Shown: in pieces, positions 1 to 64,000 of the stretch
Position numbering within the stretch: position 1 is the first letter of the stretch
How the letters are laid out: each line of letters opens with the position of its first letter
NCBI GenBank assembly: GCA_964523975.1
Contig: CAZGBM010000002.1
Location: forward strand, 1,324-65,323
Direction of reading: 5' to 3'
Source of the DNA: an uncultured bacterium
GTDB taxonomy: Bacteria; Hydrothermota; UBA3072
DNA length: 64,000 nucleotides
The notes under the pieces: model-generated
Told to the model about the DNA's origin: nothing
The model's database searches: none
The model's input: the letters and a program-made list of their open reading frames with translations, nothing else
Position numbers and translations under genes: made by a program

Positions 1-647
1 CCTCAACAATTCTTTCGGCATCAGAAAAAAAAATAAGAAATTTTTTCGTTCTTTCCGGACATAAAATAATACCTCCTGCGATGATAGCTCTTCTTACGAG
101 TAAGGAAATTAAAATAGATGGATTTATCTGTCCGGGACATGTCAGTGCCATAATAGGAGAAAAACCTTACTATCCAATAGTAGAAAAGTTCGGTATCCCT
201 TGTGTTATAGTGGGCTTTGAACCTCTTGATCTTTTGGAAGGAATAGAAATGTTAGTAGAGCAAATAACAGAAAAGAAAAATCCTTCTGTAGAAAATCAAT
301 ATAAAAGAGTTGTACGTAAAGAGGGAAATAAAAAAGCACTAGCTATAATGAATAAGGTTTTCGACGTAAAGGATTCCCCCTGGAGAGGGCTCGGCACTCT
401 CCCCAAATCCGGATTATACATAAAAGATATCTATTCGGATTTCGACGCGGAGAAACAAATCGATATTAAAATAGAAAAAACTAAACATAATCCAAAATGC
501 ATATGCGGAGAAGTGCTATGCGGAACAAAAAAGCCTTATGATTGCAAATTGTACGGAAAATCCTGTAACCCAGAAAATCCTATTGGGCCCTGCATGGTTT
601 CGTCAGAGGGTACCTGTGCTGCATATTACAAATTCAAAAAACAATGA
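1..647 (+). CDS. hypD: [NiFe] hydrogenase maturation protein HypD (5' end outside window)
   Basis: The reading frame is open from the window edge. The product has a Cys-rich C-terminus (CICGEVLCG...CKLYGKSCNPENPIGPCMVSSEGTC) and a GFEPLDLL motif typical of HypD. It lies immediately upstream of hypE with a 4-nt overlap. Confidence 0.8.
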   Translation, partial: STILSASEKKIRNFFVLSGHKIIPPAMIALLTSKEIKIDGFICPGHVSAIIGEKPYYPIVEKFGIPCVIVGFEPLDLLEGIEMLVEQITEKKNPSVENQYKRVVRKEGNKKALAIMNKVFDVKDSPWRGLGTLPKSGLYIKDIYSDFDAEKQIDIKIEKTKHNPKCICGEVLCGTKKPYDCKLYGKSCNPENPIGPCMVSSEGTCAAYYKFKKQ

Positions 648-1666
648 CAAAAAACAACGAAATTCAAAATAAAAAAATTCTGCTCTCTCACGGAAGCGGG
701 GGAGAAGCGATGCGTTCTCTTATAAAGGAATTATTTCTGGGTAAATTCGGCAATCCTGTGCTCAATGAACTTGCAGATTCTGCAGTTTTGCAATCAACGG
801 GAAACAAACGATTTTGCTTCACAACCGATTCCTATGTTGTAAATCCTCTTTTCTTCCCGGGCGGAGACATAGGGACCTTAGCTATTAACGGGACTGTAAA
901 TGACCTTGCGGTAATGGGAGCAAAACCTCTCTACATCTCATGTTCCTTTATCATAGAAGAAGGCCTTTCCTGGGAAACGCTGGATAAAATTACCGATTCA
1001 ATGGCAAAAGCAAGTAAAAAAGCAAAGGTACAAATTGTTACGGGTGATACAAAAGTCGTAGAAAAAGGAAGCGCCGATAAAATATTTATCAATACTTCAG
1101 GCGTCGGAATTTTACAAAAAAATATATTTCTTTCTAAAAACAATATAAAAACCGGAGATAAAATTATTATAAACGGAGAAATTGGGGCACACGGGTTAGC
1201 AGTAATGAGCATAAGAGAAAAATTTAAAACTGATATAAAAAGCGATTGTGCTCCTTTATGGGATTTAATAGAGGGAATGCTCTCCGTAGGCGGAATAAAA
1301 TTTATGAGGGACCCGACAAGAGGTGGCATTGCTTCAGTCTTTTGTGAAATTGCAGAAAACGGTATGTTTGGGATTAAAATCATCGAAGAGTTTCTTTCCA
1401 TCCCCGATAACGTGTCTTCTTTCTCGGAAATCCTGGGGCTCGATCCACTTTACATAGCAAACGAAGGTAAACTTATTGCGGTGGTATCGAAAAACAAAGC
1501 CTCTTCTATTCTTGCAAGTATGAAAAAACACCCTCTGGGGAAAAAAGCTTCCATAATAGGAGAAATTACCAAAAACAATAAAGGGAAAGTTGTACTTGAA
1601 ACAATCATTGGCGGTTTCAGAATCATCGACCGACTGATAGGAGAACAGCTACCTCGCATCTGCTAA
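644..1666 (+). CDS. hypE: hydrogenase maturation carbamoyl dehydratase HypE
   Basis: AIR-synthase-related fold with an N-terminal LSHGSGG motif. The protein ends in the conserved C-terminal PRIC motif, whose cysteine carries the thiocyanate. Gene order is hypD-hypE. Confidence 0.88.
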   Translation: MTKNNEIQNKKILLSHGSGGEAMRSLIKELFLGKFGNPVLNELADSAVLQSTGNKRFCFTTDSYVVNPLFFPGGDIGTLAINGTVNDLAVMGAKPLYISCSFIIEEGLSWETLDKITDSMAKASKKAKVQIVTGDTKVVEKGSADKIFINTSGVGILQKNIFLSKNNIKTGDKIIINGEIGAHGLAVMSIREKFKTDIKSDCAPLWDLIEGMLSVGGIKFMRDPTRGGIASVFCEIAENGMFGIKIIEEFLSIPDNVSSFSEILGLDPLYIANEGKLIAVVSKNKASSILASMKKHPLGKKASIIGEITKNNKGKVVLETIIGGFRIIDRLIGEQLPRIC

Positions 1667-1674
1667 CGGAAGCA

Positions 1675-2394
1675 ATGCTAAAGAAAAAAGACGCAATAAT
1701 TCTAAAAAGTTTTGACTTTGGCAACACAAGTAAGATAATTCATATATTGACATCCGATTCCGAGCGCCTTTCTCTCGTCGCAAAAGGAGCCAGAAGAACA
1801 AAATCACATTTTGCCGGTAATATAGAGCCATTAAATTTGGCTCAGCTTGTATATTACATAAAACCAGGTAAAGACCTGGGTACTTTAAAAGAAGCAAATA
1901 TAAAAGAAGCTCATCAAAACCTTAAAAACGATTTGTTCCGACTAGATATAGGATGGAGTTTGATATGGATAGGGAGAAAAATACCTTCTCCGATGAATGG
2001 GCTTTTTGGACTAGAAAAAAGAGCTCTTAAGTTTCTCGACAGAGGGTTCAGAGAAGAAGTGCTCGTCTATTTCTTGTTTTCTTTGTTTAAGCTGCAAGGG
2101 ATACCGCCTCAATTAGAAAAATGCGTGTCTTGCGGTTCAAAGAGATTGGATTTCTTTGACATTGATGCAGGAGGAATCAAATGTTCCGCCTGCGCACAAA
2201 AAAAACTGGTTTCTTTCAGAAATTTAGAGAAACCTTTCAAGGAACTCACAAAAGGAAGGCTTCAAGTTTGGAAAGAAGTGAACGAAAAAAACAAAAAAGA
2301 AATTCTGGATATTGTCTTTAAATACGGTATCTATCACTTGGGAGACTGGTTGAATCTCACAATAGATATTTTACCATTCGAAATTAAACCATAA
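1675..2394 (+). CDS. recO: DNA repair protein RecO
   Basis: About 240 aa with an N-terminal OB-fold-like region and a GARR motif. The C-terminal zinc finger reads CVSCGS...CSAC. Confidence 0.75.
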   Translation: MLKKKDAIILKSFDFGNTSKIIHILTSDSERLSLVAKGARRTKSHFAGNIEPLNLAQLVYYIKPGKDLGTLKEANIKEAHQNLKNDLFRLDIGWSLIWIGRKIPSPMNGLFGLEKRALKFLDRGFREEVLVYFLFSLFKLQGIPPQLEKCVSCGSKRLDFFDIDAGGIKCSACAQKKLVSFRNLEKPFKELTKGRLQVWKEVNEKNKKEILDIVFKYGIYHLGDWLNLTIDILPFEIKP

Positions 2395-3059
2395 GATCGC
2401 CAATTTTCCCAGTCGCCAAATATAGTAAGGGTCTTTTCTCCTTCTCTGAAAGAATAAGGTTCATGAAAGTGCCCCATTATTATTGCATCTATCTCTCCTG
2501 AAAATTTATTTGTGGCAAACTTTACAAAGTTACTTTCCATCAAGTTCTTATCCCTGGAATTCGTTTCCGAAAACTTAGATACAGCCTTGGCAATCCGTAA
2601 CCCCAGTTCGGGATGTATCAAAGAAAAAAGTATCCTCGAAAATTTATTAGTTAAAAGAGTTTTTATCATAAAATTAGTATCCATTTCATCTCCATGCTGT
2701 ACCAATATTCTCTTTTCGCCTATCTTAACTATCTCGGGGCCAGGATGTTTAACAATACCAAGTTCCTCGAAAAATCGCCCTATCCAAAAATCATGATTGC
2801 CAATCCAGTAATGTATGTTAATACCTTTCTCTATGGTTCTTTTCAGTTCAAAAAATATATTGAAAAAACTCTTAGGTATAAAAGATTTATATTCAAAATA
2901 AAAATCAAAAATATCGCCGAGCAAAAACAACTCGTCTCCTTCCTTTCTGACTTTACGAAGAAAAGAAAAAAAAGACTCAATTTCTTCCTTTTCTGACCAG
3001 TCCTGGAAGTGAGTATCTGAAATTATAAATACGGTTTTATTCTTCGGTATTTCCAGCAT
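2334..3059 (-). CDS. calcineurin-like metallophosphoesterase, LpxH/YbbF-like
   Basis: Carries the metallophosphoesterase motifs SDTHF, LGDIFD and GNHDF. Its 3' end overlaps recO convergently by 61 nt. Confidence 0.6.
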   Translation of the reverse strand: MLEIPKNKTVFIISDTHFQDWSEKEEIESFFSFLRKVRKEGDELFLLGDIFDFYFEYKSFIPKSFFNIFFELKRTIEKGINIHYWIGNHDFWIGRFFEELGIVKHPGPEIVKIGEKRILVQHGDEMDTNFMIKTLLTNKFSRILFSLIHPELGLRIAKAVSKFSETNSRDKNLMESNFVKFATNKFSGEIDAIIMGHFHEPYSFREGEKTLTIFGDWENWRSYGLISNGKISIVRFNQSPK

Positions 3060-3286
3060 TTTTCAGCCACAGATTATACAGAGTTCTTAATTGCCTCCAA
3101 ACACCTATCTTTTGGCAACAAATTGTCCGAATTTCACAAATGAATCAGGTATAATCACTTTTATTAATATAGAAAATAGAGTTCACCTTTTTAATATTTG
3201 CGTTATTCTTCTAAATTAGTTGTTCCACTATTTTTTAATTCATTTTGGAACTTTTTTCTTTTTGAAGTCTTCTTTTTTTCGGTAAA

Positions 3287-3580
3287 CTATTGGCTAAATT
3301 CTTCCTTCATTTCGCCAATAATTCCTATCGCTTCTTCAAAATATCTTTTCTTAATAAGATCGTTTAGCAATTTAAGGTATTGCTCTTCTTTGGAAAGAGT
3401 TCCTTCTCTTTCATCTTTTCCTTCCAGAGAAATCGGACTGGCTTCTGAAGATTCTTCGAAAAGGCTCTTTTCTTCGTTATCAAAAGCATCTAGAATACCC
3501 TCTTCTTTTTCTCCCTCTTTCTTTCGACTCTCCTCTCTTTTAAAAATTTCCTCAAAAGGAGATTTACTCTGCTCCATCAA
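3287..3580 (-). CDS. hypothetical acidic (Glu/Lys-rich) small protein
   Basis: 97-aa ORF with a 4-nt ATGA overlap to the upstream TPR gene, suggesting translational coupling. No recognisable domain. Confidence 0.4.
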   Translation of the reverse strand: MMEQSKSPFEEIFKREESRKKEGEKEEGILDAFDNEEKSLFEESSEASPISLEGKDEREGTLSKEEQYLKLLNDLIKKRYFEEAIGIIGEMKEEFSQ

Positions 3581-4701
3581 GCCTCCTTCTTTTTGTATAA
3601 ATTAAGCTTCTCTTCCACATCTTTTAAAGTGGGGTCAAGCTCGATAGCCTTCTCCCAGTTTGAAATAGCTTTATCAATCATTTCCTTCTGTTCATAAGAA
3701 TAACCCAGATTCGCAAAAACAACAGCCTCTCCCTCATTCTTTTTACTTGCTTGTTTGAAGATTTCAATTGCCTCATCAATATTTCCTCTTTCAAACATTA
3801 TGAACCCTAACCCGACTTGCGCCTCAAGCACATCGGGCTTATCCTTTAAGACCTTCTCAAATATCTTCCGTGCATCCGCTTGTTTGCCTTCCTTCGAAAG
3901 GGCAATAGCAAGATTCGTTAATATTTCTACAGAAGAATCCTCCAGAAGCACGGCTTCTTTTAGTTGCCGAATCGCTATTTCTACCCTGCCGCCATAAAAG
4001 TTTTTAACAGCCATGTCATTAAGACGGCGCGCTTCTTCTTTTTTCTTCCCCTTTTCAAATTTTTCTCTCTCTTTCTTAATATCTTCCACATATTTTTCAA
4101 TTGAAACGGACAGCTCTTTCAATCCCTTCGAAGACTCTTTGAACTGTAGATACATTTCCCCAAAAACTTTTTGTAGCGCTTCTCTCAGAGCACTTATTTC
4201 TTCCTTGAATGACCCTTCAAGCTTTTCAAAAACTTCTCCGATATGAGAAATACTACTGCCTAAAATATCCACAGAGTTGTCAACTTTATCTTTCAAAGTC
4301 TTTTGAAGTTCATCAATCTTTTCTGCCATTCTCTCGGGACTGTTTTTAACGCCATCCGAAATTTTATCCATCCCGGATTGAACGACTTCTTTAAAAGAAG
4401 AAAATTCCTTTTCAAGTTTATTGTCCAAATCCTTTGAAAAATTTTCAAGAATCGAAGAAATTTGTTCCAATTTTACGTCAAGCAAAGACCTTAATTCATA
4501 GAGATCGTTATGTTGAGATTTGCTTATATTCCTAAGAACCTCACTTATCTCGGTTCTACGATTAACTATCCCATATGATGAACTCCCTTGCTTTTTTTTC
4601 TCCTGTTCCGGTTTCTTTGTTTCCTGAAATCTGTTCTTTTCATCTATGTGTCTGTCCTTATCCTGTTTTTTCTCCTTCTCCTGCTTCTTTTCTTCCTTCA
4701 T
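3577..4701 (-). CDS. coiled-coil / TPR-repeat protein with K/E-rich N-terminus
   Basis: K/E-rich low-complexity N-terminus and a central coiled coil. TPR repeats at the C-terminus. Last gene-but-one of the operon with the 1185-aa TPR protein. Confidence 0.55.
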   Translation of the reverse strand: MKEEKKQEKEKKQDKDRHIDEKNRFQETKKPEQEKKKQGSSSYGIVNRRTEISEVLRNISKSQHNDLYELRSLLDVKLEQISSILENFSKDLDNKLEKEFSSFKEVVQSGMDKISDGVKNSPERMAEKIDELQKTLKDKVDNSVDILGSSISHIGEVFEKLEGSFKEEISALREALQKVFGEMYLQFKESSKGLKELSVSIEKYVEDIKKEREKFEKGKKKEEARRLNDMAVKNFYGGRVEIAIRQLKEAVLLEDSSVEILTNLAIALSKEGKQADARKIFEKVLKDKPDVLEAQVGLGFIMFERGNIDEAIEIFKQASKKNEGEAVVFANLGYSYEQKEMIDKAISNWEKAIELDPTLKDVEEKLNLYKKKEA

Positions 4702-4707
4702 AAAATA

Positions 4708-7700
4708 TCATCTCCTTATTAGAGGTCTTATTCTCCTATACTTTTCCGTCGCTTCTCGTAACATCACCGAGATATAGGAATTCTTCTTTGCTGGCTCCAT
4801 TTCTGTTTTTGAAAGGAGGCTTAAAGCAAGCTCCGTATTTCCACTATGAAATGCAAGGAGCGCTCTCCTTTCTGCAAAAACATCTTTATTTTCCAATCTT
4901 GAAAGACGCTGATAAGCACCCCAATAATCCTTTGTTTCTTCCTGTATAACACTCAAAAGTATTTGCTCTTTTTCTTTGTCTAATTTCTTGGTTTCCTCAT
5001 AAGCTTTGTCGAACTCTTTTAATTTTAGGTATAAATAAGCTCGTTCCTCCGCAGAATCCGTCATTTTAATTTTATCAAGCAGTACCTGTTTTTTTACTTC
5101 TTCTATTTCTTTAACGCTGACTTTGCTTTTCTTACCGAGAAACCACAGGAGAACCTTTTCTTTACTACCCGGTTCTTTAAGTTTACCCAGATAAAATCCG
5201 GCTTTTTCGAGATTGCCGGAAACAAAGTAAAGATAGGCTCCTTCGGCGACAACGTCTTCTTTATCCGAATTTTTTTCGAGCAATTGTTCATATAAAGGTA
5301 ATTGCTCTTTCGTTTCTATTTTTTTTATATAATTAATTGCCGTATCCCAATCGGAAAGAGCAAGACTGATTCTGACAAGCAAAGGCACCATTTCTACATC
5401 GCCGGGCTCAATAAATTCTTTCAGCTTCTCGGCAACCTCCGGATACTCGTTAAGCAATTCTTCCATTTCGACTTTACTCTTTTGCCTATCTCCTACCTGA
5501 TAACGAATCTTGACAAGTATAATGCGCAGAGGTAAGGGAAGCTTACCGCTGAATAAACTTTCGATTTCCCTCAACAAATATTGTCCTTTTTCCTCGGAAC
5601 CATCGAAGAAGTCTTCTACTATACCAACGAGAGGTGCGTTACGTTCTTCGTTTGCGTATATTTTCAATAATTTTCCGACCAATTCGGTTGACAATTCGAC
5701 TTTAGGAAGTAATCCGTTTATCTCTTTTACTACACTGTCTCTCTTTTCTTCATTCTCCCAATAGGCTTCGATAAAATATTCCAAAGCCTTGTCTACATGA
5801 CCTAAATCTTTCTCGATATCTGCTCTCAAAACAACTATATTTTTTTCGATATTTGGATCTTCAAATTTCTCCAGCGCCTCTACAGCCAAGATTTTTAACT
5901 TTGGGTCAAAACGGATCCCTTTTTCTATCTCTTCAATACCGGAGAGATCTTCCTTATGAAGTTTAACTTTACCGTAAAAAATCCTAAGTGCAGCATGAAT
6001 AGGAGCAATATCGACAAGCTTTTCGCATTCTTCCTGCATAACCTCAACCATAGAAGGCTTTTGCCGAAAAGTCTCGTCCAAACAGGAAACCGCTTTATCA
6101 ATATTACCTGTTTCTCTATATAGTTTATAAAGAGTCATTAGTGTTTCGTATTCTGCACTTCCCTCTTTTTTTATCTCTTCAAGTACTTCGATTGCCTGTT
6201 CCGAAAGAGAATCATCCAGTCCTATCGCCCTTCTTACCAAACCCGCTGCATTTGATAATTTGCCGATTTTTGCATTTGCTCTTGCCAGAGAAAGCATTAA
6301 TTCCGGTTGTTCCTCCAATTCCAAAGATTCTAAAACCTGCGACCCCCATTTAATAGCTTCCTCATAATAATTGTTTTGAATCAAAATTTTAGTAAGTGTT
6401 TTAGAAATAATTTCGTTATCTTTCCTCTTCTTCACTTCACCTATCAAAAAAGAAGTTACTTCGCCTACGTAGTCCGTAAACTCTCTGGCAGCATTTTCTA
6501 TTTCTCTGCAACCCTTTTCGTACTCACCTTTATGGAAATACAAAGCAGAAAGAAGTTTCCGTATTCTCGGTTCATCTCGATACGCCTGCAGATATGTCAA
6601 AATAAATTTAAACCTTTCAGGGTCCTCATCTATAGCTTCTTTATAATATTTTTCCGCTTTATCAAATTCTTCCGCCAACCTGTATAATTCGGCTAAAGCA
6701 AAGGGATATGTAAAAGGCGGGAACTCCTTCCTGTCCAGATTTTTGTAAAATTTAAGAAATTGTTCGGTAAATTCCGGCTTCGATTTTACCCTTTTATCAA
6801 ACTCGGTAAGCATAACAGGTATATAATCGGTTTCCTCTCCAATTATCAAATTGACTTTTTGGGCAATCTCTTCAGGCTTTTCGGGAATCTGAAGCATTAA
6901 AGAAATAATCTCGCCTTCTGTACTTACAGGATTCTCTTTTTTAAATTTTTTGAGTTCTTCTTTTATCTGTTCGGTTTTTTCGGAATCTAAAGACATTTCT
7001 TTGTAAATTTGAAGCGCTGCCTCGGTATCTCCTTCTCTTGAAAGCAATCTTGCCTTTAGTAGTAATCCTGTTGAAGGAAGTTCTTTCCCTTCGAACATCT
7101 GATTTAAATTCTCAAGTATTGTAGTTGATGACGTGGGAGATAGTTCAAAGGCTTTTTCTAAAAGACGAACAACTTCTTCTTTCCATCCAAGGGCGCTATA
7201 AACGCTGGCCATATTAAGAAAATTATCAATCTCTTCCGGAAGCTTTTTTTCAAGTTCTTTAACTTTTTTTCCTATTCCTTCATCTGCAACAAGAGAAACC
7301 GCAGAAAGAAATTCTCTTAGCCCTTCAGAATATCTCTCTTTTTTGATATAAGCTTCAGCTAACTGTTTATGAATTATCGGGTTTCCAGGATCTTTTTTAA
7401 CCATCATCTGATATTTTTTTATTGCATCATCGACCTCAAATTCTTCAATAAGGTTCAGCGCTCTTTCATCTTTTCCTGTTTCTATCAACAACTCGCTCAA
7501 ATAATCAAGAACGTCTTTCGATTCCTTGCTGTAAGGCGATAGAAGAACGATGACTCCATCTTGCAGCTCCGAACTTACCTTCACAGCTTCTCGTAGCTTG
7601 GAAGCTGCTTCAGAATAATGTTTATCCTTAAGCAAAAATTCACCTAAACCTAATTTCAAGTTCGCATCTCCGTAATTTTCTCTTTCTGCTCTTCTTAATT

Positions 7701-8265
7701 CGAGGGTAATATCATGCAGATCTTCAGGCTTTTTTTCCAGTATCTTTTTAAACACCTTCATCGTCTCTTCGCTTCTTCTTCCCTCGTTCATTACGGCAAA
7801 AAGGTAAAGATGGGTAAAGTCCCTCTGGTTAAATTCCGTTTTGTTATCAAGGATATTTTTAACAACCTGCTCTTCTCTATTAATAAAAGCTCCCTTGCTT
7901 TCTTCGCTAAGGTCCCTGAAAAGATCGTAAACTCCCTCGAAATCCATTTTCTCCGCCCATTTCTCCATAAGATATTCGGCCAACCGGTCTGGCTTGCCTC
8001 TCCCGTAAAACAAATCCTCTACTTCTCCAATAACTTTTTTCTTAGCTTCAAGAGAAAGAGCCGCTCCTTTCTCTGCCCAGACAATTACTTCATTTAATTT
8101 ATCTATGGCATGGTATGTGTGCATAATCTCAAGAATGAGTGGAAGATCTGAATTATCCTCTCTTAAAGCATTTTGTAATATCTTAACGGCTTTGAGAGAT
8201 TCTCCTTTCGCTGCTACCCTTCGGGCTTTATCAATTACATTAGAGTGATCACTAAAATTAAACAT
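4708..8265 (-). CDS. large tetratricopeptide (TPR) repeat protein
   Basis: 1185-aa uninterrupted ORF with many TPR-like helical repeats of the (A/G)xxYxxxGxxxxA type. Confidence 0.6.
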   Translation of the reverse strand: MFNFSDHSNVIDKARRVAAKGESLKAVKILQNALREDNSDLPLILEIMHTYHAIDKLNEVIVWAEKGAALSLEAKKKVIGEVEDLFYGRGKPDRLAEYLMEKWAEKMDFEGVYDLFRDLSEESKGAFINREEQVVKNILDNKTEFNQRDFTHLYLFAVMNEGRRSEETMKVFKKILEKKPEDLHDITLELRRAERENYGDANLKLGLGEFLLKDKHYSEAASKLREAVKVSSELQDGVIVLLSPYSKESKDVLDYLSELLIETGKDERALNLIEEFEVDDAIKKYQMMVKKDPGNPIIHKQLAEAYIKKERYSEGLREFLSAVSLVADEGIGKKVKELEKKLPEEIDNFLNMASVYSALGWKEEVVRLLEKAFELSPTSSTTILENLNQMFEGKELPSTGLLLKARLLSREGDTEAALQIYKEMSLDSEKTEQIKEELKKFKKENPVSTEGEIISLMLQIPEKPEEIAQKVNLIIGEETDYIPVMLTEFDKRVKSKPEFTEQFLKFYKNLDRKEFPPFTYPFALAELYRLAEEFDKAEKYYKEAIDEDPERFKFILTYLQAYRDEPRIRKLLSALYFHKGEYEKGCREIENAAREFTDYVGEVTSFLIGEVKKRKDNEIISKTLTKILIQNNYYEEAIKWGSQVLESLELEEQPELMLSLARANAKIGKLSNAAGLVRRAIGLDDSLSEQAIEVLEEIKKEGSAEYETLMTLYKLYRETGNIDKAVSCLDETFRQKPSMVEVMQEECEKLVDIAPIHAALRIFYGKVKLHKEDLSGIEEIEKGIRFDPKLKILAVEALEKFEDPNIEKNIVVLRADIEKDLGHVDKALEYFIEAYWENEEKRDSVVKEINGLLPKVELSTELVGKLLKIYANEERNAPLVGIVEDFFDGSEEKGQYLLREIESLFSGKLPLPLRIILVKIRYQVGDRQKSKVEMEELLNEYPEVAEKLKEFIEPGDVEMVPLLVRISLALSDWDTAINYIKKIETKEQLPLYEQLLEKNSDKEDVVAEGAYLYFVSGNLEKAGFYLGKLKEPGSKEKVLLWFLGKKSKVSVKEIEEVKKQVLLDKIKMTDSAEERAYLYLKLKEFDKAYEETKKLDKEKEQILLSVIQEETKDYWGAYQRLSRLENKDVFAERRALLAFHSGNTELALSLLSKTEMEPAKKNSYISVMLREATEKYRRIRPLIRR

Positions 8266-8432
8266 AACTTAAATTAAAATATAACAAAAACGAAAAGTAA
8301 GTCAAGAGTTATTTACTATACTACATTGTACCCCAAAGTCCAAACATTAAGTATCAAAATTTAAAAATGCAAACCAAAGTTCAAAAACTAATTAAAAAAA
8401 TAAAGGAACAACTAATAACAAAAAGGTTCACT

Positions 8433-8654
8433 TTAAGTTATAACCTTTTTGATTTCGGGTATTTTTGCCTTTAAAGCTTTCTCGACAAATCCCTTCAATG
8501 TCATTTGAGCCATCGGACAACCTCCGCAAGCGCCTGTAAGTTGCAATTTTACCGTTCCGTCATTAGATACGCTCAACAATTTTACGTCTCCACCGTGACT
8601 TTTAAGGTACGGTTTAATGTCGTTGGCTAAAACTTTTTTTACTTTTTCTTCCAA
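8433..8654 (-). CDS. NifU-like Fe-S cluster scaffold domain protein (Nfu type)
   Basis: 73 aa with a CGGC Cys pair (TGACGGCPMAQMTLKG), characteristic of the NifU C-terminal/Nfu domain. Confidence 0.7.
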   Translation of the reverse strand: MEEKVKKVLANDIKPYLKSHGGDVKLLSVSNDGTVKLQLTGACGGCPMAQMTLKGFVEKALKAKIPEIKKVIT

Positions 8655-8866
8655 TTTTCCTCCCTAACCTATTTAAGGTCATATACTTTAGTATAACAAA
8701 TAAGTTGACTCAAGTCAAGTGATTCTGCGAACCAGTTTATTGGTAAAATTGGTTAAGAGGAAAACTACAAGATTTATGTATTTTAGGATGGTTTTATGCG
8801 AAAAGTAAAAGGCGAACAACTAATAGCTTAGGGGTGTTGTGTGTCTAGGGTATTCTTCTCTTATTC

Positions 8867-8897
8867 TTGACATATTCGTGTTTTTGGTTATAGTTAT
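8867..8897 (+). promoter_or_regulatory. sigma70-type promoter upstream of ugd (TTGACA-N17-TATAGT)
   Basis: TTGACA at 8867-8872 and TATAGT at about 8890-8895, roughly 45 nt upstream of the ugd ATG. An AGGAG-like RBS (tggaggaaaagtATG) lies between. Confidence 0.45.
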
Positions 8898-8938
8898 TTT
8901 GTTTTTGAGCAAAATTTGAGCAAAAATGGAGGAAAAGT

Positions 8939-10240
8939 ATGAAAATTTGTGTTATAGGTACCGGATATGTAGGATTGGTGGTTGGAACAGGCCTCTCCGA
9001 GACCGGGAATAAAGTTATCTGTGTAGATAGTGATGAAGAAAAAATACAAAAATTAAAAAACAATATAGTACCAATTTATGAGCCTGGGCTGGAAGAACTA
9101 ATTAAGAGAAATCAAAGAGAATATCGTCTTTCTTTCTCCACATCAGTTAAAGATGCCGTTTCGATTTCGGATATTATTTTTATTGCCGTCGGGACCCCGG
9201 AAAAGGAAGACGGATCTGTAGATTTATCTCATGTATATGCTATTGCCGAAGAAATTGGGGAAGCAATGGGCAGTGAGCATAAAATTATAATTAACAAGAG
9301 TACTGTACCTGTAGGAACAGCGAGAGAAGTCGAGAAAAAAATAAAAAGTAAAACCAAAGCAAGTTTTGACGTTATTTCCAATCCCGAATTTTTAAAAGAG
9401 GGTAGTGCCGTTCAGGATTTTATGAAGCCGGATAGAATTATAATAGGGATGGATAATAAAAAAGTAGCCGAAAAAATAATGGAGCTTTATGAACCTTTCG
9501 TAAGAACCGGAAACCCGATTATTGTTATGGGAATCGAGAGTGCTGAGATGACGAAATATGCAAGTAATACGATGCTCGCAAGCAGAATATCTTTTATGAA
9601 CGAAATAGCAAATCTTTGCGAGAAAGTGGGAGCTGATGTTGAAGAAGTTAGAATAGGTATGGGAAAAGATCCGAGAATCGGGTCAAAATTTCTTTTTCCT
9701 GGAATTGGCTATGGAGGGTCATGTTTCCCTAAAGACGTTAAAGGGTTGGTTCAAAAAGGGAAACAATATGGGCTCCCGATGAAATTCTGTGAAGGCGTAG
9801 ATTTCGTGAACGAATCTCAGAAAAAATTAATCGTAAAAAAAATAAAAGCAAGGTTCAATAAACTGAAAGGGAAAAAAATGGCAATTTGGGGTTTATCTTT
9901 CAAGCCTCAAACTGACGATATGAGAGAGGCCCCTTCTGTTGTTACATTAAACCTTCTTCTTTCCGAGGGAGTTCATATAAGTGCGTATGACCCTCAAGCT
10001 ATGGAAAATGCAAAGGAAATTTTCGGAGACAGAATAAAATACTGTGCTACGCCATACGATTGTTTAAAAGGAGCCGAAGCTCTTATCGTTCTTACAGAGT
10101 GGAATGAGTTTAGAAATCCGGATTTCGAGAAAATCGGCAACCTGATGGCAGGGAAGCTGATATTTGATGGCAGAAACATCTATGACCCTGTCAGGGTAAA
10201 AGATTCGGGATTCGAGTATTACGGAATAGGTAGAGGTTAA
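8939..10240 (+). CDS. ugd: UDP-glucose 6-dehydrogenase
   Basis: N-terminal Rossmann motif VIGTGYVGLV and the catalytic-Cys region GGSCFPKD. Length 433 aa. Confidence 0.88.
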   Translation: MKICVIGTGYVGLVVGTGLSETGNKVICVDSDEEKIQKLKNNIVPIYEPGLEELIKRNQREYRLSFSTSVKDAVSISDIIFIAVGTPEKEDGSVDLSHVYAIAEEIGEAMGSEHKIIINKSTVPVGTAREVEKKIKSKTKASFDVISNPEFLKEGSAVQDFMKPDRIIIGMDNKKVAEKIMELYEPFVRTGNPIIVMGIESAEMTKYASNTMLASRISFMNEIANLCEKVGADVEEVRIGMGKDPRIGSKFLFPGIGYGGSCFPKDVKGLVQKGKQYGLPMKFCEGVDFVNESQKKLIVKKIKARFNKLKGKKMAIWGLSFKPQTDDMREAPSVVTLNLLLSEGVHISAYDPQAMENAKEIFGDRIKYCATPYDCLKGAEALIVLTEWNEFRNPDFEKIGNLMAGKLIFDGRNIYDPVRVKDSGFEYYGIGRG

Positions 10241-12384
10241 CCCTCTTTTTTCCCCGGTTTATTATGGTAGTAGTAATATCCGTAATAATATCCGTAATAT
10301 CCGTATTCTTTATTTATATCAACTTTATTGAGTACGTACCCGAGTGCCTTAATTGAAAGCTGTTTCAGAAGTTCGGAAGTTTGAGCTATTATATGGCGAC
10401 TGGTTTCTCCGTAGGCAGCAACCAGTAATGTTTCTTCGACTTCAGCAGCCAATATTCTACTGTCGCTTACTGTCATTAAAGGCGGAGAATCAAGAAGTAC
10501 TATATCATATTCTGTTTTCCATTTGTTCAGAAGTTCTCTCGCCCTATCCGAGTCCAATAATTCCGAAGGGTTAGGCGGTATTTTACCCGATGGAATGATT
10601 TTTAAGCCGTTTACGACAAACGGCTGTATATCATGTTCTTCATTTATGAGTAACTCGGTAAGACCTTTTTTCATTGTTATTCCCAGATATTTTTCTATTG
10701 CGGGTCTTCTAAGATCAGTATCGACAAGAAGAACATTCTTACCGGAGGACACGAATGAAAAAGCAAGATTGATGGCAATCATTGATTTTCCGGAACCGGC
10801 GTCAGGGCCGGTGATTAAAATCGTAGAAGGGAATCCTCCGACTCTCGATAATTTAATATTAGCGCGGAGGCTTCTAAAGGCTTCTGCAATATGGCTTCTC
10901 GATTCTATTTCTGTAAATACATAGAGGTTTTCCTTGGAATTATTTTTGTCTTTTTTATCGTTTTCAATAAGTGGAATTCTGCCGAGAATGGGTAATCCCG
11001 AGTTTCTGGTAATTTCGAACTCATCTCTGACTGCGGAATCTACATAATCTACGACAAATCCCCCACCTATCCCCAGCAAAACTCCGAGTATAAGAAACAA
11101 TATAATTTTCTTGATTTTGGACATTGTGTTCGGCCCACCTGGAACCCGTGCAACCTCAAGTATCGAGATGTCGCCACTTTCTCCGACTTCCGAGATTTGA
11201 GCCTGCTCTCTTTTTTCGAGGAGCATAAGATATATTTTTGTATTTGCTTCTTTTTCTCTTTCCAACCTGGCGAGTTCCAGTTCTCTCTTTGGTATTCTGT
11301 TAAGTTTAGCCTTGTAATAACGTAAAGCTTCCTCTAAGGCTTCAATTCTGCTCTTGGCGACGGCATAATCGATAGTCAGATTGACGGATTGTTGCATAAA
11401 ATCTTCCATCTGGACTAAAGGGTTAATAGTTCCTTCCTTTTGCAGGAGCTCCCTTGCTACCGTGCCCATTTTTTCTTTTAAAGATTGAATTGAAAAGTCG
11501 ATTTTCTGTAATTTCTGGTCTTCGGGAGCATATCCCTGAATCAACAGATTCGCTTTTTCGTTTTCCAGAGCCGTGAGTTGTTTCTTCAAATCTACAAGTA
11601 CATCGTAAGAGGTTTGCGAAGCTTCCGTAAGTAAATCTCTTTGTTGTTCGTTTAATCTGACTTTTATTGCGGTGAGTTTCTTCTCCAGTACCTCTCCCTC
11701 GATAGATGCTGCTTTCAGCTCCTTTTCTATACCGGACATCTGTTTTATGAATTCGTCTGTCTCGGATGAAATTCCGAGGATTCCATATTTTTCTTTAAAA
11801 TTTTTCAATTTCTCTTCCGATTTCTCTAAGTCTTCCCGGAGATTATCTGTCTGTTCTGCAATGAAGTCATATGTGGAAAGGGCATCTTTTTTCTTGATTT
11901 CGATATCGAAATTTCTGTAAGTTTCGGCAAGCCGATTGGCAAATAACTGACTCATATAGGGGTTTGTCTCCGTAACCTTTATTTCAATGATGCGTGATTC
12001 CCCTTTTGCGCTCACTTCGATTCTTCCGTTTTCTATGTCACCCTTAATGCGAGAAAAAACCATTTCTCTATCTCTGATTTCCATCTGCTCGAGTTCCTTA
12101 TCGGTGAAGCTGTTTGCGGTCTTTTCCAGCGCCGGATGACTTTTAATCAGAGATATATGATTTGCAAGTTCTTCTTCGGTAGGAGATCTGTAATATGTGC
12201 TTGTAAAAAGCGATTCCACTCTTTTAACGAGAATTTTGGAAGAGGACGTGAAGTTGGGAGGAGCATAAAAGAAATAAAAAATTGAGAGAACCAGAGAAAC
12301 CACGATAATGCCTAATACTATTCCTCGTCTTCTTCTGATTATTCTGAAATAATCTTTGATATCAATTTCATACCCCTTATTCAT
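10237..12384 (-). CDS. polysaccharide co-polymerase / BY-kinase (Wzc/EpsB-like tyrosine autokinase)
   Basis: N-terminal TM segment, long periplasmic coiled coil and a second TM. The cytoplasmic P-loop domain carries Walker A (GPDAGSGKS). The C-terminal Tyr cluster reads YGYYGYYYGYYYYH. Confidence 0.8.
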   Translation of the reverse strand: MNKGYEIDIKDYFRIIRRRRGIVLGIIVVSLVLSIFYFFYAPPNFTSSSKILVKRVESLFTSTYYRSPTEEELANHISLIKSHPALEKTANSFTDKELEQMEIRDREMVFSRIKGDIENGRIEVSAKGESRIIEIKVTETNPYMSQLFANRLAETYRNFDIEIKKKDALSTYDFIAEQTDNLREDLEKSEEKLKNFKEKYGILGISSETDEFIKQMSGIEKELKAASIEGEVLEKKLTAIKVRLNEQQRDLLTEASQTSYDVLVDLKKQLTALENEKANLLIQGYAPEDQKLQKIDFSIQSLKEKMGTVARELLQKEGTINPLVQMEDFMQQSVNLTIDYAVAKSRIEALEEALRYYKAKLNRIPKRELELARLEREKEANTKIYLMLLEKREQAQISEVGESGDISILEVARVPGGPNTMSKIKKIILFLILGVLLGIGGGFVVDYVDSAVRDEFEITRNSGLPILGRIPLIENDKKDKNNSKENLYVFTEIESRSHIAEAFRSLRANIKLSRVGGFPSTILITGPDAGSGKSMIAINLAFSFVSSGKNVLLVDTDLRRPAIEKYLGITMKKGLTELLINEEHDIQPFVVNGLKIIPSGKIPPNPSELLDSDRARELLNKWKTEYDIVLLDSPPLMTVSDSRILAAEVEETLLVAAYGETSRHIIAQTSELLKQLSIKALGYVLNKVDINKEYGYYGYYYGYYYYHNKPGKKEG

Positions 12385-12944
12385 TTTTTCCCACCTCTTT
12401 TTGTTAATGTTACTCCTTTTTTACAAAGGTAACACATTTCCGGTTGATAATTTTTAATATGAAGTTTAAAAACGGATTCTATTGGGATATCGATTTCTAT
12501 CTTATCTGAAGACCGATCTATCATTACTACTGCGGACAATATCTTGCCTTTATCGATTGCTTTTATCGTTTCCGCAATAGAGTTGCCCGTGGTCAGGATA
12601 TCATCGACTATTACTATCTTATCCATATCTTTTATTGCAAATTCTCTTTTTAACTCTCTCCCATGTTCTGATCTTTCGGCGAATGCGCCTCTTTTCCCGG
12701 TAATTCTTGCCAGTTCGAAAGCAATGATAGCTCCGCCCAATGTCGGGCCAACAAACCAGTCCGTTTCGGGACTCAATTCTTTCATCCTGTTGATGAATGG
12801 TTCCGCCAATGCCGGGTTTTCCAGTATGCGCATTTTTTCGATATATTTATCGGAATGTAATCCTGAGGTAAGCAGAAAATGACCTTCGAGCAAGGCGCCT
12901 GCTTCCTCAAGCTTTTTTTTGTAATCCATCTTTAATTTCCCCAA
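12381..12944 (-). CDS. pyrE: orotate phosphoribosyltransferase
   Basis: Has the HFLLTSGLHSDKY motif and the PRPP-binding VDDILTTGNS motif. Sits in the pyr operon. Confidence 0.85.
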   Translation of the reverse strand: MGKLKMDYKKKLEEAGALLEGHFLLTSGLHSDKYIEKMRILENPALAEPFINRMKELSPETDWFVGPTLGGAIIAFELARITGKRGAFAERSEHGRELKREFAIKDMDKIVIVDDILTTGNSIAETIKAIDKGKILSAVVMIDRSSDKIEIDIPIESVFKLHIKNYQPEMCYLCKKGVTLTKRGGKK

Positions 12945-13635
12945 TTATTTTCTCTGCAGCATTACGTATATTTTGGGCTTTGATGATTGGTCTTCCCACA
13001 ACCAGATAGTCCGAACCATTCTTTATCGCATCTGTTGGGATAGAGAATCTTTTTTGGTCCTCATTCCCTGCTTCTTCGGGTCTTATTCCGGGTGTAGCTA
13101 TGATAAAATCTCTGCCGCAATTCTCTTTGATTATAGTGACTTCTCTAGGAGAAGCCACTACCCCTCTGAGACCCGCGCTTTTTGCGATAGAAGCCAGGTT
13201 CAACACTTCCTCTTTTAAGGTCTTTCCGATGCCCAGTACGTCCTGTAAAAATGCTTCGTCAAGGCTTGTCAGGATTGTGACTCCCAGTATAACGGGCTTC
13301 TCCACTTTTTTATTCCATACGGCTTTTTGCGCCGCTTCCATCATTTCAAAACCTCCGAGAGTGTGCAGAGTCAGGATATCGACTTCCATATCTATTGCGG
13401 CATTAACTGCTCCTGAAACGGTATTCGGTATATCGTGTAGCTTTAAATCAAGGAAGACTTTTTTTCCTCTTTTTTTCAAAATATCGATGACCTGAGGTCC
13501 GACTCGAGTAAATAGTTCCAATCCCACTTTGTAGAAACTCACTAAATCTCCCAGTTCTTCAACTATAACCATGCTTTTTTCGATTGAAGAAACATCTAAA
13601 GAAACTATTAAAAAATCCTTTGCCTCTTTTTTCAT
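12907..13635 (-). CDS. pyrF: orotidine 5'-phosphate decarboxylase
   Basis: Carries the LIVSLDV and FYKVGLELF motifs and a DLKLHDIPNTV region. Confidence 0.85.
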   Translation of the reverse strand: MKKEAKDFLIVSLDVSSIEKSMVIVEELGDLVSFYKVGLELFTRVGPQVIDILKKRGKKVFLDLKLHDIPNTVSGAVNAAIDMEVDILTLHTLGGFEMMEAAQKAVWNKKVEKPVILGVTILTSLDEAFLQDVLGIGKTLKEEVLNLASIAKSAGLRGVVASPREVTIIKENCGRDFIIATPGIRPEEAGNEDQKRFSIPTDAIKNGSDYLVVGRPIIKAQNIRNAAEKIIGEIKDGLQKKA

Positions 13636-14531
13636 TTTTTAATTATATCTCTCAGATTGTTGTATCCTTTCTCTTTCATCCAATATGATAAATTATCCAG
13701 AATTTCAATCGGTGCAAGGGGATTATTAAAAATGATGCTTCCGAGTTGAACACAGGAGGCCCCGGCAATTAAGTATTCGATAACGTCTTTATGGTTTGCT
13801 ATACCTCCCGACCCTATAATGGGTATATCGACCGCATTTTTAATTTTATACACGTTGTATAATGCAAGAGGTTTTATGGCAGGTCCGCTTAACCCTCCCG
13901 CTATGTTTTTGAATAAAGGTTTTTTTCTATCTATATCTATGACAAGCCCGGGAAAAGTGTTGGACGATGTGACGGCGGTCGCTCCTCCTTCTTTAGCTGC
14001 CTGAGCTGTTTCCTCAATATTGCTGGCGGACGGGGATAGTTTAACGATAATCGGCAATTCGGTTTCATTGCATATCGCTTTGGTTATCGAGAAGACCATC
14101 TTAGGGTCTTTGCCGAAACTATCTCCTCCTTCTCTTATATTTGGGCAGCTGATGTTGACTTCGAGGCCGGCAACATCTTTGATTCTGGAGGCAATCATAG
14201 CGAAATCTTCGATTGTTTCTCCGAACACATTTATAAAAATATGAGTTTTTAATTTTGTTATTTCCGGCAAAACTTCTTTATTGAAATGTTCAAGCCCTTT
14301 GTTTTCCAATCCTATAGAATTGATAATCCCGCAGGATGTTTCTGCAATTCTTGGAGGGGGATTGCCTTCTTTTGGCTTCAATGAAACGCCCTTACATATA
14401 ACCCCTCCTAATTTTCCGAAGTCAATTATTCTGGTATATGGTAAGTCCCATACTCCTGAGGCAAGGAGAATAGGATTCTTTAAACTGAGAGACGCCAGTT
14501 TCACCGATAGGTCAATCAAGTTCCACCTCAT
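13632..14531 (-). CDS. pyrD: dihydroorotate dehydrogenase catalytic subunit (class 1B)
   Basis: TIM-barrel DHODH with NISCPN and IGSGGI motifs. Adjacent to pyrK. Confidence 0.85.
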   Translation of the reverse strand: MRWNLIDLSVKLASLSLKNPILLASGVWDLPYTRIIDFGKLGGVICKGVSLKPKEGNPPPRIAETSCGIINSIGLENKGLEHFNKEVLPEITKLKTHIFINVFGETIEDFAMIASRIKDVAGLEVNISCPNIREGGDSFGKDPKMVFSITKAICNETELPIIVKLSPSASNIEETAQAAKEGGATAVTSSNTFPGLVIDIDRKKPLFKNIAGGLSGPAIKPLALYNVYKIKNAVDIPIIGSGGIANHKDVIEYLIAGASCVQLGSIIFNNPLAPIEILDNLSYWMKEKGYNNLRDIIKK

Positions 14532-15249
14532 TTAGCGGAAAGACGGGCCCTTCCGTACATACAAGTTTGTATCCGTCGGTCGTTTTCACCGCGCAGGATT
14601 TACATCCTCCTATACCACACCCCATTATTTTTTCTATATATACATAGGATTTTTCGATTTGTTCTTTGGTCAATATACTTTTTATGCTTTTAATCATTCC
14701 GAGTGGGCCGCAAATGAAAATCTGTTTGCCGTTCAGTTCACCTTTATGTTTTTCTACAAGGTCGGGAACCAATCCTCCTTTTTCTTCCGTAATGGTTTTT
14801 ACTTTGAAACCCCGATTCTTAAATTCCCGAATTGATATAAGGTCTTTTTTGCTTTTGGCTCCGTAAAAAAGTATTCCACCTTTCATGAAACCCGTCTGAT
14901 AATAAATCGGAGCAATACCTATTCCTCCGGCTATAAGAACACCCTTGTCAGGAGGGCAAATTTTTTTACCCAGCGGACCAAGAACCTTAAGACTATCGCC
15001 TTTTTTGACTTCCGATAACAGTTCTGTCCCTTTCCCCGTCACTTTGAAGAGTACGGAAAGAGTTTCTTTGCTTACCTCGAAAAGGGCAAAAGGACGTGGC
15101 AGATACGGGTCAAGCATTGAAAATCCTATCATAATAAAATTTCCACACGCGGCAGATTTATACATTTCTCTATCCGTCAGCGTGACTTTATGATAAGATC
15201 CAAGTTTTTTATTTTCGAGTACCGGTAGTATCCTGAACGTAGTGGCCAT
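14512..15249 (-). CDS. pyrK: dihydroorotate dehydrogenase electron-transfer subunit
   Basis: FAD/NAD-binding ferredoxin-reductase fold. C-terminal 2Fe-2S motif CGIGGCKSCAVK. Confidence 0.8.
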   Translation of the reverse strand: MATTFRILPVLENKKLGSYHKVTLTDREMYKSAACGNFIMIGFSMLDPYLPRPFALFEVSKETLSVLFKVTGKGTELLSEVKKGDSLKVLGPLGKKICPPDKGVLIAGGIGIAPIYYQTGFMKGGILFYGAKSKKDLISIREFKNRGFKVKTITEEKGGLVPDLVEKHKGELNGKQIFICGPLGMIKSIKSILTKEQIEKSYVYIEKIMGCGIGGCKSCAVKTTDGYKLVCTEGPVFPLNEVELD

Positions 15250-16513
15250 AAAGTTCCTTCGCTCTTCTAGCGTATGGAGTATTTGGATATTTTCCCATCA
15301 GCATTGAAAAAAGATTGTTTGCTTCAGCTGAGTAACTTGAGTCTTCAGTTATATCTATATTTAAGAGAGTAAAGATTGCCTTTGGGGCGTATACGCTTGA
15401 CGGGAATGTTTCATATACTTTCTTGTACCATTCAATACCCTTCATTTTTTCCTCTAAATCCCAGTAACAAATTTCTCCTATTCTGAAAAACAAATATGCA
15501 GAATCTTTCTTTTCGAAATTTTCTGTCAATTCATATTCTTTATTGGTTTCTGTTTTCTTTGAAAGCGAATTCAATAGGGAGAGGTTTTCAAATACTCTCT
15601 CTTTTGAGAGTGCCTTTTTGCTTATTTCTCCGAAATCACCTTTGGATGTCGCTTCCTTATATAGCTCGAGCGCAGCGGAAGTGTCTCCCTGACACTCTTT
15701 TATTTCTCCAAGATGATATTTTGCGGTAGCCCCGAGACTGTCTTTTTTTTGCTCAACCAGGCGGAAAGTTTTCTCTGCCTCTTCGAATTTCCCGAGTTTT
15801 TTCAGCGTTTCCCCTTTGAGCAGAGATTGCGAATCGTTTTGTGTTCCTTTTTCAATCACGGATAAAGCTTTTTCCAGGCTATCCATTTCCGAGTATAATT
15901 CTGCCAGGCTATATATGAGTTTGCTTGAGGGTTCTTCTTTGCTTTCCTTGAGTGCTTTTTTGTACATTTCAAGTGCTTTTTCTCTGTTTCCTATAGACCT
16001 GTTTGCGTTACCGATTATATAATAGACAAGTTCGGATTGCTCACCATATTTATCGATGATTTTTTCGCCTTCCTCGATTGTTTTTTGAGGATTATCCGTC
16101 AGAAGGTACAATTCTAATCTTGTTCTAAATGTTTCTATTCTTGTTTCGGAGTCGTTGGAGTTGGAAGCCCTGTCAAGAAATAAAATTGCTTCGTCGGGAT
16201 CCTTTTTTTCGAGGGCTATTTTACCGAGAAAAAGATAACTTTCGTCCCTGAAAGGGGAGGAGGGGAAGCCCTCGATAAGTTTTTTTAAATTTATTCTTGC
16301 TTCATCGAAATTTTTTAAATGGTAATAACTTTTCCCCATGATAAAGAGCGCATCGTCTGCATATTTTGAATCTCGGCGTTTATCAAGTATTTTTTTACAT
16401 TTCTCTATACTCTTATTATAGTTTTCTTCGTCATAATATTTTTTGGCATTATAGAATGTGTTATAATAAACGCACCCTGAGAAGAATAGAAAAACGAGAA
16501 GAGTTTTTTTCAT
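15209..16513 (-). CDS. TPR-repeat lipoprotein
   Basis: Signal peptide with a lipobox (LFFSGC) followed by multiple TPR-like repeats. Confidence 0.5.
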   Translation of the reverse strand: MKKTLLVFLFFSGCVYYNTFYNAKKYYDEENYNKSIEKCKKILDKRRDSKYADDALFIMGKSYYHLKNFDEARINLKKLIEGFPSSPFRDESYLFLGKIALEKKDPDEAILFLDRASNSNDSETRIETFRTRLELYLLTDNPQKTIEEGEKIIDKYGEQSELVYYIIGNANRSIGNREKALEMYKKALKESKEEPSSKLIYSLAELYSEMDSLEKALSVIEKGTQNDSQSLLKGETLKKLGKFEEAEKTFRLVEQKKDSLGATAKYHLGEIKECQGDTSAALELYKEATSKGDFGEISKKALSKERVFENLSLLNSLSKKTETNKEYELTENFEKKDSAYLFFRIGEICYWDLEEKMKGIEWYKKVYETFPSSVYAPKAIFTLLNIDITEDSSYSAEANNLFSMLMGKYPNTPYARRAKELYGHYVQDTTGTRK

Positions 16514-17976
16514 ATTTCTTCTTTTATTATTTCTTCTTTATTGTATGTGATAACTTCCAACAATTCTATAGGGTTGTTTTCGGTATGAACGATTTCCACG
16601 TGCATTTTGTTCTTCTCGCAGGAATATTCAAGAGTATTTTTCCCTTCTGTTTCGAAATAGATGGCCACTCTGGGATTGGCAATAATACGCACTTTTGCGT
16701 TCAATAAAGCATCTCCCTTTTTTTCTAACCAGGTAGTGAACCGCGACAACAGGTAAGGAGCACTTAGAGCGTAACCTTTCCCTTTACAGTAAGGACAGGG
16801 TTCGACGAAGCTCTTGGCTATATTTTTGCGTGCCCTCTCTCTGGTCATTTCGAGAAGCCCATTGGGAGAAAGTTTCGGAACGATTTTGAACCTTGCTTTG
16901 CTATTTTTTAATTGTCTTTTAAATATCTTTAGCAATTCATACTGATTTTCTTTTTTCTGCATATCTATAAAGTCTATTATAATTATGCCGCCAATATCTC
17001 TTAAATTTAATTGTCTTGCAATCTCTATAGCACCTTCACAATTTGTTTTGAATATCATTTCTTCCGTCTTCTCTTTACCTTTGTAAGAACCGGTATTTAC
17101 GTCAAAGACGGTAAGAGCCTCAGTCTCGTCTATTACGATATGTCCTCCGCTTTTAAGATGAATCTTTCTTCTGAATATCGAACGCAGTTCTTGTTCGATC
17201 CAATAATGATTGAATATCGGAGTATGGTTTCTGTATAATTTTACCTTTTTTATCAGAGAGGACTTTTTTCTGCCGAGATATTCTCCTATCTTTTTGAACG
17301 CTTCTTCCGAATCTATAATAAATTCGGAAACAGAATCATCCAGCAGATCCCGTGCCATTCTTATAGGCAGTTCGTCATCTTTCCACAGGACGGTTGGTGC
17401 TTTTACCGTTTTACTTTTATTTTCAATTTTTTCCCAGGTTTTCTTTATTTCCAGAAGGTCGGTTTTCATGACTCTTATATCCTCGCCGGAAGAAGCGGTT
17501 CTGATAATTATACCCATGTCATCCGTATGCAGTTCTCTTGCTATATCTTTTAATTTACGTCTATCTTTCTCGTTTCTTATTTTTCTTGACACGCCGAACG
17601 CATCTTTGAAAGGCATGAGAACGAGATATTTTCCCGGAATCGCTATAAATGTCGTGAGCCGTGCACCCTTTGTTCCGTAAGGTTCCTTTTTGACTTGGAC
17701 GAGGAGCTCCAGATCTTCTTTATCCTCTTTTTTATAAGGCAAGGAAAGATATAGGTCGTTTAAAGGCAGAAATCCGGCTGATTCGGCTCCAATGTCGACA
17801 AAGACGGCATTTAATTCTTTTCGGATTGCAATTATCCTGCCTTTTATTATTGTCCCCGGAGAGTAACAGGAGTTTCCTCTCTCTATATAGAACTCGACCA
17901 GTTCTCCTTTTTCGCGAACTGCAACTCTTACATCATCTCTTCTTACGTTGAGAATTATTTGCTTTTTTGTATTCAT
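16510..17976 (-). CDS. rng: ribonuclease G (RNase E/G family)
   Basis: N-terminal S1 domain and the RNase E/G catalytic core. About 490 aa, consistent with RNase G. Confidence 0.8.
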   Translation of the reverse strand: MNTKKQIILNVRRDDVRVAVREKGELVEFYIERGNSCYSPGTIIKGRIIAIRKELNAVFVDIGAESAGFLPLNDLYLSLPYKKEDKEDLELLVQVKKEPYGTKGARLTTFIAIPGKYLVLMPFKDAFGVSRKIRNEKDRRKLKDIARELHTDDMGIIIRTASSGEDIRVMKTDLLEIKKTWEKIENKSKTVKAPTVLWKDDELPIRMARDLLDDSVSEFIIDSEEAFKKIGEYLGRKKSSLIKKVKLYRNHTPIFNHYWIEQELRSIFRRKIHLKSGGHIVIDETEALTVFDVNTGSYKGKEKTEEMIFKTNCEGAIEIARQLNLRDIGGIIIIDFIDMQKKENQYELLKIFKRQLKNSKARFKIVPKLSPNGLLEMTRERARKNIAKSFVEPCPYCKGKGYALSAPYLLSRFTTWLEKKGDALLNAKVRIIANPRVAIYFETEGKNTLEYSCEKNKMHVEIVHTENNPIELLEVITYNKEEIIKEEI

Positions 17977-19302
17977 TTAAACAGATTGGATTTTAGCCGT
18001 TGTTGCGGCTAACGAAGCCTCTCTTATAATCTCCGAAAATGTTGGATGAGGAAAAACTACCTCCGAAAGTTGCTCTACGCCCAGCTCATTGTCCATAGCC
18101 AGGCTTAAAGCAGATATTAGTTCCGAAGCATTCTCTCCCACTATTATGCTTCCCAGTATTTCCCCATCTTCTGTGTGAATTATTTTGATATATCCTGTTG
18201 TTTGACCGCTTGCTATTGCTCTGCCATTTGAGGCATAGGGAATTTTTGAGACTTTATAATCTATGTTCTCCAAGCGCGCTTTTTCTTCCGAATAGCCTAC
18301 AGAAGCAATTTCGGGATGAGTGTAAACGACTCTTGGTATAGAGTAGCCTTCTTTTTTGATTTTTTCTCCGAGTATGTTCCTCGCTGCAATTTCCGCCTCT
18401 TTGTAAGCAGAATGGGCGAGAAGATGGCCGCCAGTGCAGTCTCCTATTGCATATACGTTTTTGATTTTCGTTTCTAAAAAATCGTTAACTTCAACCACTT
18501 CATTCTTATAAAGAATCTCCCGGGGAAGAGTATCTATATTGGGGATTCTACCAATCGAAACAAGGACTTTTTGAGATTCGATTTTTTCTTCTTTACCGTT
18601 TTTCTTGAAAAACACTTCAAAGTTGTCGTTTTTATTTTCAACCTCGGTAACTTCCGAGGAAAAATAGAACTTTATACCTCTTTTCATCAGACTTTTGCGT
18701 AAAATAGCGGCGGATTCAACGTCCTCGCCCGGTAAGGCTTCATTCTCTTTCTCTATAAAATAAACCTTGCAACCCAGACAGGAAAAGATATATCCAAACT
18801 CAAGGCCGATAAACCCCGCACCTATTATGGCAATAGACTCAGGCAGTTCGGGTGTTTCCAGCGCATCCGTGCTGTCCCAGACATCTTCAGGCGCGGGAAA
18901 AGGAGATTGTATCGGAGTGGAGCCTGTAGCCAAAATTACTCTATCAAATTTTAATACTTTACCGTTAACTTCTATAGAGCCGTCTCTTTTAAGTTTTGCT
19001 TCTTTTTTTATTATCTGGATTTTTTTCTCTTTGAGCAACCCCATAAGTCCCAGAATAACCTTTTTGACAGCCAGTTTTTTATCCTGTTGAATCTTTTTCC
19101 AGTCGATTTTTATCTTGTCCGAATCGATTGAATCGTAAAGACTTACAGAAGCAATAAGAGATTTCGTTGGTATGCATCCGGTATTGAGGCATACCCCACC
19201 TATTTCCCCTTTTTCAAATAACTGGACTTTATTGTTTTTGTTAGCTACCCTGATAGCTGCGCTATATCCAGCAGGGCCTCCGCCAATGATTCCTATTTGC
19301 AT
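17977..19302 (-). CDS. lpd: dihydrolipoyl dehydrogenase (pyridine nucleotide-disulfide oxidoreductase class I)
   Basis: GGGPAGY FAD motif, redox disulfide GGVCLNTGCIPTK and the C-terminal HPTFSE dimerisation motif. The true start is probably MQIGIIGGG at 19302; the ORF track extends to 19374. Confidence 0.8.
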   Translation of the reverse strand: MQIGIIGGGPAGYSAAIRVANKNNKVQLFEKGEIGGVCLNTGCIPTKSLIASVSLYDSIDSDKIKIDWKKIQQDKKLAVKKVILGLMGLLKEKKIQIIKKEAKLKRDGSIEVNGKVLKFDRVILATGSTPIQSPFPAPEDVWDSTDALETPELPESIAIIGAGFIGLEFGYIFSCLGCKVYFIEKENEALPGEDVESAAILRKSLMKRGIKFYFSSEVTEVENKNDNFEVFFKKNGKEEKIESQKVLVSIGRIPNIDTLPREILYKNEVVEVNDFLETKIKNVYAIGDCTGGHLLAHSAYKEAEIAARNILGEKIKKEGYSIPRVVYTHPEIASVGYSEEKARLENIDYKVSKIPYASNGRAIASGQTTGYIKIIHTEDGEILGSIIVGENASELISALSLAMDNELGVEQLSEVVFPHPTFSEIIREASLAATTAKIQSV

Positions 19303-19403
19303 TATATCCGGAAAAGTACAGTATTTAGGCTTAAAAGTCAAGGGTTGGGGCGCTACGCATGAGCGAATTGGCAAAACTGAAATTTGGTTGAGCAGAACTC
19401 TGA

Positions 19404-20318
19404 TTACTTTTCCATAAGATACAGAGCAAGTAATTTTGATATTTCCTGACCTGTGTTCAACTCATAGTATGAATAACCGGGAGATGTGTTAACTTCCAGG
19501 CAGTACACCTGTTCTTGTGCAAAAATAAGGTCGATTCCGGCAAAAGAAAGCCCAAGATTAAATGTAAGTTTTACACATTTATTTAAAATGCTTTCAGGTA
19601 ATTCATATGGTTCGAGTTCAACATTATGGTCGTCGATATGAGAATATCTGTAATCCACGGCAGGTGACTTAATTTTTGTAGCCAGTGCTTTCTTGCCGAT
19701 AACATGTACCCTGACGTTAAACCCGTCTATTTTTCTTTGAAATTGTGTTGGGAGCAAGCAAACCTCATTAAGACGATTTAAATCTTCAGATGTAATTTGT
19801 TGAACGATTGAACGTTCGAAGCTAATGGATTTATAAATAACTTCTCTGTTATTATAGTCTATGAAATCTTTGGCTTCGGCAGGGTCGTTGGTTATTATGG
19901 TCGCGGGGATACTAAAATCCGCTTTTTTTATCAGCTGTGCTTGATAAGGTTTTGAGAAGTTCGAAAGCATTGCTCTTCTTCTATTAACCATGTTTACGGG
20001 TAGAATATCGAACAAATCATATAGAGACATTATTATGGATTTAGTCTTGGTAAGAAGAGCTCTATCGTTTTTTGCAGCCGGCATATCTTCGGCATCCATA
20101 AATCGCAGAAAAACGCTGCGGATATCTTTGATATCTACCGTGTCGTTTCCGACCTTAATCATACCACCTATTCCGTCTTTCCCCAGCGACCACCGCATTT
20201 GTACGCTATCAGGAAGGCTTTCCTGGTCTAGAACCAGAAAATCAGCCTTTTCTTTCTGCAGGGCCTCAATCAAAAGCCGGGTGGGAGATTCATATTTAAC
20301 GCCGCACACAAGTACCAT
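19404..20318 (-). CDS. ATP-grasp ligase, microviridin/RimK-like (second of tandem pair)
   Basis: C-terminal ATP-grasp signature GLSFAGIDLIF...CLEVNTSPGYSYYE. A central NKPYQAQL...FSIPATIITNDP block resembles graspetide ligases. Start is taken at the internal Met; the ORF track extends to 20366, overlapping the upstream gene. Confidence 0.7.
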   Translation of the reverse strand: MVLVCGVKYESPTRLLIEALQKEKADFLVLDQESLPDSVQMRWSLGKDGIGGMIKVGNDTVDIKDIRSVFLRFMDAEDMPAAKNDRALLTKTKSIIMSLYDLFDILPVNMVNRRRAMLSNFSKPYQAQLIKKADFSIPATIITNDPAEAKDFIDYNNREVIYKSISFERSIVQQITSEDLNRLNEVCLLPTQFQRKIDGFNVRVHVIGKKALATKIKSPAVDYRYSHIDDHNVELEPYELPESILNKCVKLTFNLGLSFAGIDLIFAQEQVYCLEVNTSPGYSYYELNTGQEISKLLALYLMEK

Positions 20319-20322
20319 CGAT

Positions 20323-21234
20323 CTAAATAATACAATTAACAAGAGCAATGATGATATCTGAATCATGAACGCGTAGACTGTCGAAGGATAGATTTTTTGT
20401 CATAGAATTTAGATACCATGTGCCCTCTGTGTCGATAGCAAAATAATATTCGGCAACGATAAGATTCAATGAAGAATGTATTTTTAAAAGGGATTCCAAA
20501 ATTTTTTCAGGTATCTCGGAACATTTCATTTTCTTGCCGTGCCGATTACCGTCAATAGAAGTACAAAAAATTTGATTTCCTACTGCACTTATACCGACAA
20601 ACATATTGCCGGGCAATTCACGAACCCGTACTTGATTGAAATATGTTGGGTACCGCTTTAGAAGGACTTCGCTCAATTCCATTTCGAAATATGGGTTTTC
20701 TCCCATGTCTACAAAAGATGCCAAAACCCCCTCATTTAACAATTGAGAAGCCACCATACCCGTTTCTATTATCGAATAACCCGGAACATCTATATCATAC
20801 GCTTGTGCTTTACAATACAACTCCGAAATTGTCGGCATGGCCCCGGATAATTGGTTGCTGCCGGGAGGATTAATAACGGGGCATTTCAAACTTGATAGCA
20901 TGCTGTACCATAAAGCAGTCGTCTCGGTTGCCGCATATTTTGCGTCTCTCTCGGACATATACATCCAATGCTCGGGGACAAAACCGTCAAACTCGACCAG
21001 TACGCCCTCTATTTCTTCCGAGCTTATTTTTTCGGAATGAAACAACAATTTGAAATATTCCTCTTTTTTATTCATATTGAACGTAACGGAAACATCGTTT
21101 GCGATATCGCATTGACGAAGAGTTATTACCTCTTTTCCCAACCTTTGTAGGGAATTTTTCAATTTTTCTGACACTAAGGAATTATAATCTCGCAATATTA
21201 AAATCATTATATTTCTAAAAGATCTGGCGACCAA
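20323..21234 (-). CDS. ATP-grasp ligase, microviridin/RimK-like (first of tandem pair)
   Basis: N-terminal small domain (ILILRDYNSL...GKEVITL), then a WY motif, then CPVINPPGSN, then an ATP-grasp-like C-terminal half. Adjacent and co-oriented with the second ATP-grasp gene. Confidence 0.6.
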   Translation of the reverse strand: MVARSFRNIMILILRDYNSLVSEKLKNSLQRLGKEVITLRQCDIANDVSVTFNMNKKEEYFKLLFHSEKISSEEIEGVLVEFDGFVPEHWMYMSERDAKYAATETTALWYSMLSSLKCPVINPPGSNQLSGAMPTISELYCKAQAYDIDVPGYSIIETGMVASQLLNEGVLASFVDMGENPYFEMELSEVLLKRYPTYFNQVRVRELPGNMFVGISAVGNQIFCTSIDGNRHGKKMKCSEIPEKILESLLKIHSSLNLIVAEYYFAIDTEGTWYLNSMTKNLSFDSLRVHDSDIIIALVNCII

Positions 21235-21285
21235 AACGGAACCTTAACGAAAAACAGGCATGATATTCTCATTTTTGCCGATTAT

Positions 21286-21636
21286 TTATATCTTTTTTTG
21301 ATTTTTCAAACCGGTTTTGAATACTTTAAAAGTTTCCGGAGTTTTTTTATTGAAAAAAGGCGGGAAACTACCGTGGATTTCTTTTAGTAATTTACCGTTA
21401 GATGCGTCAAATAAATAATATCGACACCTGTGCCCCCAGTTATACCCGGATTGTTCATCAATAAAAACAAAGTAACTGGGCTTTTCAAATTTTATTTCCT
21501 GGTCAACTATATCCAGTATCTCTTCTTTATGGTATATTTTTTCATCCAAATACATTACCGATGAATCTTCGCCTGAGCATTCCTCAGCATATATTTTTGC
21601 AACGTTTTTTTTAATCGTGTTTTTAACATCCCCCAT
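21286..21636 (-). CDS. small protein paralogous to the N-terminal domain of the adjacent peptidase; putative ATP-grasp substrate, precursor or regulator
   Basis: 116 aa. Residues ~25-100 align at roughly 45% identity with residues ~25-105 of the 532-aa peptidase, e.g. YFVFIDEQSGYNWGHRC versus HYVFIDEQPGMNWGHAC. Ends in FPPFFNKK followed by the tail TPETFKVFKTGLK. Confidence 0.6.
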   Translation of the reverse strand: MGDVKNTIKKNVAKIYAEECSGEDSSVMYLDEKIYHKEEILDIVDQEIKFEKPSYFVFIDEQSGYNWGHRCRYYLFDASNGKLLKEIHGSFPPFFNKKTPETFKVFKTGLKNQKKI

Positions 21637-21650
21637 TTTCTGTTTCTAAA

Positions 21651-21679
21651 ATTATAAGAGAATCATATCAGGCTGTCAA
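21651..21679 (-). promoter_or_regulatory. consensus sigma70 promoter (TTGACA-N17-TATAAT) directly upstream of the 116-aa gene
   Basis: On the minus strand the sequence reads TTGACAgcctgatatgattctctTATAAT. The -10 ends about 14 nt before the ATG at 21636. Confidence 0.55.
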
Positions 21680-21712
21680 TCCTTTAGCTGTCAGCGAGAA
21701 TGTCTATCGGAA

Positions 21713-21756
21713 CGATTATGGCAGGAGATAACTTATAGTATCTCCTGCCATAATCG
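21713..21756 (-). other. 18-bp perfect stem / 8-nt loop hairpin between the peptidase gene and the small-protein gene
   Basis: CGATTATGGCAGGAGATA-acttatag-TATCTCCTGCCATAATCG. No U-tract follows on the minus strand. Candidate RNA processing or attenuation element. Confidence 0.5.
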
Positions 21757-21809
21757 ATTTTATCGACCTCTCATAAGTCCCGAATTAATAAGTAAAGGTT
21801 TATCGGAGC

Positions 21810-23408
21810 TTATTTTTTCTTATCCTTAAATGCTTTCCCTTTAATATCGGGACGCACATTGGATTTTATGAAAGGCGTCAGCTTATTTACCGCTTTCTCC
21901 AATGCCGTTATTCTGGTACTCAATGACTGAACTTCTCTACTCAACTTTGCACTCTGTGCAGCGAACCCGGATCGAGCCCTCATCAATTGCTCTTCTCGAA
22001 TAGCAGGTATATCGACGTATGAATCGATTTCCTTCTCGAACTCCGATGTGAACATTTTTGCCTCCATCCCGAATTCTTTGAATTCTTTCATTACTTCCTT
22101 ATAGCGATCCTTCAACATTTCTTTGATACCTGACTTTTCAAATTCTTTGAACTCCTTTAGAAGTTTGATAGAGGTACAACAGCTACTCAAGAAGACAGAT
22201 TTCGAAAGGTCGGTTGACGATTCTTGCATCTGCGGGTCGTCTTCGCTTAATGCGAAATCAAAGGCTTCGTATGCAGAAATTTTGCTGTCCAGATTATCAT
22301 CAGGGGAGACGGCAAGCGCTGAACTGTCACCGCGAACACCCGCCATAGCAGAAATCCAGAGTTCTATCCAGGGGTCGAAAAACCAACCGCCTGCCGAAGA
22401 TACTTTTTCCGGAACCGCGGTTTGAATAACCGTCTTATCTGCCGGACTTCCATTAATAACCGGTGGTATAAACGAACCCGAACTGCATTGCTCCATTACA
22501 GCCAGAAGAGTTCTGAATCTTGGTAACGCGGATAGATCGGCTACAAAATCTTCCGCCCAATATTCTCCATCAGGGGTTGACATATAACCTTCGTCCGGCG
22601 TACCGCCCGGTCGGGTACTGTACCAACCATGATTATTCGTAAAGATGTACAAACAATCGTGACTTCCAATCCTCGTAGCAAGTTGACTTATTGCGTTCTG
22701 GAACCCCGTTCTGGTCCCATGTTCATTTACCTGTAGACGAAACGGCGTACCATCTACGGGATAGTCAATTGGATTGGCAAGGTCTTGTGCCGGTTCACAG
22801 AAGGCATCCCAACAGGATATATTCCAGTTGACGTTTCCGTCATGATTACAAACATAGATATCTCCGGGATTAAACCCATAAACATCCAGGAGTGTTCGAT
22901 ATAGAAATTCGAAGTCGTTAACATGTCTACAATTGGAAGAGCCCGAAAACATTATAGCATAACGGTTGCCTTGTAGCTGCCACTTAAAAGGCAGTGGTCC
23001 AAGTAGTTTGTATCCGGTTAGTTTTGCGGGTTCAAGCGGTATTCTATTCATGCGTTTATTCTTATACAGTTTCGCAATTTTCGGAACCCTTAAAGACTCA
23101 AATGTATCGGAAGGGTTTCGATTCAAGAACGGAGGAAATTTTCCGTCTATTTCGGATATAAGCTTTCCCTCTTTAGCGTCATACAATAAATGCTGGCACG
23201 CATGCCCCCAGTTCATACCGGGCTGTTCGTCAATAAAAACATAATGAGCAGGTTTTGCGACAGATATCTTCCTGTCGAAAACGTCTATTTTCGCACCCTT
23301 CTCGAATACTTTACCTTCTATGTACATAGCCGGATCTGCATGCTCACCTCTTTTGCTGAAGTATCGCTTGCTCACGTCTTCTACTATTTTTTTCTTAATG
23401 TTTTCCAT
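21810..23408 (-). CDS. legumain/clostripain-like (clan CD, caspase-fold) cysteine peptidase with N-terminal paralog-domain and C-terminal coiled coil
   Basis: Catalytic-type motifs FTNNHGW (His-Gly) and VMEQCSSGSF (compare legumain EACESGS), plus the block AIMFSGSSNCRHVNDFEFLYRTLLD-YGFNPGDIYVCNHDG (compare legumain AGSxGxxNYRHQAD...). Start placed at MENIKKK, 8 nt downstream of an AGGAG RBS; the ORF track extends to 23444. The C-terminal ~120 aa are K/E-rich coiled coil. Confidence 0.6.
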   Translation of the reverse strand: MENIKKKIVEDVSKRYFSKRGEHADPAMYIEGKVFEKGAKIDVFDRKISVAKPAHYVFIDEQPGMNWGHACQHLLYDAKEGKLISEIDGKFPPFLNRNPSDTFESLRVPKIAKLYKNKRMNRIPLEPAKLTGYKLLGPLPFKWQLQGNRYAIMFSGSSNCRHVNDFEFLYRTLLDVYGFNPGDIYVCNHDGNVNWNISCWDAFCEPAQDLANPIDYPVDGTPFRLQVNEHGTRTGFQNAISQLATRIGSHDCLYIFTNNHGWYSTRPGGTPDEGYMSTPDGEYWAEDFVADLSALPRFRTLLAVMEQCSSGSFIPPVINGSPADKTVIQTAVPEKVSSAGGWFFDPWIELWISAMAGVRGDSSALAVSPDDNLDSKISAYEAFDFALSEDDPQMQESSTDLSKSVFLSSCCTSIKLLKEFKEFEKSGIKEMLKDRYKEVMKEFKEFGMEAKMFTSEFEKEIDSYVDIPAIREEQLMRARSGFAAQSAKLSREVQSLSTRITALEKAVNKLTPFIKSNVRPDIKGKAFKDKKK

Positions 23409-23496
23409 ATAACATCTCCTTTTTATGAAATTAAATATCCCCAAATTCAGCTTTTTACAAATCTCAAATCTTTAAACCGAGTCCTTACGGGTGAGA

Positions 23497-23526
23497 ATAG
23501 TATAATAATTTTACATAATTTGTCAA
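23497..23526 (-). promoter_or_regulatory. putative promoter of the peptidase/ATP-grasp operon (TTGACA-N18-TACTAT)
   Basis: The minus strand reads TTGACAaattatgtaaaattattaTACTAT, about 90 nt upstream of the ATG at 23408. Confidence 0.3.
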
Positions 23527-23782
23527 TATATTTTTTTCTTTTTTTGATAAAAACGCTAAGTGTTATCGGATTTGTGAATCAGGATGTATGTAATTCGGTT
23601 TTTCGACCAAAAAATGCACGAAAGGGTTGCCATATAATATTATGATTTAGCTTACGCAAAAAGCAAATGTAGAGCGTTTGTTGACAATTCTATTTTGTTG
23701 GTTTTCTCGAAATTTAAAAATATTTGATAACTTATCTTTGTTTTTGATTGTTGAAATCTATATTTTTCTAAAACATAGGTAT

Positions 23783-23810
23783 TTGACAAACCCGGAAAAA
23801 ATATTACAAT
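23783..23810 (+). promoter_or_regulatory. sigma70-type promoter upstream of yjbQ-like gene (TTGACA-N16-TACAAT)
   Basis: TTGACA at 23783-23788 and TACAAT at 23805-23810. An AGGAGG RBS precedes the ATG at 23839. Confidence 0.4.
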
Positions 23811-23838
23811 TGTTAAATATGATATCAAGGAGGAAAAG

Positions 23839-24252
23839 ATGAAAAATTATAAAAAAGAATTGTGGTTCAATACGCCCAACAGGGTTGATTTTATCAATAT
23901 TACTACACAGGTGGAAGAAGCTCTAAAAGAAAGTAAAATAAAAGAAGGATTATGCCTTGTTAATGCAATGCATATAACCGCAAGCGTTTTTATAAACGAT
24001 AATGAATCAGGCTTGCACGAAGATTACAAAAAATGGCTTGAAGAGAAAGTCCCTCATGACCCTCCGAGTTATAAACATAATACTTTTGAAGACAATGCGG
24101 ATGCCCATATAAAGCGCCAGCTTATGGGAAGAGAAGTTGTGGTAGCTGTTACCGAGGGACAATTGGATTTCGGCCCCTGGGAGCAGATATTCTACGGTGA
24201 ATTCGACGGGCGAAGAAAAAAAAGAGTCCTGATTAAAATAATCGGAGAATAA
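23839..24252 (+). CDS. YjbQ/UPF0047 family protein (secondary thiamine-phosphate synthase-like)
   Basis: 137 aa with the conserved core [19 protein letters not shown]...NADAHIK of the YjbQ family. Confidence 0.65.
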
Positions 24253-24494
24253 GACTCACCCACCCCCCGCCCGTTTTTCAACCACAAAGCTCACAAAGAC
24301 CACAAAGTTTTTTATTTTAAGCTAACAACTAACAGAAAAAACTATTTTTAACAACAAATCACACAAATAACACGAATAAAGTTTTTGTTACCGGTATCTG
24401 GTATCCGGTATCCGGAATCTAAAGTATAACACGAAACACAAAACTCGTAACCCGAACTTAATTATCTATTTCACCAATATCAAGGAACTTTTGC

Positions 24495-26381
24495 CTAATC
24501 TTCAGCTATTATAGTACAGTTTTTCCCTTCTCCTTTTGCAAAGTAAAGAGCTCTGTCGGCAGCGTCTATGAGATCTGTTTTATTATGCGCGTGTTTAAAC
24601 AACTCAGCTACACCTATTGAAATCGTAACGTTAAACTTAAGCCCATCCGGAGAAATAAACTCTTTTTTTTCTATAGAACTACGCAAATTCTCTGCAATTT
24701 TATAACCCTCCATGGATGTGGTTTTCAGCAGAATAATGGCGAATTCTTCTCCTCCATATCTTGCAAGTATATCAGACGACCTTACGCTGTCTTTCATCAG
24801 CTTGCCAACCTCCCGAAGAATAAGGTCTCCGTTCTGATGACCAAACCGGTCGTTTATCATCTTAAAGTTATCGAAATCTATCATAAGCAAAGTGACAGGT
24901 TCCTCGCCGCGCTCGGCTGCTTTAATTTTATCTTCCAATATCTCCTGAAAAAACCGGTGATTATAAGCTCCGGTTAATCCATCTTTATACCTTGCTTGCT
25001 CATACAAAATAGCTTTTTCTACAGAAGAAGAAGCTATATTAGTAATAATATCGAGCAAATTCAAATCTTTCTCGTTGAAAATTGCTTTATTCTTTGAAAG
25101 AAGTAGTACCCCTCCTTCTACACCTCCCTTGAAAGGTGAAAACATTAGGGATTTAGCACCAAAATCTCTCTCTTCGGGAAACAAAATGGGTCTTTTAATT
25201 TCACCGGTAAGGTCTTCTTTACAAAAAGAAAGATTTTTCTCAAGATAAGTTGCAATGATGCTCTTTCTAAGCCCCTGATAATATCGTCTTCCGTCTTCCT
25301 CTGTGACGTGATACTCGTTGCCTTCTTTAAGCAGAAAAATCGTCCAGACGTCCTTAAAACTCTCTTTTATTGTCTCAAATATTCTTTTTCTGACTTCTTC
25401 CAATTTAATATCTCCTGTTACTCTTTCCGTAAGATTTCGAAGATAACGTAACCTGAAAACCTCAAGCATTGAAAAGTTAATATGATTATAAAGAGAAAAC
25501 AGGGTTGACAAACCTTTGACAACACTTGCTATTATCTCTTTATCTCTCTCTTCAAAAGGTATTTTCTCGATTCTGTCTACAACTAAAATTCCCATAACTT
25601 TATTATTGAACTCAATAGAACTCGCAATAAAACATTTTATATTCTCTTCGTTTTTATAATAACCCAAGTTCGGTGAGGAATTATTGAAATCATTATTAAC
25701 CAAAATACCGGAGTTTTTTACATACCAGGAGAGAGGGCCCTTATTGAGCGAAACCATTTCTTTTATCTCCCCACCGCTTTTTGCTACATGGACCTGAAAT
25801 CTATCAAGTTTATCATCTTTTATCAAAAGAACAACACTAAAGGGATTAAATAATCTGACTATTATATCCAGACTTGCGGATAAAGAGTCATGAAATTTAT
25901 CCGGTATAGCAGCCGGGATATCTTTTTCTCCGGTAATCCCCGTTCTCATTTCTTCTCCCTCGACTTTTATTTTTTTGATTGGATCAATATCTTCTTTCCC
26001 AAGTAATTTAGGCTTTACCCTGTATAAGAAAATTACCGTACCATAAAAAATCAAGTAAGGTATAAATTGTAGTTCGCCAAATAATGAAAATAACGGCAAA
26101 ATTAGCCACCAAAACTTAAGCTTTAATCCTCTCTTATTCAAGATAAAAATAGCAGGAATATATGCAACAGCAAGCGGAGACGACATACCTCCTGCCACCT
26201 GCACGGCAAAAGCTATGCCGGTAAGCGCAAAATAGTAAGATATATCCTCGATTTCTATGATAAAAAAATACAAAACGGCAAGTAGCACAACCGGAATCCA
26301 AACAGGTATTGCTAATGGGAAAGCGACTAGGAGCAGATACCCCAAAAAGAATATAACGGCAGCGCACTTATATAGATTCAT
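24495..26381 (-). CDS. membrane-anchored GAF-domain diguanylate cyclase (GGDEF)
   Basis: N-terminal multi-TM region and central GAF-like domains. The C-terminal GGDEF domain carries RYGGEEF and the downstream DRALYFAKGEG block. Confidence 0.8.
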   Translation of the reverse strand: MNLYKCAAVIFFLGYLLLVAFPLAIPVWIPVVLLAVLYFFIIEIEDISYYFALTGIAFAVQVAGGMSSPLAVAYIPAIFILNKRGLKLKFWWLILPLFSLFGELQFIPYLIFYGTVIFLYRVKPKLLGKEDIDPIKKIKVEGEEMRTGITGEKDIPAAIPDKFHDSLSASLDIIVRLFNPFSVVLLIKDDKLDRFQVHVAKSGGEIKEMVSLNKGPLSWYVKNSGILVNNDFNNSSPNLGYYKNEENIKCFIASSIEFNNKVMGILVVDRIEKIPFEERDKEIIASVVKGLSTLFSLYNHINFSMLEVFRLRYLRNLTERVTGDIKLEEVRKRIFETIKESFKDVWTIFLLKEGNEYHVTEEDGRRYYQGLRKSIIATYLEKNLSFCKEDLTGEIKRPILFPEERDFGAKSLMFSPFKGGVEGGVLLLSKNKAIFNEKDLNLLDIITNIASSSVEKAILYEQARYKDGLTGAYNHRFFQEILEDKIKAAERGEEPVTLLMIDFDNFKMINDRFGHQNGDLILREVGKLMKDSVRSSDILARYGGEEFAIILLKTTSMEGYKIAENLRSSIEKKEFISPDGLKFNVTISIGVAELFKHAHNKTDLIDAADRALYFAKGEGKNCTIIAED

Positions 26382-26512
26382 ATGAAAATAATAATTTTCT
26401 ATCTAAATATTGTCAAGGATAAAGATAAAATTTAGTGTATTTTTTGAAAAATTTTTTTATCTTACCTCTTGACATAATATTAATTTTGACAAATAATAAA
26501 CAGTACATTACT

Positions 26513-27856
26513 ATGAAAACGAGAAAGGAAAGCCAGAACGAATTCGACTGGAAGCAAATAAAGAAGGAACTCCAGAAGGAAATTAACGAATCTGCTTTTA
26601 AAGCTTGGTTTGCAAATATGGATTTGGAAGAGTTAAAGGGTGAGGATGTGTATTTTAACATTCCAAACACGTTTACCCAGCACTGGATAAAAGAACATTT
26701 TATGAATAATTTAACCTCTTCAATAAAAGAAGTTACGGGGAAACTTTATAATGTACATTTTCTTGTAAACAAAAAAACAAATTTGGAAACAAATGAACAA
26801 CAAGAAACAGAAGAGGAACAACAGAAAATACAAAAACCTTTTTTACATGATAAATACACTTTCGAGAACTTTGTTGTGGGCGATAATAGTAAGTTCGCCT
26901 ATGCTGCAGCTATGGCTGTCTCCAACGCGCCGGGCAGAGAATATAACCCTCTCTTTATATACGGGGGAGTCGGATTAGGGAAAACACATCTATTACAAGC
27001 AACTGGAAACAGAGTCTACTCTCAATATCCCAATCTTCGTATACTTTACACTCAAACAGAAGAATTTCTTAATGAAATGATAAAGTCTATTCAGGAATAC
27101 TCGACAGTACAATTTAAACGAAAGTACAGAGAAATAGACCTTCTTTTAATTGATGATATCCATTTTCTCTCGGGTAAAGAAAGATTACAGGAAGAGTTCT
27201 TTCACACATTCAACGCTCTCTTTGAAGCAAAAAAGCAAATAGTTATAACTTCCGACAGGCCCCCCAAGGAGATTTCTGGCCTTGAAGAAAGGGTTATTTC
27301 TCGTTTTCACTGGGGTTTAATGGTAGATCTTCAGCCTCCTGATTACGAAACGCGTTTAGCTATTCTGCGTTCTAAAATACAAAGCGATAATATTCAAATC
27401 AGCGACAGTGTAATTAATTATATAGCCTCCAATATAAAAAACAACATTAGAGAATTAGAAGGGTGTTTAATAAAATTATTGGCGCACGCTTCTATATATA
27501 AAACAGATATTACCGTAGAACTCGCCAAAAAAGTTCTAACTGATTTTATTAAAGAAAAAGAAAAAAGAATAACACTTGAAAAAATCATTAAATCTGTTTC
27601 CGAGTTTTATAATATAGATGCAGATGAAATAAAAGGAGGTAAAAGATCCAAAAGCGTCGCTCAAGCTCGTCAGATTGCCATTTACCTTTCAAGACACTTA
27701 ACAAATCTTTCATTAAAAGAAATCGGTAACGGCTTTGGGAAAAGAGACCATTCTACAATTCTACATTCTTTCAACAAAATCGAAAATTTAATGCGGAAAA
27801 ACAATAGGATAAAAGGGGATATTTCAACCATAAAAAGTAAATTGACGGAAACTTAA
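26513..27856 (+). CDS. dnaA: chromosomal replication initiator protein DnaA
   Basis: AAA+ Walker A motif GGVGLGKTHL and domain IV (KRSKSVAQARQIAIYLSRHLT...STILHS). Start taken at MKTRK at 26513; the ORF track's upstream extension is hydrophobic junk. Confidence 0.9.
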   Translation: MKTRKESQNEFDWKQIKKELQKEINESAFKAWFANMDLEELKGEDVYFNIPNTFTQHWIKEHFMNNLTSSIKEVTGKLYNVHFLVNKKTNLETNEQQETEEEQQKIQKPFLHDKYTFENFVVGDNSKFAYAAAMAVSNAPGREYNPLFIYGGVGLGKTHLLQATGNRVYSQYPNLRILYTQTEEFLNEMIKSIQEYSTVQFKRKYREIDLLLIDDIHFLSGKERLQEEFFHTFNALFEAKKQIVITSDRPPKEISGLEERVISRFHWGLMVDLQPPDYETRLAILRSKIQSDNIQISDSVINYIASNIKNNIRELEGCLIKLLAHASIYKTDITVELAKKVLTDFIKEKEKRITLEKIIKSVSEFYNIDADEIKGGKRSKSVAQARQIAIYLSRHLTNLSLKEIGNGFGKRDHSTILHSFNKIENLMRKNNRIKGDISTIKSKLTET

Positions 27857-28021
27857 TGGAAAAATGTTTTATCAACAATTTATCTACATATAAATATGGA
27901 TAAACATATAGAAAGAATCACGAAAATAAATGAAGAAATTAGATTATCCACTTATCTACAATACCTACAATGACTACTAATTTATTATATTATTATAAGT
28001 AATGGTAAGAAAGGAGGAAAA
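27857..28021. promoter_or_regulatory. putative oriC segment: AT-rich dnaA-dnaN intergenic region with 4 DnaA-box-like 9-mers
   Basis: TTATCAACA (27869-27877), TTATCTACA (27880-27888), TTATCCACT (27944-27952) and TTATCTACA (27952-27960). Each is 8/9 to the TTATCCACA consensus. The region is an AT-rich flank. Confidence 0.55.
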
Positions 28022-29101
28022 ATGTTGTTTTCAGTAAATGCCGAAGATTTTATTAAAGAGTTTAAATCTGTAATTCAAATTGTACCTATCCACACAACTT
28101 TTCCTATACTATCTAATGTGCGGATAAAAATAGAAAAAGAAAAAATAAATATTTTTGCAACTGACCTTGATACTTCTTTGATGTATATTATGGATTTATG
28201 TAAAACAGAAAAAATAGGTGTTATTGTGGTTCCTGCGAAAACCCTATTCTCAATAATGGGAGAAATAAAGGGCGAAACGATTTTCCACAGGGAAGAAAAC
28301 AGAGTAAAGATTGAATATAAAAAAGGCTATTTTTACCTACCTTTAATGGAAGAGGAAGATTTTCCTTCCGAGCCCGTAATAACGGAAGACGAGACCTATG
28401 AGTTAAATACGGAAGAGATCAACGAAATTATAGATAAACTTGTTTTTATTGTTCCCGAGGATTCGGCTAAAAGAAAAATGAGTGGAATGCTATGGGATTA
28501 CGAAGATAAAAATCTGCGTCTTGTAGCAACAGATAGTTTTAGTCTTGGTTACAAAGACATTAAGGTCAATCTTGGAAATAAACCTTTTAAAGTGGTGGTT
28601 CCTCCAAAGATTCTAAGACAGTTAGCTACTTTTAACGTCAAGAAAATGAAAATCGGTGTTGATGAAAGCAGAATTTATTTCTTAGGAGATAAATTTACAT
28701 TAGTCTCAAATTTGATAAAAGTCGATTTCCCAAATTATAAGGCTGTAATATCGGAACAAAACGATAACTTTCTTACCCTGGACAGAGAATCTTTTCTTTC
28801 CTCTCTTAGACGGGTCTCTGTTTTTTCGAATGATAGACCCAAAACTATAAATTTGGATTTAGGAGATAACTTAAACATTGAAGTTTTCTCGGAAATAGGA
28901 GAAAGTAAGGAAGAGTTGGAGGGAGAGTATAAAGGTAAAAAAATAAATATAGCTCTTTCTTCCAATTATTTAATTGATTTTTTAAGAAAGATCAAATCTC
29001 CTAAAGTAATTTTAAGTTTTGAAGCCGAAAATAAACCTATTACAATAGAAGGAGAGAAAAAAGAAATATTTTATCTTTTAATGCCTATAACAATAGAATA
29101 A
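28022..29101 (+). CDS. dnaN: DNA polymerase III beta subunit (sliding clamp)
   Basis: 359 aa with three-domain clamp architecture. Lies immediately downstream of dnaA. Confidence 0.88.
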   Translation: MLFSVNAEDFIKEFKSVIQIVPIHTTFPILSNVRIKIEKEKINIFATDLDTSLMYIMDLCKTEKIGVIVVPAKTLFSIMGEIKGETIFHREENRVKIEYKKGYFYLPLMEEEDFPSEPVITEDETYELNTEEINEIIDKLVFIVPEDSAKRKMSGMLWDYEDKNLRLVATDSFSLGYKDIKVNLGNKPFKVVVPPKILRQLATFNVKKMKIGVDESRIYFLGDKFTLVSNLIKVDFPNYKAVISEQNDNFLTLDRESFLSSLRRVSVFSNDRPKTINLDLGDNLNIEVFSEIGESKEELEGEYKGKKINIALSSNYLIDFLRKIKSPKVILSFEAENKPITIEGEKKEIFYLLMPITIE

Positions 29102-29135
29102 TTCATTAAACAATAAAATTCTATTTAACATCTTA

Positions 29136-29327
29136 TTAAACAACTTTCTTAATTTTATTTGCTTTCAGGCATTTCGAACAAACGTATACTTTCTTGATTT
29201 CTTTATTAATTTCTGTTTTTATCCTATGCAGGTTAGGTTTATGTTTTCTTCTGGTTTTACGTTTAGAATGACTAATTAAATTACCAAAAAAAGCAATTTT
29301 TCCACATACGTAACATTTTCTTCCCAT
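29136..29327 (-). CDS. rpmB: 50S ribosomal protein L28
   Basis: Matches the L28 pattern MGRKCYVCGK...GNLISHSKRKTRRKHKPNL. Confidence 0.75.
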   Translation of the reverse strand: MGRKCYVCGKIAFFGNLISHSKRKTRRKHKPNLHRIKTEINKEIKKVYVCSKCLKANKIKKVV

Positions 29328-29449
29328 TATCACTCCTTTTTCCCGTTATAATAGAAGAAATATTAATTTTGTCAATGAATTTTTTGTATTAAATACCGCA
29401 AATTTAAACCATTGACTTTTCGTATTTTTGTTCTATACTTAAAAGAATA

Positions 29450-30055
29450 ATGAGAAAAGGAGGCAAAATGAACAAGTTTCTATTTGGAATTTTAGTATTA
29501 GTATTTTTAATTATCGGTTGTGCTTCCAGGGGTGTAACTAAAGTGGGTAATATTGAGCTACCCGATTGGTATCTAAATCCTCCAGAAGACCCAAATTATA
29601 TATTTGGCAAAGCTACTTCTACTTCACAGGATTTACAGTTGTCTATAGATAAAGCAAAACAGGAAGCAAGACTTGATATAGCCGAAAATCTTGAATCTCA
29701 TATTATGGGATTAATCAAAAAGTTCGACGAAGAAGTTGGAGGCGTTGAAGACGCAGAGCTTTTAACTCAATTTACCAAAGTTTCGAAAAATATTGTAGAT
29801 CAAACTCTTGTAGGTTCAAGAGAGAATAAAACCAAGGTAAAACAGGAAGGCAGTGGATATAGAGCTTTTGTGTTAATGGAACTTCCTATCGGAAAAGCCA
29901 GAGAAGAACTTTTAAAACAGCTGTCTTCAGATGAAAACATGCAGCTGTATACTCGTTTTAGAGCGTCTCAATCTTTTCAGGAGTTAAAAGAAGAGATTGA
30001 AAGTTTGAGAGAATACAAGGAAGAACAGCAAGAAGGTTTAAAAGAGTTTAAATAA
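29450..30055 (+). CDS. hypothetical lipoprotein (coiled-coil, LPP20-like)
   Basis: Signal peptide with a lipobox (LIIGCAS). Helical, charged C-terminal region. Confidence 0.45.
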   Translation: MRKGGKMNKFLFGILVLVFLIIGCASRGVTKVGNIELPDWYLNPPEDPNYIFGKATSTSQDLQLSIDKAKQEARLDIAENLESHIMGLIKKFDEEVGGVEDAELLTQFTKVSKNIVDQTLVGSRENKTKVKQEGSGYRAFVLMELPIGKAREELLKQLSSDENMQLYTRFRASQSFQELKEEIESLREYKEEQQEGLKEFK

Positions 30056-30242
30056 AAAGCTATATAAGCGGAAATATTTTTACCTCCTTGTTATTTTAAG
30101 TTTTTAATGGTTTTAGTTGAGCCCTGCAGTATTTAATGATATTGCAGGGTTTTTTATTTTAACAAAGATAAAATTTCTTCAAAAGCTGATTATATTCGTT
30201 AAGCCCTTGCAAAATTCGAATATTGTAGTATATTATAATAGG

Positions 30243-30857
30243 ATGATTTTTAAAGCAAAAGAGCGTAAAAATTATCGTCCTATATTAACAGTAGCGATCT
30301 TTATGTTTCTCCTAATACCCACACATTTTTTTTCTCCTACTACACAAATAAGGTGGCATAAAGGGTACGAAGAATTACGTCAACAGGCTTTATTATATGC
30401 CCGTTCCAGCGGCGTAAAAGGAGACAGTGAAATAATCAAAAAGGCTTATGATTATTCCGTTCGCTTCTGGATGAGATGGCCGGTAGTCGTTCGCTGGATT
30501 CAAACAGAGAGTGATTTTATACCAAGTGCGACAAGTAAAGTCAATGCGAAAGGACTTACTCAAGTGATGGCAGGAACGGCCGATTATCTTGGAGAAATAC
30601 TCTTGTATTCAGGGGCTGTTGGTTTAACTATAGAAGAAGAAGAAAAATTGGCTGAAAGTAAATACAATTTATACAAAGTAGAGGATAATCTTCTCTTTGG
30701 TTTTTCTTATCTTAAGTTTTTATCTATGTTTTCGAGTAATCCGGAAGAGGCTTTAGCAAGATATCTCGCAGGGCAGAGATGGGTTGATTTTTTGGACTCA
30801 AGGTACGTTCAAAAGATTTCGGATGGTAAACCCATAATTCTGGATGCTGCTTTATAG
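30243..30857 (+). CDS. lytic transglycosylase (SLT domain) protein
   Basis: The GLTQVMAGTADYLG block resembles the SLT motif GLMQVMPxTA. N-terminal TM/signal segment. Start taken at the internal Met; the ORF track begins at 30117. Confidence 0.55.
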   Translation: MIFKAKERKNYRPILTVAIFMFLLIPTHFFSPTTQIRWHKGYEELRQQALLYARSSGVKGDSEIIKKAYDYSVRFWMRWPVVVRWIQTESDFIPSATSKVNAKGLTQVMAGTADYLGEILLYSGAVGLTIEEEEKLAESKYNLYKVEDNLLFGFSYLKFLSMFSSNPEEALARYLAGQRWVDFLDSRYVQKISDGKPIILDAAL

Positions 30858-31472
30858 CATTTTAACGATAATTTCCATTGCTGCACCCGATATCAGAGGA
30901 AGAGTAAAATTATCGTCTATCCCAAAGGGAAAAAACTCAACTAGAGAGGCAACAACCGAACCAATAAAGAGAACAATTAACTCAGGTTGAGGAAGAAAAG
31001 AAGAGATACTCAAACATATCACGAGACATGCTAAACTTCCTTCCACCGTTTTTTCCGTATCGAGTCTAATCTTGCCCCACTTCACACCTATAATATGCGC
31101 AGCGGTGTCTCCAAACGACAGGAAAAGCAAAACTGCAACGGCTATCCATTTGTCGAAAAAATAAACGGAGAGAAAAGCAGCGGCAACGTAATGAGTGGCA
31201 GCCGTCAGAGTTTCCTTTTCTTTTTTCCAGAGCAGTTTTCCGAAATAATGATTAAAAAATTTACCGAAGGGTTTGACCTCCAGGCGCACAAAATCTATTA
31301 GCAGTGCTAGAAAACCTAAAATAGTAAGAGTTATCACCATCGTAAATCTGGGCATAAAAACGTAGGAAATCGGAATCGCAGCCGTTAACACATGTAACGA
31401 CTTTCGTATGATAACGTATTTCGTCAGAGTTCTCATATTTTTAGAAGTTAATAGAATAAATATTAAAGTCAA
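30852..31472 (-). CDS. CTP-transferase-1 family membrane protein (CdsA/dolichol-kinase-like)
   Basis: Multi-TM protein with the C-terminal motif GDTAAHIIGVKWGKIRLDTEKTVEGSLA, matching the CdsA-family signature SDxxAYxxGxxxGK...KTxEG. Confidence 0.5.
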   Translation of the reverse strand: MTLIFILLTSKNMRTLTKYVIIRKSLHVLTAAIPISYVFMPRFTMVITLTILGFLALLIDFVRLEVKPFGKFFNHYFGKLLWKKEKETLTAATHYVAAAFLSVYFFDKWIAVAVLLFLSFGDTAAHIIGVKWGKIRLDTEKTVEGSLACLVICLSISSFLPQPELIVLFIGSVVASLVEFFPFGIDDNFTLPLISGAAMEIIVKML

Positions 31473-31721
31473 GTTTTTTCGTAGATAGAAAACAATATTT
31501 GATTAAATCAGATAAAAATTTTTATTTTTTTTAAAAAATTACTCAAACAGCCCTTGACTTATCAAAATGATTTTTTATTATAATTATATACATAAAAAAT
31601 GGAGAGAGACAGGTTTTTTATATTAAGTGTTAATGTTATAGGGTTTTTTCGGTATTCGGAAAAAGTGAAGACTTCATATCTCTGGTAAAAGAATGAATTA
31701 TTATTTAAAGGAGGGTAATTA

Positions 31722-33842
31722 ATGGAATGGCTTATTAGGAAAAGGTCAGGGAAAGTTGTTCCTTATAACAAAAAGAATATAAGCGTTGCTATTTCCAAAG
31801 CGTTAAAAGCAATAGGAGCGAAGGAAGACGCCAACGCTATAACCAATCAGGTTGAAACTTCCCTTTACATGAATTTTTTCCGAATCGGCAATATCCCAAC
31901 AGTAGAAGAAATTCAGAACTATGTAGAAGAAACTCTGATGCTGAGGAAGCTACCGGATGTAGCGAGAGCTTATATCCTTTACCGCGAAAAGAGAAATGAA
32001 GCTCGTAAGGTAGAAGATGTTTTCAGGGATGTTGAAGGGATAATGGGAAAATACTTAAAGAAAGAAGACTGGAGAGTTCAGGAAAATTCAAATATGAATT
32101 TTTCTCTCCAGGGATTGAATTTTTATGTTTCTTCTTCTGTTACCGCCCGGTACTGGTTAGGCAAGATTTATAGTCCCAGAATCAGAGAAGCTCACAGTAG
32201 CGGCGATTTTCATATTCACGATCTTGGCATACTCGGTCCTTATTGCGTTGGGTGGGACCTCCTGGATCTCTTAAGAGAGGGATTCAGAGGCATGAGCGGG
32301 AAAGTCGAATCTTCTCCTGCGAAACACTTAAGGAGTGCGCTTGGGCAGGTGGTTAACTTTATATATACTCTTCAGGGTGAGGCAGCAGGGGCGCAGGCTT
32401 TTTCTAACTTTGATACGCTCCTGGCTCCTTTTGTTAAGTTTGACGAATTATCTTATAAGGATACGAAGCAAGCTTTACAGGAATTTTTATTTAATATAAA
32501 TGTTCCTACCAGAGTTGGGTTCCAGACGCCTTTTTCTAATGTTACTCTGGATCTCAAAGTTCCGAAGAGTTTTAAGGACAGAAAAGTTATAGTGGGAGGA
32601 AGAGAACAAAACGCAACTTACGGCGATTTTCAGAAAGAAATGAACATGATAAATAAAGCTTTCGCGGAATTAATGATGGAGGGTGATGCAAAAGGAAGAA
32701 TTTTTACTTTCCCTATTCCCACATATAATATAACAAAAGATTTCGAATGGGAGAATGAGGATCTTATACCGGTATGGGAAATGACCGGAAAGTATGGAAT
32801 CCCTTACTTTAGTAATTTCGTTTCATCGGATATGGAACCTGAAGATGCAAGAAGTATGTGCTGTAGACTTCGTCTCGATAAGAGAGAATTAAGAAAGAGA
32901 GGAGGAGGGCTTTTCGGCTCCAATCCTCTTACTGGTAGTATAGGTGTAGTAACAATAAATATTCCAAGGGTAGCATACCTTTCTGGTGATGAGGAAGAAT
33001 TTTTTGATCGCCTTTCCAATATTATGGAAACAGCGAAGGAGTCGTTAGAGCTGAAGCGAAAAATTGTAGAGGATTTTACAAAAGAAGGATTGTATCCTTA
33101 TACAAGATACTACTTACGAGAGATAAAAAAAGCTATAGGGGCTTACTGGGCAAATCATTTCTCCACGATAGGGTTGATTGGGATGAATGAAGCCTGTGTA
33201 AATATGTTCGGGAAAGGGCTTTTGACTCCCGAGGGAAGTGAATGGGCGCGGAAAGTGCTTGAGTTTATGTTAGAGAAAATTTCAGAATTTCAGGAAGAGA
33301 CGGGAAACCTTTATAATCTCGAAGCGTCACCAGCGGAGAGTGCTTCATACCGCCTTGCGAGGGCTGATAAGGAAAGATTCCCGGATATTTATACAAAGGG
33401 CAAAGCCTATCCGTATTACACGAATTCCGTACATCCTCCTGTTGACGAAGTGGAAGATGCCTTTAGTCTTCTTGAGCATCAGGATCCGTTACAGGTTTTA
33501 TTTACGGGAGGAACAGTCGTTCATATCTTTTTGGGAGAATCTATTGAAGATTGGAGGATGGTAAGAGACCTTACCAGAAAAATAGTAGAGAGATTTTCTC
33601 TGCCTTACTTCAGCTTCACTCCGACTTTCTCAATATGTCCTGTGCATGGTTACATAAAGGGAGAGCATTTTTATTGTCCGTATCCTCACACAGAAGAAGA
33701 GTTGGAAGAATTTGGCGATGTTGCGGAACTAAACAGAAAGCAACTTACGGAAATGCAGAAAGGTTCTTACAAAAAACTTAAAGAAGAAAACAAGGAAAAA
33801 GACAAGAAAGAATTGAAAGTATTTTTAAACAAAGCAAAATAA
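31722..33842 (+). CDS. nrdD: anaerobic ribonucleoside-triphosphate reductase NrdD, lacking glycyl-radical domain
   Basis: N-terminal ATP-cone (VVPYNKKNISVAISKAL) and a class III RNR core. The C-terminal Zn ribbon reads CPVHGY...HFYCP. The ORF stops before any RxxGY glycyl-radical motif. nrdG follows. Confidence 0.8.
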   Translation: MEWLIRKRSGKVVPYNKKNISVAISKALKAIGAKEDANAITNQVETSLYMNFFRIGNIPTVEEIQNYVEETLMLRKLPDVARAYILYREKRNEARKVEDVFRDVEGIMGKYLKKEDWRVQENSNMNFSLQGLNFYVSSSVTARYWLGKIYSPRIREAHSSGDFHIHDLGILGPYCVGWDLLDLLREGFRGMSGKVESSPAKHLRSALGQVVNFIYTLQGEAAGAQAFSNFDTLLAPFVKFDELSYKDTKQALQEFLFNINVPTRVGFQTPFSNVTLDLKVPKSFKDRKVIVGGREQNATYGDFQKEMNMINKAFAELMMEGDAKGRIFTFPIPTYNITKDFEWENEDLIPVWEMTGKYGIPYFSNFVSSDMEPEDARSMCCRLRLDKRELRKRGGGLFGSNPLTGSIGVVTINIPRVAYLSGDEEEFFDRLSNIMETAKESLELKRKIVEDFTKEGLYPYTRYYLREIKKAIGAYWANHFSTIGLIGMNEACVNMFGKGLLTPEGSEWARKVLEFMLEKISEFQEETGNLYNLEASPAESASYRLARADKERFPDIYTKGKAYPYYTNSVHPPVDEVEDAFSLLEHQDPLQVLFTGGTVVHIFLGESIEDWRMVRDLTRKIVERFSLPYFSFTPTFSICPVHGYIKGEHFYCPYPHTEEELEEFGDVAELNRKQLTEMQKGSYKKLKEENKEKDKKELKVFLNKAK

Positions 33843-33858
33843 GGTAAAAGGAGTTATT

Positions 33859-34035
33859 TTGATAGAAGAATTGAAAAAAAACGAAATTGACCTTAAAGAA
33901 AAAGTAATGACCGTGAAAACCGAAGTTTATTCGAGAGTAGTTGGTTACTATAGACCGATTCAAGATTGGAACGAAGGCAAGAGAGAAGAATTTAAAGAGA
34001 GAAGATATTTGAAAATAGAAGAAGAAAAAGAGTAG
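33859..34035 (+). CDS. stand-alone NrdD glycyl-radical domain (58 codons from TTG; 42 from ATG at 33907)
   Basis: Translation gives ...MTVKTEVYSRVVGYYRPIQDWNEGKREEFKERRYLKIEEEKE*. This matches the NrdD C-terminal radical motif RV(V/C)GY...WNxGKxxEFxxR. An AGGAG RBS lies 6 nt upstream of the TTG. Not in the ORF track because it is under 60 aa. Confidence 0.6.
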   Translation: MIEELKKNEIDLKEKVMTVKTEVYSRVVGYYRPIQDWNEGKREEFKERRYLKIEEEKE

Positions 34036-34725
34036 GTGATCAAGTCTTTTTTAGGCAGCAGCATAATAGAGTACCCCGGTAAAATCTCATCAGTAGTTTT
34101 TATAGGTGGATGTAATTTGAGATGCCCTTTTTGTTATAATCCCGATCTAGTTTTACCTGAACTTGTAGAGAAACTGTCTGATATTTCTGAAGATGAAGTT
34201 ATAAAAAAACTGAAAGAAAGAAAAGGGTTTATCGACGGAGTATCTTTTACGGGAGGAGAACCACTTCTTGCACCTGGACTTATGTCTTTTCTTAAAAGAG
34301 TTAAAGACGAGATAGGAATTAAAGTAAAAATCGATACGAATGGAACTTTACCCGACAGATTGAAAACTGCGCTGCCTTTTATTGATTATATATCGATGGA
34401 TATAAAATCTTCGCCGGAGAAATATCCTGTTGCTACCGGAAATAATACAGAATTTAAAAAAGTGGAAGAAAGTATTGAAATAATAAAAGGTATTGAAAAT
34501 TATGAATTCAGAACTACAATGGTGCCCGGTATTGTGGATAAGGATGATATTAAAAAAATATGTGAAAAGATTGGTCCCGTGAGAAAATATGTACTTCAGG
34601 GTTTTAAAAACAGAAAAACTCTTTCTCCGGAATTTTCGGGAAAATCACCTTACCTAAAGAAATATTTGAAAGAAGCTTCTCTGGATTTAAAAGAGTGTGC
34701 CGGTATAGTCGAGATTCGAGAATAA
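34036..34725 (+). CDS. nrdG: anaerobic ribonucleotide reductase activating protein (radical SAM)
   Basis: Radical-SAM cluster motif GGCNLRCPFCYN. Sits downstream of nrdD. Confidence 0.85.
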   Translation: MIKSFLGSSIIEYPGKISSVVFIGGCNLRCPFCYNPDLVLPELVEKLSDISEDEVIKKLKERKGFIDGVSFTGGEPLLAPGLMSFLKRVKDEIGIKVKIDTNGTLPDRLKTALPFIDYISMDIKSSPEKYPVATGNNTEFKKVEESIEIIKGIENYEFRTTMVPGIVDKDDIKKICEKIGPVRKYVLQGFKNRKTLSPEFSGKSPYLKKYLKEASLDLKECAGIVEIRE

Positions 34726-34745
34726 ATATCGTACCCTATCGCTCG

Positions 34746-34792
34746 CCCCGTGGAATAGAAGAAACTACCTGATGAACTCCTATTCCACGGGG
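34746..34792 (+). terminator. 13-bp perfect hairpin downstream of nrdG (possible terminator/structured element)
   Basis: CCCCGTGGAATAG - 21 nt - CTATTCCACGGGG. No clean T-tract follows. Confidence 0.35.
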
Positions 34793-34872
34793 CAAGCAAA
34801 GCCGCTAAAAAGTAAAGATCAAATATCAAAATGTAAAATTACAGATCAAAATTCAAAAATGAATAAAAAAGA

Positions 34873-34990
34873 AACAACAAATCACACGAATAGCACAAAT
34901 ATTAACAAAACAGACATTATTTTCTATATTAATAAAAATGATTATTCTTGATTTATTTGTGAAATTTGTGCAATTTGTTGTTAAAAAATG
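34873..34990. repeat. intergenic inverted-repeat element (copy A of a dispersed family)
   Basis: AACAACAAATCACACGAATAGCACAAATATT ... tattaataaaaatgatt ... ATTTGTGAAATTTGTGCAATTTGTTGTT. Near-identical internal sequence to copy B at 52551-52668. Confidence 0.6.
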
Positions 34991-35082
34991 GGTTGTTGGG
35001 TGAAAAACAATAAAAACTCTGTGCTCTCTGTGGTAAAAAATTTCTGGAGTGGTGGGTATATGGGCTCTGTGTTTTTTTGTCT

Positions 35083-35499
35083 TTAATTTTTAGTTTTTTT
35101 TATACTTACAATTTCCGGTAAAAGAGAACCACTCTTTAATATTTTTTTATCGACAAATAAGAATATAAGAAAGTATAAAAACATAAGTCCCATACCCAAT
35201 AAAAAACCAGCAAGGTCTGTACTCCAGATTTTCTTTCCCAGGAGCACTCCTCCTATAAGAAAAAAAAGAGGGAGACCAAAATTTAAAAAGGTGGCTATAA
35301 AAAAGTTTCTTTTTTTTGTCCCAATCTGCACAATATCTCCTTCTTCTGCACCTTTTTCGTTTTTGCAAACTAATTCTCTTCCATTTTTGTCTATACGACA
35401 AAAGTTGGAAAATTCGCAGGAATCACAGTTGTCCGGAAGGGCTATAAGTACAGTTGCTCTATTTTTATTTGTTTTGATAACTTTTCCTGTTTCTTTCAT
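35083..35499 (-). CDS. RseC/MucC family (SoxR-reducing system) membrane protein
   Basis: N-terminal Cys cluster CDSCEFSNFC followed by two TM helices. The topology is typical of PF04246. Confidence 0.55.
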   Translation of the reverse strand: MKETGKVIKTNKNRATVLIALPDNCDSCEFSNFCRIDKNGRELVCKNEKGAEEGDIVQIGTKKRNFFIATFLNFGLPLFFLIGGVLLGKKIWSTDLAGFLLGMGLMFLYFLIFLFVDKKILKSGSLLPEIVSIKKTKN

Positions 35500-35718
35500 A
35501 GAATTTTTCCCACAAGAGATATTGGGCTATCCGCTTTCCGCTAAACCCAACCCCACAAACCATTTTTCAACATGTAGAAAATGTAGAACCTGTAGTTTTT
35601 TGTTTTTAATTCTATATAGACTACATGACCTACATGTGTAAACTTTTTTGTTTTCTCTGCGGTTAGCAGTGAGAGGTAAGCCGGAAGCGGTTTATTACCT
35701 GCCCACTATTTTCCAATT

Positions 35719-36639
35719 TCATTCAAACAATTCCGTGCTGAGGTAACGCTCTCCTGTATCGGGTAAGATTACAACCACCTTTTTTTCTTTAGGCAAATCT
35801 TTTGCGACTTTTAAAGCAGCCCAGACCGCAGCACCGGATGAAATTCCGGCGAAGATGCCTTCTTCTTTAGCAAGGCGTCTTGTAGTTAGAAAAGCGTCTT
35901 CATCTCTGACGGTTATAATTTCATCTATTGTTTTCTTATTTAAAACTTCGGGGATAAAGCCTGCGCCTATGCCCTGGATTTTGTGGGAGCCAGGATTACC
36001 TCCCGAGAGCACAGGAGAATCTTCCGGCTCCACAGCGACGATGAGAATTTTTCTGTCTTTGATTTCTTTCTTAAGAACTTCACCAACACCGGTTATGGTA
36101 CCGCCTGTTCCTACACCTGCGACGAAAACATCTATTTCGGGAACTTGTTTTAGAATCTCTTGGGCAGTTGTTTCTCTATGCGTTTCAGGATTTGCCGGAT
36201 TGGTGAATTGTCCGGGGCAAAAATATCCTTTTTTTTCTGTTAAATCTTTCGCTTTCTCGACTGCACCCTTCATCCCTTTTTCCCCTGGAGTCAAAAGAAC
36301 TTCGGCTCCAAGAGCTTTTAATATCTTTATTCTTTCTTTACTCATCGAATCAGGCATAACCAAAATTAACCTGTAACCTTTAACAGTTGATACATAAGCA
36401 AGTCCGATACCTGTGTTGCCGCTTGTAGATTCAATCAGCGTATCTCCAGGATTTATTTTTCCTTTCTTTTCTGCTTTTTCAATCATGTGGAGGGCTATTC
36501 TGTCTTTGATGGACCCGAGGGGATTAAAGAACTCAAGTTTGCAATAAATTTCGGCAGAGTTTTTGCCTGGGATGTTGTTCAACTTAACAACTGGTGTGTC
36601 GCCGATCAGTTCCAGAATATTGTTTGCGACTTTAGCCAT
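35719..36639 (-). CDS. cysK: cysteine synthase A (O-acetylserine sulfhydrylase)
   Basis: PLP lysine motif NPLGSIKDR and the [10 protein letters not shown] region. Length 306 aa. Confidence 0.88.
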
Positions 36640-37509
36640 TTATTCCCTTTTTCTTTTTTCCAAGCGGGGATGCTCGGCAACAAAGACCGACGTATAGTCA
36701 GGAATATTTTCGGTAATCCAGGAATTGGCTCCGATGTTCACATGATTGCCGATTTTTACGGGTCCCAGGATTTTGGCGCCTGCTCCGATTACAATATGAT
36801 TGCCTATATCAGGATGCCTTTTGTAACCCTTTTTAACCTTTTCTTCTCCGTTTTTTTCGAAGTGAAGAACTCCGAGAGTAACATCCTGATAGATACGCAC
36901 CCAGTCTCCGATTACAGAAGTTTCGCCAATTACCACACCTGTACCGTGGTCTATAAAAAAGAAATTGCCGATTTTTGCTCCGGGGTGGATATCGATTCCG
37001 GTTTCACAATGAATGACTTCGGAAAGCTCCCGGGCGTATCCGCCCGCTCCTAACGAATACAAAAGATTGGATATCCGATGAATTTCAATAGCGAGAAAAC
37101 CTGGATAGGAACGTATAATTTCAGTATAGGTTCTGGCAGCAGGGTCTCCTAAATAAGCAGCTTTGACATCCCTTTTTAGTTGCTCTCTTATGCGTCCTAA
37201 ATTTTCTAAGACCTTACCGACAGTTTTGTCTACTTCTTTTTTGTTTTCGATGTAAGGGCTTATTCCCTCAGAAAAGAGCTTGCCCAAGTCTTCAATTTTC
37301 GAAGCAAGCTCCTTGACGTTTTCTTTCTTTGCAAGGTAGCCGCAATTCCAGTATTTTGGGAAGAGCACCTGCTTTATCAAGTTTATCTCTTCAAAAGTAT
37401 AGTACCTTGAGGAGAAGTTTTTGGTTAGCGATGTAATAAAAGGAGTCTTATCTTTACTGTAAGATAAAAACAGATTTTTGCTCGCTTTACTGCCCCTTTT
37501 TAAACTCAT
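36640..37509 (-). CDS. cysE: serine O-acetyltransferase
   Basis: SAT N-terminal domain plus left-handed beta-helix hexapeptide repeats (DIHPGAKIGNFFFIDHGTGVVIGE). Adjacent to cysK. Confidence 0.85.
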   Translation of the reverse strand: MSLKRGSKASKNLFLSYSKDKTPFITSLTKNFSSRYYTFEEINLIKQVLFPKYWNCGYLAKKENVKELASKIEDLGKLFSEGISPYIENKKEVDKTVGKVLENLGRIREQLKRDVKAAYLGDPAARTYTEIIRSYPGFLAIEIHRISNLLYSLGAGGYARELSEVIHCETGIDIHPGAKIGNFFFIDHGTGVVIGETSVIGDWVRIYQDVTLGVLHFEKNGEEKVKKGYKRHPDIGNHIVIGAGAKILGPVKIGNHVNIGANSWITENIPDYTSVFVAEHPRLEKRKRE

Positions 37510-37834
37510 ACCATAACCCCTATAACATATAAATAAACATTCTTAATTGTCAAGACTCTAAACACTCTCACCAAAGCCACCAACCGGAATTTTAACCTTG
37601 CAGAAAGCATGTATATGATTACCAAACACTTAGTTTTGCAAACAGATGTTTTGGAGTTTGCGAATGATTTATTATAATAAAAACATGCTTGACAGAAGGG
37701 TTGTTTTTTATTACAATGAAGACATAAGGCGACGATAGCGTGTTTATAAAGAATGTGTTTTGACATAAGAAAAGTTTTTTGTATTCCGGAAAAGGGAAAA
37801 AGATGATAAGCAAAATTAATTCAAGGGGGTTTAA

Positions 37835-38701
37835 ATGATTAATAAAAAAAGTTTTGTCTCAATTGTCAAAATTTCATTAGCGCTGGTTTTTTTAGCGGGG
37901 ATTTTTTCTTGCTGTCGTAAAGAAGTAGAAGAAAAATTGATAAGTGTGGACGAATGTCTTACCATGCAACCGGCGCTAAAATTTGACGAAAAAATACCTC
38001 AACGATATACAATAACCTCAACTTTGTATAATAGAGATATGGAGGGAAATATCGTAGGCACTATACAAATAACAGGAAGGTTTACTCGTTTCGTAGAAAG
38101 CGGAGAAGTTCGCTGCAGATGGAGCGATGTTAGAATGACGTCATCTAAGGACACTTTGGGTGAATACCCGGACGGAAAGCCTCTGGATTATATGGAAGGG
38201 TTTTCTTATGTTCTTTCCGGGGAGATACTGAACGAAGATTTTTACAAAGATTTTCCAGAAGAAGACATGACTTATATGAAAACGCTCATCTGGGATACTC
38301 CGTGGATTGAGGTCGCGTATGTCGCTATCGACTCGGCTGAGTATAATAAAACCCTTTTTTCTGCTGACCTGGAAGAGAAAAAAGTTCAAGTGCAGAATTT
38401 TGCATTGTTGAAAATGAAAAATTTAAAATTGAAATGGGTTGGTATTTCAAAGAGAAATGATGAGATATGTGCCTTGATAGAATTTAAATCCCTTTCGAAT
38501 CCCGTAGAATCAAAATCAAAAGAATTGAGCGTTAAAGGCAGATCCTGTTATTGGGGTAGCTTTTGGGTGTCGTTGGATGATCACCAGGTTGAATATGCCG
38601 AATTCAATGAAGATGTTATAATGGAAATGACTTTACCTGGTTTTCCTAATGGGCAATTATTGAACATGCAGAGGGAAGTAGCGTTTAATAGGATGAGATA
38701 A
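37835..38701 (+). CDS. hypothetical lipoprotein
   Basis: Signal peptide with a lipobox (GIFSCC). No recognisable domain. Confidence 0.4.
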   Translation: MINKKSFVSIVKISLALVFLAGIFSCCRKEVEEKLISVDECLTMQPALKFDEKIPQRYTITSTLYNRDMEGNIVGTIQITGRFTRFVESGEVRCRWSDVRMTSSKDTLGEYPDGKPLDYMEGFSYVLSGEILNEDFYKDFPEEDMTYMKTLIWDTPWIEVAYVAIDSAEYNKTLFSADLEEKKVQVQNFALLKMKNLKLKWVGISKRNDEICALIEFKSLSNPVESKSKELSVKGRSCYWGSFWVSLDDHQVEYAEFNEDVIMEMTLPGFPNGQLLNMQREVAFNRMR

Positions 38702-38838
38702 AAATTAAAAAATGCAAGGATGAAGAGAAAGTTAATATTCTTTTTGGTAATGCCTTTATTTGTTGTATTCTATTTCAATATTTACTACCAGACTGAAAAA
38801 GAATTTGTTGTTAATGGCTTTCTGGAAAAGGGCGTTTT

Positions 38839-39738
38839 ATGGGTTTATATGGCGGGATAGAAGGCGGTGGGACAAAATTCGTCTGTGCTGTAGGTTCCGG
38901 TCCTAAAGATACACGAGATATATTTCGGCTTAAGACAACATCTCCCGAAGAAACAATTGATAGAATAATTGAATATTTTAGAGAACAGAATAAAAAAGAG
39001 CGATTATCGGCTATCGGTATCGGCTCTTTTGGTCCGGTTGATTTAAATAGAAAATCTCCTACTTATGGGTATATAACGGCTACACCAAAAACCAGCTGGC
39101 AGAATACTAACCTTTTAGGGAAAATTAGAGATGCTTTCAATATTCCTGTAGGGTTTGATACGGATGCGAACGCTGCTGCTTTCGGGGAACACCAATGGGG
39201 TGCAGCCAGAGGACTAACCAATTTCGTTTATCTTACAATCGGATGCGGTGTAGGTGGCGGAGGGATGATAAACGGTGAGCTTTTGCATGGTCTTCAGCAC
39301 CCCGAGATGGGACATATTTTCATTCCGCATGACGACAAGGAGGATCCATACGAAGGAGTATGTCCGTTTCACAAGGATTGCTTCGAGGGTTTGGCATCCG
39401 GTTCATCCATAAAAGCCCGGTGGGGGAAACCGGGAGAAGAATTGAGTGAAGCCCATCCGGCGTGGAAATTGGAAGCAAAATATATTTCGCTTGCTTTGAT
39501 AAACTACATCTGTACTTTGTCTCCCCAGCGTATTATTGTTGGTGGGGGAGTTATGAAACAAAAGAAATTACTACCATTAATACATAAAAGAGTCAGGAAA
39601 AAACTGAACGATTATATTCGAGTGCAGGAAATAACCGAAAATATCGAAAAATATATTGTTTTGCCGGAGTTGGGAGACAGGGCTGGCGCACTCGGCGCTA
39701 TCGCGTTAGCGAAAAGAGAATTCGGGAAACAAAGATAA
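38839..39738 (+). CDS. ROK-family sugar kinase (putative fructokinase/glucokinase)
   Basis: N-terminal GGTKF ATPase motif, a DTDANAAA region and a Zn-site-like GVCPFHKDCFEGLASG. Confidence 0.7.
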   Translation: MGLYGGIEGGGTKFVCAVGSGPKDTRDIFRLKTTSPEETIDRIIEYFREQNKKERLSAIGIGSFGPVDLNRKSPTYGYITATPKTSWQNTNLLGKIRDAFNIPVGFDTDANAAAFGEHQWGAARGLTNFVYLTIGCGVGGGGMINGELLHGLQHPEMGHIFIPHDDKEDPYEGVCPFHKDCFEGLASGSSIKARWGKPGEELSEAHPAWKLEAKYISLALINYICTLSPQRIIVGGGVMKQKKLLPLIHKRVRKKLNDYIRVQEITENIEKYIVLPELGDRAGALGAIALAKREFGKQR

Positions 39739-39994
39739 TAGGATGCAGATAAACGCAGATTGACAGGATTTATTATTGTTTTTTCAAACCCATCGCAACA
39801 CACAACAGTTAACCACTGATTTTCGCAGATAAACACGGATATATTTTACTGGGAAATTAACTTTTTGCCTTTAGTTGTTGGTCTAAAAAAAGAAACTTAT
39901 GCTCTTTTCGTTCTTTAAAATAGTTTTTAAGTTTTGGATGTAGTTGGTGTGGGGTGAAACTAAAAGCAAAAGGCGAACCACTAAGAGTTTAGTT

Positions 39995-40339
39995 TTATAT
40001 ATTTTTTCTTATCTCTTCCAGAGATTTTTTCGCATGGGGAGCCATATCGAAGAATTTGTTAAGTTTTTCGCAAATATAATCTTCACAATAAGCGCAATTT
40101 TTAACAGTTTTCTCTATTGCGCAGGCTCTTATTTCACAAATTCCGCAATAGCCTATATGCCTGCCATTTTTTGACAGACATGCATCGCAGTTTATATCTT
40201 CATTTTTAAAGTCATGTTTAAATTCTTTAGACCACTGCTTTGCGGTTTTCTCTCTCTCGACATCATCGTCATTTTGTGTTGCAATAAAGGCCGGGCAATC
40301 GCTGCATACTAGGCCACAAAAAGCAATTATTTTATCCAT
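39995..40339 (-). CDS. cysteine-rich protein (DUF3795-like)
   Basis: 114 aa with 12 Cys arranged in CxxC pairs. Confidence 0.45.
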   Translation of the reverse strand: MDKIIAFCGLVCSDCPAFIATQNDDDVEREKTAKQWSKEFKHDFKNEDINCDACLSKNGRHIGYCGICEIRACAIEKTVKNCAYCEDYICEKLNKFFDMAPHAKKSLEEIRKNI

Positions 40340-40382
40340 ATTTTTCTCCTTGGATTTACCGGTTGTTTTTTATAAGTATTTT

Positions 40383-40406
40383 GTAATGTTTCACGTGAAA
40401 CATTAC
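40383..40406. promoter_or_regulatory. 24-bp perfect palindrome GTAATGTTTCACGTGAAACATTAC at 3' end of rsmG
   Basis: Perfect dyad with core AATGTTTCACGTGAAACATT, overlapping the rsmG stop codon. A second copy lies at 40951-40970. Confidence 0.5.
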
Positions 40407-40969
40407 CACTCCAGAATTGAAACGATGTTGTTTTTTAGATTTAGTTCGTTTTTGAGGGTGAGTTTGTCTCCGGTGTACTTGCCGTAATATAGAATTCTAT
40501 GACCAGTACCTTTCGGTATTTTGTCCGGATTCAGAGCTCGAACCAGAACCCAATCGTAAGATTCTTCAATATCTTCGGCATTTCGAACGAATTTTTGTAT
40601 GATTTTTATATTTAAATTCAGTAACGATGCGATATACTCGAGGAAAATCACGGGCTTGTGTTTTGATTCTGCCAGGTGGAGTATTATACCGGGCTTGAAA
40701 ATTTTTAAAGGAATTCCTGCGATTCCCCCTCCTGCTCCGAAATCAAGTATTTTTTCGTCGTCTTTGATCATTTCGTAAGGGATAAGAGAGGGCAAAAGAA
40801 GCTTTTTTAAAACATCCTCTTTTTTTAGTTTTCGTGAGATAAGATTTATTTTTTTGTTCCATAGAATAAGTTCTTCGAGATATAATAAAAGCTTATCAAT
40901 TTTTCCGTTGGTTGTTTCTATGTTAAGTTCTTTTAAAGATTCCTCAAGAAAATGTTTCACGTGAAACAT
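40403..40969 (-). CDS. rsmG: 16S rRNA (guanine527-N7)-methyltransferase RsmG/GidB
   Basis: SAM-binding motif LDFGAGGGIAGIPL. Length 188 aa. Confidence 0.85.
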   Translation of the reverse strand: MFHVKHFLEESLKELNIETTNGKIDKLLLYLEELILWNKKINLISRKLKKEDVLKKLLLPSLIPYEMIKDDEKILDFGAGGGIAGIPLKIFKPGIILHLAESKHKPVIFLEYIASLLNLNIKIIQKFVRNAEDIEESYDWVLVRALNPDKIPKGTGHRILYYGKYTGDKLTLKNELNLKNNIVSILEW

Positions 40970-40970
40970 T
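40951..40970. promoter_or_regulatory. 20-bp perfect palindrome AATGTTTCACGTGAAACATT overlapping rsmG start codon
   Basis: Identical core to the palindrome at 40385-40404. Overlaps the stop codon of the upstream 127-aa gene and encodes MFHVKH of RsmG. Confidence 0.5.
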
Positions 40971-41352
40971 AATAGTATATTTTGAAAGAAAGCGTGGTTT
41001 TGACAGAACCCATTTGATCAAGAGAGAGATCGCTTTCGAAATTGTAAAGCTGTGCGTCTACATAGGCGTCTAAAATACCTAAGGTCCAGACCAATGCCAT
41101 CCACCAGCCAATTTGCCCTCTTTGATTAAGGAGATTTTGTTTTTCTTCTGGTAATGCGCTGATATCTCTTTCTATTTCGTTTAATCTAATTTGTGTCTGT
41201 ACTTCTTTGTATAAAAGATAAGACTGGGCACCTCCTATTATAATGCCCTTGACGTATCTCTCGGTGTAAAATTGCCCGCCACCCGGGACAAACGTTGTAA
41301 GCAACATTGCTGTTTTCGCAGATTTTGCAAGCAATAAAAATATATAAATCAT
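40969..41352 (-). CDS. hypothetical membrane protein
   Basis: 127-aa ORF between mutS2 and rsmG, co-oriented with both. No recognisable domain. Confidence 0.4.
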   Translation of the reverse strand: MIYIFLLLAKSAKTAMLLTTFVPGGGQFYTERYVKGIIIGGAQSYLLYKEVQTQIRLNEIERDISALPEEKQNLLNQRGQIGWWMALVWTLGILDAYVDAQLYNFESDLSLDQMGSVKTTLSFKIYY

Positions 41353-41353
41353 T

Positions 41354-43471
41354 TCATTTAAGAACGGCTATGGTAACGCCTTCTCCTCCTTCAAAGTGTG
41401 GTGGAGTTTCTATGCCTTTTACCCTTCTGTCCTTTTTTAGTTTTTCGCAAAGCATATTGCGTAATATCCAGCTCCCTTTTCCGTGAAGTATTCTTACTGA
41501 ATTATAATTCGCAAGGATTGCTTTGTCAAGAAATTTGTCGGTAGCTTCCCAGGCATCTTCTTTTGTCATTCCGCGGACTGAAATTTCTAACGGAACGTCC
41601 ATATCTACATTATAGTTGATTCTCGATGGTTTTGGTGAGTGTTTGAGGGACTTCACGCCGTTTTTTTTCTCTTTAGGGGAGGCGCCGGCGAAGGCTTTTT
41701 TGTATTTTGTTATTGATTCTTTGGAAGCTTTTGACTCTTTTATTTCTTTTATGGTTTTTTCGACTGTTGCGCGTGCCCCGGTTAATATATCCGATGCTTT
41801 TTCTTTTGCTTCCTTGAGAATTTTTTTCTCTTCTTCTTTGACATTTTTTATTTTTTTGTCGTATTCTTTCTTTAATTCGGAAAACTCTCTTTTAAGGTTA
41901 AGTATTTCTTGTTCTTGTTCTCGCAACTTTTTGTTTCTTAGAGAAAGTTCTTCTATTAAATTTTCAACCTCAAAAATTTCAGAGTCTACGAAATTTTTTG
42001 CCTCGTCGATAATTTGTTGCGGCAGACCGAACTTCTCGGCAGTTGCTATCGCTTTTGAACCTCCGGGGATTCCGATTTGTAAATGATAGGTCGGGCCGTT
42101 TTCATATTCCATCGCGCCGTTAATCATCCCTTCTTGTTCTTCAACATAAAATTTCAATGGGCTTAGATGGGTTGCTGCAATAACAAGGCTTTCTTTGGAT
42201 TTTAATGTGTTAAGCAAAGCAATCGAGAGAGCGCTTCCCTCAACCGGATCTGTATTGCCTCCGAGTTCGTCCAGCAGTATAAGGTTTTTATCATCTGCCT
42301 CGCTCAGAATTTTTTTAAGTCTAACGATGTATGATGAAAAAGAAGATAGGTTTTCTTCCATTGACTGCTCGTCTTCTATGATCCCTGATATGTTTGTAAA
42401 AGAGCCGATTTTTGTTCCTTCTTTTGCCGGGATAGGGATTCCGGCTAACGAGGACAGGACATTTATACCCACATTTTTAAGCAGTACGGTTTTTCCGCCT
42501 GCGTTTGGACCGCTGATAAGCAGAATTCTCTCATTTGTTCCGAGTTCCAGGTCGATAGGTTCGACATTTTCTTTTTCTCCGAGCAAAAGAGGATGGTAGC
42601 ATTCTTTTAATATTAAATCGCTGCCTTCCGTGAATTCGGGGATGATACATTTGAATTCCTCAGCGTACTTGTTTCTCGACTTGAGCGAGTCTATCTTTAT
42701 CAATATACTGGTGTTTTTGTCGATAGAAGGGAAGTTTTCCTTTATTTCTCCGGTTAGATATTGTAAAATTCTTTTCTTTTCTATATCTATATCTTTTTCC
42801 AACTCCGCAACTCTGTTGTTAAGCGTGACTATTGCGCTTGGTTCTATGAAAGCCGTATTCTGAGTACGGGAAAGGTCCACCATTATTCCTTCTATTTCGT
42901 CTTTTCTCTCGTATTTAACAAGCAGAACTGTTCTACCCAGGCGGGTTGTTATAATTTTATCCTGTAGGAGATTTTCTTTTTCTTTTAATAATTCATTGAG
43001 TTTTTTTTCGATTTTATCGGTAGCGGACGACTTTTCGTTGTAAAGGGATTTTAACAAAGGAGTAGAGGATGGTTTGACAACCCCTGTTTCGTCTATGTAT
43101 CTGTTTATTTCTTCCCTGAGAGGCAAAATAGGATTAAGGGCACCGGCTAATTCTTCAAGTGTTTTGTTGTCTCTGAGAACATTTTTGACTTCTTCGGATA
43201 AATCCAATAATTTTCTATAATAAAGGAGTTCTTCTCCTGATAATATTTCCCCTCTTTCCGGGGCTCTTTCTCTTTTTAAAATATGTAGACCGGGAATGAG
43301 ATGTATGATTTGTTTGCTTTCCGCAAGTTGCTTAAAGGCAAGCAGCCTGTCTTGTTTCGAAATATTTGGCGTTAAGCTTAAAACTGCGGCTCTGCCGGGG
43401 TCCGATTCGGCGTACACGGAGATCTTTTCCAGAAGTACATTTAATCCTATCATGTTTGATAGGGCTTTCAT
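41354..43471 (-). CDS. mutS2: endonuclease MutS2
   Basis: MutS ATPase Walker A motif ISGPNAGGKT, a long coiled coil and a C-terminal Smr domain. Confidence 0.85.
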   Translation of the reverse strand: MKALSNMIGLNVLLEKISVYAESDPGRAAVLSLTPNISKQDRLLAFKQLAESKQIIHLIPGLHILKRERAPERGEILSGEELLYYRKLLDLSEEVKNVLRDNKTLEELAGALNPILPLREEINRYIDETGVVKPSSTPLLKSLYNEKSSATDKIEKKLNELLKEKENLLQDKIITTRLGRTVLLVKYERKDEIEGIMVDLSRTQNTAFIEPSAIVTLNNRVAELEKDIDIEKKRILQYLTGEIKENFPSIDKNTSILIKIDSLKSRNKYAEEFKCIIPEFTEGSDLILKECYHPLLLGEKENVEPIDLELGTNERILLISGPNAGGKTVLLKNVGINVLSSLAGIPIPAKEGTKIGSFTNISGIIEDEQSMEENLSSFSSYIVRLKKILSEADDKNLILLDELGGNTDPVEGSALSIALLNTLKSKESLVIAATHLSPLKFYVEEQEGMINGAMEYENGPTYHLQIGIPGGSKAIATAEKFGLPQQIIDEAKNFVDSEIFEVENLIEELSLRNKKLREQEQEILNLKREFSELKKEYDKKIKNVKEEEKKILKEAKEKASDILTGARATVEKTIKEIKESKASKESITKYKKAFAGASPKEKKNGVKSLKHSPKPSRINYNVDMDVPLEISVRGMTKEDAWEATDKFLDKAILANYNSVRILHGKGSWILRNMLCEKLKKDRRVKGIETPPHFEGGEGVTIAVLK

Positions 43472-43475
43472 TGTA

Positions 43476-43997
43476 TTATATCGTATTCGCCCTAGACCTT
43501 TCTTTTTCGATTTCCTGTGGTCCGGGTATTGGAGATTTCTCTTTATATTGGTTAAGGCCCTTCATTTTTCTTGTCACAAAATCTTCTAAGGGAGGTCGCG
43601 CAATAAGGGCCAATTTGTAAAAAACACAATTGCTTAATTTGCTTTTTGGACCTTCGATAGGAATAAGACTGATAATCAGGAAGAGTAATATTACAATAAT
43701 CAAACCTTTGGCAGCACCTATTACTGCGCCGAGCGTTCGGTCAAAAAAGGCAAGAGGTGTTTTATGGATAATTTTTGATAAGATGGATAGAGAAATGCTG
43801 ATTGCGAAAAAATATGCGAGAAAACTTACTACATACTTCATTCCGCCTATATCTAAGCTTAAGGGGAGATACATAGCCAGAATAAAAGAAACTATTAATC
43901 CGCCAATTTCCGAAACTTCAATAATAAAACCTTTTATCGTTCCTAGGAGACAAAAGCCGAAGATTGGTACAAGAGATACAAAATCAAATAAATTCAT
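43476..43997 (-). CDS. cvpA: CvpA (colicin V production) family membrane protein
   Basis: Four-TM small membrane protein matching the CvpA pattern. Lies upstream of mutS2, as in many genomes. Confidence 0.6.
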   Translation of the reverse strand: MNLFDFVSLVPIFGFCLLGTIKGFIIEVSEIGGLIVSFILAMYLPLSLDIGGMKYVVSFLAYFFAISISLSILSKIIHKTPLAFFDRTLGAVIGAAKGLIIVILLFLIISLIPIEGPKSKLSNCVFYKLALIARPPLEDFVTRKMKGLNQYKEKSPIPGPQEIEKERSRANTI

Positions 43998-44070
43998 TTT
44001 AATATATTTAAAAATGTTTTTATTAGGATACTAAAATAAACTATATCGGCAACCGGTAACTTACTTTTGG

Positions 44071-44259
44071 CTAATAACTTCTTCTCGGTTTGCCGGCTTC
44101 TTTTCTCTTTCTCTGCCTCTTTTCGCTTGGCTTTTCGTAATGTTGATGCTTTTTGATTTCGCTTCTTATTTTTTCTTTCTCACACAGCCGTTTAAATCGT
44201 TTGAATGCTTTTTCAAAAGGCTCCCCTTCTTTAATTATTACTCCTGGCAAAAAAAACAC
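44071..44259 (-). CDS. rpsU: 30S ribosomal protein S21
   Basis: Carries the S21 consensus [19 protein letters not shown]...[15 protein letters not shown]. Confidence 0.75.
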
Positions 44260-44616
44260 ACCTCCTTTAAAGGTTTTAACTTTTTTATTTTTTACACATT
44301 ATATTTTTTACTTTCGTAACCGATTGAATTATAATATAAAAAAACTACAAGTCAAGCCCTTTTGTGTTTGTGTATCAAAAATCTTAGTGGGTTTTCGGCA
44401 TTGATATTCGGGAACATATGATTTGTTATTTTTTTTAGTTTGTTGGGTCGTTAGGTGGTTGAACAGTAAAAACAAAAGAGAAAAAAGGTAGGGGAGTGGT
44501 GGGGTGTTGCATTCTCTGCCTGCCCCGTAGGGAAGAATGACCGTATCGGGGTGTCTCTGCTGTGAAAGAAAGTTTTGAAATTTGCTTTTTAATTTTGCGG
44601 TTAACGACCTCTTATT

Positions 44617-45714
44617 TTACTTCGATACTTTCATATAGATTTTCTCGAGTTCGTTTATTTGTTTTTCGAGGGTAAATTTTTCCTCTATTATTTTTCTTCC
44701 CAGTTTTCCCATTTTCTCTCGCAGTTCTGTATTTTTTATAAGCCAATTTAATTTTTCCGTGATGGCATCGACATTTTTTTCCGGAACAAGGAAACCGGTT
44801 TCTCCATTTATCACCAGTTCTGGAATTCCTGCATGAAACGTCGATACAACAGGTAAACCGGTAGCCATAGCTTCTTTTATTGTATGTGGAATGCACTCTT
44901 TGTCTCCTCTTCTTGAAGTAGTATTCGGAGATAAAAATATATCATTCCGGCCCATCTCTTCCGGGATGTCGTTGGGTGCTTTTGGCCCCAGAAAAATCAC
45001 TTTATCCTGAATGTTTAGTCCTTCAACCAGTGATTTTAATTTTTTTTCCACAATTCCGCCCCCGATAATTCTAAGCTCTAAATTATTGTGTATAGGTAGA
45101 AGATTGTGGAAGGCTTTTATCCCGTAGGGAAAACCTTTCTTTTCTACAAATCTACCGCACATCAGTATTCTTACAGTATTTTCATTCTTTTTTTTGTTTT
45201 TACAAAATTTGAATTTATTGATATCTATTCCACCGTAAACGACAAGAATTTTGTCTTTATTGCAGCCAAGATTTACCACATCTTTTTTCATGTCTTCCGA
45301 GCATACAAGGAACAGATCTCCTTCTACGAATAACCTCCTCAATCTTTTACGATAGATCGGATTCCCGGGTCTTTCGGATACATCCAATCCATGAAAACTT
45401 GTTATTAGCGGAAGGTTTAATTTTTTACAAATATGCAATATCTTCATCCCTCCATCAGCCATGAAAGCGCGGACGAGTTTAACTTTATTCTGTATTAATA
45501 TGTCTTCAAAGAAAGATTTTTTCTTAATAATTTTCGAACTGGATGAATCTGCACCGGAGAAAACTTTCAGCTTGGGAGTCCGATATGCGAAGCTGCCTAC
45601 CATCTCCGTAAGTATTATGGGTTCAAATTCTTTTAAACCTCTGATTTCCTCGTATATAAAAGTTTTAAATCCCGCGTATTTTTTTACATAATTGGCTACT
45701 TTTATTCTTTCCAT
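44617..45714 (-). CDS. glycosyltransferase family 4
   Basis: GT-B fold with the C-terminal EX7E-type motif (ETGFLVP). Length 365 aa. Confidence 0.75.
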   Translation of the reverse strand: MERIKVANYVKKYAGFKTFIYEEIRGLKEFEPIILTEMVGSFAYRTPKLKVFSGADSSSSKIIKKKSFFEDILIQNKVKLVRAFMADGGMKILHICKKLNLPLITSFHGLDVSERPGNPIYRKRLRRLFVEGDLFLVCSEDMKKDVVNLGCNKDKILVVYGGIDINKFKFCKNKKKNENTVRILMCGRFVEKKGFPYGIKAFHNLLPIHNNLELRIIGGGIVEKKLKSLVEGLNIQDKVIFLGPKAPNDIPEEMGRNDIFLSPNTTSRRGDKECIPHTIKEAMATGLPVVSTFHAGIPELVINGETGFLVPEKNVDAITEKLNWLIKNTELREKMGKLGRKIIEEKFTLEKQINELEKIYMKVSK

Positions 45715-45786
45715 TTGAAAATAAAAAAGGGATCGAACGAAATGATTTCGCCCAATCCCTCTTTTTATTTACTTAAAAGGTCACCC

Positions 45787-46275
45787 TTACTTTATCTGTT
45801 TCAGGTCTTCTTCTATCGCCTGAAGGTCTTCTTCGTGTTCGACTTCGTCCGCGAGTATCGATTCTACCATATTGGAAGTAACAAGATCTTTATCACCCAG
45901 GAAGTCACGAAGCTTGCTGTAAACTTCTATCGCGCACTGCTCTCCTTTTATGTTCTGCTCGACTATTTTCTTTACTTTGGGGTCGCCGGGAGCATCGTAA
46001 CCGCAATTGGTCATTTTATACCAGTCTTCCGGTTTGAGAATCGGAACGCCGCCAAGCTGGATTATCCTGTCCACGAGCATCCCTGCGTGTCGCAGCTCAT
46101 CTCCTGCATGTTCGACCAGTTCCGCTACAACGGCTCCTCTCATCGGACCGACAATCACTTTAGAACCTATCCAGTATTGATAATAAGCAAGCCACTCGTC
46201 TGCCAGAGCTTTATTGAGCAACTCGATAAGTTTTTTTATATCAACTCCTACGATTTCTCTTCCTTTCGTGCCCAT
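45787..46275 (-). CDS. ferritin-like diiron protein (Dps/bacterioferritin-like)
   Basis: Ferritin-like four-helix ligand pattern (ELVEHAGDELRH ... EVEHEEDL). Start taken at MGTKG, just downstream of an AGGAGG RBS; the ORF track extends to 46419. Confidence 0.55.
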   Translation of the reverse strand: MGTKGREIVGVDIKKLIELLNKALADEWLAYYQYWIGSKVIVGPMRGAVVAELVEHAGDELRHAGMLVDRIIQLGGVPILKPEDWYKMTNCGYDAPGDPKVKKIVEQNIKGEQCAIEVYSKLRDFLGDKDLVTSNMVESILADEVEHEEDLQAIEEDLKQIK

Positions 46276-46651
46276 CTTTCCTCCTTTTTTGGGATTTTCT
46301 TTTCCGTTTAGTATGATGACTAAATAAGACAATTTGTCAACCCTCCGCACTAAGAAAATTGCCACAGAGACACAGAGAGCACAGAGAAAAAACATATTAT
46401 TTGTGTTAAAAATTTCCACCCTACAACACCAAATATTTAGACAGGATTAACACATACGATTAAATTGTTGGTCTGTTAGTCCGTTGGTCTGTTAAAAAAA
46501 CACACCAACTCACTAACACGCTAACTAAAGAAGTTATTGACATATTTTACAATCAAGATATAATTATACAGAAATTAAGAAGAGAAAGAAAGAACCAATG
46601 TGGTTTCTTTCTAATATGATAAATAAGGAGTGAAAAACTAAAGAATTAATT

Positions 46652-47707
46652 ATGGGCGATAAATTAAATTTAACGAGTCCGGCCATTTTTATTGGAAAAC
46701 AGGGAAGCGGAGTTATCAGCTTTGGTTCAGGACAACCAGATCTCCCCCCTCCAAGAGAGGCTATAGAAGGCATTGATATCAGACATGACCTCAGGTATGG
46801 ACTCATTCAGGGTTGTACAGAATTAAGAATATCATTAGCGAATGAATATCCTTCTTCCTCTGCTGAAAATTTTGTAATTACAAATGGTGCATCAGAAGCT
46901 CTGGATTTAATTTTCAGAGCTATGGATAACGGCAAGGTTCTATTACCGCGACCTTATTATTACTCGTATCCCCCGATTCTGAGATACGCAGGAATGCAAC
47001 CGGTTTATACCAATTTAAAGCAGGGTAGAATGGACATTGACGATTTCAGGAAAAAAATAAAAGGCTGCAAGGCAGTCTTAATAAATTCGCCCTCCAATCC
47101 CACCGGCAGAATCGAAGCTATCGATACGTTAAAAGAAATAGAAGCAGTTACAGAAAAACTGGGTATATATGTCGTTTCTGATGAAGTTTACAAAGATATC
47201 ATTTACGAGAGAGAAAACTACATAATCAAAGGCAGCCACGTAATTACCGTAAATTCTTTTTCGAAAACTTACGCAATGTGCGGAGTTCGCGTTGGCTACT
47301 TATGGAGTCCCGACCAGAAATTCGTAAATAAAATAATAGAAATGAAGACCCATACTTCCATGAATACCAATCTCGTCGGACAGGATATGGCTTTGAAAGC
47401 AATGAAAAGCCCAAAATCATATGTAGTTCGACAACTGGAGATATGGAGAAAGAGAAGAGACATAATATACAAGGAACTAAAGGACATGGGACTTGATCTC
47501 TGGAAACCGGAAGGAGCTTTTTATGTACTGCCAAAAGTCCCTCAACCTAAAAAGTTCGCGACCAAGCTTTATACTGACTATAAAGTAATAGTATATTTGG
47601 GCAGCTGGTTTGGAGCTCCCTCAAGAATCCGTCTCAGCTACGCTCTTGATGAAAAAGAGATGAAAGAGGGATTAAACAGAATAAAGGACTGCCTGAACAA
47701 AATTTAA
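46652..47707 (+). CDS. PLP-dependent aminotransferase class I/II
   Basis: Contains the NSPSNPTG and SFSKTYAMCGVRVGY (Lys) motifs. Confidence 0.8.
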   Translation: MGDKLNLTSPAIFIGKQGSGVISFGSGQPDLPPPREAIEGIDIRHDLRYGLIQGCTELRISLANEYPSSSAENFVITNGASEALDLIFRAMDNGKVLLPRPYYYSYPPILRYAGMQPVYTNLKQGRMDIDDFRKKIKGCKAVLINSPSNPTGRIEAIDTLKEIEAVTEKLGIYVVSDEVYKDIIYERENYIIKGSHVITVNSFSKTYAMCGVRVGYLWSPDQKFVNKIIEMKTHTSMNTNLVGQDMALKAMKSPKSYVVRQLEIWRKRRDIIYKELKDMGLDLWKPEGAFYVLPKVPQPKKFATKLYTDYKVIVYLGSWFGAPSRIRLSYALDEKEMKEGLNRIKDCLNKI

Positions 47708-47919
47708 CTCCCAACCAAATAAGGCTTTTCCCCTTAACTATTAGCAAATACCCTATAACTTCCCTCAACTTACTGCAGTCATCGGACTTCTGTTTTTTTG
47801 ACTAACGACTCGTGACTCATGACACGTGACTGATTTTAGATTCGGAAAATCTAAAATCCCCCCTTGACAAATCCGTAAACTTGTTTATAATATAAACTAA
47901 ACTATACTATAAACCGGAG

Positions 47920-48159
47920 GTGAATATGATAGTTAAAAAAATAATAGATAAGTGTCCGATAGAATCGAATTTCGTAAAGCTGGTTTTTGGGGCGGTTATT
48001 GCAGCTTTGCTGGTATCTCTTGGTATGATTAGCGTATTGAAGTTGTTCGGTTTTTCGGTTAATCCTGTAATCCCATCGGTATTTGCCTCGATTGGTGCTG
48101 CTCTCTATGCTGCAGGGGTAAGAAAAGAAGAAAGAAAATGCAGGCAAAGGGAGAGGTAG
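47920..48159 (+). CDS. small hypothetical membrane protein
   Basis: 79 aa with two predicted TM helices. A GGAGGT RBS lies upstream. First gene of a three-gene cluster that ends in a wHTH regulator. Confidence 0.35.
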   Translation: MNMIVKKIIDKCPIESNFVKLVFGAVIAALLVSLGMISVLKLFGFSVNPVIPSVFASIGAALYAAGVRKEERKCRQRER

Positions 48160-48845
48160 AAATGTATGCGGAAAATAATAATGTAGATAAAGTAAAAAAG
48201 GTTATGGGAGACGTAAAGGCATCCTGGTGGGAAGACGGGATGGTCGAGATTATAAGCGGGATAGTTTTTATTGTGGTTGCGGGGCTATTGAGTGTAATGG
48301 AATTTGTATCCAACGAGAAGCTGCAGGCAGTCTTGGGAGTAGTGTGCGTATCTGTTATGGTAGCCCTTGCGGTACTCGCCCGATGGTTTAAAAGGCAACT
48401 CAAGGAAAAATATGTATGGCCAAAAACAGGGTATTCGAAACCCGGAATCGGCAAAAAGCCATCTCTTCTTTATATTCTATCTTTTGAATTTCTGGTTCTT
48501 TATGTAGGATTGATTTTGTATATCTTCTTGAAATTCAAAACGACCAATCAAATCCCGGTCGGAATAGCTTCTTTTTATCTGGTGAGCACCAAATCAAACT
48601 GGTTTTTTGCCGGTTTTATCGGATTTTTTATCTTTTTTGTTTATTTTGCAGTCTATCTGGCATCCGGATTAAAGAGATTCTTATTGACCGGTCTGCTGGC
48701 ACTTGGTTCGGGTGGTGTCTGTGCGTTTTTTTCGGGAAACGAATCGATGATAGCCATTACAATCATGGTAACAATCGGAATATATTCCTTATTTACTGGC
48801 ATACCGAGATTTCTGATTTCCCGTAGAGGGTCTCAAGATGAGTAA
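48138..48845 (+). CDS. hypothetical polytopic membrane protein
   Basis: 235 aa with multiple TM helices. Overlaps its neighbours, suggesting translational coupling. Confidence 0.45.
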   Translation: MQAKGEVEMYAENNNVDKVKKVMGDVKASWWEDGMVEIISGIVFIVVAGLLSVMEFVSNEKLQAVLGVVCVSVMVALAVLARWFKRQLKEKYVWPKTGYSKPGIGKKPSLLYILSFEFLVLYVGLILYIFLKFKTTNQIPVGIASFYLVSTKSNWFFAGFIGFFIFFVYFAVYLASGLKRFLLTGLLALGSGGVCAFFSGNESMIAITIMVTIGIYSLFTGIPRFLISRRGSQDE

Positions 48846-49158
48846 GAAAATTATCTACGGTAGGATAGGCAATATAGACAAGCTTATTCATGAGCCTTCT
48901 AGGCTGTTAATCGCCTCTATTCTTTCTGGGGTGAAGGAAGCGGATTTTAACTTTCTTTTAAGCCATAGCAAACTCTCAAAAGGAAACCTTTCTGTTCACT
49001 TATCGAAACTGGAAAAGGCTGGATATGTGAATGCGAATAAAAGATTCATAAATAAAATGCCGAATACTGTATATAATCTGACAAAAGAAGGCCGCAAAGC
49101 TTTCGATAGCTATCTTAAGAATATGGAAGGAATAATCAGAAAGAAGAAAGAGAAATAA
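48838..49158 (+). CDS. winged-helix transcriptional regulator (PadR/ArsR-like)
   Basis: 106 aa with an HTH followed by a wing (LSKLEKAGYV ... YNLTKEGRKAF). Confidence 0.5.
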   Translation: MSKKIIYGRIGNIDKLIHEPSRLLIASILSGVKEADFNFLLSHSKLSKGNLSVHLSKLEKAGYVNANKRFINKMPNTVYNLTKEGRKAFDSYLKNMEGIIRKKKEK

Positions 49159-49432
49159 ATTGGGGTTTAGGATTTTGGTAACGGAGTCATGAGTCATCAG
49201 TCTCCACTCCCCAGTCGTGACAATAGAAGCTACAGTATCTACATGTTTTACATGTGTAAATTTTTGAGGTGTGGTGAGGTTTTAAACAAACAAAAAACTG
49301 GGGTTGTGGGATGTGCCTCTGTGTTTTTTTTCTGTGTTCTCTGTGGCAAAAAAAGGGAAGGTGGTGGTGCTTACTTGACTTATAATTGAATATTTTTATT
49401 ATAACTAAGTAATATATTTAAAAGGAGGAGAA

Positions 49433-50077
49433 ATGAACAACCTTATAAATATAATAATCGAGCCCGGTAAAGCTTTCGAACACATAAAAGAAAAAGACGA
49501 CTGGTGGATTCCTTTTCTTGGTCTTGTGGTTGTTACTTTGATATTCCTCTGGATCAGTGCTCCTGCAATGTCACGTATCACCGCTCAACAGATGGCTCAA
49601 ATGGGTATAGACAGACAAATACCTAAGTCTGCAGAATTAATAAAATATGTAGTGGCTCCGATTGCAACTTTTATTGGATTTCTTTTTATATCTCTGATTC
49701 TCTGGTTTTTTGGAAATGCTTTCGGAACTGATTGGAACTATATTAAAGCTCTCGACTTATATTGTTACTCTTCTGTCGTACAGATAATAAGAAGTATATT
49801 AAATACCTCTCTTCTGTTAGTTCGTGGCATTCCCAATATAATGACTTTGAGAGATTTAAACATTGCAACCGGACTCAATATGTTCTTCAGCCCTGAAAAT
49901 CCAAAACTTTATGCTTTTCTTTCGGGTATAGAAGTATTTTCCATATGGCAGTTTGTGTTGATAGGCTATGGAATCTCGGCAATCACCGGTATATCCAAAA
50001 AGAAAGCAGCTATCGTTTCTGTAATACTATACATCTTATCCGTTGGAATTAGTGTTCTCTTTGCAAGAGAGGTATAA
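49433..50077 (+). CDS. Yip1-domain membrane protein
   Basis: Five-TM Yip1-like architecture. Confidence 0.45.
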   Translation: MNNLINIIIEPGKAFEHIKEKDDWWIPFLGLVVVTLIFLWISAPAMSRITAQQMAQMGIDRQIPKSAELIKYVVAPIATFIGFLFISLILWFFGNAFGTDWNYIKALDLYCYSSVVQIIRSILNTSLLLVRGIPNIMTLRDLNIATGLNMFFSPENPKLYAFLSGIEVFSIWQFVLIGYGISAITGISKKKAAIVSVILYILSVGISVLFAREV

Positions 50078-50078
50078 T

Positions 50079-51311
50079 GTGATTCTATTTCTGCTTCTTT
50101 CTCTTAATCTGACTCTTGATGATGCAATCGAAATTGGTTTGAGCGAGAGCCCTTCTTATTTACAGGCAAAAAAGGAATTGATGTTAATACAAAAGACGAA
50201 CGCTTCCGCATATTCAACCCTTCTTCCCTCCGCGTCCGCAGGGTATGTAGAAGCCAGGACTCGTTCAAGACTTGACGGAGCGGAAATTTACGATTCTACA
50301 GATAGCTATTATAACTTTAGAATGGAATGGGATTTAACCCCGGGTGATTTTTTGAATGCTTTTTCTGCTCACTACGGTAATAACACAGCATATTTTTCTT
50401 TTATGGACACGAGGAATCAAACAATATATGAAATCATATCTCAGTATCTCAACACCCTTAAACTTGAAAAGCTATTCGAGAGTAGAGAAAAGGCAGTAAA
50501 ACGCACAGAAAGCAATTTGAATCTCATCGAAGAAAAAAAACGGCTGGGTTCTGCTTCCAAAGCAGAAGTCTGGCAGGGAAAAGTAAACAATTTACAGGCG
50601 CAGTTAGATCTTCTGGAAACAGAAAAGAACCGGAAACTCAGCTTGCTCAGACTGAGGAAAATCATTGGGATGGAAGTAAAAGATACCGTTTTACTGGAGG
50701 AACCGAAAATCGATTTCAGGATACCCGAAAAAGATTCCATTCTAATACTGGCTATGAAGAAAGACCCTCTTCTTAACGAATATGATTCCGAAGTGAGGAA
50801 AGCGAGATTCGACTATTTGAAAACCTCGACAAGTAATCTTTTCACGGTTGCCTTCGGAGCGGTATACCAATACCAGGATGAGCGTATTCCAAGTGTTGAC
50901 CTGGTGCAGAACAATTACGATTATTCGATAGGATTTTCAATATCCGTGCCTTTGTTTACCGGATTTTCCAGGGTTAATGATTTACTTATAGCAGAGTTGA
51001 AAGTGGATTTAGCCAATCTAAAATTAAAGGAAAGAGAAAAAGAATTACGAATATCGGTCGAAGAAGATTACTTGTTATATGGTGAAGCCCGGCAAAGATT
51101 ACAGCTGGCAGAAACTACCGTAAGTTTCGCCGAGGAGAGCCATAAAGCCGCAAGCGAAAGATACCGCCTGGGAGAATCTTCAATGATTGAACTACTGGGA
51201 GCGGAAGAGGATTTGTTAAGGGCACAATATTCCCTGACCGAAGCTCGATTTGACTGGTATCTCTCTCTGTTTAGATTGAAAAGGCTTATGGGGAGGTTAT
51301 ATGAAGAATAA
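50079..51311 (+). CDS. TolC-like outer membrane efflux protein
   Basis: Tandem OEP repeats. Signal-peptide start taken at the GTG at 50079; the ORF track starts at 50043, overlapping the upstream gene. Confidence 0.7.
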   Translation: MILFLLLSLNLTLDDAIEIGLSESPSYLQAKKELMLIQKTNASAYSTLLPSASAGYVEARTRSRLDGAEIYDSTDSYYNFRMEWDLTPGDFLNAFSAHYGNNTAYFSFMDTRNQTIYEIISQYLNTLKLEKLFESREKAVKRTESNLNLIEEKKRLGSASKAEVWQGKVNNLQAQLDLLETEKNRKLSLLRLRKIIGMEVKDTVLLEEPKIDFRIPEKDSILILAMKKDPLLNEYDSEVRKARFDYLKTSTSNLFTVAFGAVYQYQDERIPSVDLVQNNYDYSIGFSISVPLFTGFSRVNDLLIAELKVDLANLKLKEREKELRISVEEDYLLYGEARQRLQLAETTVSFAEESHKAASERYRLGESSMIELLGAEEDLLRAQYSLTEARFDWYLSLFRLKRLMGRLYEE

Positions 51312-52464
51312 GAAAAAGTTGATTATCGGGTCTTCGATAATTTTGATAATTGTTATCATAATATTTGCCAATTTGAAGAAAACAGGCGGCGTAAGCGTAA
51401 CGGCTTCAAAAGTAGAGAAGGGAGAAATAGAAGAGATAGTTTCCGCTCCCGGAGAAATCCACGCAAAGGAAGAGAGAAAAATTAACGCCGAGGTTACGGC
51501 AGAAGTAATTAAATTATATGTAGAAGAAGGCGATTGGGTCAAAAAAGGGCAGATCCTCGTAAAATTAGATTCCACCGAACAGTTTGCGGCATACAACAGG
51601 GCACTTGCCAATGTGAACGCTCAGAGAGCCGATCTTGAATTCAGAACAGAACAAATGAAAAGGAAAAAAGAGTTATATGAAAAAGGTTTGATTTCTCGAG
51701 AAAATTTCGATAATATCGCAACCGAAGTCGAACTCGCCCAAAGCAATCTCGAAAATGCCAGGACCGAGTTAAACAGAGCAAAAAGAATGCTTGAAAGGGC
51801 TACTATCCGCTCTCCTATCATGGGTACCGTAATGGAGATAGATAAAGAGGAGGGAGAGGTGGTTGTGGCTGGAACCATCAACAATCCCGGCTCTATAATA
51901 TTGACCGTTTCGGATCTTGGAAATATGGAAATGGTTGCAGATGTGAATGAAAGTGAAATTCCTCTCGTATCTATAGGAGACACTGCTAGAATAACAGTGG
52001 ATGCTTTTACAGATACGACGTTCACCGGTATCGTATACTATAAAGCAAGTATGCCGAAGGAAGCAAGCTCCCAGGCAGCTGTCGAGTTTGAAGTTAAAAT
52101 ATCAATCCCTCATCATGCCGGGATGCTGCCGGGTATGAGTTCGAACTGCGAAATAGTAACCGCCAGGAAAGATAGCGTTCTCAGGATACCTTTGCAATCG
52201 CTCGTTACTAAAGACAAAAAGAGCGGAGTCTATAAAATAGAAAACGATAAGACGAAATTCGTCGAGACCAAAACAGGAATAATGGAAGGGAAATGGGTCG
52301 AAATTAAAGAAGGCCTCCTGGAAAACGACCTCATTGTCACCGGACCTATTAAAACCTTGATGAGTCTTACGGATAATCAAAAGGCAAATTGGAAAGAAGA
52401 GAAAGAAGACTCTTTGACAGTAGAAGATAAAACTAAAACGAAAAATCGCGAGGATAGCCCCTAG
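51301..52464 (+). CDS. efflux periplasmic adaptor (HlyD/MacA family)
   Basis: N-terminal TM segment, a coiled-coil hairpin and beta-barrel domains. Confidence 0.75.
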   Translation: MKNKKKLIIGSSIILIIVIIIFANLKKTGGVSVTASKVEKGEIEEIVSAPGEIHAKEERKINAEVTAEVIKLYVEEGDWVKKGQILVKLDSTEQFAAYNRALANVNAQRADLEFRTEQMKRKKELYEKGLISRENFDNIATEVELAQSNLENARTELNRAKRMLERATIRSPIMGTVMEIDKEEGEVVVAGTINNPGSIILTVSDLGNMEMVADVNESEIPLVSIGDTARITVDAFTDTTFTGIVYYKASMPKEASSQAAVEFEVKISIPHHAGMLPGMSSNCEIVTARKDSVLRIPLQSLVTKDKKSGVYKIENDKTKFVETKTGIMEGKWVEIKEGLLENDLIVTGPIKTLMSLTDNQKANWKEEKEDSLTVEDKTKTKNREDSP

Positions 52465-52550
52465 CGAGGCAAAGCCTCTAAAATGAAAAAATTAAATATA
52501 AAAATGGAAAATGACAGATTAAAATTCAAAGATAAATTAAAAATAGAAGC

Positions 52551-52668
52551 AACGAATCACACGAATAACACAAATATTAAAAAAATAGTCTTTATTTTTC
52601 TATGTTAATAAAAATGATTGTTTCAAATTCATTTGTGAAATTTGTGCAAATTGTTGTTAAAAAATGGG
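52551..52668. repeat. intergenic inverted-repeat element (copy B), lying between the MFP and permease genes
   Basis: ...AATCACACGAATAACACAAATATT ... ttaataaaaatgattgtt ... ATTTGTGAAATTTGTGCAAATTGTTGTT. High identity to copy A. Confidence 0.6.
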
Positions 52669-52812
52669 TTGTTTTGGGTGGGATATAGATATGATTTTGC
52701 ATTTTTATTTGTCATTTTGCTTTTTAATTTTTTATATTTTATTTACCGGAAAAGGAGTGTAAAATTAAATGAGATATGTTTTTCAGAGAAAGTTACCCTA
52801 TAATACTATGAG

Positions 52813-54057
52813 GTGACCAGAATGTTCAGGGGTTTTCTGATCGAAATTTTGCGCTCGTCAATCGAGTCGATAAAGGCTAACAAGCTTCGTTCTCTGCTTA
52901 CAACTCTTGGTATTGTAATCGGAGTTATGACTGTTATCGGTGTAATGTCTGTTATTTCGGGACTCAAAAATAATGTGGCTAATACTTTTTCACAGCTAGG
53001 TAAAAATGTTCTGTATGTAGATAAATATCCATGGTCCATGGGACATATGAGTAGGGAGGAATGGGATAAGATTAGAAAGAGGGACAACATCGACACAAAA
53101 GAGTTGGAGGCTCTGAAGGAATACGGAACTTCTTTAGAATATGTATCTCCCCTTGTTACAAGAAATTTGAATATGAATAGAGGAGAAAAAGAAGCGGCCG
53201 AAGTCGAGATAAACGGAACTTCTGAAGACTTTGACAGAATACGTAATCGAAACGTAAAACTTGGACGTTTCCTTTCAAAAGATGACTTAAAATACAAGAG
53301 ACACGTTTGCGTTCTTGGGACAAAGGTGGTTGAAACTCTATTCCCGGATGAAAACCCTGTTGGCAATAAAGTAAAAATCCAGGGGAGGCAGTTTAACGTA
53401 ATCGGCGTACTCGAAGAAAAGGGAGAAATGATGGGATGGAATATGGATAATGTTGCGGTTATTCCCTTTACAACAATGACCGAATTCACAGGGAGAAGCG
53501 ATCGTTCTATTACGATAGCAATCTATGCCGAGAATGAAGAAGAAGCAACAGAGGAAATCAGATGGATACTACGGGGAGCACGTAATTTAAAACCCGGAGA
53601 AGAAGACGATTTTTCAATTAATTCTTCTGAAGCCTTGATAACTCAATTCAACCAATTAACCAAAACGATATTCTTAATTTCGATTGCAATTGCCGCAATT
53701 TCCTTAATCGTAGGCGGAATCGGAATAATGAACATAATGCTTGTTTCCGTTTCCGAAAGAACAAGAGAAATAGGCGTCAGGAAAGCAATAGGAGCAAAAT
53801 CAAGTGAAATTCTTGGACAATTTCTTATGGAATCCGTGGTAATATGTCTGGTGGGCGGATTTTTAGGAATTTTACTGGGAGCCTCACTTACAAAGTTAAT
53901 TTCTATTATGAGTAATGGAAATCTGCCCTTCTATATCCCGATATGGTCGATATTTCTCGGCTTTGGTTTTTGCTGCAGTATCGGCATTTTCTTTGGTTAC
54001 TATCCCGCAAGAAAAGCTTCAAAGCTGAGTCCTGTGGAAGCTCTTCGTTATGAGTGA
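52813..54057 (+). CDS. ABC transporter permease, MacB/FtsX family
   Basis: N-terminal TM segment, a large periplasmic domain and three C-terminal TM helices (FtsX). Confidence 0.8.
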   Translation: MTRMFRGFLIEILRSSIESIKANKLRSLLTTLGIVIGVMTVIGVMSVISGLKNNVANTFSQLGKNVLYVDKYPWSMGHMSREEWDKIRKRDNIDTKELEALKEYGTSLEYVSPLVTRNLNMNRGEKEAAEVEINGTSEDFDRIRNRNVKLGRFLSKDDLKYKRHVCVLGTKVVETLFPDENPVGNKVKIQGRQFNVIGVLEEKGEMMGWNMDNVAVIPFTTMTEFTGRSDRSITIAIYAENEEEATEEIRWILRGARNLKPGEEDDFSINSSEALITQFNQLTKTIFLISIAIAAISLIVGGIGIMNIMLVSVSERTREIGVRKAIGAKSSEILGQFLMESVVICLVGGFLGILLGASLTKLISIMSNGNLPFYIPIWSIFLGFGFCCSIGIFFGYYPARKASKLSPVEALRYE

Positions 54058-54727
54058 ATTAATCAAAATGAAGAATGTCACAAAAGTTTATCCGCTTGGA
54101 GAAACCGAGGTTCATGCGCTTACAGGCGTCGATCTCACAATAAAAAAGGGAGAATTTATTTCGATAACCGGTCCCTCAGGTTCGGGCAAATCTACTCTTA
54201 TGCATATAATAGGATGTCTGGACATAGCTACTTCGGGTTCGTATTTTCTGCAGGGCAAAGACGTAAATAAGATGAACGGTAACCAACTTGCCGATATAAG
54301 AAAAGAACTCATCGGCTTCGTTTTTCAGGATTTCTATCTGTTGCCGGATGTACCCGCGTGGTACAACGTTTCCTTACCGATGATATACAACAGAGTTGCA
54401 CCCAAAGAAAGGAAAGAAAAAGCCATCCGGATTTTAAAGAGTGTGGGGCTTGAAGATAGAGTAACCCATCTCCCGAACCAGCTATCGGGCGGGGAACGGC
54501 AGAGAGTCGCTATTGCAAGAGCTCTTGCCAACGAACCGGAAATCATCATAGCGGATGAGCCGACCGGAAATCTCGATTCGGTCCGCGGGGAAGAGATTCT
54601 GAAAATCCTTTCAGACCTGCATAAAAAAGGAAAAACAATTATTATCGTTTCCCATGAAAAATACGTAGCCGAAAGAGGTAATAAAAAAATATACCTTAAG
54701 GACGGACGTATTGAGAGAACGAATTAA
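54050..54727 (+). CDS. ABC transporter ATP-binding protein (MacB/LolD type)
   Basis: Walker A GPSGSGKST, signature LSGGERQR and Walker B IIIADE. Confidence 0.88.
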   Translation: MSELIKMKNVTKVYPLGETEVHALTGVDLTIKKGEFISITGPSGSGKSTLMHIIGCLDIATSGSYFLQGKDVNKMNGNQLADIRKELIGFVFQDFYLLPDVPAWYNVSLPMIYNRVAPKERKEKAIRILKSVGLEDRVTHLPNQLSGGERQRVAIARALANEPEIIIADEPTGNLDSVRGEEILKILSDLHKKGKTIIIVSHEKYVAERGNKKIYLKDGRIERTN

Positions 54728-55832
54728 AATAAAACCGAGTATATTAATAATCAACTGGCAGGACTGGACTAACCCTCTATCCGGAGGAGCGGAAGTCCAC
54801 CTTCACGAAATATTCAAACGTCTGACCGGAGATTTCGATGTCTCGCTTCTTTGCACACACTTCAAAAAAGCGACTCATTTCGAAAAAATAGACGGAATAA
54901 AAATTTATCGCGTTGGTTCGAGAAACACGTTCAATTTTCATGTTCCTAAAGCATATAAAAAAATAAACGAAACTCAAAAATTTGATATTGTTATAGAAGA
55001 CCTTAATAAAATTCCATTTTTTGGTGAGAAATTTATACGTGAAAAGAGAATCGCAATTCTTCATCATCTTTTTGGAAAAGCAATATACACAGAAACCAAT
55101 CCGCTTTTCGCCTCTTATGTTTATTTTTCCGAAAAACTCATACCGAAGTTTTATAAGACTGTGCCGATAATTGCAATATCGGAGAGCTCAAGAAACAAAA
55201 TAGTAGAGATGGGGATCCCCCGAAAGAATGTCGAAATAATATATAACGGAGTTGACCCTAAGTCTTACCGTTCCGGAGTAAAAAAGAGTGTTCACCCGAC
55301 GATTATTTGTCTTAACAGGATGAAAAAATATAAAAGAATGGATATTTTAATCAGGTCAATTCCGGAAGTGCTAAAAGCGATTCCGGAGCTAAAAGTTATC
55401 CTTGTAGGAGAGGGGGATGACCTCCCGCGCCTCAAAGAGATTACCCGAAAAAACGGAATCGAGCATATAATTGAATTTACCAATTTTATCTCCGAAGAGA
55501 GGAAAACCGAATTGCTTGCCAGTTCCTGGGTTTCGGTGAATACCTCGCCTATAGAAGGTTGGGGTTTAACCTCCATAGAAGCTCAAGGCAGCGGCACACC
55601 TTCCGTCGTTCCCGATTCTCCCGGACTCAGAGAAACCGTGAAAGACGGAGTCAGCGGCTATATTTACCCATTTGGTGACACTAATCGCTTGTCCGAAATT
55701 CTTATCAAAGTTTTAAAAAACAAAAAAACACTCGATAAAATGGGAAAAGAAGCAAGGAAATGGGCGGCAAACTTTTCCTGGGATGCGTCTGCGAAAAAGA
55801 TGAAAGAAACAATCATAGCACAACTTTTATAA
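54711..55832 (+). CDS. glycosyltransferase family 4
   Basis: GT-B fold, with the C-terminal EGWGLTSIEAQGSGTP block. Confidence 0.75.
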   Translation: MRERIKIKPSILIINWQDWTNPLSGGAEVHLHEIFKRLTGDFDVSLLCTHFKKATHFEKIDGIKIYRVGSRNTFNFHVPKAYKKINETQKFDIVIEDLNKIPFFGEKFIREKRIAILHHLFGKAIYTETNPLFASYVYFSEKLIPKFYKTVPIIAISESSRNKIVEMGIPRKNVEIIYNGVDPKSYRSGVKKSVHPTIICLNRMKKYKRMDILIRSIPEVLKAIPELKVILVGEGDDLPRLKEITRKNGIEHIIEFTNFISEERKTELLASSWVSVNTSPIEGWGLTSIEAQGSGTPSVVPDSPGLRETVKDGVSGYIYPFGDTNRLSEILIKVLKNKKTLDKMGKEARKWAANFSWDASAKKMKETIIAQLL

Positions 55833-55890
55833 AAGTTTAACCACAAAATAAGCATAATTTTTAATACCTCCCGCCAACCCTTTTTTAACA

Positions 55891-55998
55891 ACAAATAGCA
55901 CAAATTACACAAATATATTAAGAATAAAATTTTTTGTTAATAAAAGTAGAAATTCTTTTGTTTTCATTCGTGCTATTCGTGTAATTTGTTGTTTCTAA
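55891..55998. repeat. intergenic inverted-repeat element (copy C)
   Basis: AACAACAAATAGCACAAATTACACAAATAT ... ATTCGTGCTATTCGTGTAATTTGTTGTT. The arms are imperfect inverted repeats. Confidence 0.55.
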
Positions 55999-56080
55999 TT
56001 CTGGGATGTGTTGGGTTTTAAACAACAAAAATATAGTTTTTTTCTCTGTGTGTTTGTTTTTTCTTTGTGGTCTCTGTAGT

Positions 56081-56569
56081 TTAAATATTCAGACGCCAGA
56101 TTGCAAAATTTAAGACCGAAGCAAAACTTACCCACAGTATATAAGGAATAAGCAACGCCCCTGCAACCCAGGATATCCGGAAGAAAAGTATTATCGATGC
56201 CAATATAGCTATCCAGAGAAATATAATCTCGATAAATGCGGCAAAAGGAGACTGGAGCCCGAAAAACAGAAAAGACCATAATGTATTTAAAACGAGCTGA
56301 AAAATAAAAACAGCAACCGCTATTTTTACGTTTTTCTCATTCAATCCGGTTCTCCAGACAAGATATAAAGAAATGCCCATAAGCAAAAACAACGTTGTCC
56401 AGACGGGAGCAAATACCCAGTTGGGCGGGTTGAATGACGGTTTATTTATACCGGCGTACCAGCGGGGTATAGAAGGAGTGGTAAATAAAGAACCTACAAA
56501 ACCTGCCAGCTGGCAGATAATTATACTCGAAAAAAGAAGTAAAATTTCACTTAACTTGCTTCTCTGCAT
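56081..56569 (-). CDS. tspO: TspO/MBR tryptophan-rich sensory protein
   Basis: Five TM helices, Trp-rich, with the conserved PPNWVFAPVWTTLF block. Confidence 0.8.
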   Translation of the reverse strand: MQRSKLSEILLLFSSIIICQLAGFVGSLFTTPSIPRWYAGINKPSFNPPNWVFAPVWTTLFLLMGISLYLVWRTGLNEKNVKIAVAVFIFQLVLNTLWSFLFFGLQSPFAAFIEIIFLWIAILASIILFFRISWVAGALLIPYILWVSFASVLNFAIWRLNI

Positions 56570-56584
56570 TTTTCCTCCTTAAAA

Positions 56585-57466
56585 TCACATTGCTATCAAA
56601 TCTTTCGTAAAAGAAGAAATCAATCCTTCAATTTCCCATATACGCAGCTTCATCTCTTCTTTATGACCTAAAAGTTCACTCATTTCTTCGTTCAAGTTAC
56701 GCAGTTCATCTGAAGTAATAGTAATTGGTTGGTGCTGAAGATTGATTTTATCAAGCGGAATACCTGGAAAATTTCTCAATAATTCCGGAGTCAATATCAA
56801 AAACTCCATAGAAGTATATCCCTCTTCAGTGCTCATTATCTTAACGGGATAAAACAAATGCTCTGTTTTAAATCTGTATTGTATTGCATCGTTGGTTTTC
56901 AATTCTTTATCCAGAGATACGACATCAAAAACGAACCAGGAGAACTTTTCTTCCAGATATTCTTCGACAACTTTCTTTAGCCCTTCAGGAATCACCGGAT
57001 TCTTGACCCCTGCAGAATCAAGATAATTCTCCACCCATTTAATAAAACTGTCTTTATCTAAAACATGCGCAACGGAAATATCATGTGCTCCTATTTTTTC
57101 ATGAAAGGTAATTTCCCCCGCTACCTGGGATGAACGCTCTTTTCCTCCGTTTCTTTTATGCATTAATAAATGCTGTTCTCTGATTTTTTCGTTTATAAGT
57201 TTGGTAGCTTTCCCGAATACTTCTATGTCGCCTTTTTTTACCGCAGGTTCGGAAGGTAAAGGCAAAACCTCAAGAACTCCTGTAGAATCAGAGGCGTTCA
57301 TATCCGTAGAAAGCAGGAGTATTTCCTCCGTACCATTCCAGGCAATCATAGCTCTCTGCGTGGGTTCGAAAATTCTTACATCGGGCTCAAAAGGAATAGA
57401 ACCACGGTCCGCATAAAGCGCTGTATTTAAAAGCAAGAGAAAGATAAAATATTTCATTAATTTCAT
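56585..57466 (-). CDS. hypothetical secreted protein
   Basis: N-terminal signal peptide. No recognisable domain. Confidence 0.4.
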   Translation of the reverse strand: MKLMKYFIFLLLLNTALYADRGSIPFEPDVRIFEPTQRAMIAWNGTEEILLLSTDMNASDSTGVLEVLPLPSEPAVKKGDIEVFGKATKLINEKIREQHLLMHKRNGGKERSSQVAGEITFHEKIGAHDISVAHVLDKDSFIKWVENYLDSAGVKNPVIPEGLKKVVEEYLEEKFSWFVFDVVSLDKELKTNDAIQYRFKTEHLFYPVKIMSTEEGYTSMEFLILTPELLRNFPGIPLDKINLQHQPITITSDELRNLNEEMSELLGHKEEMKLRIWEIEGLISSFTKDLIAM

Positions 57467-57550
57467 TCTAACCTCCGATAAAAAGTGTAATATTTTTCTT
57501 ATGAAAAGTCAATCTTGGCGCAATCCCATTTTGAACCCTACTATAATTTA

Positions 57551-58006
57551 TTATTGTAAGTCTAAGTCCATCCATACCATGTCGTTACCTTCGCCGATAT
57601 AATTGGGGAATACCGCCGTAGGAGTAAACCCAATACTTTTATATAGTTTGGTGGATTCCCAATTCCATAGAGCAGTTTGAACTGTAATCTTTTTCATTCC
57701 TTCCGATTTACATAAATTTATTATTTTTTTTAGTAAAGAAGTCCCGATACCTTGATCTCTGTGTTTTCTAATTACAATCAGATGTTGAATAATAGCAATT
57801 CTATCCCAATAGGGGAAAGATACAGAAACAAATCCTATAATACAGCCTTCTTTTTCTGCTACTAAAACACTGGCTTTAGGATTGTCAACGTCATTACGAA
57901 AAATAGTTTCGTTTTCATCGGGATTTAGTTCTAAATTTAATTTTAATAATTCTTTGAAATCCGAGGAGGGGTTGTAGAGGCGAATTTGTATGTCACTTTT
58001 TTTCAT
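57551..58006 (-). CDS. GNAT family N-acetyltransferase
   Basis: Acetyl-CoA-binding motif RKHRDQGIGTSLL. Confidence 0.7.
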   Translation of the reverse strand: MKKSDIQIRLYNPSSDFKELLKLNLELNPDENETIFRNDVDNPKASVLVAEKEGCIIGFVSVSFPYWDRIAIIQHLIVIRKHRDQGIGTSLLKKIINLCKSEGMKKITVQTALWNWESTKLYKSIGFTPTAVFPNYIGEGNDMVWMDLDLQ

Positions 58007-58090
58007 TATACTTCTTTACTCCTTTGTAAAAACAATAATAGAAATTCTGTATATGTCAAGAATTTTTATCTCTTCTTGACTTGATAAGTA

Positions 58091-60397
58091 TTGAACTTAT
58101 CTTTACGAGGTATGAATAAAGAGCGAAGAAAAATCGAGATAAGAGGTATAGTTCAGGGTGTAGGGTTTCGTCCCGCCGTCTTTCGCCTCGCAAAAAAACA
58201 TAATCTAAAAGGGTCTGTAGGTAACGATACCATGGGAGTTGTGCTGGATATCGAGGGACTTCCTGATGAAATAGATTCTTTCCTGAAAGAACTAAAAGTG
58301 AATCCTCCTCCGCTTGCGAACATAGAAAAACTCGAATCGAAAAAACTTAATTTAAAAAATTACAAAGAATTCAAAATAATCGAGAGCAAAGAGCAGAAAG
58401 AAAAAACGACCCTGGTTTCCCCGGATATAGCAACGTGTAAGGATTGTCAAAATGAGTTACTGGACTCTACGGACAGGAGATATTTATATCCATTCATAAA
58501 CTGCACAAACTGCGGGCCACGTTTTACGATAACGAAAGAACTCCCTTACGACAGAAAAAACACAACTATGAAGAAATTCGAAATGTGCGAACGATGCAAA
58601 AAGGAATATGAAAACCCGCAAGACCGAAGATTTCACGCACAGCCTGACGCATGCGACGTCTGCGGACCACATCTTGAACTTTTAGACTCTAAAGGAAAGA
58701 AAATCAAAGGTAATCTGATAGAAAAAGCGATTGAATTTTTAAAAAATGGCAAAATCGTCGCGATAAAAGGGCTCGGAGGTTTTCATCTTGCCTGTAACGC
58801 AAAAGATAAAAAAGCTATCAAAACTTTAAGAGAAAGGAAAACTCGTCCGTATAAACCTTTTGCGCTTATGGCAAAAGATACATCCGTGATAAGCAAATTC
58901 GTATATGTCTCGAAGCAGGAACAAGAGCTATTGCAAAGTCCCCGGGCTCCCATAGTCCTTCTTGAGAAAAAGAAAACCGGGGAGCTTCCGGATAATATAG
59001 CTCCGAACAATAAATTTCTCGGCTTTATGCTGTCTTACACTCCCCTGCACATTCTTCTGTTCCAGAAGCCGGAAATTATCGAGGTCCTCGTGATGACTTC
59101 AGGGAACAAAATAGACGAACCGCTCGCTATAGACAATGACGAAGCATTCGAAAAACTCGGAAATATTGCCGATTATTTCCTTATTCACGACAGGGATATA
59201 TGGATTGGGGCAGATGATTCCATCGTGAGGATAATAGACGGCGAGCCTCTCCTTTTGAGACGCTCGAGAGGCTATGCTCCACAGCCCATTAAAAGCCCCG
59301 TTGGAAGTAAAAAAAAGATTATCGGTTTTGGTGCTCATAAACATAATACTTTCTCTATTTCCCGGGGAGATGAAATTTTCATGAGTCATTATATAGGAGA
59401 GACAGACAATCTCGAAACGATAAAAGCATTTGAGCGGGGAATCAGTCATTTTATTAATTTCTTCGATATTCCTCCCGATATAGCAGTGGTCGATTTACAT
59501 CCCGAGTACGAAGCGACAAAGTTCGGCAAGAAATGGGCAAGAGAGAACAATAAACCTTTGATAGAAGTCCAGCATCATCACGCTCACATCGCATCCTGCC
59601 TTCTGGACAACGATATGAATGAAAAAGTAATCGGAGTGGCATGGGATGGAACCGGGTATGGAGCAGATGGAAAAATATGGGGAGGGGAATTTTTGCTTGC
59701 CGATTTAGAAGATTACAAAAGAAAAGCTCATTTGCAGTATATTCCGCTGCCCGGCGGAGAAATGGCGGTGAAAGAACCCTGGAGAATGGGTGCGGCATAT
59801 TTGTATAAAACATTCGGTAAAGACTTTATCAAGCTTGATATAGATTTCGTAAAAAGGCTCGACAGGAAGAAATGGACTGTCATAGAAAATATGATAGACA
59901 AAAAAGTGAATTCACCGGAGACTTCATCGATAGGAAGACTATTTGATGCGGTATCATCTATCATAGGAATAAGAGACACCATAACGTATCAGGGTCAGGC
60001 TGCAATCGAGCTTGAAATGATGGCGAGGGACAGCGGAGGCGAATTTTACGAATTCGAAATCCGGGAAGAAAATGGTATTTACGTGATAAACCCCCTAACG
60101 GTTATACAATCGATAATAGAAGATATTAAAAACGAAGCCGCAGCGGATTCTATCTCTTCAAAGTTTCACTTCGGTTTAGCAGAAATGATTGTGAGGGTCT
60201 CGGGTTTATTACGGGAAGAAACTCGCATAAATAAAGTTTGTCTTTCCGGCGGCGTTTCCCAGAATATGGTTCTGAGGAAATTAACAACCGAAAGATTGGA
60301 AAGAAATGATTTTAAGGTTTACAATCACAAAAATATACCGCCGAACGACGGAGGCATTTCAGCAGGTCAGGTCGCAGTCGCAATGAAGCGTTTTTAA
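58091..60397 (+). CDS. hypF: [NiFe] hydrogenase maturation carbamoyltransferase HypF
   Basis: N-terminal acylphosphatase (IRGIVQGVGFRP), two CxxC-x18-CxxC Zn fingers, a YrdC-like domain and a Kae1-like domain. Length 768 aa. Confidence 0.88.
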   Translation: MNLSLRGMNKERRKIEIRGIVQGVGFRPAVFRLAKKHNLKGSVGNDTMGVVLDIEGLPDEIDSFLKELKVNPPPLANIEKLESKKLNLKNYKEFKIIESKEQKEKTTLVSPDIATCKDCQNELLDSTDRRYLYPFINCTNCGPRFTITKELPYDRKNTTMKKFEMCERCKKEYENPQDRRFHAQPDACDVCGPHLELLDSKGKKIKGNLIEKAIEFLKNGKIVAIKGLGGFHLACNAKDKKAIKTLRERKTRPYKPFALMAKDTSVISKFVYVSKQEQELLQSPRAPIVLLEKKKTGELPDNIAPNNKFLGFMLSYTPLHILLFQKPEIIEVLVMTSGNKIDEPLAIDNDEAFEKLGNIADYFLIHDRDIWIGADDSIVRIIDGEPLLLRRSRGYAPQPIKSPVGSKKKIIGFGAHKHNTFSISRGDEIFMSHYIGETDNLETIKAFERGISHFINFFDIPPDIAVVDLHPEYEATKFGKKWARENNKPLIEVQHHHAHIASCLLDNDMNEKVIGVAWDGTGYGADGKIWGGEFLLADLEDYKRKAHLQYIPLPGGEMAVKEPWRMGAAYLYKTFGKDFIKLDIDFVKRLDRKKWTVIENMIDKKVNSPETSSIGRLFDAVSSIIGIRDTITYQGQAAIELEMMARDSGGEFYEFEIREENGIYVINPLTVIQSIIEDIKNEAAADSISSKFHFGLAEMIVRVSGLLREETRINKVCLSGGVSQNMVLRKLTTERLERNDFKVYNHKNIPPNDGGISAGQVAVAMKRF

Positions 60398-60606
60398 ACA
60401 AAAAAAACATTTACCACAAAGAACACAAAGAGCACAAAGTTGTTTATTCTTTAGCTAACAGCTAAAGGCAAAAAGCTAAATTCTTAGTTTAACAACAAAT
60501 TACACGAATATCACGAATATTTTTTAAACTTGGAACTCAAAACAATCGTCCGTTGATTAATAAGAAGATTACATATATTATTATTCTAAATAATAAGGAG
60601 TTATAA

Positions 60607-61434
60607 TTGAGGGTCTTGTACACAACAGACTTACATGGTAATGAAAGGTATTATAAATATCTGGAAGAAGTTGCTTTTCGAGAGAAGGTTGATGTGGTAA
60701 TTAATGGGGGGGACCTTTATCCGGGAGTTTCAAAAGAAGGACAGAAGAACTTCCTGGATGAGTTTTTCCGTCAACATCTTAGTTTTTTCGATACTAAAAA
60801 AATTTATTATCTTACGTTTCCCGGGAATTATGATCTTAAAGTACTGGATCCTTTGTTTGACAGCATATGCAGTGGGTTTGAGTTTGCTTTGAATCTTAAT
60901 CGCAGGAAGATAAAAATTAATGAATATGATTTTATTGGAATTAATTTGGTTTCCGATTATCCGTTTCGTCTGAAAGATAGGTGCAGAATGGATAACAAAG
61001 AGTTCGAGTTCCCACCCCAGCATGGTTCGGCAATATTTTCTTCCGAAGAGGATTTCAAGGAGATGAGTACTGAGGAGTGGTTTAAGTATGCCCGAAAACT
61101 TCCCACATTGAAGGAAGAATTAGGAAAATTGCCACAAATAGATGACCCTAAAAGGACAATTTATGTAATACATATGCCTCCTGCGAATCTGGGTCTTGAT
61201 GTATGTTATGGGAATAGGAAGGCCGGTTCGGTCGCAATATATGAGTTCATAAAAGAAAAGCAACCACTTCTCACACTACATGGTCATATCCATGAGTCAC
61301 CTCAAGTTTCAGGGGTCTGGAAGGCTAAACTTGGCAGAACAACCTGCATCCAGCCAGGGCAGGAGGATAAATTGACTTATGTTACGATTAATCTTGAAGG
61401 TTCGGATTTGGATGTTTCAAGGGAAAAGGTTTGA
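60607..61434 (+). CDS. metallophosphoesterase
   Basis: TDLHG, GGDLY and GHIHES motifs. TTG start preceded by an AAGGAG RBS. Confidence 0.6.
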   Translation: MRVLYTTDLHGNERYYKYLEEVAFREKVDVVINGGDLYPGVSKEGQKNFLDEFFRQHLSFFDTKKIYYLTFPGNYDLKVLDPLFDSICSGFEFALNLNRRKIKINEYDFIGINLVSDYPFRLKDRCRMDNKEFEFPPQHGSAIFSSEEDFKEMSTEEWFKYARKLPTLKEELGKLPQIDDPKRTIYVIHMPPANLGLDVCYGNRKAGSVAIYEFIKEKQPLLTLHGHIHESPQVSGVWKAKLGRTTCIQPGQEDKLTYVTINLEGSDLDVSREKV

Positions 61435-61619
61435 CTTTTTGTTCAACAAAAAATAAAATAAAACACAGAAGTGGAAATAGCAAATTAGTGAATTAGTTGA
61501 TTGGTGAATTAGTAGGAAAATTGCTAAAAGCCAAAGGTGAAAAGCTAAGAGCTATGTAGAAACCGGTATCTGGTACCTGGTATCTGGTATCTGGTATCTA
61601 AAATTCACCACAGAGTTTT

Positions 61620-62327
61620 TCAGCCGTCGGCTGAAAGCTGTGAGCTTTTTACTTTTTGAAGTCGTCTAAAGAACACAAACAATGCGATTGTGGCAGTCAA
61701 AGTCGCTCCTCCCATTCCTAAATTCAGAGTTAGGAAGATTAAAATTATGTTATCAAATACGTAACCTATTCCTCCTAAAACGCAAATAATCCCGTTAGAT
61801 ATTAATGCATATTTAATCACTTTGTTTAATCGGCTTCCTGTAAATACAGGCGCAATGAAGAAACATGATAAACTGAAAAACAAAGTCCAACCAACCAAAT
61901 TTATTCCGGCAATACCCGATGTCGGGTTAGATTGAATAAATTGTTCCAGTCCGGCAATCTGTCCATTGGCAATACTCAGTCTAACCGAACTAATTTGAAC
62001 AAAGTAGTGGATGCCTATGCAAGTGGCAAATATTGTCGCAAAACAAATGCTGATTCTGCTCAAGATTTTTTTGTCTTCCGGCGCATAGTCATTGATGCTG
62101 TGCAGCATTATTAAAAATGCAGGAGCAAAGAGCAACATTGTAAATTGGGCTAAATACTTAAATGACTGATTGTAGTTATTGGAATAAGTTATAAAATCCG
62201 CAAGGTTTGTCCACTTAAAAATTGGATTTACTTTAAAGATTGCCACAAAGCAAATTGTCCAAATAACAAAAGTAGTAATGCAAATCAAGGCTGTCCAATA
62301 GCCGAGTTTAATTGATAGTGATTTCAT
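61620..62327 (-). CDS. hypothetical polytopic membrane protein
   Basis: 235 aa with about six TM helices. Confidence 0.4.
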   Translation of the reverse strand: MKSLSIKLGYWTALICITTFVIWTICFVAIFKVNPIFKWTNLADFITYSNNYNQSFKYLAQFTMLLFAPAFLIMLHSINDYAPEDKKILSRISICFATIFATCIGIHYFVQISSVRLSIANGQIAGLEQFIQSNPTSGIAGINLVGWTLFFSLSCFFIAPVFTGSRLNKVIKYALISNGIICVLGGIGYVFDNIILIFLTLNLGMGGATLTATIALFVFFRRLQKVKSSQLSADG

Positions 62328-62537
62328 TATACGTCCCCTCCTTCATTTAAATTAAAACGAAATAATTTATTTTTTTAAATTGTAGATATTTAAGAAAAAA
62401 TGTCAAGGAATTTTTTAGCCATCGGATGTTTTACTAATCAACTAATTTACCAATTGACTAATATACTGAATCGAAGATTCTACGGGATTCAAAAAACAAG
62501 ACCTGCCTTGATTGTTTTCCACGCAAATCTATAGTAG

Positions 62538-64000
62538 TTATTCCGCAAAAAACTTTTTCCGCAATCGAATATCCTCTGATGAGCTGCCGATTTGAACTTC
62601 AAATTCGCCCGGTTCGACAATAAAGTCATTCGATTTAATATCATAGAATGATAGTTCGGATGCAGGAAGATTAAACGAAACGGTTTTATGTTCACCCGGT
62701 TTGAGAGTGATACGTTGGAACCGTTTTAACTGGCGGATTGGCACCTTGATAGAAGCTTTTGTATCACGGACGTAAACTTGAACGACTTCGTCACCTTTGT
62801 AGTTGCCGGTATTTCGCACAGTGCATTGAATTTTAATTGCACCGTCCTTGCTAATTTTGTCGGTACTTAATCTCAAATCACTGTATTTGAATGTCGTATA
62901 GGAAAGCCCGTAACCGAATGGGTATAAAACGGGTTTTTCAAAATACATATAGGTTCGGCCATAATTGATAATGTCATAATTGGCAAAGGGCGGCAGCTGA
63001 TCGGTTGACGCGTAGAATGTTTCCGGGAGTTTGCCGCCCGGATTGATGTCGCCAAATAAAACATCGGCGATTGCCGTTCCGGTAGCCTGGCCGGTATACC
63101 ACGCTTCAAGGATAGCAGCAGCATCTTTTTCCGTTCCTGCCAAAGCTACAGGGCCACCGTTAATGAGAACAATGACAATGTTAGAGTTTACTTGTGCAAT
63201 CTCTCGAACCAAATCTCTTTGAACTTGAGGTAATGTAATATCCATCCTGTCATTTTCTTCTTGAGAAATAAGGGGATGTGTTCCAAGAACAAGGATAACC
63301 AGATCGCTTTCTTTCGCGATTTCTTTTGCCTTATCAAAATTTTGTTGACCGAGGTCCCACACCAATCGCGCTGTTGCGCCGAGACTATTATCGAAATATT
63401 CGAATACAATTTTATATTCTTTTCCGGCTTTTAATTCAATGTTAGCTTTGTTTGGCTTTTCACCATGTTCTGTCCAATCTTCAAAAAACAATTGATTGTC
63501 TACATAAAGTCGAGACCCATCATCTGTTCTCGTTCCCAGAGAAAACACACGAGTTTCCGGGGGTATTATTTTACCTGTCCAACGAACCGAGAACTGGTCA
63601 TTTGGCACCTCAGGTGCCGGGGATTTTTCGCCCCATCTAAAATTTATAATGGAATCGATACGAGTTAAAACAGGTTTGCCTGATAAATCCATGTTATCAA
63701 AATATTGACCAATCATTCCTGTTTTGCCGGAGTCATCGATTTTTGTAAAATATTCTGTTTCGATTGGTCTTAAAAGTCCGCCACCAACCCCGCAGCCTTC
63801 AACATAGTTGACTTTAATTCCATAACTCGATGCTTTATTTTTTATTCCCTCAAGCGGACTGATTCGGATATTGGGCCAGCCGCTATAGATACCCAGTTGG
63901 CACTCCTCCGCATTTGGTCCGATTACTGCAATCGATTTTATTTTGTTTTTGTCCAGAGGTAAAATGCCTTCATTTTTGAGGAGGACTATTGCTTTTTGAG
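62538..64000 (-). CDS. glycoside hydrolase family 3 beta-glucosidase with inserted PA14 domain (5' end outside window)
   Basis: PA14 block (FSVRWTGKI...YKIVFEYFDN) within the GH3 C-terminal domain. The frame is open upstream of M at 63716 to the window edge, with GH3-like sequence (AIVLLKNEGILPLDK...IAVIGPNAEE). Confidence 0.7.
   Translation of the reverse strand, partial: QKAIVLLKNEGILPLDKNKIKSIAVIGPNAEECQLGIYSGWPNIRISPLEGIKNKASSYGIKVNYVEGCGVGGGLLRPIETEYFTKIDDSGKTGMIGQYFDNMDLSGKPVLTRIDSIINFRWGEKSPAPEVPNDQFSVRWTGKIIPPETRVFSLGTRTDDGSRLYVDNQLFFEDWTEHGEKPNKANIELKAGKEYKIVFEYFDNSLGATARLVWDLGQQNFDKAKEIAKESDLVILVLGTHPLISQEENDRMDITLPQVQRDLVREIAQVNSNIVIVLINGGPVALAGTEKDAAAILEAWYTGQATGTAIADVLFGDINPGGKLPETFYASTDQLPPFANYDIINYGRTYMYFEKPVLYPFGYGLSYTTFKYSDLRLSTDKISKDGAIKIQCTVRNTGNYKGDEVVQVYVRDTKASIKVPIRQLKRFQRITLKPGEHKTVSFNLPASELSFYDIKSNDFIVEPGEFEVQIGSSSEDIRLRKKFFAE

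Follow-up and report, generated by a model that had tools for sequence, protein, structure and literature searches.

Ordered composites of short word-repeat cassettes in the intergenic DNA of an uncultured WOR-3 bacterium

Introduction

Forty years after small interspersed repeats became known, most of them are, to our knowledge, still without an established function. SDR, dispersed units of 21-27 nt from Nostocaceae, have reportedly been proposed to be mobile, and we know of no protein that mobilises them. In mycobacteriophages, stoperators and start-associated sequences are short asymmetric intergenic motifs present many times per genome, in one orientation and near start codons; these are single sites of 12-13 bp, tied to one phage cluster and its repressor. 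Tandem 7-bp units in few copies, intergenic and capable of forming hairpins, constitute the STRR of heterocystous cyanobacteria, whose function is unknown; the roles suggested for them concern transcript stability or the coupling of translation (PMC2670836). SDR insert into HIP1 repeats and are reported only in Nostocaceae (PMC5861425); the SDR paper (Elhai et al. 2008, Genome Res 18:1484) is also cited in PMC3116915. The BIME/REP/REPIN elements are extragenic, high-copy mosaics of a few motifs in alternating orientation, located mostly at gene 3' ends (PMC3116915; review PMC3184786). BOX elements of Streptococcus pneumoniae consist of boxA, a variable number of boxB and boxC; they are intergenic, co-transcribed with their neighbours, and have been judged parasitic and slowly transposing, with no mobilising enzyme known (PMC3049150).

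Here we analyse the intergenic region at 24257-24457 of a window of 64,000 nt (the whole stretch of DNA under study) from an uncultured WOR-3 bacterium. We located nothing in the literature on the words that compose it or on repeats in WOR-3 genomes, and cassettes made of word triplets seem to be undescribed so far. Our tentative interpretation, to which we give somewhat less than an even chance, is that the region is made of miniature mosaic repeats that form one family, are probably mobile and resemble STRR/SDR, BIME and BOX in kind.

Results

Composition of the region

The region is composed of consecutive cassettes, all read on the forward strand. The first of them past the YjbQ stop codon (24252) is a C-block, CACCCACCCCCCGCCC, with T5 (24257-24278); such pairs of C-block and T-run recur beside the arms of related genomes. 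There follow a K3 cassette, AA-CCACAAAG-CT-CACAAAG-AC-CACAAAG (24279-24307), made of three 7-nt words with 9-nt spacing; a T-rich linker (24308-24349) in which AAGCTAACAACTAACAG (24320-24336) was recognised as a degenerate S word through visual alignment to AAGCTAACAGCTAAAGGCGAAGAGCTAAAAGCTTAG, the intact S module of the Type II copies described below; and the arm cassette AACAACAAAT-CA-CACAAAT-AA-CACGAAT (24350-24377, that is, AACAACAAATCACACAAATAACACGAAT), which at least 100 stretches of the genome contig collection carry. Past the arm lie a heptamer cassette, CC-GGTATCT-GGTATCC-GGTATCC-GGAATCT (24391-24420, words at 24393-24420), and a cassette of CGAAAC-type heptamers and octamers, AACACGAAACACAAAACTCGTAACCCGAAC (24428-24457). 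Heptamer arrays in general sit 27-45 nt past the arm start in a fixed orientation, and the 24391-24420 cassette is typical of them; the CGAAAC-type family also occurs downstream of arms in four related loci (L021, L003, L019 and L060). The order of the composite is thus CACAAAG x3, T-run, AGCTAA hairpin word (S), arm and heptamer arrays. The motif strings quoted in the first-pass annotation were all present, with one correction of extent: the CACAAAG triple occupies 24283-24307 and ends at 24307, not at 24315.

Enrichment outside ORFs and cassette grammar

In the window, CACARAG was matched 23 times against 9.3 expected, a number reached by none of 100 shuffles. Seven matches were found for AACAACAAAT (0.33 expected), two for the CACARAG triple with 9-nt spacing (0.02 expected) and eight for the full 28-nt arm, AACAACAAAT-nn-CACRAAT-nn-CACRAAT, at up to 3 mismatches (0.00 expected). 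GGTATCYGGTA clustered at two arrays only, and TRF arrays of period 6-11 reached 2.05 per kb in intergenic DNA vs 0.25 per kb elsewhere in the window.

The same was observed in a set of 679 kb including 98 loci from 13 related MAG species (WOR-3/Caldifarciminota), plus the window, whose organism has 86% nucleotide identity to one WOR-3 MAG (L027). The available loci comprise 8 kb each, not whole MAGs, and were ascertained via the arm; ORF calls were mechanical. Arrays of 7-9-nt units had a density of 3.46 per kb in the intergenic DNA of this set and 0.18 per kb in ORFs; when counted a second time, intergenic DNA held 3.25 per kb, compared with 0.19 for unrelated low-GC loci and 0.07-0.09 for shuffled sequence. 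Only 2 of 87 K triples fell inside ORFs. As a negative control we used 80 YjbQ loci of unrelated lineages from a metagenome scan (75-78% amino-acid identity), and the cassette vocabulary was absent from all 80. A lack of intergenic enrichment relative to shuffled controls had been named at the outset as the result that would refute a repeat system; arrays were in fact about 40-fold more frequent than in shuffled intergenic DNA and 19-fold more frequent than in ORFs.

Cassettes follow a simple, countable grammar. Their length is 26-30 nt regardless of the length of the unit, with three words in the case of 9-mers, three to four in the case of 8-mers and four to five in the case of 7-mers, and runs of A or T and blocks of C or G lie between them. 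Intergenic DNA held 127 period-7 arrays of 3-5 copies, in the families TGACNAG, CCTAAAA, CGAAACN and GGTATCT. CACARAG words formed 190 pairs, 116 triples, no quadruples and one chain of five; they were spaced at 8 nt (n = 120), 9 nt (n = 281) or 10 nt (n = 25). Within the triples, word positions were conserved at approximately 95-100% and the 2-nt spacer positions were free. Fixed length, three 9-mers, fixed words and free spacers point to a defined recognising molecule.

Composites, palindromic units and sister sites

The same cassettes, in the same order and relative orientation, were present in the 13 related MAG species, which bears out the original proposal of one modular system as opposed to independent low-complexity tracts. 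Type I composites were found in 41 copies from at least 12 of the 13 species (our own assignment of loci to MAGs), and Type II composites in six copies with sharp common ends, five in relatives and one in the window (60413-60518, forward strand: K3 at 60415-60439, S module at 60457-60487, arm at 60491-60518). The latter is paralogous to 24279-24377, which is a further, degenerate copy of Type II. Module order is conserved within Types I-III; cassettes are exchanged, and no single module is iterated. Type I composites had no consensus structure (0 pairs). Pairing of the 4-bp S stem is kept through double changes, which hints that this module may form a structure in single strands.

The arm also occurs as inverted pairs: 16-18 pairs were identified with loops of 24-93 nt, and 94 of the 116 arms had no partner. 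Three palindromic units, to which no strand was assigned, are present in the window. The first (34873-35071) contains an arm (34873-34900), a 54-nt loop, an inverted arm (34955-34982), A6, a G-block, GGGTTGTTGGGTG, and CTCTGTG words at 35017-35032 and 35065-35071, and its RNA fold had a z of -2.45. The second (52548-52744), 86-90% identical to the first, has its arms at 52548-52575 and 52631-52658, together with a G-block and a T-rich word cassette. The third (55867-56069) is the inverse of the first; between its C-block and its G-block are arms at 55887-55914 and 55966-55993, and it also has CTCTGTG/CTTTGTG words (56044-56069). A degenerate copy, likewise without a strand, lies at 3097-3217 and is 78% complementary to 34879-34999.

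The 28-nt arms of these units differ systematically from one another, each unit having one alpha and one beta arm (arm spacer identity 4/72 vs 28.7 expected), as would be expected if the units descend from a master copy whose two ends were unlike; inverted ends are absent from Type I and II composites. Several special roles for the arm pairs were considered and rejected. Selection for an RNA hairpin does not account for them, as the spacers never pair, and the energy difference between strands was small (mean 5.5 kcal/mol) with a direction independent of the flanking genes. An inverton was discarded: the 55.9-kb unit had the same orientation in L191 and L192, the only two extra assemblies of the same organism. 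Promoter-like TTAACA-17-TATATT pairs (34902-34930 and 55940-55912) were confined to the loops of one palindromic subfamily; the remaining loops were unrelated. Between distant inverted arms (L014 and L032) there were ordinary housekeeping genes in the place of a transposase: pyruvate kinase, a methyltransferase, a radical-SAM protein and a glycosidase.

Further sister sites are scattered through the window. On the forward strand, a K3 cassette, CACAGAG-A-CACAGAG-AG-CACAGAG (46363-46386), is located in a divergent ferritin/aminotransferase region, 23 nt 5' of the ferritin -35 element; a GACTCGT-type heptamer cassette (47800-47831) lies 5' of a promoter at 47864, and a related GAGTCAT array lies at 49184-49202, both of the TGACNAG family that is also found downstream of arms in relatives; and a composite at 61483-61599 combines four GAATTAGT octamers (61483-61513), an S module (61526-61556) and GGTATCT x5 (61565-61599). 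On the reverse strand, K words (CACAGAG...CACAGAA...CACAGAG) and a C-block form a site at 49317-49369 that is antisense to both neighbour genes, with its CTCTGTG-type words at 49317-49345. An unstranded site (35571-35636) holds CATGTAG x3 (35571-35597) and inverted CTACATG x2 (35619-35636). The CACAAAG/CTCTGTG stutters and GGTATCT arrays had been described as consistently near AACAACAAAT elements; this applies to four of the six CACARAG sites (24283, 35017, 56044 and 60415), which have an arm within 80 nt, and not to those at 46363 and 49317 or to the second GGTATCT array at 61565.

Turnover at orthologous sites

Cassettes are swapped wholesale at orthologous sites. In L062 and L090, the flanking genes and the promoter are 94% identical and all the cassettes from arm to promoter differ; two other pairs of loci (L088/L094 and L083/L091) hold different or inverted cassettes at orthologous sites; and at a YjbQ ortholog (L030) the arm is retained among different surrounding cassettes. 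The contigs of several assemblies break within repeats. At the level of annotation, the ferritin ORF start of the window was inflated by the repeat, and a 59-aa gene was called inside one repeat.

Orientation and gene context

Cassettes mark the gaps between transcription units. One possible explanation, which we consider unlikely though clearly not negligible, is punctuation at the RNA level: CA-rich, G-poor, structure-free cassettes would act in the transcript, after one stop codon and ahead of the following start, by loading Rho (rut-like), by keeping the next ribosome-binding site open or by coupling translation, the palindromes would serve as 3' hairpins, and the vocabulary would be conserved because a universal machine reads it. 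Several observations fit. Canonical intrinsic terminators were not enriched in the window (19 vs 15.6 expected; 18 vs 17.9), so that transcript ends need another cause, and no intrinsic terminator (a G+C-rich hairpin directly before a U-tract, sense strand) was found in 24253-24494, a structure-poor region; on either strand, the region under study folded less well than its shuffles (z = +0.87 and +2.61), and the absence of a consensus structure in Type I composites agrees with this. Type I composites start 5-60 nt past same-strand stops with a 2:1 sense preference (24:12), and 31 of 61 K3 cassettes were within 150 nt downstream of a same-strand stop, compared with 16 in the mirror case.

Orientation speaks against this explanation. 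The first-pass annotation had proposed strand bias as a sign of terminator or sRNA function, and there was none: CACARAG triples between co-directional genes were distributed as 19 sense and 19 antisense, and unpaired arms as 21:16. A rut site is an unstructured, C-over-G stretch of about 80 nt that follows the gene on its transcribed strand; the composition and lack of structure of the cassettes fit this and their orientation does not, considering the 19:19 of the K triples and the 24:12 of Type I. Moreover, no excess of C over G was found after stops between co-directional genes, the same cassette can be inverted at orthologous sites, the 49317-49369 site is antisense to both of its neighbours, and the 46363 site stands in a purely divergent promoter region. 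By intergenic type, 17 K triples were convergent and 7 divergent, as were 29 and 8 of the arms, respectively; cassettes are under-represented between divergent genes. There was no clear replication-strand bias, K3 orientation being mixed to the right of the probable origin (26-28 kb), and the 3' flanks of tRNAs, used as a guide to terminators, had no common signal in the few cases available. A conserved role in transcript or translation punctuation is nevertheless not excluded.

Distribution beyond the phylum

The vocabulary extends beyond this genome and its phylum. K3 was found in at least 120 IMG/VR stretches with tail-fibre, HNH and head-protease genes, and in Bacteroides, Gemmatirosa, Pseudoalteromonas and Nostocales replicons, including Nostocales plasmids; an AT-rich arm pair was present in phage-like contigs as well as in a Geobacteraceae contig of 56% GC. 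The words were near-identical across genomes of 37% to 71% G+C, and ordered variants such as CACGAAG-CACTAAG-CACAAAG recurred in several species and phyla. BLAST searches of the phage arm region against GenBank phages gave no match, and those of the arm unit against plasmids gave only AT-rich matches at chance level.

In related phages, K3 and heptamers occupy a constant site 5' of the tail-fibre gene, in sense orientation, with a variable copy number of the heptamers. A stop triplet lies exactly 4 nt 5' of K3 in 71 of 192 viral copies (37%), an ATG follows within 0-60 nt, and in a Calothrix plasmid K3 likewise follows a stop triplet and precedes the next ATG in sense orientation, which adds to the case for RNA-level punctuation. 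General counts of gene proximity in the viral set were uninformative, owing to the abundance of long spurious ORFs at 60% G+C. The fixed phage position and the stop 4 nt before K3 look like function more than parasitism. Together with the ATG and the near-identity of the words over the whole G+C range, they lead to a broader proposal, in our judgement still less probable than local punctuation: a punctuation code common to several phyla and phages, read by a conserved machine (Rho, the ribosome, or RNA polymerase and an unknown partner), in which K3 would mark the stop-start junction and the grammar would define the ends of transcription units in lineages without classical hairpin terminators.

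Discussion

The region at 24257-24457 is a mosaic of miniature interspersed cassettes joined into ordered composites. On our interpretation, the cassettes are inherited and copied as units and are non-coding, non-autonomous and probably mobile; they persist where they are least harmful, which means away from ORFs and for the most part in gaps bordered by the end of at least one gene. Dispersed copies may recombine with each other, which would lead to fast reshuffling with the conserved arms as anchors. Invariant words with free spacers would be sites recognised by a protein yet to be identified, which could be the enzyme that mobilises the cassettes or an abundant protein that binds nucleic acids. 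Mobility and its mechanism, the recognition of the words by a protein and the absence of a dedicated host function are inferences from the sequence comparison. Speaking against mobility, a limited search of the loci found no transposase, target-site duplication or autonomous parent: no target-site duplication, one of the marks of a MITE, was visible flanking the Type II copies, L057 or the phage copies, and no IS with these ends was present in the loci.

An abundant nucleoid-associated or roadblock protein bound to double-stranded DNA could also explain the cassettes, as arrays that insulate transcription units in any orientation. Orientation-neutral cassettes at the gaps, fixed words with free spacers, a fixed copy number, a constant footprint of ~27-30 bp and the K3 cassette just upstream of the ferritin promoter would all be in accordance with such arrays, to which we assign the same low standing as the cross-phylum code. 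However, the mixture of 8-, 9- and 10-nt spacings would rotate the sites round the helix, each of the many unrelated word families would need a separate protein, wholesale swapping at orthologous sites speaks against site-specific regulation, and no candidate protein was identified.

Multicopy small RNA genes or RNA sponges, with their own promoters and with CA- or GU-rich words that pair or titrate an RNA-binding protein, are improbable. The -35/-10-like pair in the loops of one palindromic subfamily, the compensatory changes in the S stem and AACAACAAA, which we take to fit an A-R-N type Hfq site, are compatible with them, but most loops have no promoter-like pair, the unrelated upstream flanks of Types I and II imply that there is no shared promoter, the composites are not followed by a terminator, no consensus structure was found, and Rfam 15 gave no match in the whole window at gathering scores, nor even at E <= 1. 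Finally, neutral microsatellite-like slippage in AT-rich intergenic DNA, suggested by the short tandem units, the variable heptamer copy number in phages and the AT-rich DNA itself, is scarcely credible and already contradicted by copy number (9-mers are fixed at three, none at four), by recurrence (the same 27-nt triples, including ordered variants, are found across species and phyla), by word conservation (words are invariant while spacers vary) and by control density (control low-GC intergenic DNA has 17-fold fewer arrays).

Either outcome would be of interest: if mobile, these repeats would be among the smallest mobile units known, and if read by the host, a new kind of gene punctuation. 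The cassettes occupy most of the larger intergenic gaps in an almost unstudied phylum, where they break MAG assemblies, mislead gene callers and inflate ORF starts, and the presence of K3 in phages and culturable bacteria makes bench work possible.

Considered as miniature mosaic repeats, the cassettes resemble STRR in being tandem 7-nt intergenic units of several families (including those at 24393-24420 and 61565-61599), and K3-type units are present on Nostocales plasmids. They differ from STRR in having 7-, 8- and 9-nt words, cassettes of fixed length and ordered composites with a 28-nt arm and C- or G-blocks, and in that their host is a WOR-3 bacterium and not a cyanobacterium; the classical STRR units (CCCCAGT, TTGGTCA and CAACAGT) are also different from the words described here. 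With SDR they have in common the nature of very small dispersed units of about equal size, and we know of no description of SDR with an internal word-triplet build or ordered composites.

With BIME and REP the cassettes share an extragenic, high-copy occurrence, mostly where genes end, and a mosaic build from a few motifs in alternating orientation. The arms that do form inverted doublets with a spacer recall REPIN, whereas REP is a G+C-rich palindrome and the arm and K3 are direct repeats without self-pairing; unlike REPIN, most arms are solitary, and no gene for RAYT, an IS200-like tyrosine transposase, was seen in the loci (8 kb each, not whole MAGs). BOX, like the cassettes, is modular and intergenic. 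BOX modules, of 45-59 nt, are unique and extensively structured, whereas the cassettes are internal stutters of 26-30 nt and mostly structure-free; BOX is limited to a few streptococci, and K3 crosses phyla and occurs in phages. In L217, L194 and L259, the placement of K3 matches that of the mycobacteriophage motifs: many copies per phage genome occupy the gaps between genes, near start codons and in one orientation. In contrast to those motifs, the 27-nt K3 triple is common to several bacterial phyla and to phages that differ widely in G+C.

Anatomy of the region and its enrichment in the window

The composite examined here (24257-24457) lies between a YjbQ gene (23839-24252, forward strand), its upstream neighbour, and a convergent GGDEF gene ending at 24495. 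It comprises a C-block, CACCCACCCCCCGCCC, with T5 (24257-24278); next, three CACAAAG words spaced by 9 nt (24283-24307); a linker rich in T that includes a degenerate AGCTAAC word; a 28-nt arm of CACRAAT words, AACAACAAAT-CA-CACAAAT-AA-CACGAAT (24350-24377); four GGTATCT-type heptamers (24393-24420); and a CGAAAC-type array (24428-24457). All strings quoted in the first-pass annotation were found in the window, where CACARAG has 23 matches (9.3 expected), AACAACAAAT 7 (0.33 expected), the complete arm 8 (0.00 expected) and the CACARAG triple at 9-nt spacing 2 (0.02 expected). TRF arrays of period 6-11 reach 2.05 per kb in the intergenic gaps of the window and 0.25 per kb elsewhere in it.

The arm pattern, scanned over one genome per species, gave at least 100 stretches, nearly all of which, among the matches listed, originate from 13 MAG species with 34-41% G+C. 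One of these, labelled candidate division WOR-3 (current name Caldifarciminota), is 86% identical to the window across 1.5 kb, and the JGI contig Ga0315548_1000331 carries an identical stretch. The arm-bearing loci and the window constitute a working set of 679 kb, the statistics of which are limited because the loci were ascertained via the arm and the ORFs were called mechanically.

Cassette construction and composite grammar

Array density in the working set was 3.46 per kb in intergenic DNA versus 0.18 in ORFs. A second count gave 3.25 arrays per kb of intergenic DNA against 0.07-0.09 in dinucleotide-type shuffles, upholding the intergenic enrichment that the first-pass annotation had wanted compared with shuffled controls; 26 unrelated loci of low GC had 0.19 per kb between genes. 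The predominant periods are 7, 8 and 9, and cassette length is constant across unit sizes: medians of 30 nt for 7-mers (4.3 copies), 27 nt for 8-mers (3.4 copies) and 26 nt for 9-mers (2.9 copies). CACARAG chains in the working set comprise 190 pairs, 116 triples (K-type triples, K3) and a single chain of five, quadruples being absent, with words spaced by 9 nt (n=281), 8 nt (n=120) or 10 nt (n=25). The seven word positions of the triples are almost invariant and both spacer positions accept any base; ordered variants, such as CACGAAG-CACTAAG-CACAAAG, are found again in different species.

Recurrent composites are visible in the arm flanks of the working set. Type I (41 copies; our own mapping of loci to MAGs places it in at least 12 of the 13 species) spans about 110 nt in the order K3, AAAAACAACAAAA...TTTGTT, C-block, AAACTAAGAG, arm. 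Type II, to which the region belongs, runs K3, T-run, AAGCTAACAGCTAAAGGCGAAGAGCTAAAAGCTTAG, TTT, arm; it occurs in five relatives and at 60413-60518, with a degenerate copy at 24279-24377, and its copies have sharp ends and unrelated flanks. Type III, the palindromic unit, consists of C-block, T6, arm, a 24-93-nt loop, inverted arm, CTCTTAGTTT or A6, G-block and inverted K3 (window copies at 34.9, 52.6 and 55.9 kb; a decayed copy at 3.1 kb). In every Type III unit one alpha arm, built of CACAAAT words with AG and TA/TT as spacers, is paired with one beta arm, built of CACGAAT words with CA and AG/AA as spacers; the two are alike at 4 of 72 spacer positions versus 28.7 expected. The arm is followed, in fixed orientation, by a T-run and heptamer arrays of the TGACNAG, CCTAAAA/CCTAAAT, CGAAACN or GGTATCT families. 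These ordered composites and oriented arrays support the initial proposal that the tracts form one modular repeat system. A small hairpin word, AGATTC-loop-GAATCT (e.g. AGATTCGGAAAATCT), is also found repeatedly in the stretch separating the cassettes from the next promoter (at 47838-47852 and 62468-62480 in the window; in relatives L010, L014, L017, L022, L034, L052 and L053).

Placement relative to genes, promoters and terminators

ORFs make up 85% of the DNA yet contain only 2 of 87 K-type triples. Triples between co-directional genes divide equally into 19 sense and 19 antisense copies, so the strand bias relative to flanking genes that had been suggested as a check is absent for these triples; 17 more lie in convergent and 7 in divergent regions. 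Of the arms, 29 lay in convergent and 8 in divergent regions, and unpaired arms were sense in 21 cases and antisense in 16. Type I composites are sense by 24:12, begin 5-60 nt past the stop when sense, and were not found in divergent gaps of the working set. In base composition, there was no excess of C over G after stops between co-directional genes, and consensus terminators are not enriched in the window (19 versus 15.6 expected; 18 versus 17.9). The site at 49317-49369 is antisense to both flanking genes, and that at 46363-46386 falls within a divergent promoter region, given a ferritin start corrected to 46275. The mechanically called ferritin ORF (45787-46419) is too long, since the Ferritin domain begins at residue 65 and the ATG at 46275 is preceded by AGGAGG; its extension engulfs the K3 cassette at 46363-46386.

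The promoters that could be recognised by eye belong to the sigma-70 type and lie just downstream of the mosaic zone. In many such promoter-like sites the -35 box is immediately preceded by a C-run (CCCCTTGAC-16/17-TATAAT; window 46537, 47864 and 49375, and many loci), and the border between mosaic zone and promoter is kept between species, while the cassettes themselves are not. At 34.8-35.0 kb, the mosaic zone contains a public 59-aa gene call (L190 2049-2228). Two long G+C-containing hairpins without a U-tract, not part of the word vocabulary, follow genes in the window: GGCAGGAGATA...TATCTCCTGCC (21702-21767) and CGCCCCGTGGAATAG...CTATTCCACGGGGC (34737-34788).

Among the neighbouring genes, dnaA (26435-27856) and dnaN (28022-29101) lie at the cumulative GC skew minimum (26-28 kb), with one DnaA-box-like TTATCCACT at 27944-27952; this neighbourhood (26435-29101) is probably the replication origin area, and the intergenic gaps around both genes lack word cassettes. 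After the gene for NrdD (anaerobic ribonucleotide reductase, 31722-33842) comes a distinct 58-aa ORF (33859-34035) with the glycyl-radical motif RVVGYY, and the NrdD radical domain therefore appears to be split off from the main body as an ORF of its own; an activase-like radical-SAM gene (34036-34725) completes the block 31722-34725.

Turnover between relatives

Two comparison loci, L062 and L090, are 94% identical over six genes and the promoter and retain the arm, yet all cassettes between the arm and the -35 box differ. At orthologous sites, L088/L094 and L083/L091 (identity about 80%) differ in their cassettes or have them inverted, and at the YjbQ ortholog found in L030, a different species, the arm is kept and GAGTCAT and CCTAAAT cassettes replace the K3 and GGTATCT of the window. 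Contigs frequently break inside the repeats: several, from different assemblers, start or end within arms or K3 (L005, L023, L036, L040, L043, L061, L090, L191 and L192), and in these MAGs assembly is interrupted at the repeats. The assemblies compared showed no inversion variant.

Occurrence beyond the phylum

Arm pairs are present in a Geobacteraceae contig (56% GC) and in a 4.4-Mb metagenomic chromosome (38% G+C; L048, OW818663.1 968001-976000), the latter with units of about 290 nt arranged in tandem; every unit combines CAGTTAT heptamers in an array with CGGGATGT words and an arm hairpin whose loop measures 12 nt. They also occur in phage-like IMG/VR contigs (L183-L189; G+C 0.40-0.52; holin, Dam methylase, HU-HIG), sitting 27-30 nt upstream of two genes and bracketing 130-190 nt of other 9-nt stutters, CGGAATTGA and TTCCGTTTC.

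The K3 pattern gave at least 120 stretches in IMG/VR, with a median G+C of 0.58 and at most six copies per contig among the matches listed. The contigs are genuine phages that carry genes for tail-collar fibre, HNH endonuclease and head protease. After phage K3 come heptamers (CTTAAAA, AATCGAA or GTCAATT), triples (CACGAAG or CACGGAT) or an inverted K3, and the cassette grammar is common to the phage copies and the WOR-3 relatives. Among the matches listed, 71 of 192 distinct viral copies have a stop triplet precisely 4 nt ahead of the first CAC (at most 15 of 192 at other offsets), 25 of these 71 triplets terminate an ORF of at least 80 codons, and the next ATG is often 0-60 nt downstream.

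In cultured replicons K3 was recovered by short BLAST matches with weak E-values, and the sequences were inspected directly. K3 hairpins occur in Bacteroides finegoldii, 3' of nadC; in Pseudoalteromonas shioyasakiensis; and in Gemmatirosa kalamazoonensis (71% G+C), whose two megaplasmids have 24 and 14 K3-like places and where the hairpins are nested within CCGCAGAG triples (L315, plasmid 2, 929289-932321, and L312: CCGCAGAG x3, K3, loop, inverted K3, CTCTGCGG x3). A Calothrix plasmid has a sense K3 13 nt ahead of a start codon.

Interpretation

The repeat system is real, strongly non-random and modular, and its function is unresolved. The best fit, which we hold tentatively and at somewhat less than even confidence, is a miniature mosaic repeat family, whose cassettes would be copied and reshuffled as units and would be tolerated solely at the edges of transcription units. 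This reading is favoured because there is no strand bias, cassettes turn over faster than flanking non-coding DNA, composites end sharply, palindromic units have unlike arms, assemblies break within the repeats and the repeats reach horizontally beyond the phylum. That words are conserved while spacers are free implies that some molecule, as yet unidentified, recognises them.

The main rival, that the cassettes serve as punctuation in the transcript, is possible but doubtful: the 19:19 orientation of K-type triples and the inversion of orthologous copies weigh against the support it draws from the settings of K3 in phages and Calothrix, the stop-triplet rule, the lack of classical terminators and a designed-looking absence of structure. 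The region is poor in structure on both strands (fold z = +0.87 and +2.61), and the Type I consensus does not pair; the palindromic zone 34800-35082 folds well (z = -2.45). That the cassettes are double-stranded binding arrays is a less likely proposal. We consider sRNA genes improbable; Rfam returned zero matches, even at E <= 1, and the sole hint of selected single-strand structure is the 4-bp stem of the AGCTAA hairpin word, whose pairing survives double changes (AGCC/GGCT three times, AACT/AGTT, AGCC/GGTT). Neutral slippage is hardly credible, since a fixed count and conserved words with free spacers are not expected from it.

Comparison with known systems

No match to the cassette words was found in the searchable literature, and two published WOR-3 genome descriptions make no mention of repeats. 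Membership of REP/REPIN is ruled out by the lack of self-palindromy and of terminators by the absence of a hairpin plus U-tract, and membership of MITEs is not supported, a limited search having shown neither duplications nor a parent IS; the sole definition that fits is that of generic tandem heptamer repeats. The system appears undescribed, and in kind it resembles known small interspersed repeats, its unusual features being the triplet-cassette build and a member shared across phyla and with phages. The SDRs of Nostocaceae, reportedly 21-27 nt long and described by Elhai in 2008, are among the nearest in kind. The others are the STRR heptamers of cyanobacteria, which have no known function (PMC2670836), BIME/REP/REPIN (PMC3116915, PMC3184786) and the pneumococcal BOX elements (PMC3049150).

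Follow-up and report, generated by a model that had tools for sequence, protein, structure and literature searches.

Textbook glycyl-radical enzymes (GREs) carry their radical on a single chain and are cleaved by oxygen at the radical glycine. To our knowledge, GrcA, a spare part of PFL, is the only known trans-acting radical protein. Among the anaerobic, class III RNRs, the one-piece NrdD/NrdG system of the Thermotoga maritima type (PDB 4COI, 4U3E; NrdD2-like) combines an ATP-cone, a barrel with an MCCR finger loop and, after the last barrel strand, a zinc ribbon that contains His and leads to a Gly loop of the form EVYSRVVGYxRPxxxWNxGKxxEF; a gene for an NrdG2-type activase adjoins. The double-Cys MCCR class of finger loops has been described previously (PMC9669993), and the zinc site of T. 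maritima NrdD reads CxxxHx6CxxC (PMC4493059). The glycyl-radical domain (GRD) of NrdD is inherently flexible, and its activation by NrdG requires it to swing out of the core (PMC12662201).

Divided arrangements are known from other enzymes. GrcA is presented as a trans glycyl-radical protein able to serve a GRE (PMC13450708; PMC8683613), and a 2026 review gives formate lyases as the sole GRE class with such small proteins (PMC13450708). The Pseudomonas aeruginosa class II RNR NrdJa/NrdJb is reported to have a catalytic chain made from two adjacent genes as two polypeptides; that enzyme is B12-dependent and has no glycyl radical (PMC4520616). In Aeromonas phage Aeh1, the large-subunit gene of a class I RNR is reported to have been split by fission into nrdA-a and nrdA-b, whose products reassemble non-covalently, and the homing endonuclease gene that caused the split remains between the halves (PMC3045599). 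The alpha and beta subunits of class I RNR are a conceptual analogue, with the stable radical on a polypeptide apart from the catalytic barrel. A full-text literature search found no description of a split class III RNR.

The locus described here very probably encodes a naturally split, obligately two-subunit class III (anaerobic) RNR. It lies in a 64-kb window, the whole stretch of DNA that was analysed, and all its features are on the + strand. Among known systems it resembles the one-piece class III RNRs, above all the T. maritima type, in protein family, ATP-cone, barrel, MCCR finger loop, Gly-loop sequence and the adjoining gene for an NrdG2-type activase. The nrdD gene (31722-33842; ATG at 31722, TAA at 33840-33842) encodes 706 amino acids with an ATP-cone, a barrel and a finger loop. 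A profile search matches the ORF to positions 1-531 of the 562 of Pfam NRDD (E = 7e-179), and it scores above the cutoffs of NCBIfam NF006126 (997 bits against 548) and TIGR02487 (511 bits against 326), which makes it a member of all three families. The ATP-cone occupies residues 5-93 (Pfam), and the finger loop SMCCRLRL, with Cys380 and Cys381, residues 378-385. Residues C380, C381, R382 and L383 are invariant both in a paired alignment of related loci (A1) and in an alignment of the query with 46 one-piece NrdDs (A5). C175, the conserved Cys of beta-strand A (in YCVGWDL), is nearly invariant in the same alignments, so that the large subunit has both the finger-loop and the beta-strand A cysteines expected for thiyl-radical chemistry. 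The NLEAxPAE motif is likewise retained under strong conservation. The large ORF is the predicted source of the ten-stranded barrel with its MCCR-type finger loop, of the ATP-cone and allosteric sites, and of a zinc-ribbon-like knuckle. It ends at 33842 without the RxxGY motif, as the first-pass annotation had stated: a motif search found no R..G[YF] anywhere in the 706 residues. The glycyl-radical motif that NrdD carries on its barrel polypeptide is thus absent from the large ORF and is provided only by the two-gene pair jointly. No other NrdD-like sequence was found within the 64-kb window. Upstream of nrdD, a consensus scan (10/12 matches) gives a weak candidate for an operon promoter (31554-31581; TTGACT, 16 nt, TATTAT); a promoter and terminator scan of the window yielded no more sites than shuffled sequence. 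Scans of the window found no Rfam families or tRNAs.

The zinc-ribbon-like motif of the large subunit, C639-x2-H642...C652-x3-H656 (33636-33689; residues 639-656, CPVHGYIKGEHFYCPYPH), runs from CPVHGY to CPYPH and is conserved in nearly all split-clade homologues. Its second knuckle is CPYPH, whereas the canonical CxxC/CxxxH...CxxC site, as in T. maritima-type NrdD, has CPxC. In the alignment, P655 takes the position of the canonical fourth Cys, and the fourth ligand candidate is displaced to the neighbouring His656. Metal binding by the CxxH...CxxxH motif is putative; two split homologues (L074 and L075) have no zinc ligands at all. Contrary to what had first been noted, the ribbon is not followed directly by the end of the large ORF, which continues into a conserved Lys/Glu-rich tail of 50 residues (657-706; 33690-33839; TEEELEEFG...KGSY...ELKVFLNKAK). 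The tail motifs T[ED]EE[LI]xx[FY]G, (P)xGSY and LF/VFLNxxK are kept across homologues from WOR-3 and Fermentibacteria. In canonical NrdD the ribbon is joined directly to the Gly loop, with about 3 residues between them. Here the 50-residue tail and about 20 residues of the N-terminus of a second, small protein make up a stretch of about 70 residues from ribbon to Gly loop, extra to the T. maritima-type junction.

In contrast to the T. maritima-type enzyme, the Gly loop is encoded as a separate polypeptide of 58 amino acids. The small ORF (33859-34035; TTG start, TAG stop) lies in the +1 frame relative to nrdD, behind an intergenic spacer (33843-33858) that contains a Shine-Dalgarno sequence, AAGGAG, at 33848-33853, 5 nt before the TTG. 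The first-pass annotation was right about this 58-codon ORF, its different frame and its own ribosome-binding site; the gap of 17 nt it gave is a spacer of 16 nt, the start codon beginning at the 17th base after the stop. The ORF encodes ...TEVYSRVVGYYRPIQDWNEGKREEFKERRY, in which the radical glycine is Gly29 (GGT, 33943-33945), within SRVVGYYRP and followed by WNEGKREEF. That this is a near-canonical NrdD glycyl-radical loop with the WNxGK segment, as originally proposed, is confirmed by a match to positions 533-560 of the 562 of Pfam NRDD (E = 7e-9; 35 bits against a gathering score of 26), far above chance level. The two ORFs jointly tile the profile, at 1-531 and 533-560. The last 30 or so positions of three NCBIfam NrdD models also match the small ORF (E = 1e-9 to 4e-7). 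The searches of Pfam and NCBIfam yielded no family dedicated to stand-alone NRDD mini-proteins.

The small ORF has 132 stand-alone homologues of 43-96 amino acids, and its exact 58-residue product was called by gene callers in independent NCBI and Logan assemblies. It evolves under purifying selection: dN/dS is about 0.04-0.12, with dS about 1 or saturated, and the column entropies summed by codon position are 20.9, 11.2 and 50.4. The arrangement of AAGGAG and TTG recurs in the 9 closest TTG-using species genomes, with large subunits 87-91% identical (L001-L009). Taken together, the comparisons indicate two separate genes, predicted to be translated independently, both conserved and both under purifying selection.

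The third gene, nrdG (34036-34725; GTG start, 229 aa), begins at the base directly after the TAG stop of the small ORF. Its product matches TIGR02495 NrdG2 (E = 4e-52; 176 bits against a cutoff of 131) as well as Radical_SAM, and has CX3CX2C at C26/C30/C33 (CNLRCPFC), the signature expected of a radical-SAM activase near a class III RNR. In 77/77 loci examined, nrdG follows the small gene closely and on the same strand, and in 74 its predicted offset is -30 to +150 nt. The three genes are best read as an operon of nrdD-large, small glycyl-radical gene and nrdG.

Comparison of related nrdD loci, which the first-pass annotation had suggested, reveals the same split in 79 of 80 related species-level genomes, with the genes arranged as large gene, small gene and nrdG. 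Uniformly contiguous orthologues would have spoken against the split; nrdD is fused in a single genome (L079). The 79 comprise 77 genomes with the small ORF immediately downstream and two from Moraniibacteriota (L077 and L078), where an 87-aa small protein is encoded about 180 nt downstream of the large gene. The small gene therefore stands between the catalytic and the activase gene in essentially every relative. Carriers of the split include WOR-3, Fermentibacteria, Aminicenantes, Aquificota and Thermodesulfobacteriota. A 690-aa large subunit (P0386) bears the NCBI name for Thermodesulfatator indicus DSM 15286, and a 58-aa PF13597 gene lies 15 nt downstream of its gene on the contigs that encode exactly this protein, one from a MAG and one from a Logan assembly. 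The small ORF is in frame 0 relative to the large in 7 loci, in +1 in 37 and in +2 in 34. The spacer between them measures -14 to +49 nt, and overlaps of the ATGA type are frequent. Translation is predicted to start at ATG in 67 cases, TTG in 10 and GTG in 1, with an SD-like site at each. Sources of the loci are SPAdes and MEGAHIT assemblies together with a single record deposited as a complete 2.5-Mb chromosome (Fermentibacteria, OY970370.1), and classification of the loci was anchored on the tblastn frame. Two loci in high-GC DNA (L030 and L043) look fused owing to a long alternative-frame ORF, and are split by tblastn frame.

The likeness to GrcA (YfiD), raised in the first-pass annotation, holds in part. 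Both are small stand-alone proteins that amount to the glycyl-radical loop of a GRE (here 58 aa with SRVVGYY), presumably activated by the cognate radical-SAM activase and acting in trans on a large catalytic subunit. The notion of a spare part does not carry over: GrcA rescues PFL, which normally has its own GRD, by substituting after oxidative cleavage, whereas the partner here has none, and the small protein would be an obligate subunit because the large subunit has no radical domain. GrcA also belongs to the PFL-type Gly_radical family, which gave no match to the small ORF in a Pfam scan at E <= 1 (PF01228; NRDD was returned instead), and its gene is not located between those of enzyme and activase. 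It is unlikely, if less so than the alternatives below, that the small protein serves as a GrcA-like spare part for a separate full-length NrdD while the GRD-less large ORF is inactive or otherwise used. GrcA itself is a precedent, orphan NrdD-type mini-proteins in viral contigs suggest that trans-acting spare parts of this family probably exist, and the genome is visible here over 64 kb only. Such a role is hard to reconcile with a small gene that is always wedged between a GRD-less nrdD and nrdG, with strong conservation of the catalytic hallmarks in the large subunit (C380/C381/R382, C175, NLEAxPAE), and with the lack of a second NrdD in the 64-kb window. We also know of no function for an NrdD barrel without a radical, which counts against this alternative.

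Programmed recoding, by a +1/-1 frameshift or stop read-through, would yield one fused NrdD from a small ORF that is not independently translated. The open frame of the small ORF does reach back to 33829, overlapping the end of nrdD, and in the 7 orthologues with both ORFs in one frame a single stop separates them, so that read-through is formally possible there. We consider recoding very improbable, since neither the relative frame nor the spacer length (-14 to +49 nt) nor the stop codon is constant and there is no conserved slippery site, while each small ORF comes with a start codon and an SD-like site of its own. Overlaps of the forms ATGA and ATGxxxxTGA are a usual sign of translational coupling. 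About 180 nt or two genes separate the small gene from nrdD in other clades; some GRD-less NrdD loci have the order nrdD, DUF7487, nrdG and then a 61-aa NRDD gene, an arrangement that no recoding model explains.

Two ORFs in different frames, 16 nt apart, resemble the product of a single-base indel, and the first-pass annotation had considered a frameshift or sequencing artefact beside a genuine two-piece NrdD. It is nevertheless hardly credible that an ordinary one-piece nrdD was broken here by an error of sequencing or assembly, or turned into a pseudogene by a recent inactivating frameshift. No single indel can fuse the ORFs, given the roughly 70 residues in place of about 3 between ribbon and Gly loop. 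The genuine split, by contrast, is upheld by its presence in 79/80 relatives from many assemblers and in all three relative frames, by the small ORFs' own starts and SD sites, by a dN/dS of 0.04-0.12, and by the identical small protein in two independent assemblies. Post-translational ligation of the two products by a split intein (protein trans-splicing) can be set aside: the NrdD subfamily is heavily intein-invaded, with many representatives of 1000-1900 aa showing 2-4 matched stretches, but intein halves are far too long to fit in the 50-aa tail and the variable N-terminus of about 20 aa (down to about 6 aa in certain homologues), no intein family of Pfam matches either piece, and no conserved Cys/Ser/Thr +1 nucleophile precedes TEVYSR.

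A two-subunit enzyme is also consistent with structure modelling. An AF2 model of the large and small proteins, concatenated and thus forced to a single chain, has a mean pLDDT of 88 and a pTM of 0.81. The core exceeds pLDDT 90 and the Gly-loop segment (residues 721-760 of the concatenated model) reaches 79-91; the large-subunit tail and the small-protein N-terminal 'linker' are at 54-65, because alignment A5 of one-piece NrdDs carries no information on that junction, so that how two chains hold together lies beyond the model's reach. The model agrees with solved NrdD structures at a TM of about 0.74. Modelling without an alignment gave a pLDDT of 35 and was of no use. Sequences concatenated pairwise from the related loci gave good alignments (A1, A4). 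MAFFT alignments in which the concatenated query was combined with canonical, large-only and small-only sequences (A2, A3) misplaced short sequences and were discarded.

In the two-subunit enzyme as we envisage it, NrdG would abstract the C-alpha hydrogen of Gly29 while the small protein is free or loosely tethered. The Gly29 loop would then enter the barrel opposite Cys380/381 and generate the thiyl radical as in one-piece NrdD, with the large-subunit tail and the N-terminal 20 or so residues of the small subunit replacing the covalent link. That the proteins are expressed, that they form a complex and that the radical arises on the small one is inferred from sequence. The small protein differs from class I beta, a ferritin-like metalloprotein whose tyrosyl/metal radical acts over about 35 Å, in that its 58-aa loop is expected to sit directly in the active site; the two are non-homologous. 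Unlike the Aeh1 genes, the two ORFs are separated by a 16-nt spacer with no mobile element. One may speculate that the split allows cheap repair, because oxygen cleavage at the radical glycine would leave only a 58-residue protein to be replaced. It is just as possible that the gene was split neutrally, at a hinge that is mobile by nature.

Other lineages, and viral contigs as well, commonly encode GRD-less NrdDs and stand-alone radical mini-proteins, and the split NrdD appears to have evolved repeatedly. An adjacent partner is not universal among GRD-less NrdDs, since one with a coiled-coil-like tail (P0244) has no small NRDD gene within 2.5 kb. In many viral contigs, radical mini-proteins of the NrdD type are orphans, with no NrdD core encoded less than 4 kb away; they could recharge or hijack a host enzyme. 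It is conceivable, though we would put it at slightly under even chances, that a diffusible, exchangeable glycyl-radical 'cofactor protein' is a widespread and unrecognised class III RNR architecture. Under this proposal, repeated fission at the hinge between ribbon and Gly loop would have produced a mini-subunit of 50-90 residues that is activated free by NrdG, docks into a GRD-less subunit and is swapped after oxygen damage, and viruses would exploit the same modularity.

If the proposed organisation is correct, the obligately split NrdD would be the first GRE with its radical domain as a separate subunit. Studies of glycine-loop activation and barrel entry currently depend on the hard-to-trap 'GRD-out' state, and the split enzyme would offer a ready-made system for activase recognition and activation of the glycine loop and for its entry into the barrel. 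Oxygen damage and repair could be studied on a 7-kDa substrate. The system is accessible through Thermodesulfatator indicus, a cultured organism with a sequenced genome. For annotation, GRD-less NrdDs would not be pseudogenes, and 'NRDD fragment' ORFs of 45-90 aa would be real genes missed by short-ORF cut-offs. In evolutionary terms, the split NrdD would be the equivalent, within class III, of the class I layout with its separate catalytic and radical subunits.

The anaerobic ribonucleotide reductase locus of the window comprises three consecutive genes on the forward strand. The nrdD reading frame (31722-33842) runs from an ATG to a TAA over 706 residues and matches the ATP-cone and positions 1-531 of the 562 in the Pfam NRDD profile (E = 7e-179), with a score of 997 bits against NCBIfam NF006126. 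The R..G[YF] motif occurs nowhere in this reading frame, in agreement with the first-pass annotation. A spacer of 16 nt (33843-33858), with AAGGAG at 33848-33853, separates it from a small ORF in the +1 frame (33859-34035), which starts with TTG 5 nt past AAGGAG and ends with TAG after 58 codons; the earlier description of a small ORF with its own ribosome-binding site in another frame is thus borne out by the sequence and the ORF list. The small protein accounts for the remainder of the NRDD profile, positions 533-560 (E = 7e-9, above the gathering score), and carries the radical glycine at position 29, within TEVYSRVVGYYRPIQDWNEGKREEF. Neither Pfam nor NCBIfam returned a family specific to it, the partial matches being to full-length NrdD models only. 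The third gene, nrdG (34036-34725; GTG start, 229 codons), begins at the base following the TAG and encodes a radical-SAM activase of the NrdG2 type (176 bits on TIGR02495, for which the cutoff is 131). The activase is called with 202 aa at NCBI and in one JGI annotation. By our reading of the sequence, that start drops Cys26, with which the radical-SAM CX3CX2C motif (CNLRCPFC) begins; the GTG at 34036, abutting the small-ORF stop, preserves the motif and is probably the correct start. The 64-kb window has a G+C content of about 37% and contains no second NrdD-like sequence, no tRNA genes and no Rfam families at gathering thresholds.

A scan of GTDB species, each represented by a single genome, with the large protein as query recovered 80 related loci at 58-91% identity, in MAGs labelled WOR-3, Fermentibacteria, Aegiribacteria, Sabulitectum, Aminicenantes, Aquificota, Thermodesulfobacteriota, Acidobacteria and Moraniibacteriota. 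Splits were called by fixing the reading frame in the conserved core and tracing it to its stop. The Gly-radical motif lies in a separate downstream ORF in 77 of the 80 loci, as in the window. In L077 (5203-5466) and L078, both Moraniibacteriota (CPR), it lies about 180 nt downstream, in an ORF of 87 aa, and L079 alone encodes a canonical fused NrdD. The split architecture of L077 and L078 differs from that of the window: their large subunit retains a complete CPxH...CPKC ribbon, and the 87-aa protein has a CxxC...CxxC ribbon of its own ahead of CDVYSRVVGF.

Among 78 adjacent pairs, the small ORF occupies relative frame 0 in 7, +1 in 37 and +2 in 34, and spacers measure -14 to +49 nt, most commonly -8 and -4, which are stop/start overlaps. 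The start codon of the small ORF, ATG (67 pairs), TTG (10) or GTG (1), always has an SD-like sequence ahead of it, and the product measures 49-71 aa. Conserved programmed recoding is excluded by these varying frames and spacers and by the small ORFs' own starts with SD-like sites. Variation in the small ORF falls mostly at third codon positions, with dN/dS against the window of 0.04-0.12 (dS about 1 or saturated) and, over all pairs, a mean pS of 0.87 against a pN of 0.17. Judged from these substitutions, purifying selection on the small ORF is strong, and this, together with its conservation, excludes a recent pseudogene. The gene is followed by nrdG in all 77 loci examined, and all 132 homologues found among 5.8 billion proteins are 43-96 aa long. 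Two independent assemblies, NCBI and Logan, have the identical 58-aa protein among their gene calls. The frameshift, real or artefactual, that the first-pass annotation had weighed against a two-piece NrdD is ruled out by the relatives, the use of all three frames, dN/dS and the independent assemblies. With a separate motif-bearing ORF in 79 of 80 related loci, the split is, to near certainty, genuine.

The junction falls between the zinc-ribbon-like motif and the Gly loop. The chain of canonical relatives passes directly from the second zinc knuckle into the Gly loop (L079: ...CPKCEKTTEIYSRIVGY). Split-clade proteins have the ribbon CPVHGY...CPYPH, followed by a conserved tail of T[ED]EE[LI]xx[FY]G, (P)xGSY, a variable acidic/basic stretch and LF/VFLNxxK, and the small protein has a variable N-terminus of about 6-25 residues before [KR][IV]KA[IV][KR]TEVYSR. 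The T. maritima enzyme ligates Zn through CxxxHx6CxxC (PMC4493059); candidate ligands in the window protein are C639, H642, C652 and H656, and P655 aligns with the canonical fourth Cys. The split homologues L074 and L075 have lost every Cys/His ligand of the ribbon (SPTSGY...DPNVQ; SPVSGF...DPNPI), so the putative metal site is dispensable in at least some two-piece enzymes. Two fused homologues, P0236 and P0177, retain a short HTKxxxxxYG linker, and such forms could be intermediates or re-fusions.

An AlphaFold2 model of the two proteins concatenated as one chain, based on an alignment of 46 one-piece NrdDs, has a mean pLDDT of 88 and a pTM of 0.81. The pLDDT is above 90 in the barrel, 79-91 in the Gly-loop segment (residues 721-760, small-protein residues 15-54) and only 54-65 at the junction of tail and N-terminus. 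The finger loop scores 45-66, in agreement with the mobility reported for this loop in T. maritima-type NrdD. The model matches the solved NrdDs 8P23, 9D3X, 4U3E/4COI and 1H79 (target-normalised TM about 0.7-0.75), which shows that the two pieces, as modelled, are compatible with the canonical fold.

The radical glycine is the site at which oxygen cleaves glycyl-radical enzymes. NrdG generates the radical at a glycine in the glycyl-radical domain (GRD), which has to flip out of the core and is intrinsically flexible before activation (PMC12662201), and a damaged GRD of PFL can be replaced in trans by GrcA/YfiD (PMC13450708; PMC8683613). On this basis we infer that the 58-aa protein would be the radical-bearing subunit: NrdG would activate it, possibly in the free state, its Gly loop would insert opposite Cys380/381 of the large subunit, and catalysis would then follow the course of MCCR-type (T. 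maritima, NrdD2-like) enzymes. Close coupling of the three genes fits stoichiometric co-production of their products. The resemblance to GrcA that was first proposed holds for a stand-alone glycyl-radical protein acting in trans and fails for a spare part; the small protein departs from GrcA in two of the three features compared. Since the large subunit lacks a GRD, the small protein is likely to be an obligate radical subunit. The low cost of replacing an oxygen-damaged small protein would be an attractive rationale for the split; the data fit neutral fission at a natural hinge equally well.

When 1.84 billion cluster representatives were searched exhaustively (HMMER) with the large subunit, 6293 matched. 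Among the best 150, the ribbon region is present in 126: the GRD is fused in about 62 of these, about 44 lack it and close with a tail of 12 residues or more, and 20 stop at most 11 residues past the ribbon, some perhaps being incomplete sequences. A crude neighbour-joining tree, built on the intein-free core, places all sequences with window-type tails (CP[YF]PHT...[FY]G) in one contiguous clade, all of it split, beside a fused one. The remaining GRD-less groups, whose tails are coiled-coil-like or CPxCDxE/Cys-rich, alternate in the tree with fused clades, which suggests several independent fissions. Context look-ups found small NRDD genes for two of these groups, a 50-aa gene directly downstream in L086 and a 61-aa GRD gene in L083 (2501-6523), where the order is nrdD, DUF7487, nrdG and the GRD gene, with two genes between; a third look-up found none within 2.5 kb. 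The L083 surroundings are MazG/DnaB. L083 belongs with P0225, P0233, P0241 and P0190 to a GRD-less clade whose tails end in extra CxC or CxxC motifs; extra cysteines also occur in its small protein, which hints at a metal site common to both chains. Many close representatives (among P0121-P0270) reach 1000-1900 aa and are matched in 2-4 separate stretches, suggesting multiple intein or other insertions; these long forms include split-clade members, such as P0121-P0125.

One member of the window-type clade is a 690-aa large subunit named at NCBI for the cultured Thermodesulfatator indicus DSM 15286. Contigs encoding exactly this protein carry a 58-aa NRDD gene 15 nt downstream. Whereas the 77 loci have an adjacent nrdG, no radical-SAM or nrdG gene is called within about 3 kb downstream of the small gene in these contigs (L081 and L082), where genes for a 90-aa and a 333-aa protein, both without Pfam matches, come next.

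Viral contigs of IMG/VR, scanned with a small-subunit profile, gave 416 confirmed matches. About 60 of the best 80 have the NrdD-type Gly-radical motif on a stand-alone ORF of 41-110 aa. By tblastn, of limited sensitivity and on short flanks, an NrdD core was detectable within 4 kb on either side in only 9 of these 80 and an NrdG2-like activase in none. Neighbours in L104 and L099, judged from translations, are Gln/Met-rich, sigma-factor-like and pentapeptide-repeat ORFs. The viral mini-proteins may hijack host NrdD or be spare parts resembling GrcA. Some of the viral small ORFs open with MSKCGxKTEVYSR and thus hold the last ribbon Cys. In ANMV-1 virus, from an uncultured archaeon, the 144-aa CDS AJP62049.1 (L167 3180-3614; KP703175.1 25525-25959) matches the Gly-loop region of the small ORF at its 3' end; it is annotated as anaerobic ribonucleoside triphosphate reductase, is far too short for the catalytic barrel, and neighbours a prohead protease and hypothetical proteins.

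The window system agrees with class III RNRs in profile membership, in the finger-loop cysteines and in a nearby cognate activase gene, and differs in that the Gly motif lies off the catalytic chain; its ribbon is a variant in which the fourth candidate ligand is shifted. Split RNRs are known from class II (P. aeruginosa NrdJa/b; PMC4520616) and class I (nrdA of phage Aeh1; PMC3045599). We found no description of a split class III enzyme in the open-access literature, though an earlier one may exist elsewhere. The feature is real and conserved, probably a two-subunit form of a well-known kind of enzyme and apparently undescribed so far; it would surprise specialists in RNRs and glycyl-radical enzymes, and a two-piece NrdD makes the activation and exchange of the GRD directly testable.

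Follow-up and report, generated by a model that had tools for sequence, protein, structure and literature searches.

Small interspersed repeats shape bacterial operons, terminators and genome rearrangement, and they have been described almost only from cultured Proteobacteria, Firmicutes and cyanobacteria. BIME/REP elements of enterobacteria and REPINs of Pseudomonas are intergenic, ORF-less mosaics of palindromic units that occur in hundreds of copies. The REP unit is a small palindrome with a conserved 5' tetranucleotide, and REP/REPIN doublets, found at gene 3' ends and in operons, fold into long imperfect hairpins and have no target-site duplication (TSD). REPIN populations are rich in identical copies, and RAYT, the mobilising enzyme of REPs, is unlinked to individual copies. 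The cyanobacterial heptamer repeats (STRR) and small dispersed repeats (SDR) were reportedly described by Elhai and colleagues. They are intergenic arrays of a few tandem 7-nt units, of several families, in Nostocaceae; SDR modules are nested in other repeats or hairpins, and their presence or absence between relatives indicates mobility. We know of no transposase or mechanism associated with STRR/SDR. Correia/NEMIS (Neisseria), RUP (Streptococcus) and Nezha (cyanobacteria) are multi-copy MITEs of ~100-150 bp with terminal inverted repeats (TIRs) and no ORF; they insert intergenically and within operons and can carry outward promoters. BOX of Streptococcus pneumoniae is intergenic and modular (boxA-boxB(n)-boxC) with a hairpin-forming transcript, and to our knowledge its mobilisation has no known mechanism. 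Copies of ERIC/IRU in enterobacteria have diverged to ~80-90% identity yet are conserved across species.

Here we describe a repeat family that is real and previously undescribed, resembles these mosaic repeats and matches none of the described families. It was followed up from a 64-kb stretch of DNA of an uncultured WOR-3 bacterium (the window), in which a first-pass annotation had listed three full copies (A, B and C) of a ~115-bp inverted-repeat element and two solo half-arms. The window was searched with the arm pattern AACAACAAATNNCACRAATNNCACRAAT, allowing at most 3 mismatches, and 100 dinucleotide-preserving shuffles served as the control. Eight intact 28-nt arms were found in the window versus none in the 100 shuffles; they form three inverted pairs (A, B and C) and two solo arms, and are given below with a decayed fourth copy.

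34873-34982, + strand: core of copy A, with arms at 34873-34900 (+) and 34955-34982 (-) and a 54-nt loop
52548-52658, + strand: core of copy B, with arms at 52548-52575 (+) and 52631-52658 (-) and a 55-nt loop
55887-55993, - strand: core of copy C, with a right-type arm at 55887-55914, a 51-nt loop and a left-type arm (reverse complement) at 55966-55993
3097-3217, - strand: decayed fourth full copy, 78% complementary to A over 121 nt
24350-24377, + strand: solo left-type arm, a pattern match 3' of a UPF0047 gene
60491-60518, + strand: solo left-type arm, a pattern match downstream of hypF

A profile built from 131 arms of other genomes (nhmmer) recovered the same eight window arms with E values of 1e-4 to 3e-10, and gave one extra weak match at 3116-3145 (E=0.08) within the decayed copy. 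The decayed copy has a second inverted match of 80%, a right-type arm (GGCAACAAATTGTCCGAATTTCACAAAT, ~3114-3141), a loop homologous to that of A and a degenerate left arm. The count of three full copies therefore held for A, B and C, which are real, and missed this fourth one; both solo half-arms lie at the sites given for them, and the earlier coordinates were correct within 3-8 nt. Copies A and B, called nearly identical in the annotation, have 90% identity over 78 nt and 84.9% over 212 nt. The left arm of copy A reads AACAACAAAT CA CACGAAT AG CACAAAT, and its right arm is followed by A6 and then a G-rich block at 34983-35002. The arms of copy B deviate from the pattern by two mismatches on the left and one on the right, and copy C has a C-rich block and T6 upstream on the + strand.

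All copies lie between ORFs whose identities are supported by Pfam, which upholds the intergenic placement. Copy A is flanked by the convergent genes nrdG (radical SAM) and rseC, and copy C lies between a GT4 glycosyltransferase gene and TspO. Copy B is situated, as annotated, inside an efflux operon with the Pfam gene row OEP-HlyD-MacB-ABC, where the genes on either side of it encode the HlyD-type adaptor (51301-52464) and the MacB/FtsX permease (52822-54057). A protein identical to this HlyD adaptor is encoded on a JGI metagenome contig. Also in the window are dnaA (26435-27856) and dnaN (28022-29101); gene orientation is mostly '-' at 3.5-23.4 kb and mostly '+' to the right of dnaA/dnaN, and a chromosomal replication origin probably lies in or near 26435-29101. 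A promoter and ~150-nt leader upstream of nrdD (~31560-31721) could be aligned with those of L196, L198 and L199 despite divergent surroundings. This leader had no Rfam match at gathering, and it may be a conserved regulatory leader, with NrdR boxes or an RNA element.

The arm consists of three direct 9-nt units, (A)ACAACAAAT, NNCACRAAT and NNCACRAAT, which make up a 28-nt form of AACAACAAAT-NN-CACRAAT-NN-CACRAAT. We analyzed polarity in 30 oriented pairs from all sources. The left arm was AACAAC[A/G]AAT-[C/G]A-CAC[G]AAT-A[G/A]-CAC[G]AAT with AGAG(G/A/T) in front, and carried A at position 12 in 30/30 and at position 20 in 29/30. The right arm, as reverse complement, was AACAACAAAT-[A/T][G/T]-CAC[A]AAT-NN-CAC[A]AAT, with A6 next to it on the top strand and then a G-rich block, for example TGGGTGGTGTGGG. 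The element is polar, since its CACGAAT-rich left and CACAAAT-rich right arms differ systematically; A and B have '+' polarity, and C and the decayed copy '-'. On the pol+ strand the three R positions paired (Watson-Crick or G.U) in 30/30, 24/30 and 30/30 cases, compared with 15/30, 11/30 and 12/30 on the other strand, where pairing is poorer because of A.C mismatches. The heptamers (CACRAAT) and their 9-nt register were nearly invariant; the spacer dinucleotides were mismatched on both strands, two spacer positions being non-complementary between the arms. Loops ranged from 21 to 93 nt, and long-loop copies had a common core, ..TTTTCTATATTAATAAAAATGATT.., in an orientation fixed relative to polarity. 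RNA folding of copies A, B and C, as had been proposed, showed that the cores fold on either strand with z scores of -2.5 to -6.1 (-28.4/-31.8 kcal/mol and z -3.9/-6.1 for copy A), with a strand preference that was inconsistent between copies.

Alignment of 22 oriented copies with their flanks, together with flank inspection, revealed a nested architecture. The outermost layer is CACAAAG x2-3 paired with CTCTGTG x2-3, the middle layer is TTTAAAACCC and a C-rich block paired with a G-rich block, and innermost are AGAGG, the left arm, the loop, the right arm and A6. In the A/B subfamily the outer pair is formed by an A-rich array (AAAATGCAAAAATTAAATATCAAAATGTAAAATTACAAATCAAAGTTCAAAAAT) and its T-rich complement. 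Ahead of the A-rich array lies a small GC hairpin (AGCGGCAAAGCCGCT) that directly adjoins the upstream gene's stop codon. Copies whose loop itself holds another palindromic module occur in L054 and L083/L099. Similarity runs far past the ~115 bp first annotated, the repeated unit being a composite of ~190-360 bp that begins at or beside a stop codon. Three composites were delimited.

34796-35082, + strand: composite A, filling the convergent nrdG/rseC spacer
52451-52815, + strand: composite B, ~360 bp, between the macA stop and the macB start
55833-56024, - strand: composite C, which aligns with the same-site copy in L182/L183

Composite A contains, besides GC-hairpin remnants (..GCAAAGCCGCT), the A-rich array ATCAAATATCAAAATGTAAAATTACAGATCAAAATTCAAAAAT and its pairing partner, a T-rich array, together with the core, G-rich blocks and CTCTGTG arrays. 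In composite B the core is nested inside the outer A-rich/T-rich palindrome, and the whole folds into one nested hairpin of ~270 nt (-57.5 kcal/mol, z -2.0). The order in composite C is stop codon, CACAAA-type unit, C-rich block CCTCCCGCCAACCC, T6, core, G-rich block GGGATGTGTTGGG and TTTTAAAC. The module row around the solo arm at 24350-24377 is a C-rich block, CACAAAG x3, GCTAAC, the arm and GGTATCY x4, and the solo arm at 60491-60518 has CACAAAG x3 and GCTAA modules in front. The latter half-composite was found again whole in L025, L086, L050 and L052, and L186 has a paired copy downstream of its own hypF.

Most other 3'-end spacers of the window are filled by sibling modules that follow the same grammar with other unit sequences: two to four tandem units of 7-9 nt, bounded by T or A runs and often in inverted pairs.

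24283-24307, 60415-60439, 24390-24420 and 61562-61606, in the window: sibling modules
35567-35650, 46478-46545, 47800-47835, 49185-49376 and 56035-56080, in the window: sibling modules

Their types include CACAAAG, GGTATCY, a ACATGTAG pair, a GTTGGTCTG pair, GACTCATGA, CTCTGTG and G-rich blocks. CACAGAG, GGTATCT, GTTGGTC, GACTCAT and CCTAAAA are further sibling modules of the arm. All five clear convergent spacers in the window hold such modules, and the same types reappear in related MAGs in different combinations. A generic detector of three-unit arrays (periods 6-12 nt) gave, for period 9, 4.7 per 100 kb in the window versus 1.5 in unrelated loci, a detector too strict for these figures to inform.

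An exact-pattern scan of species-representative genomes gave at least 100 matches, in agreement with the expectation of further copies, so that dispersal in many copies is seen directly. Among the matches listed, nearly all came from 13 WOR-3-type MAGs of ~36-38% GC; one of these MAGs is labelled candidate division WOR-3 (JAFGHJ01) and has 75-86% nucleotide identity to the window over shared genes. The fetched WOR-3 loci contained ~31 paired and ~112 solo arms, and about three quarters of the family members are solo half-arms; as these are of either left or right type, they represent half elements. Arms were present in relatives down to 79% MacB identity, and none were found in 13-kb samples of relatives at 75% and 67%. 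No arm was found in 597 kb of unrelated bacterial loci, namely metagenome contigs with MacB homologues of at most 41% identity (L102-L181). Chance likeness of AT-rich spacers is excluded by this result and by the shuffles.

The arm also occurs outside WOR-3. A Geobacteraceae-binned contig of 56% GC carries a complete 97-bp pair, and the matches listed include a contig of 29% GC from a Desulfuromonadaceae bin as well as the 4.4-Mb chromosome OW818663.1, the dipeptidase of which has 80-82% identity to Paludibacter/Paludibacteraceae proteins. In OW818663.1 (L047 2600-4700), eight tandem ~270-bp units each contain a 69-bp arm pair; the units also have CAGTTAT heptamer runs and CGGGATGTC-type repeats, and the stretch is gene-free over 2.3 kb. 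Seven IMG/VR contigs (L189-L195, ~46-52% GC) carry arm pairs of 88-156 nt between consecutive genes. These contigs are Bacteroidota-type and phage-like, one of them encoding a holin, a Dam methylase and an HU-HIG protein. Their inner modules are 9-nt units of the GGAAGAAAC/GGAATTGAC type, and in L193 the 3' end of a holin-like ORF includes one arm. The INPHARED phages contained no match to the window element or to the phage-contig element, and a literature search for WOR-3 intergenic repeats and the arm sequences returned nothing relevant.

Comparison with relatives revealed filled and empty sites. MacB orthologues were located on contigs of relatives at 87, 87, 79, 75 and 67% identity. In all five (L182, L184, L186, L187 and L188), macA and macB abut, with 2-12 bp from stop to start or an overlap, and in the window the gap is 357 bp; composite B is therefore a lineage-specific insertion in the operon. 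The nrdG/rseC spacer also measures 357 bp in the window, compared with 151 bp in L196/L197, 13 bp in L198 and 8 bp in L199 (JAFGHJ01). Only the outermost parts are common to the window and L196/L197, where a GTTGGTCTG-type pair takes the place of the arms. The entire spacer around copy A is an insertion, with the newest material in the centre. A GC-rich hairpin (CCCCGTGGAATAG ... CTATTCCACGGGG, 34748-34795) lies directly after the nrdG stop codon in the window; it is missing from the homologous left end of the L196/L197 spacer and is thus a separate small insertion. In the PALP/rseC spacer (35640-35700), the block ctgcggttagcagtgagaggtaagccggaagcggtttattacc is conserved in L196 and L197 beside a variable ACATGTAG pair.

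Module turnover was likewise seen at shared sites. At GT/TspO, L182/L183 (87% MacB) have a copy at the site of copy C, and L184 (87%) and L186 (79%) carry other modules there. At HTH/Yip1 the gene end and promoter are conserved and the intervening modules differ in three of three close relatives, with a solo arm in L184. At the site downstream of UPF0047, the window and L029 agree in 28/29 positions of the solo arm, and the modules on both sides have been replaced. Presence/absence polymorphism at three sites already contradicts strict orthology of the copies. The GT4 glycosyltransferase ORF of L184 runs in frame into an arm (9006-9035) that takes the place of the relatives' stop codon and lengthens the ORF by nine codons (NNKSHKFHK*).

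Divergence was examined at copy C. It is 79% identical to the same-site copy of L182 (152/192; arms 86-91%, loop 73%), the spacer beyond the composite 43%, and fourfold-degenerate sites of the four flanking genes 55-65%. The 79% identity set against that of the fourfold-degenerate sites suggests constraint. Copy C is equally similar (76-79%) to non-orthologous copies in other species. Among 119 elements, pairs within a genome had a median identity of 76.5% and pairs between species 75.9%, and no pair reached 95%. Because likeness within genomes equals that between species, the consensus is maintained across species though single sites turn over. A conserved reader or mobiliser would account for this pattern, as would host selection acting on the motif. 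A recent burst of copying was considered and is a misfit, given the two medians and the lack of near-identical copies.

To relate arms to gene orientation, spacers of the fetched loci were classified. In loci picked for containing arms, with both arms of a pair counted separately, 32 arms lay in convergent, 58 in co-directional and 9 in divergent spacers, compared with 21.9, 52.8 and 24.3 expected from spacer lengths in the same loci (chi-square p=6e-4); arms are enriched in convergent and depleted in divergent spacers. In co-directional spacers, polarity ran with the genes in 32 cases and against them in 26. The G-rich heptamer repeats of Nostoc and Xanthomonas are also reported to favour co-directional spacers and to be under-represented between divergent ORFs (PMC4692102).

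The first-pass annotation had called the geometry MITE-like. The terminal inverted 28-nt arms around 21-93 nt loops, the small size, the lack of an ORF, the multiple copies, and the filled and empty sites at macA/macB, nrdG/rseC, GT/TspO and HTH/Yip1 agree with this. The proposed search for target-site duplications found none: the flanks (..AGAGG / arm ... arm / AAAAAA TGGG..) are conserved element sequence and not direct repeats, and at the filled macA/macB site only GAGG is common to both junctions. The element resembles Correia, RUP and Nezha in being short, TIR-bearing, ORF-less, intergenic and intra-operon. Unlike MITEs, it lacks a TSD, occurs mostly as half elements, has no near-identical copies and is always embedded in larger composites; ~700 kb of sequence centred on arms yielded no IS or other autonomous partner bearing the ends of the element. 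Having no TSD, it falls outside the classic MITEs. Genes between inverted arms 300-7000 bp apart in the fetched loci were housekeeping genes (pyruvate kinase, ThyX, RluA-type and others) and contained no transposase or recombinase domain. The ~47 window ORFs scanned were free of transposase, integrase and reverse-transcriptase domains, and no RAYT/IS200-like gene was seen in the 64-kb window or the arm-centred 8-kb pieces of relatives.

Among the known families, the element appears, by analogy, most like the BIME/REP-REPIN mosaics and the cyanobacterial STRR/SDR. As in BIME/REP/REPIN, the elements are intergenic and ORF-less, occur at gene 3' ends and inside operons, lack a TSD, and include inverted doublets that form long hairpins in a mosaic with other motifs. 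In contrast to the REP unit, the WOR-3 arm is three direct 9-nt units unable to fold alone, and as the arm itself is not palindromic, the element does not belong to the REPs; unlike in REPIN populations, no copies reach 95% identity. With STRR/SDR it shares short tandem-unit arrays, nesting, presence/absence between relatives and the lack of a linked transposase. It differs from them in unrelated unit sequences, in its hosts (WOR-3/Bacteroidota versus Nostocaceae), in the dominance of 9-nt units and in a 28-nt polar arm conserved across phyla. It is modular, hairpin-forming, intergenic and moderately diverged across species like BOX and ERIC, but is unrelated to them in sequence, and its modules are much shorter, far more freely combined and arranged in nested palindromes.

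Several other explanations were weighed. The arms could belong to a cis element selected by the host at gene ends, that is, a terminator (perhaps bidirectional), a transcript-stabilising 3' structure or an insulator, in which case likeness would result from selection and not from copying. We give this a fairly low probability. It is consistent with the preference for convergent and co-directional over divergent spacers, with composites starting at stop codons, with the modules in every clear convergent window spacer, and with members remaining ~76-86% alike while synonymous sites are near saturation. The outer C-rich and G-rich blocks pair and are flanked by A/T runs, for example GGGTGGCGTGGG and TTTTTTGTTTT in L091 and likewise GGG..GGG (TTTTAAAC) in copy C, and several relatives have T runs after the stem on one or both strands, resembling the base of a bidirectional terminator. 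However, copies A, B and C gave no hit in a terminator scan, 2x2 internal loops interrupt an AU-rich core stem, and solo arms cannot form the hairpin. The organism also uses ordinary terminators, as a canonical bidirectional intrinsic terminator is present at 45722-45775 (AAAAAAGGGAT..ATCCCTCTTTTTATTT). Copy B lies in an operon where relatives have no spacer at all, and the elements are dispensable since they are missing at the same sites in close relatives. A terminator-proximal or stabilising role is nevertheless plausible, and is compatible with a mosaic repeat as a secondary effect. The regulator-binding array suggested by the first-pass annotation, here three heptamers at 9-nt spacing for an oligomeric DNA-, single-strand- or RNA-binding protein such as a nucleoid-associated protein, an uptake-signal receptor or a roadblock factor, seems less probable still. 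The near-invariant heptamers and register with non-complementary spacer positions argue for it, as do solo arms that persist while their neighbours are replaced, and the conservation of the same arm across phyla and in phages. Against it, the arm-to-arm spacing varies over 21-93 nt, arms sit at 3' ends instead of promoters, close relatives show turnover of sites, and no candidate protein was identified. The many sibling families, which share the architecture with unrelated units, would require many different proteins.

The same annotation had also mentioned an sRNA. A small RNA gene or strand-specific structured RNA, transcribed so that the G.U-compatible strand is the transcript, would account for the better pairing of the pol+ strand and for a TTAACA-17-TATATT site on that strand in the loops of the long-loop copies A and C. 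Yet the Rfam check gave no family match across the whole window at gathering and nothing relevant at E<=1 around A and C; this, with a polarity independent of gene direction (32:26), makes an sRNA unlikely, and we consider it highly so. The promoter-like site occurs at chance frequency in this AT-rich DNA, is kept in only part of the long-loop subfamily and is missing from short-loop copies, no consistent promoter or terminator was found, fold energies have no consistent strand preference, and the pairing asymmetry could just as well tell the left end of a mobile element from the right. An invertible, phase-variable promoter segment, as in Bacteroidales invertons, can scarcely be entertained. 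It would be in keeping with inverted repeats around a promoter-like sequence and with family relatives in Bacteroidota, but in all aligned long-loop copies the loop keeps one orientation with respect to arm and flank polarity, loops go down to 21-26 nt, and no recombinase gene was found nearby among the window ORFs scanned. Small-ORF, Shine-Dalgarno-mimic, Hfq (ARN)n, DnaA-box and IHF-site readings of the arm were inspected by eye, and none was consistent.

We favor the interpretation, to which we assign a probability of roughly 0.55, that the family is a non-autonomous mosaic repeat that enters gene-end spacers, preferably at the centres of palindromes, and is later partly overwritten, its ends being kept constant across species by a recognising factor. 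Copies would enter spacers at gene 3' ends, usually in the middle of an existing palindrome, and successive central insertions would give rise to long interrupted hairpins. Halves would later be replaced by other module types, leaving solo arms. With no mobilising gene linked to the element among the window ORFs or the genes between inverted arms, mobilisation would presumably depend on a trans-acting factor, with either the heptamer arrays or the hairpin as its recognition target. The inserted hairpins may be tolerated, or mildly useful as terminator-proximal or insulating structures. Sigma-70-like outward sites are found in the T-rich outer arm of B (TTGTCA-18-TATATT, 52709-52738) and of A (TTGTCT-18-TATACT, 35077-35106). 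The site in composite B faces macB ~80 nt upstream of its start codon, and may keep macB expressed. More tentatively, and with clearly lower confidence, the arm and its sibling modules could be the cis-sites of an undescribed mobilisation or templated-insertion system or, equivalently, a heptamer-array code read by a dedicated protein family. Such a mobilisation system may be TSD-less, target hairpin centres, work without a linked transposase, and be common to WOR-3, Bacteroidota and their phages.

These findings add a well-delimited family from an uncultured phylum (WOR-3) to the interspersed repeats, with clear insertions, one of which splits the macAB efflux operon. The modules mark gene boundaries in MAGs of the WOR-3 clade, where they likely cause contig breaks and misassembly. 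Conservation of a 28-nt polar end across phyla and phages with no linked enzyme makes the question of its mover or reader a testable one. The interest of the family would rise if this cross-phylum, enzyme-less and TSD-less behaviour reflects a new mobilisation mechanism.

Follow-up and report, generated by a model that had tools for sequence, protein, structure and literature searches.

Identical palindromes bracketing rsmG in an uncultured bacterium are very probably chromosomal parS sites

The rsmG gene of an uncultured bacterium begins and ends in the same long palindrome, and we asked what these two copies are. They lie in a stretch of 64,000 nucleotides that we refer to as the window. The initial annotation, which had described them, offered three readings: a pair of operators for a dimeric transcription factor, with CACGTG as the core; a pair of sites for recombination or inversion; or a pair of RNA hairpins. 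A pattern search of the 64-kb window found exact matches to the 20-mer AATGTTTCACGTGAAACATT at 40385-40404 and 40951-40970, and no third copy with up to three mismatches. None of 100 dinucleotide-preserving shuffles contained a match, which agrees with the earlier view that the pair is not random. The copy at the rsmG stop codon widens to a perfect palindrome of 24 bp, GTAATGTTTCACGTGAAACATTAC (40383-40406), while that at the start codon is a palindrome of 20 bp (40951-40970). No perfect palindrome of the window is longer than these two, and the next in length has 16 bp. Both the sequence and the pattern search therefore bear out the 24-bp palindrome and the identical 20-bp core as first described; the distance between them, given as 567 bp, was corrected to 566 bp from start to start.

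The overlap with rsmG is intimate at both ends. The TAA stop codon (40405-40403) shares two bases with the downstream copy. The ATG (40969-40967) lies inside the upstream copy, where it overlaps the TAA stop of the preceding DUF5683 gene in the arrangement TAATG. This copy supplies the first six codons of rsmG (ATG TTT CAC GTG AAA CAT), so that the palindrome encodes the peptide MFHVKH, as had been noted; that the same peptide is read from either strand follows trivially from the palindromy.

ParB (Spo0J), a protein of chromosome partitioning, nucleates on DNA at a centromere-like site named parS. The inner 16 bp of both copies are TGTTTCACGTGAAACA, which matches the parS consensus at 16 of 16 positions. 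[quoted passage not shown] Among the matches listed, the literature that contains the 16-mer is almost all work on ParB and parS or on origin regions. Judged by their sequence, the two palindromes are thus very probably chromosomal parS sites, the nucleation sites of a ParABS partition system. The support that was observed or computed consists of identity to the consensus, a location near the origin, and purifying selection confined to the 16-19-bp core.

This assignment preserves one part of the first reading and sets aside the other. What we predict is indeed a functional site for a dimeric DNA-binding protein, but it does not look like the operator of a CACGTG-type regulon, because the 64-kb window holds only two copies (allowing up to three mismatches), and both CACGTG and the half-sites occur in it at or below chance frequency. 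Neither copy lies at a predicted promoter.

We also compared the pair with known sites of the ParB family. The 16 bp are identical to TGTTNCACGTGAAACA, the idealised consensus of the B. subtilis Spo0J/ParB sites. Like chromosomal parS of that type, the sites in the window are palindromic, present in more than one copy and located within about 13 kb of oriC; further likenesses are that they lie partly within coding sequence and are conserved across relatives. They differ from known chromosomal parS in that the cognate parAB is neither adjacent nor seen on this contig, and binding here is predicted; otherwise they are alike. The Noc binding site of Firmicutes (NBS, TATTTCCCGGGAAATA) is also a 16-bp palindrome with a ParB-family reader and the same half-site architecture, and NBS are dispersed over the chromosome but kept out of its terminus. 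The two positions per half-site that determine specificity differ, however, and at these the sites in the window match parS. The Noc binding site was accordingly rejected as a candidate.

The palindromes sit in a string of genes on one strand, cvpA-mutS2-DUF5683-rsmG-DUF3795, and the coordinates of the features that bear on their identity are collected in Table 1. The RsmG protein is short and divergent: although it clears the Pfam GidB threshold by a wide margin, its match to NCBIfam TIGR00138 scored 85.5 bits, below the cut-off of 99.5, with residues 28-149 alone aligned, and its residues 7-188 had only 3 matches at E<=1e-30 among 1.8 billion representatives. The same window contains a likely origin of replication. 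It holds 29 DnaA-box-like 9-mers where 15.8 are expected, and the five that lie in the spacer between dnaA and dnaN are each one mismatch from TTATCCACA. Both the minimum of the cumulative GC skew and a dip in GC content fall at 26-30 kb, the skew minimum itself at 26-28 kb. The parS pair is therefore origin-proximal, at 12.4 and 13.0 kb from the DnaA-box cluster between dnaA and dnaN, a distance that one expects of parS. Two more DnaA-box-like 9-mers were seen just within dnaN, at 28086 and 28119.

Table 1. Coordinates of the predicted parS sites and of neighbouring and origin-related features in the window
Feature	Position	Strand	Remarks
Predicted parS site 1 (5' site)	40953..40968	.	Exact consensus 16-mer TGTTTCACGTGAAACA; invariant in four lineages; covers the start codon and the next five codons of rsmG; adjoins the DUF5683 stop codon
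Predicted parS site 2 (3' site)	40387..40402	.	Exact consensus 16-mer; invariant in four lineages; begins directly past the rsmG stop, within the 63-bp spacer preceding the DUF3795 gene
rsmG (gidB), 16S rRNA m7G527 methyltransferase, 188 aa	40403..40969	-	Pfam GidB 99.3 bits, 2e-28
DUF5683 gene	40969..41352	-	Its stop codon runs into the rsmG start (TAATG), bordering parS site 1
DUF3795 gene	39995..40339	-	Downstream of parS site 2, same strand
dnaA, replication initiator	26435..27856	+	Three Pfam DnaA domains; TIGR00362 556 bits
DnaA-box cluster, likely oriC	27869..27960	.	Five DnaA-box-like 9-mers within 92 bp
dnaN, DNA polymerase III beta clamp	28022..29101	+	High-scoring Pfam and NCBIfam matches

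Several other elements of the window were recorded along the way. A perfect sigma-70 consensus (TTGACA-17 nt-TATAAT, 12/12) is found on the minus strand at 41501-41529, where it falls inside mutS2 at its 3' end, about 150 bp ahead of DUF5683 and rsmG and about 550 bp upstream of the 5' parS; it may be an internal promoter of DUF5683 and rsmG. An inverted repeat at 21702-21767, with 29-nt arms that are 83% complementary and an 8-nt spacer, sits in a non-coding gap of 576 bp between the end of one ORF (21234) and the start of the next (21810). Another, rich in G+C (34741-34797; 21-nt arms, 90% complementary, 15-nt spacer), lies directly 3' of a radical-SAM (NrdG-like) gene at 34036-34725 and is probably the transcription terminator or an attenuator of an nrdD-nrdG unit. 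No tRNA genes, and no Rfam families at the gathering threshold, were found across these 64 kb of origin-proximal chromosome.

To see which part of the palindromes is conserved, we turned to other assemblies. Three independent assemblies of the same organism (L001-L003) hold both sites. Three diverged relatives, L004 and L005 (67-69% RsmG identity) together with L090 (nucleotide identity about 74.5%), have retained the two 16-mers, each in its place. When the window was aligned with L004, L005 and L090 in three-way and four-way comparisons, the two 16-mers were identical at 16/16 positions in every pair, while the DNA of the rsmG body was 69-71% identical across the lineages. Third codon positions were 34% invariant outside the site and 6/6 invariant inside it, and the 40 columns past the 3' site were 25-56% identical. 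The invariant blocks of the four-way alignment are ATGTTTCACGTGAAACATT and ATGTTTCACGTGAAACAT. Their immediate flanks vary: the TAA stop changes to TGA, and the spacing past the rsmG stop differs. The conserved unit is thus a core of 16-19 bp, ATGTTTCACGTGAAACAT(T), and the extensions to 20 and 24 bp are peculiar to this organism. Because the core blocks are invariant while the flanks differ, selection acts on the parS core and not on the extensions. The initial annotation would have been contradicted by a palindrome that occurs only here, with no conservation in relatives; since the sites of rsmG orthologs in four lineages are 100% identical over both 16-mers, with diverged flanks, this is not the case.

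Invariance without covariation is the signature expected of a protein-binding DNA site, and it also bears on the proposal that the two copies act as RNA hairpins, one terminating or stabilising the transcript where rsmG ends and the other controlling translation over the start codon. Each copy can form a stem of 8-10 bp with an ACGU-type loop, and their placement, one over the start codon and the other past the stop codon, would suit such roles. However, neither copy coincides with a terminator-like site or is followed by a U-run, folding is weakly better than that of shuffled sequences (z-scores of -1.4 to -2.4), and the window has no Rfam match. Moreover, the sequence is invariant rather than covarying across relatives and phyla, and equals a known protein-binding DNA site. 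We consider a function as RNA hairpins exceedingly improbable.

Gene order in the same assemblies speaks to the remaining suggestion, that the copies are the ends of a recombining or mobile segment, either as sites for inversion or excision of rsmG or as the terminal repeats of an inserted element. The geometry is suggestive, as a 566-bp segment is bracketed by two identical 21-bp sequences. Yet no recombinase, invertase or transposase is present among the neighbouring genes, and rsmG is a housekeeping gene whose synteny (cvpA-mutS2-DUF5683-rsmG) is kept in L004, L005 and L090. The segment has the same orientation in all the independent assemblies (L001-L003), and the six assemblies and relatives are colinear. 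A search of metagenome contigs for the inverted or excised junction ...ACTATTAATGTTTCACGTGAAACATTAC... gave 0 matches, although it had almost no power, since a control scan of the same collection brought up none of this organism's contigs. Altogether, a recombination site pair has hardly any probability here.

In most bacteria, rsmG lies directly upstream of parA-parB, and parS sites are found in or around rsmG. We looked at this gene in other genomes. In a sample of distant loci retrieved with the peptide pattern MFHVKHFL, 76 of 78 carry 1-8 exact or near-exact 16-mers within a few kb of rsmG, and in 68 of the 78 an ORF with the ParB signature GERRxRA is nearby, usually just 3' of rsmG; these counts show that the arrangement exists and not how frequent it is, because the pattern back-translates to parS and so biases the sample. 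As an estimate of frequency the tally was rejected and replaced by a search that leaves out the first six residues. For this, 1.8 billion representatives were searched by HMMER with RsmG residues 7-188, and the best 150 matches were assessed. An MFHVKH start was present in 5 of these 150 (including four of the six closest), a start of MFHVE[HQ], which derives from a one-mismatch variant of parS, in 5 more, and VSRET, which is parS in another frame, within the first ten residues of 3. In total, 13 of the best 150 RsmG representatives (about 9%) carry an N-terminal peptide encoded by parS. A literature search for the term 'MFHVKH' did not find it.

In five unrelated metagenome contigs that contain the 20-mer (L088, L091, L094, L097 and L102), parA-parB adjoin the site and match their HMMs at E-values between 1e-103 and 1e-132. 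The Cytophagia MAG contig L008 has one parS between mnmE and mnmG (4016-4031) and a second at 6002-6017, translated in both frames where mnmG and rsmG overlap: MnmG ends in ...NVSRET, and RsmG starts with MFHVKH. No parAB was found within 6 kb on either side in L008.

Separately, some contigs of very low GC content (23-28%) were found to carry dense arrays of 6-9 exact parS 16-mers, spaced by about 82-155 bp within about 0.9 kb (L092:3286-4142, L096:1252-2190 and L101:6726-7667; also L093 and L100). The array in L092 fills a non-coding gap of 1.1 kb between gyrA and tadA-dnaX-ybaB-recR. Such an array is an unusually tight parS cluster. Neither ParA nor ParB was found inside the fetched stretches of the array contigs.

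A described parallel comes from mycobacteria. In M. tuberculosis the same perfect palindrome occurs twice, at distances of about 1.1 and 2 kb upstream of parB, and in related mycobacteria one palindrome is located upstream of gidB (= rsmG) or in its 5' end (PMC2346475). The mycobacterial gidB-parA-parB region (PMC2346475, citing Lin and Grossman) shares with the window the presence of TGTTTCACGTGAAACA at two sites near gidB. There, gidB-parA-parB form one cluster and a parS overlaps a gidB promoter, whereas here the vicinity lacks parAB and the 5' site falls where two genes are translationally coupled.

We searched for the cognate proteins in the window, whose source contig has 67.8 kb, and in the contigs of relatives. 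Signature motifs and profile HMMs made from ORFs of the fetched loci detected neither parB nor parA in the 64-kb window, and ParB was likewise absent by motif or profile HMM from L084 and the relatives' contigs; the best E-value of the ParB profile, which was built from 90 ParB/Noc ORFs, was 0.97. The 6.4 kb beyond the left end of the window contain hypothetical genes, DXS and an ABC transporter, and no ParB or ParA; on the right, the protein next to the terminal one led to a contig of just 2 kb. Two candidates within the window were rejected: the sole ParA-like match, at 10237-12384, is the P-loop of a Wzz/BY-kinase (Wzz/tyrosine-kinase), and a possible SMC, an ORF of 1185 aa at 4708-8265, is a TPR protein.

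ParABS is missing from about a quarter of bacterial species. This genome could then be one that has no ParB, and the sites could be orphans, left over from a lost ParABS or belonging to another protein. The roughly 25% of species that do without the system, together with the lack of ParB and ParA in flanks of 40 kb and 23 kb and in the relatives' contigs, speak for such a view. A relic would decay, however, and here two 16-mers, one of them intergenic, are perfectly kept in four lineages in which neutral positions are saturated. In L008, too, parS is at rsmG and the 6 kb to either side lack parAB, so that parAB and rsmG lie apart in one more lineage. We regard relic sites, or another reader in a genome devoid of ParB, as very unlikely. 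Instead, we infer that ParB is present in this genome and binds here, since the perfect conservation of two separate 16-mers, one intergenic, is not what a relic would show.

A more far-reaching interpretation takes the separation itself as the finding: the pair is uncoupled from parAB (none for at least 40 kb in one direction and 23 kb in the other) and yet keeps its place at the initial codons and the stop codon of rsmG in four or more diverged lineages. This would mean a new reader of parS, should the complete genomes prove to have no canonical ParB; alternatively, the embedding could be an ancient one, across phyla, that couples ParB occupancy to the expression of a ribosome-modification gene. 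We think this unlikely.

A related proposal keeps ParB as the reader and makes the pair mainly an operator, at which ParB, either bound at the two ends or spread over the DNA between them, would regulate transcription of DUF5683-rsmG(-DUF3795) as a repressor or roadblock rather than mark a centromere. The sites coincide exactly with the two ends of a single gene. In mycobacteria, a parS overlaps the -10 hexamer of a gidB promoter, and competition between ParB and RNA polymerase has been proposed (PMC2346475); effects of ParB on transcription close to parS have also been reported for Vibrio and Pseudomonas. But the 5' site of the window lies within an operon, at a coupled TAATG junction and not at a promoter, the sole strong promoter-like site being at 41529-41501. 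Positions of parS around rsmG also vary in other lineages, and such variation suits a centromere that tolerates different positions more than it suits an operator. Moreover, regulation would add to the role as a centromere and not replace it. We judge a primarily regulatory pair to be quite unlikely, while a local regulatory side-effect of ParB on rsmG, beside the centromere role, is possible.

If the palindromes act as parS, their function would follow from what is known of the family. A ParB dimer would read the two half-sites, TGTTTCAC|GTGAAACA, through its helix-turn-helix domains; bound at parS, it would bind CTP, close as a clamp and slide to adjacent DNA (reviewed in PMC7333895). Sliding would build a large nucleoprotein complex near the origin, which ParA would move to the daughter cells and which would also load SMC condensin (reviewed in PMC7333895). 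Two parS sites 566 bp apart would then offer two neighbouring loading points. The bracketing of rsmG is probably a matter of historical position, in that parAB is no longer adjacent in this lineage while the sites stayed at the start and stop of rsmG. The MFHVKH N-terminus of RsmG is nothing other than parS read as codons.

The parS pair is an ordinary, already well described feature, at the classical rsmG position in the origin region. It is slightly unusual in that parS stays at rsmG although parAB is not nearby. Arrangements of parS at rsmG of these kinds are already known, and the finding opens no new question. Its practical value is for annotation: in this uncultured bacterium, the parS pair marks the origin-proximal partition locus. 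More widely, parS explains why RsmG and neighbouring products begin or end with MFHVKH, VSRET or NVSRET in many genomes, and parS is the first reading to try for identical palindromes beside rsmG, ahead of anything more exotic.
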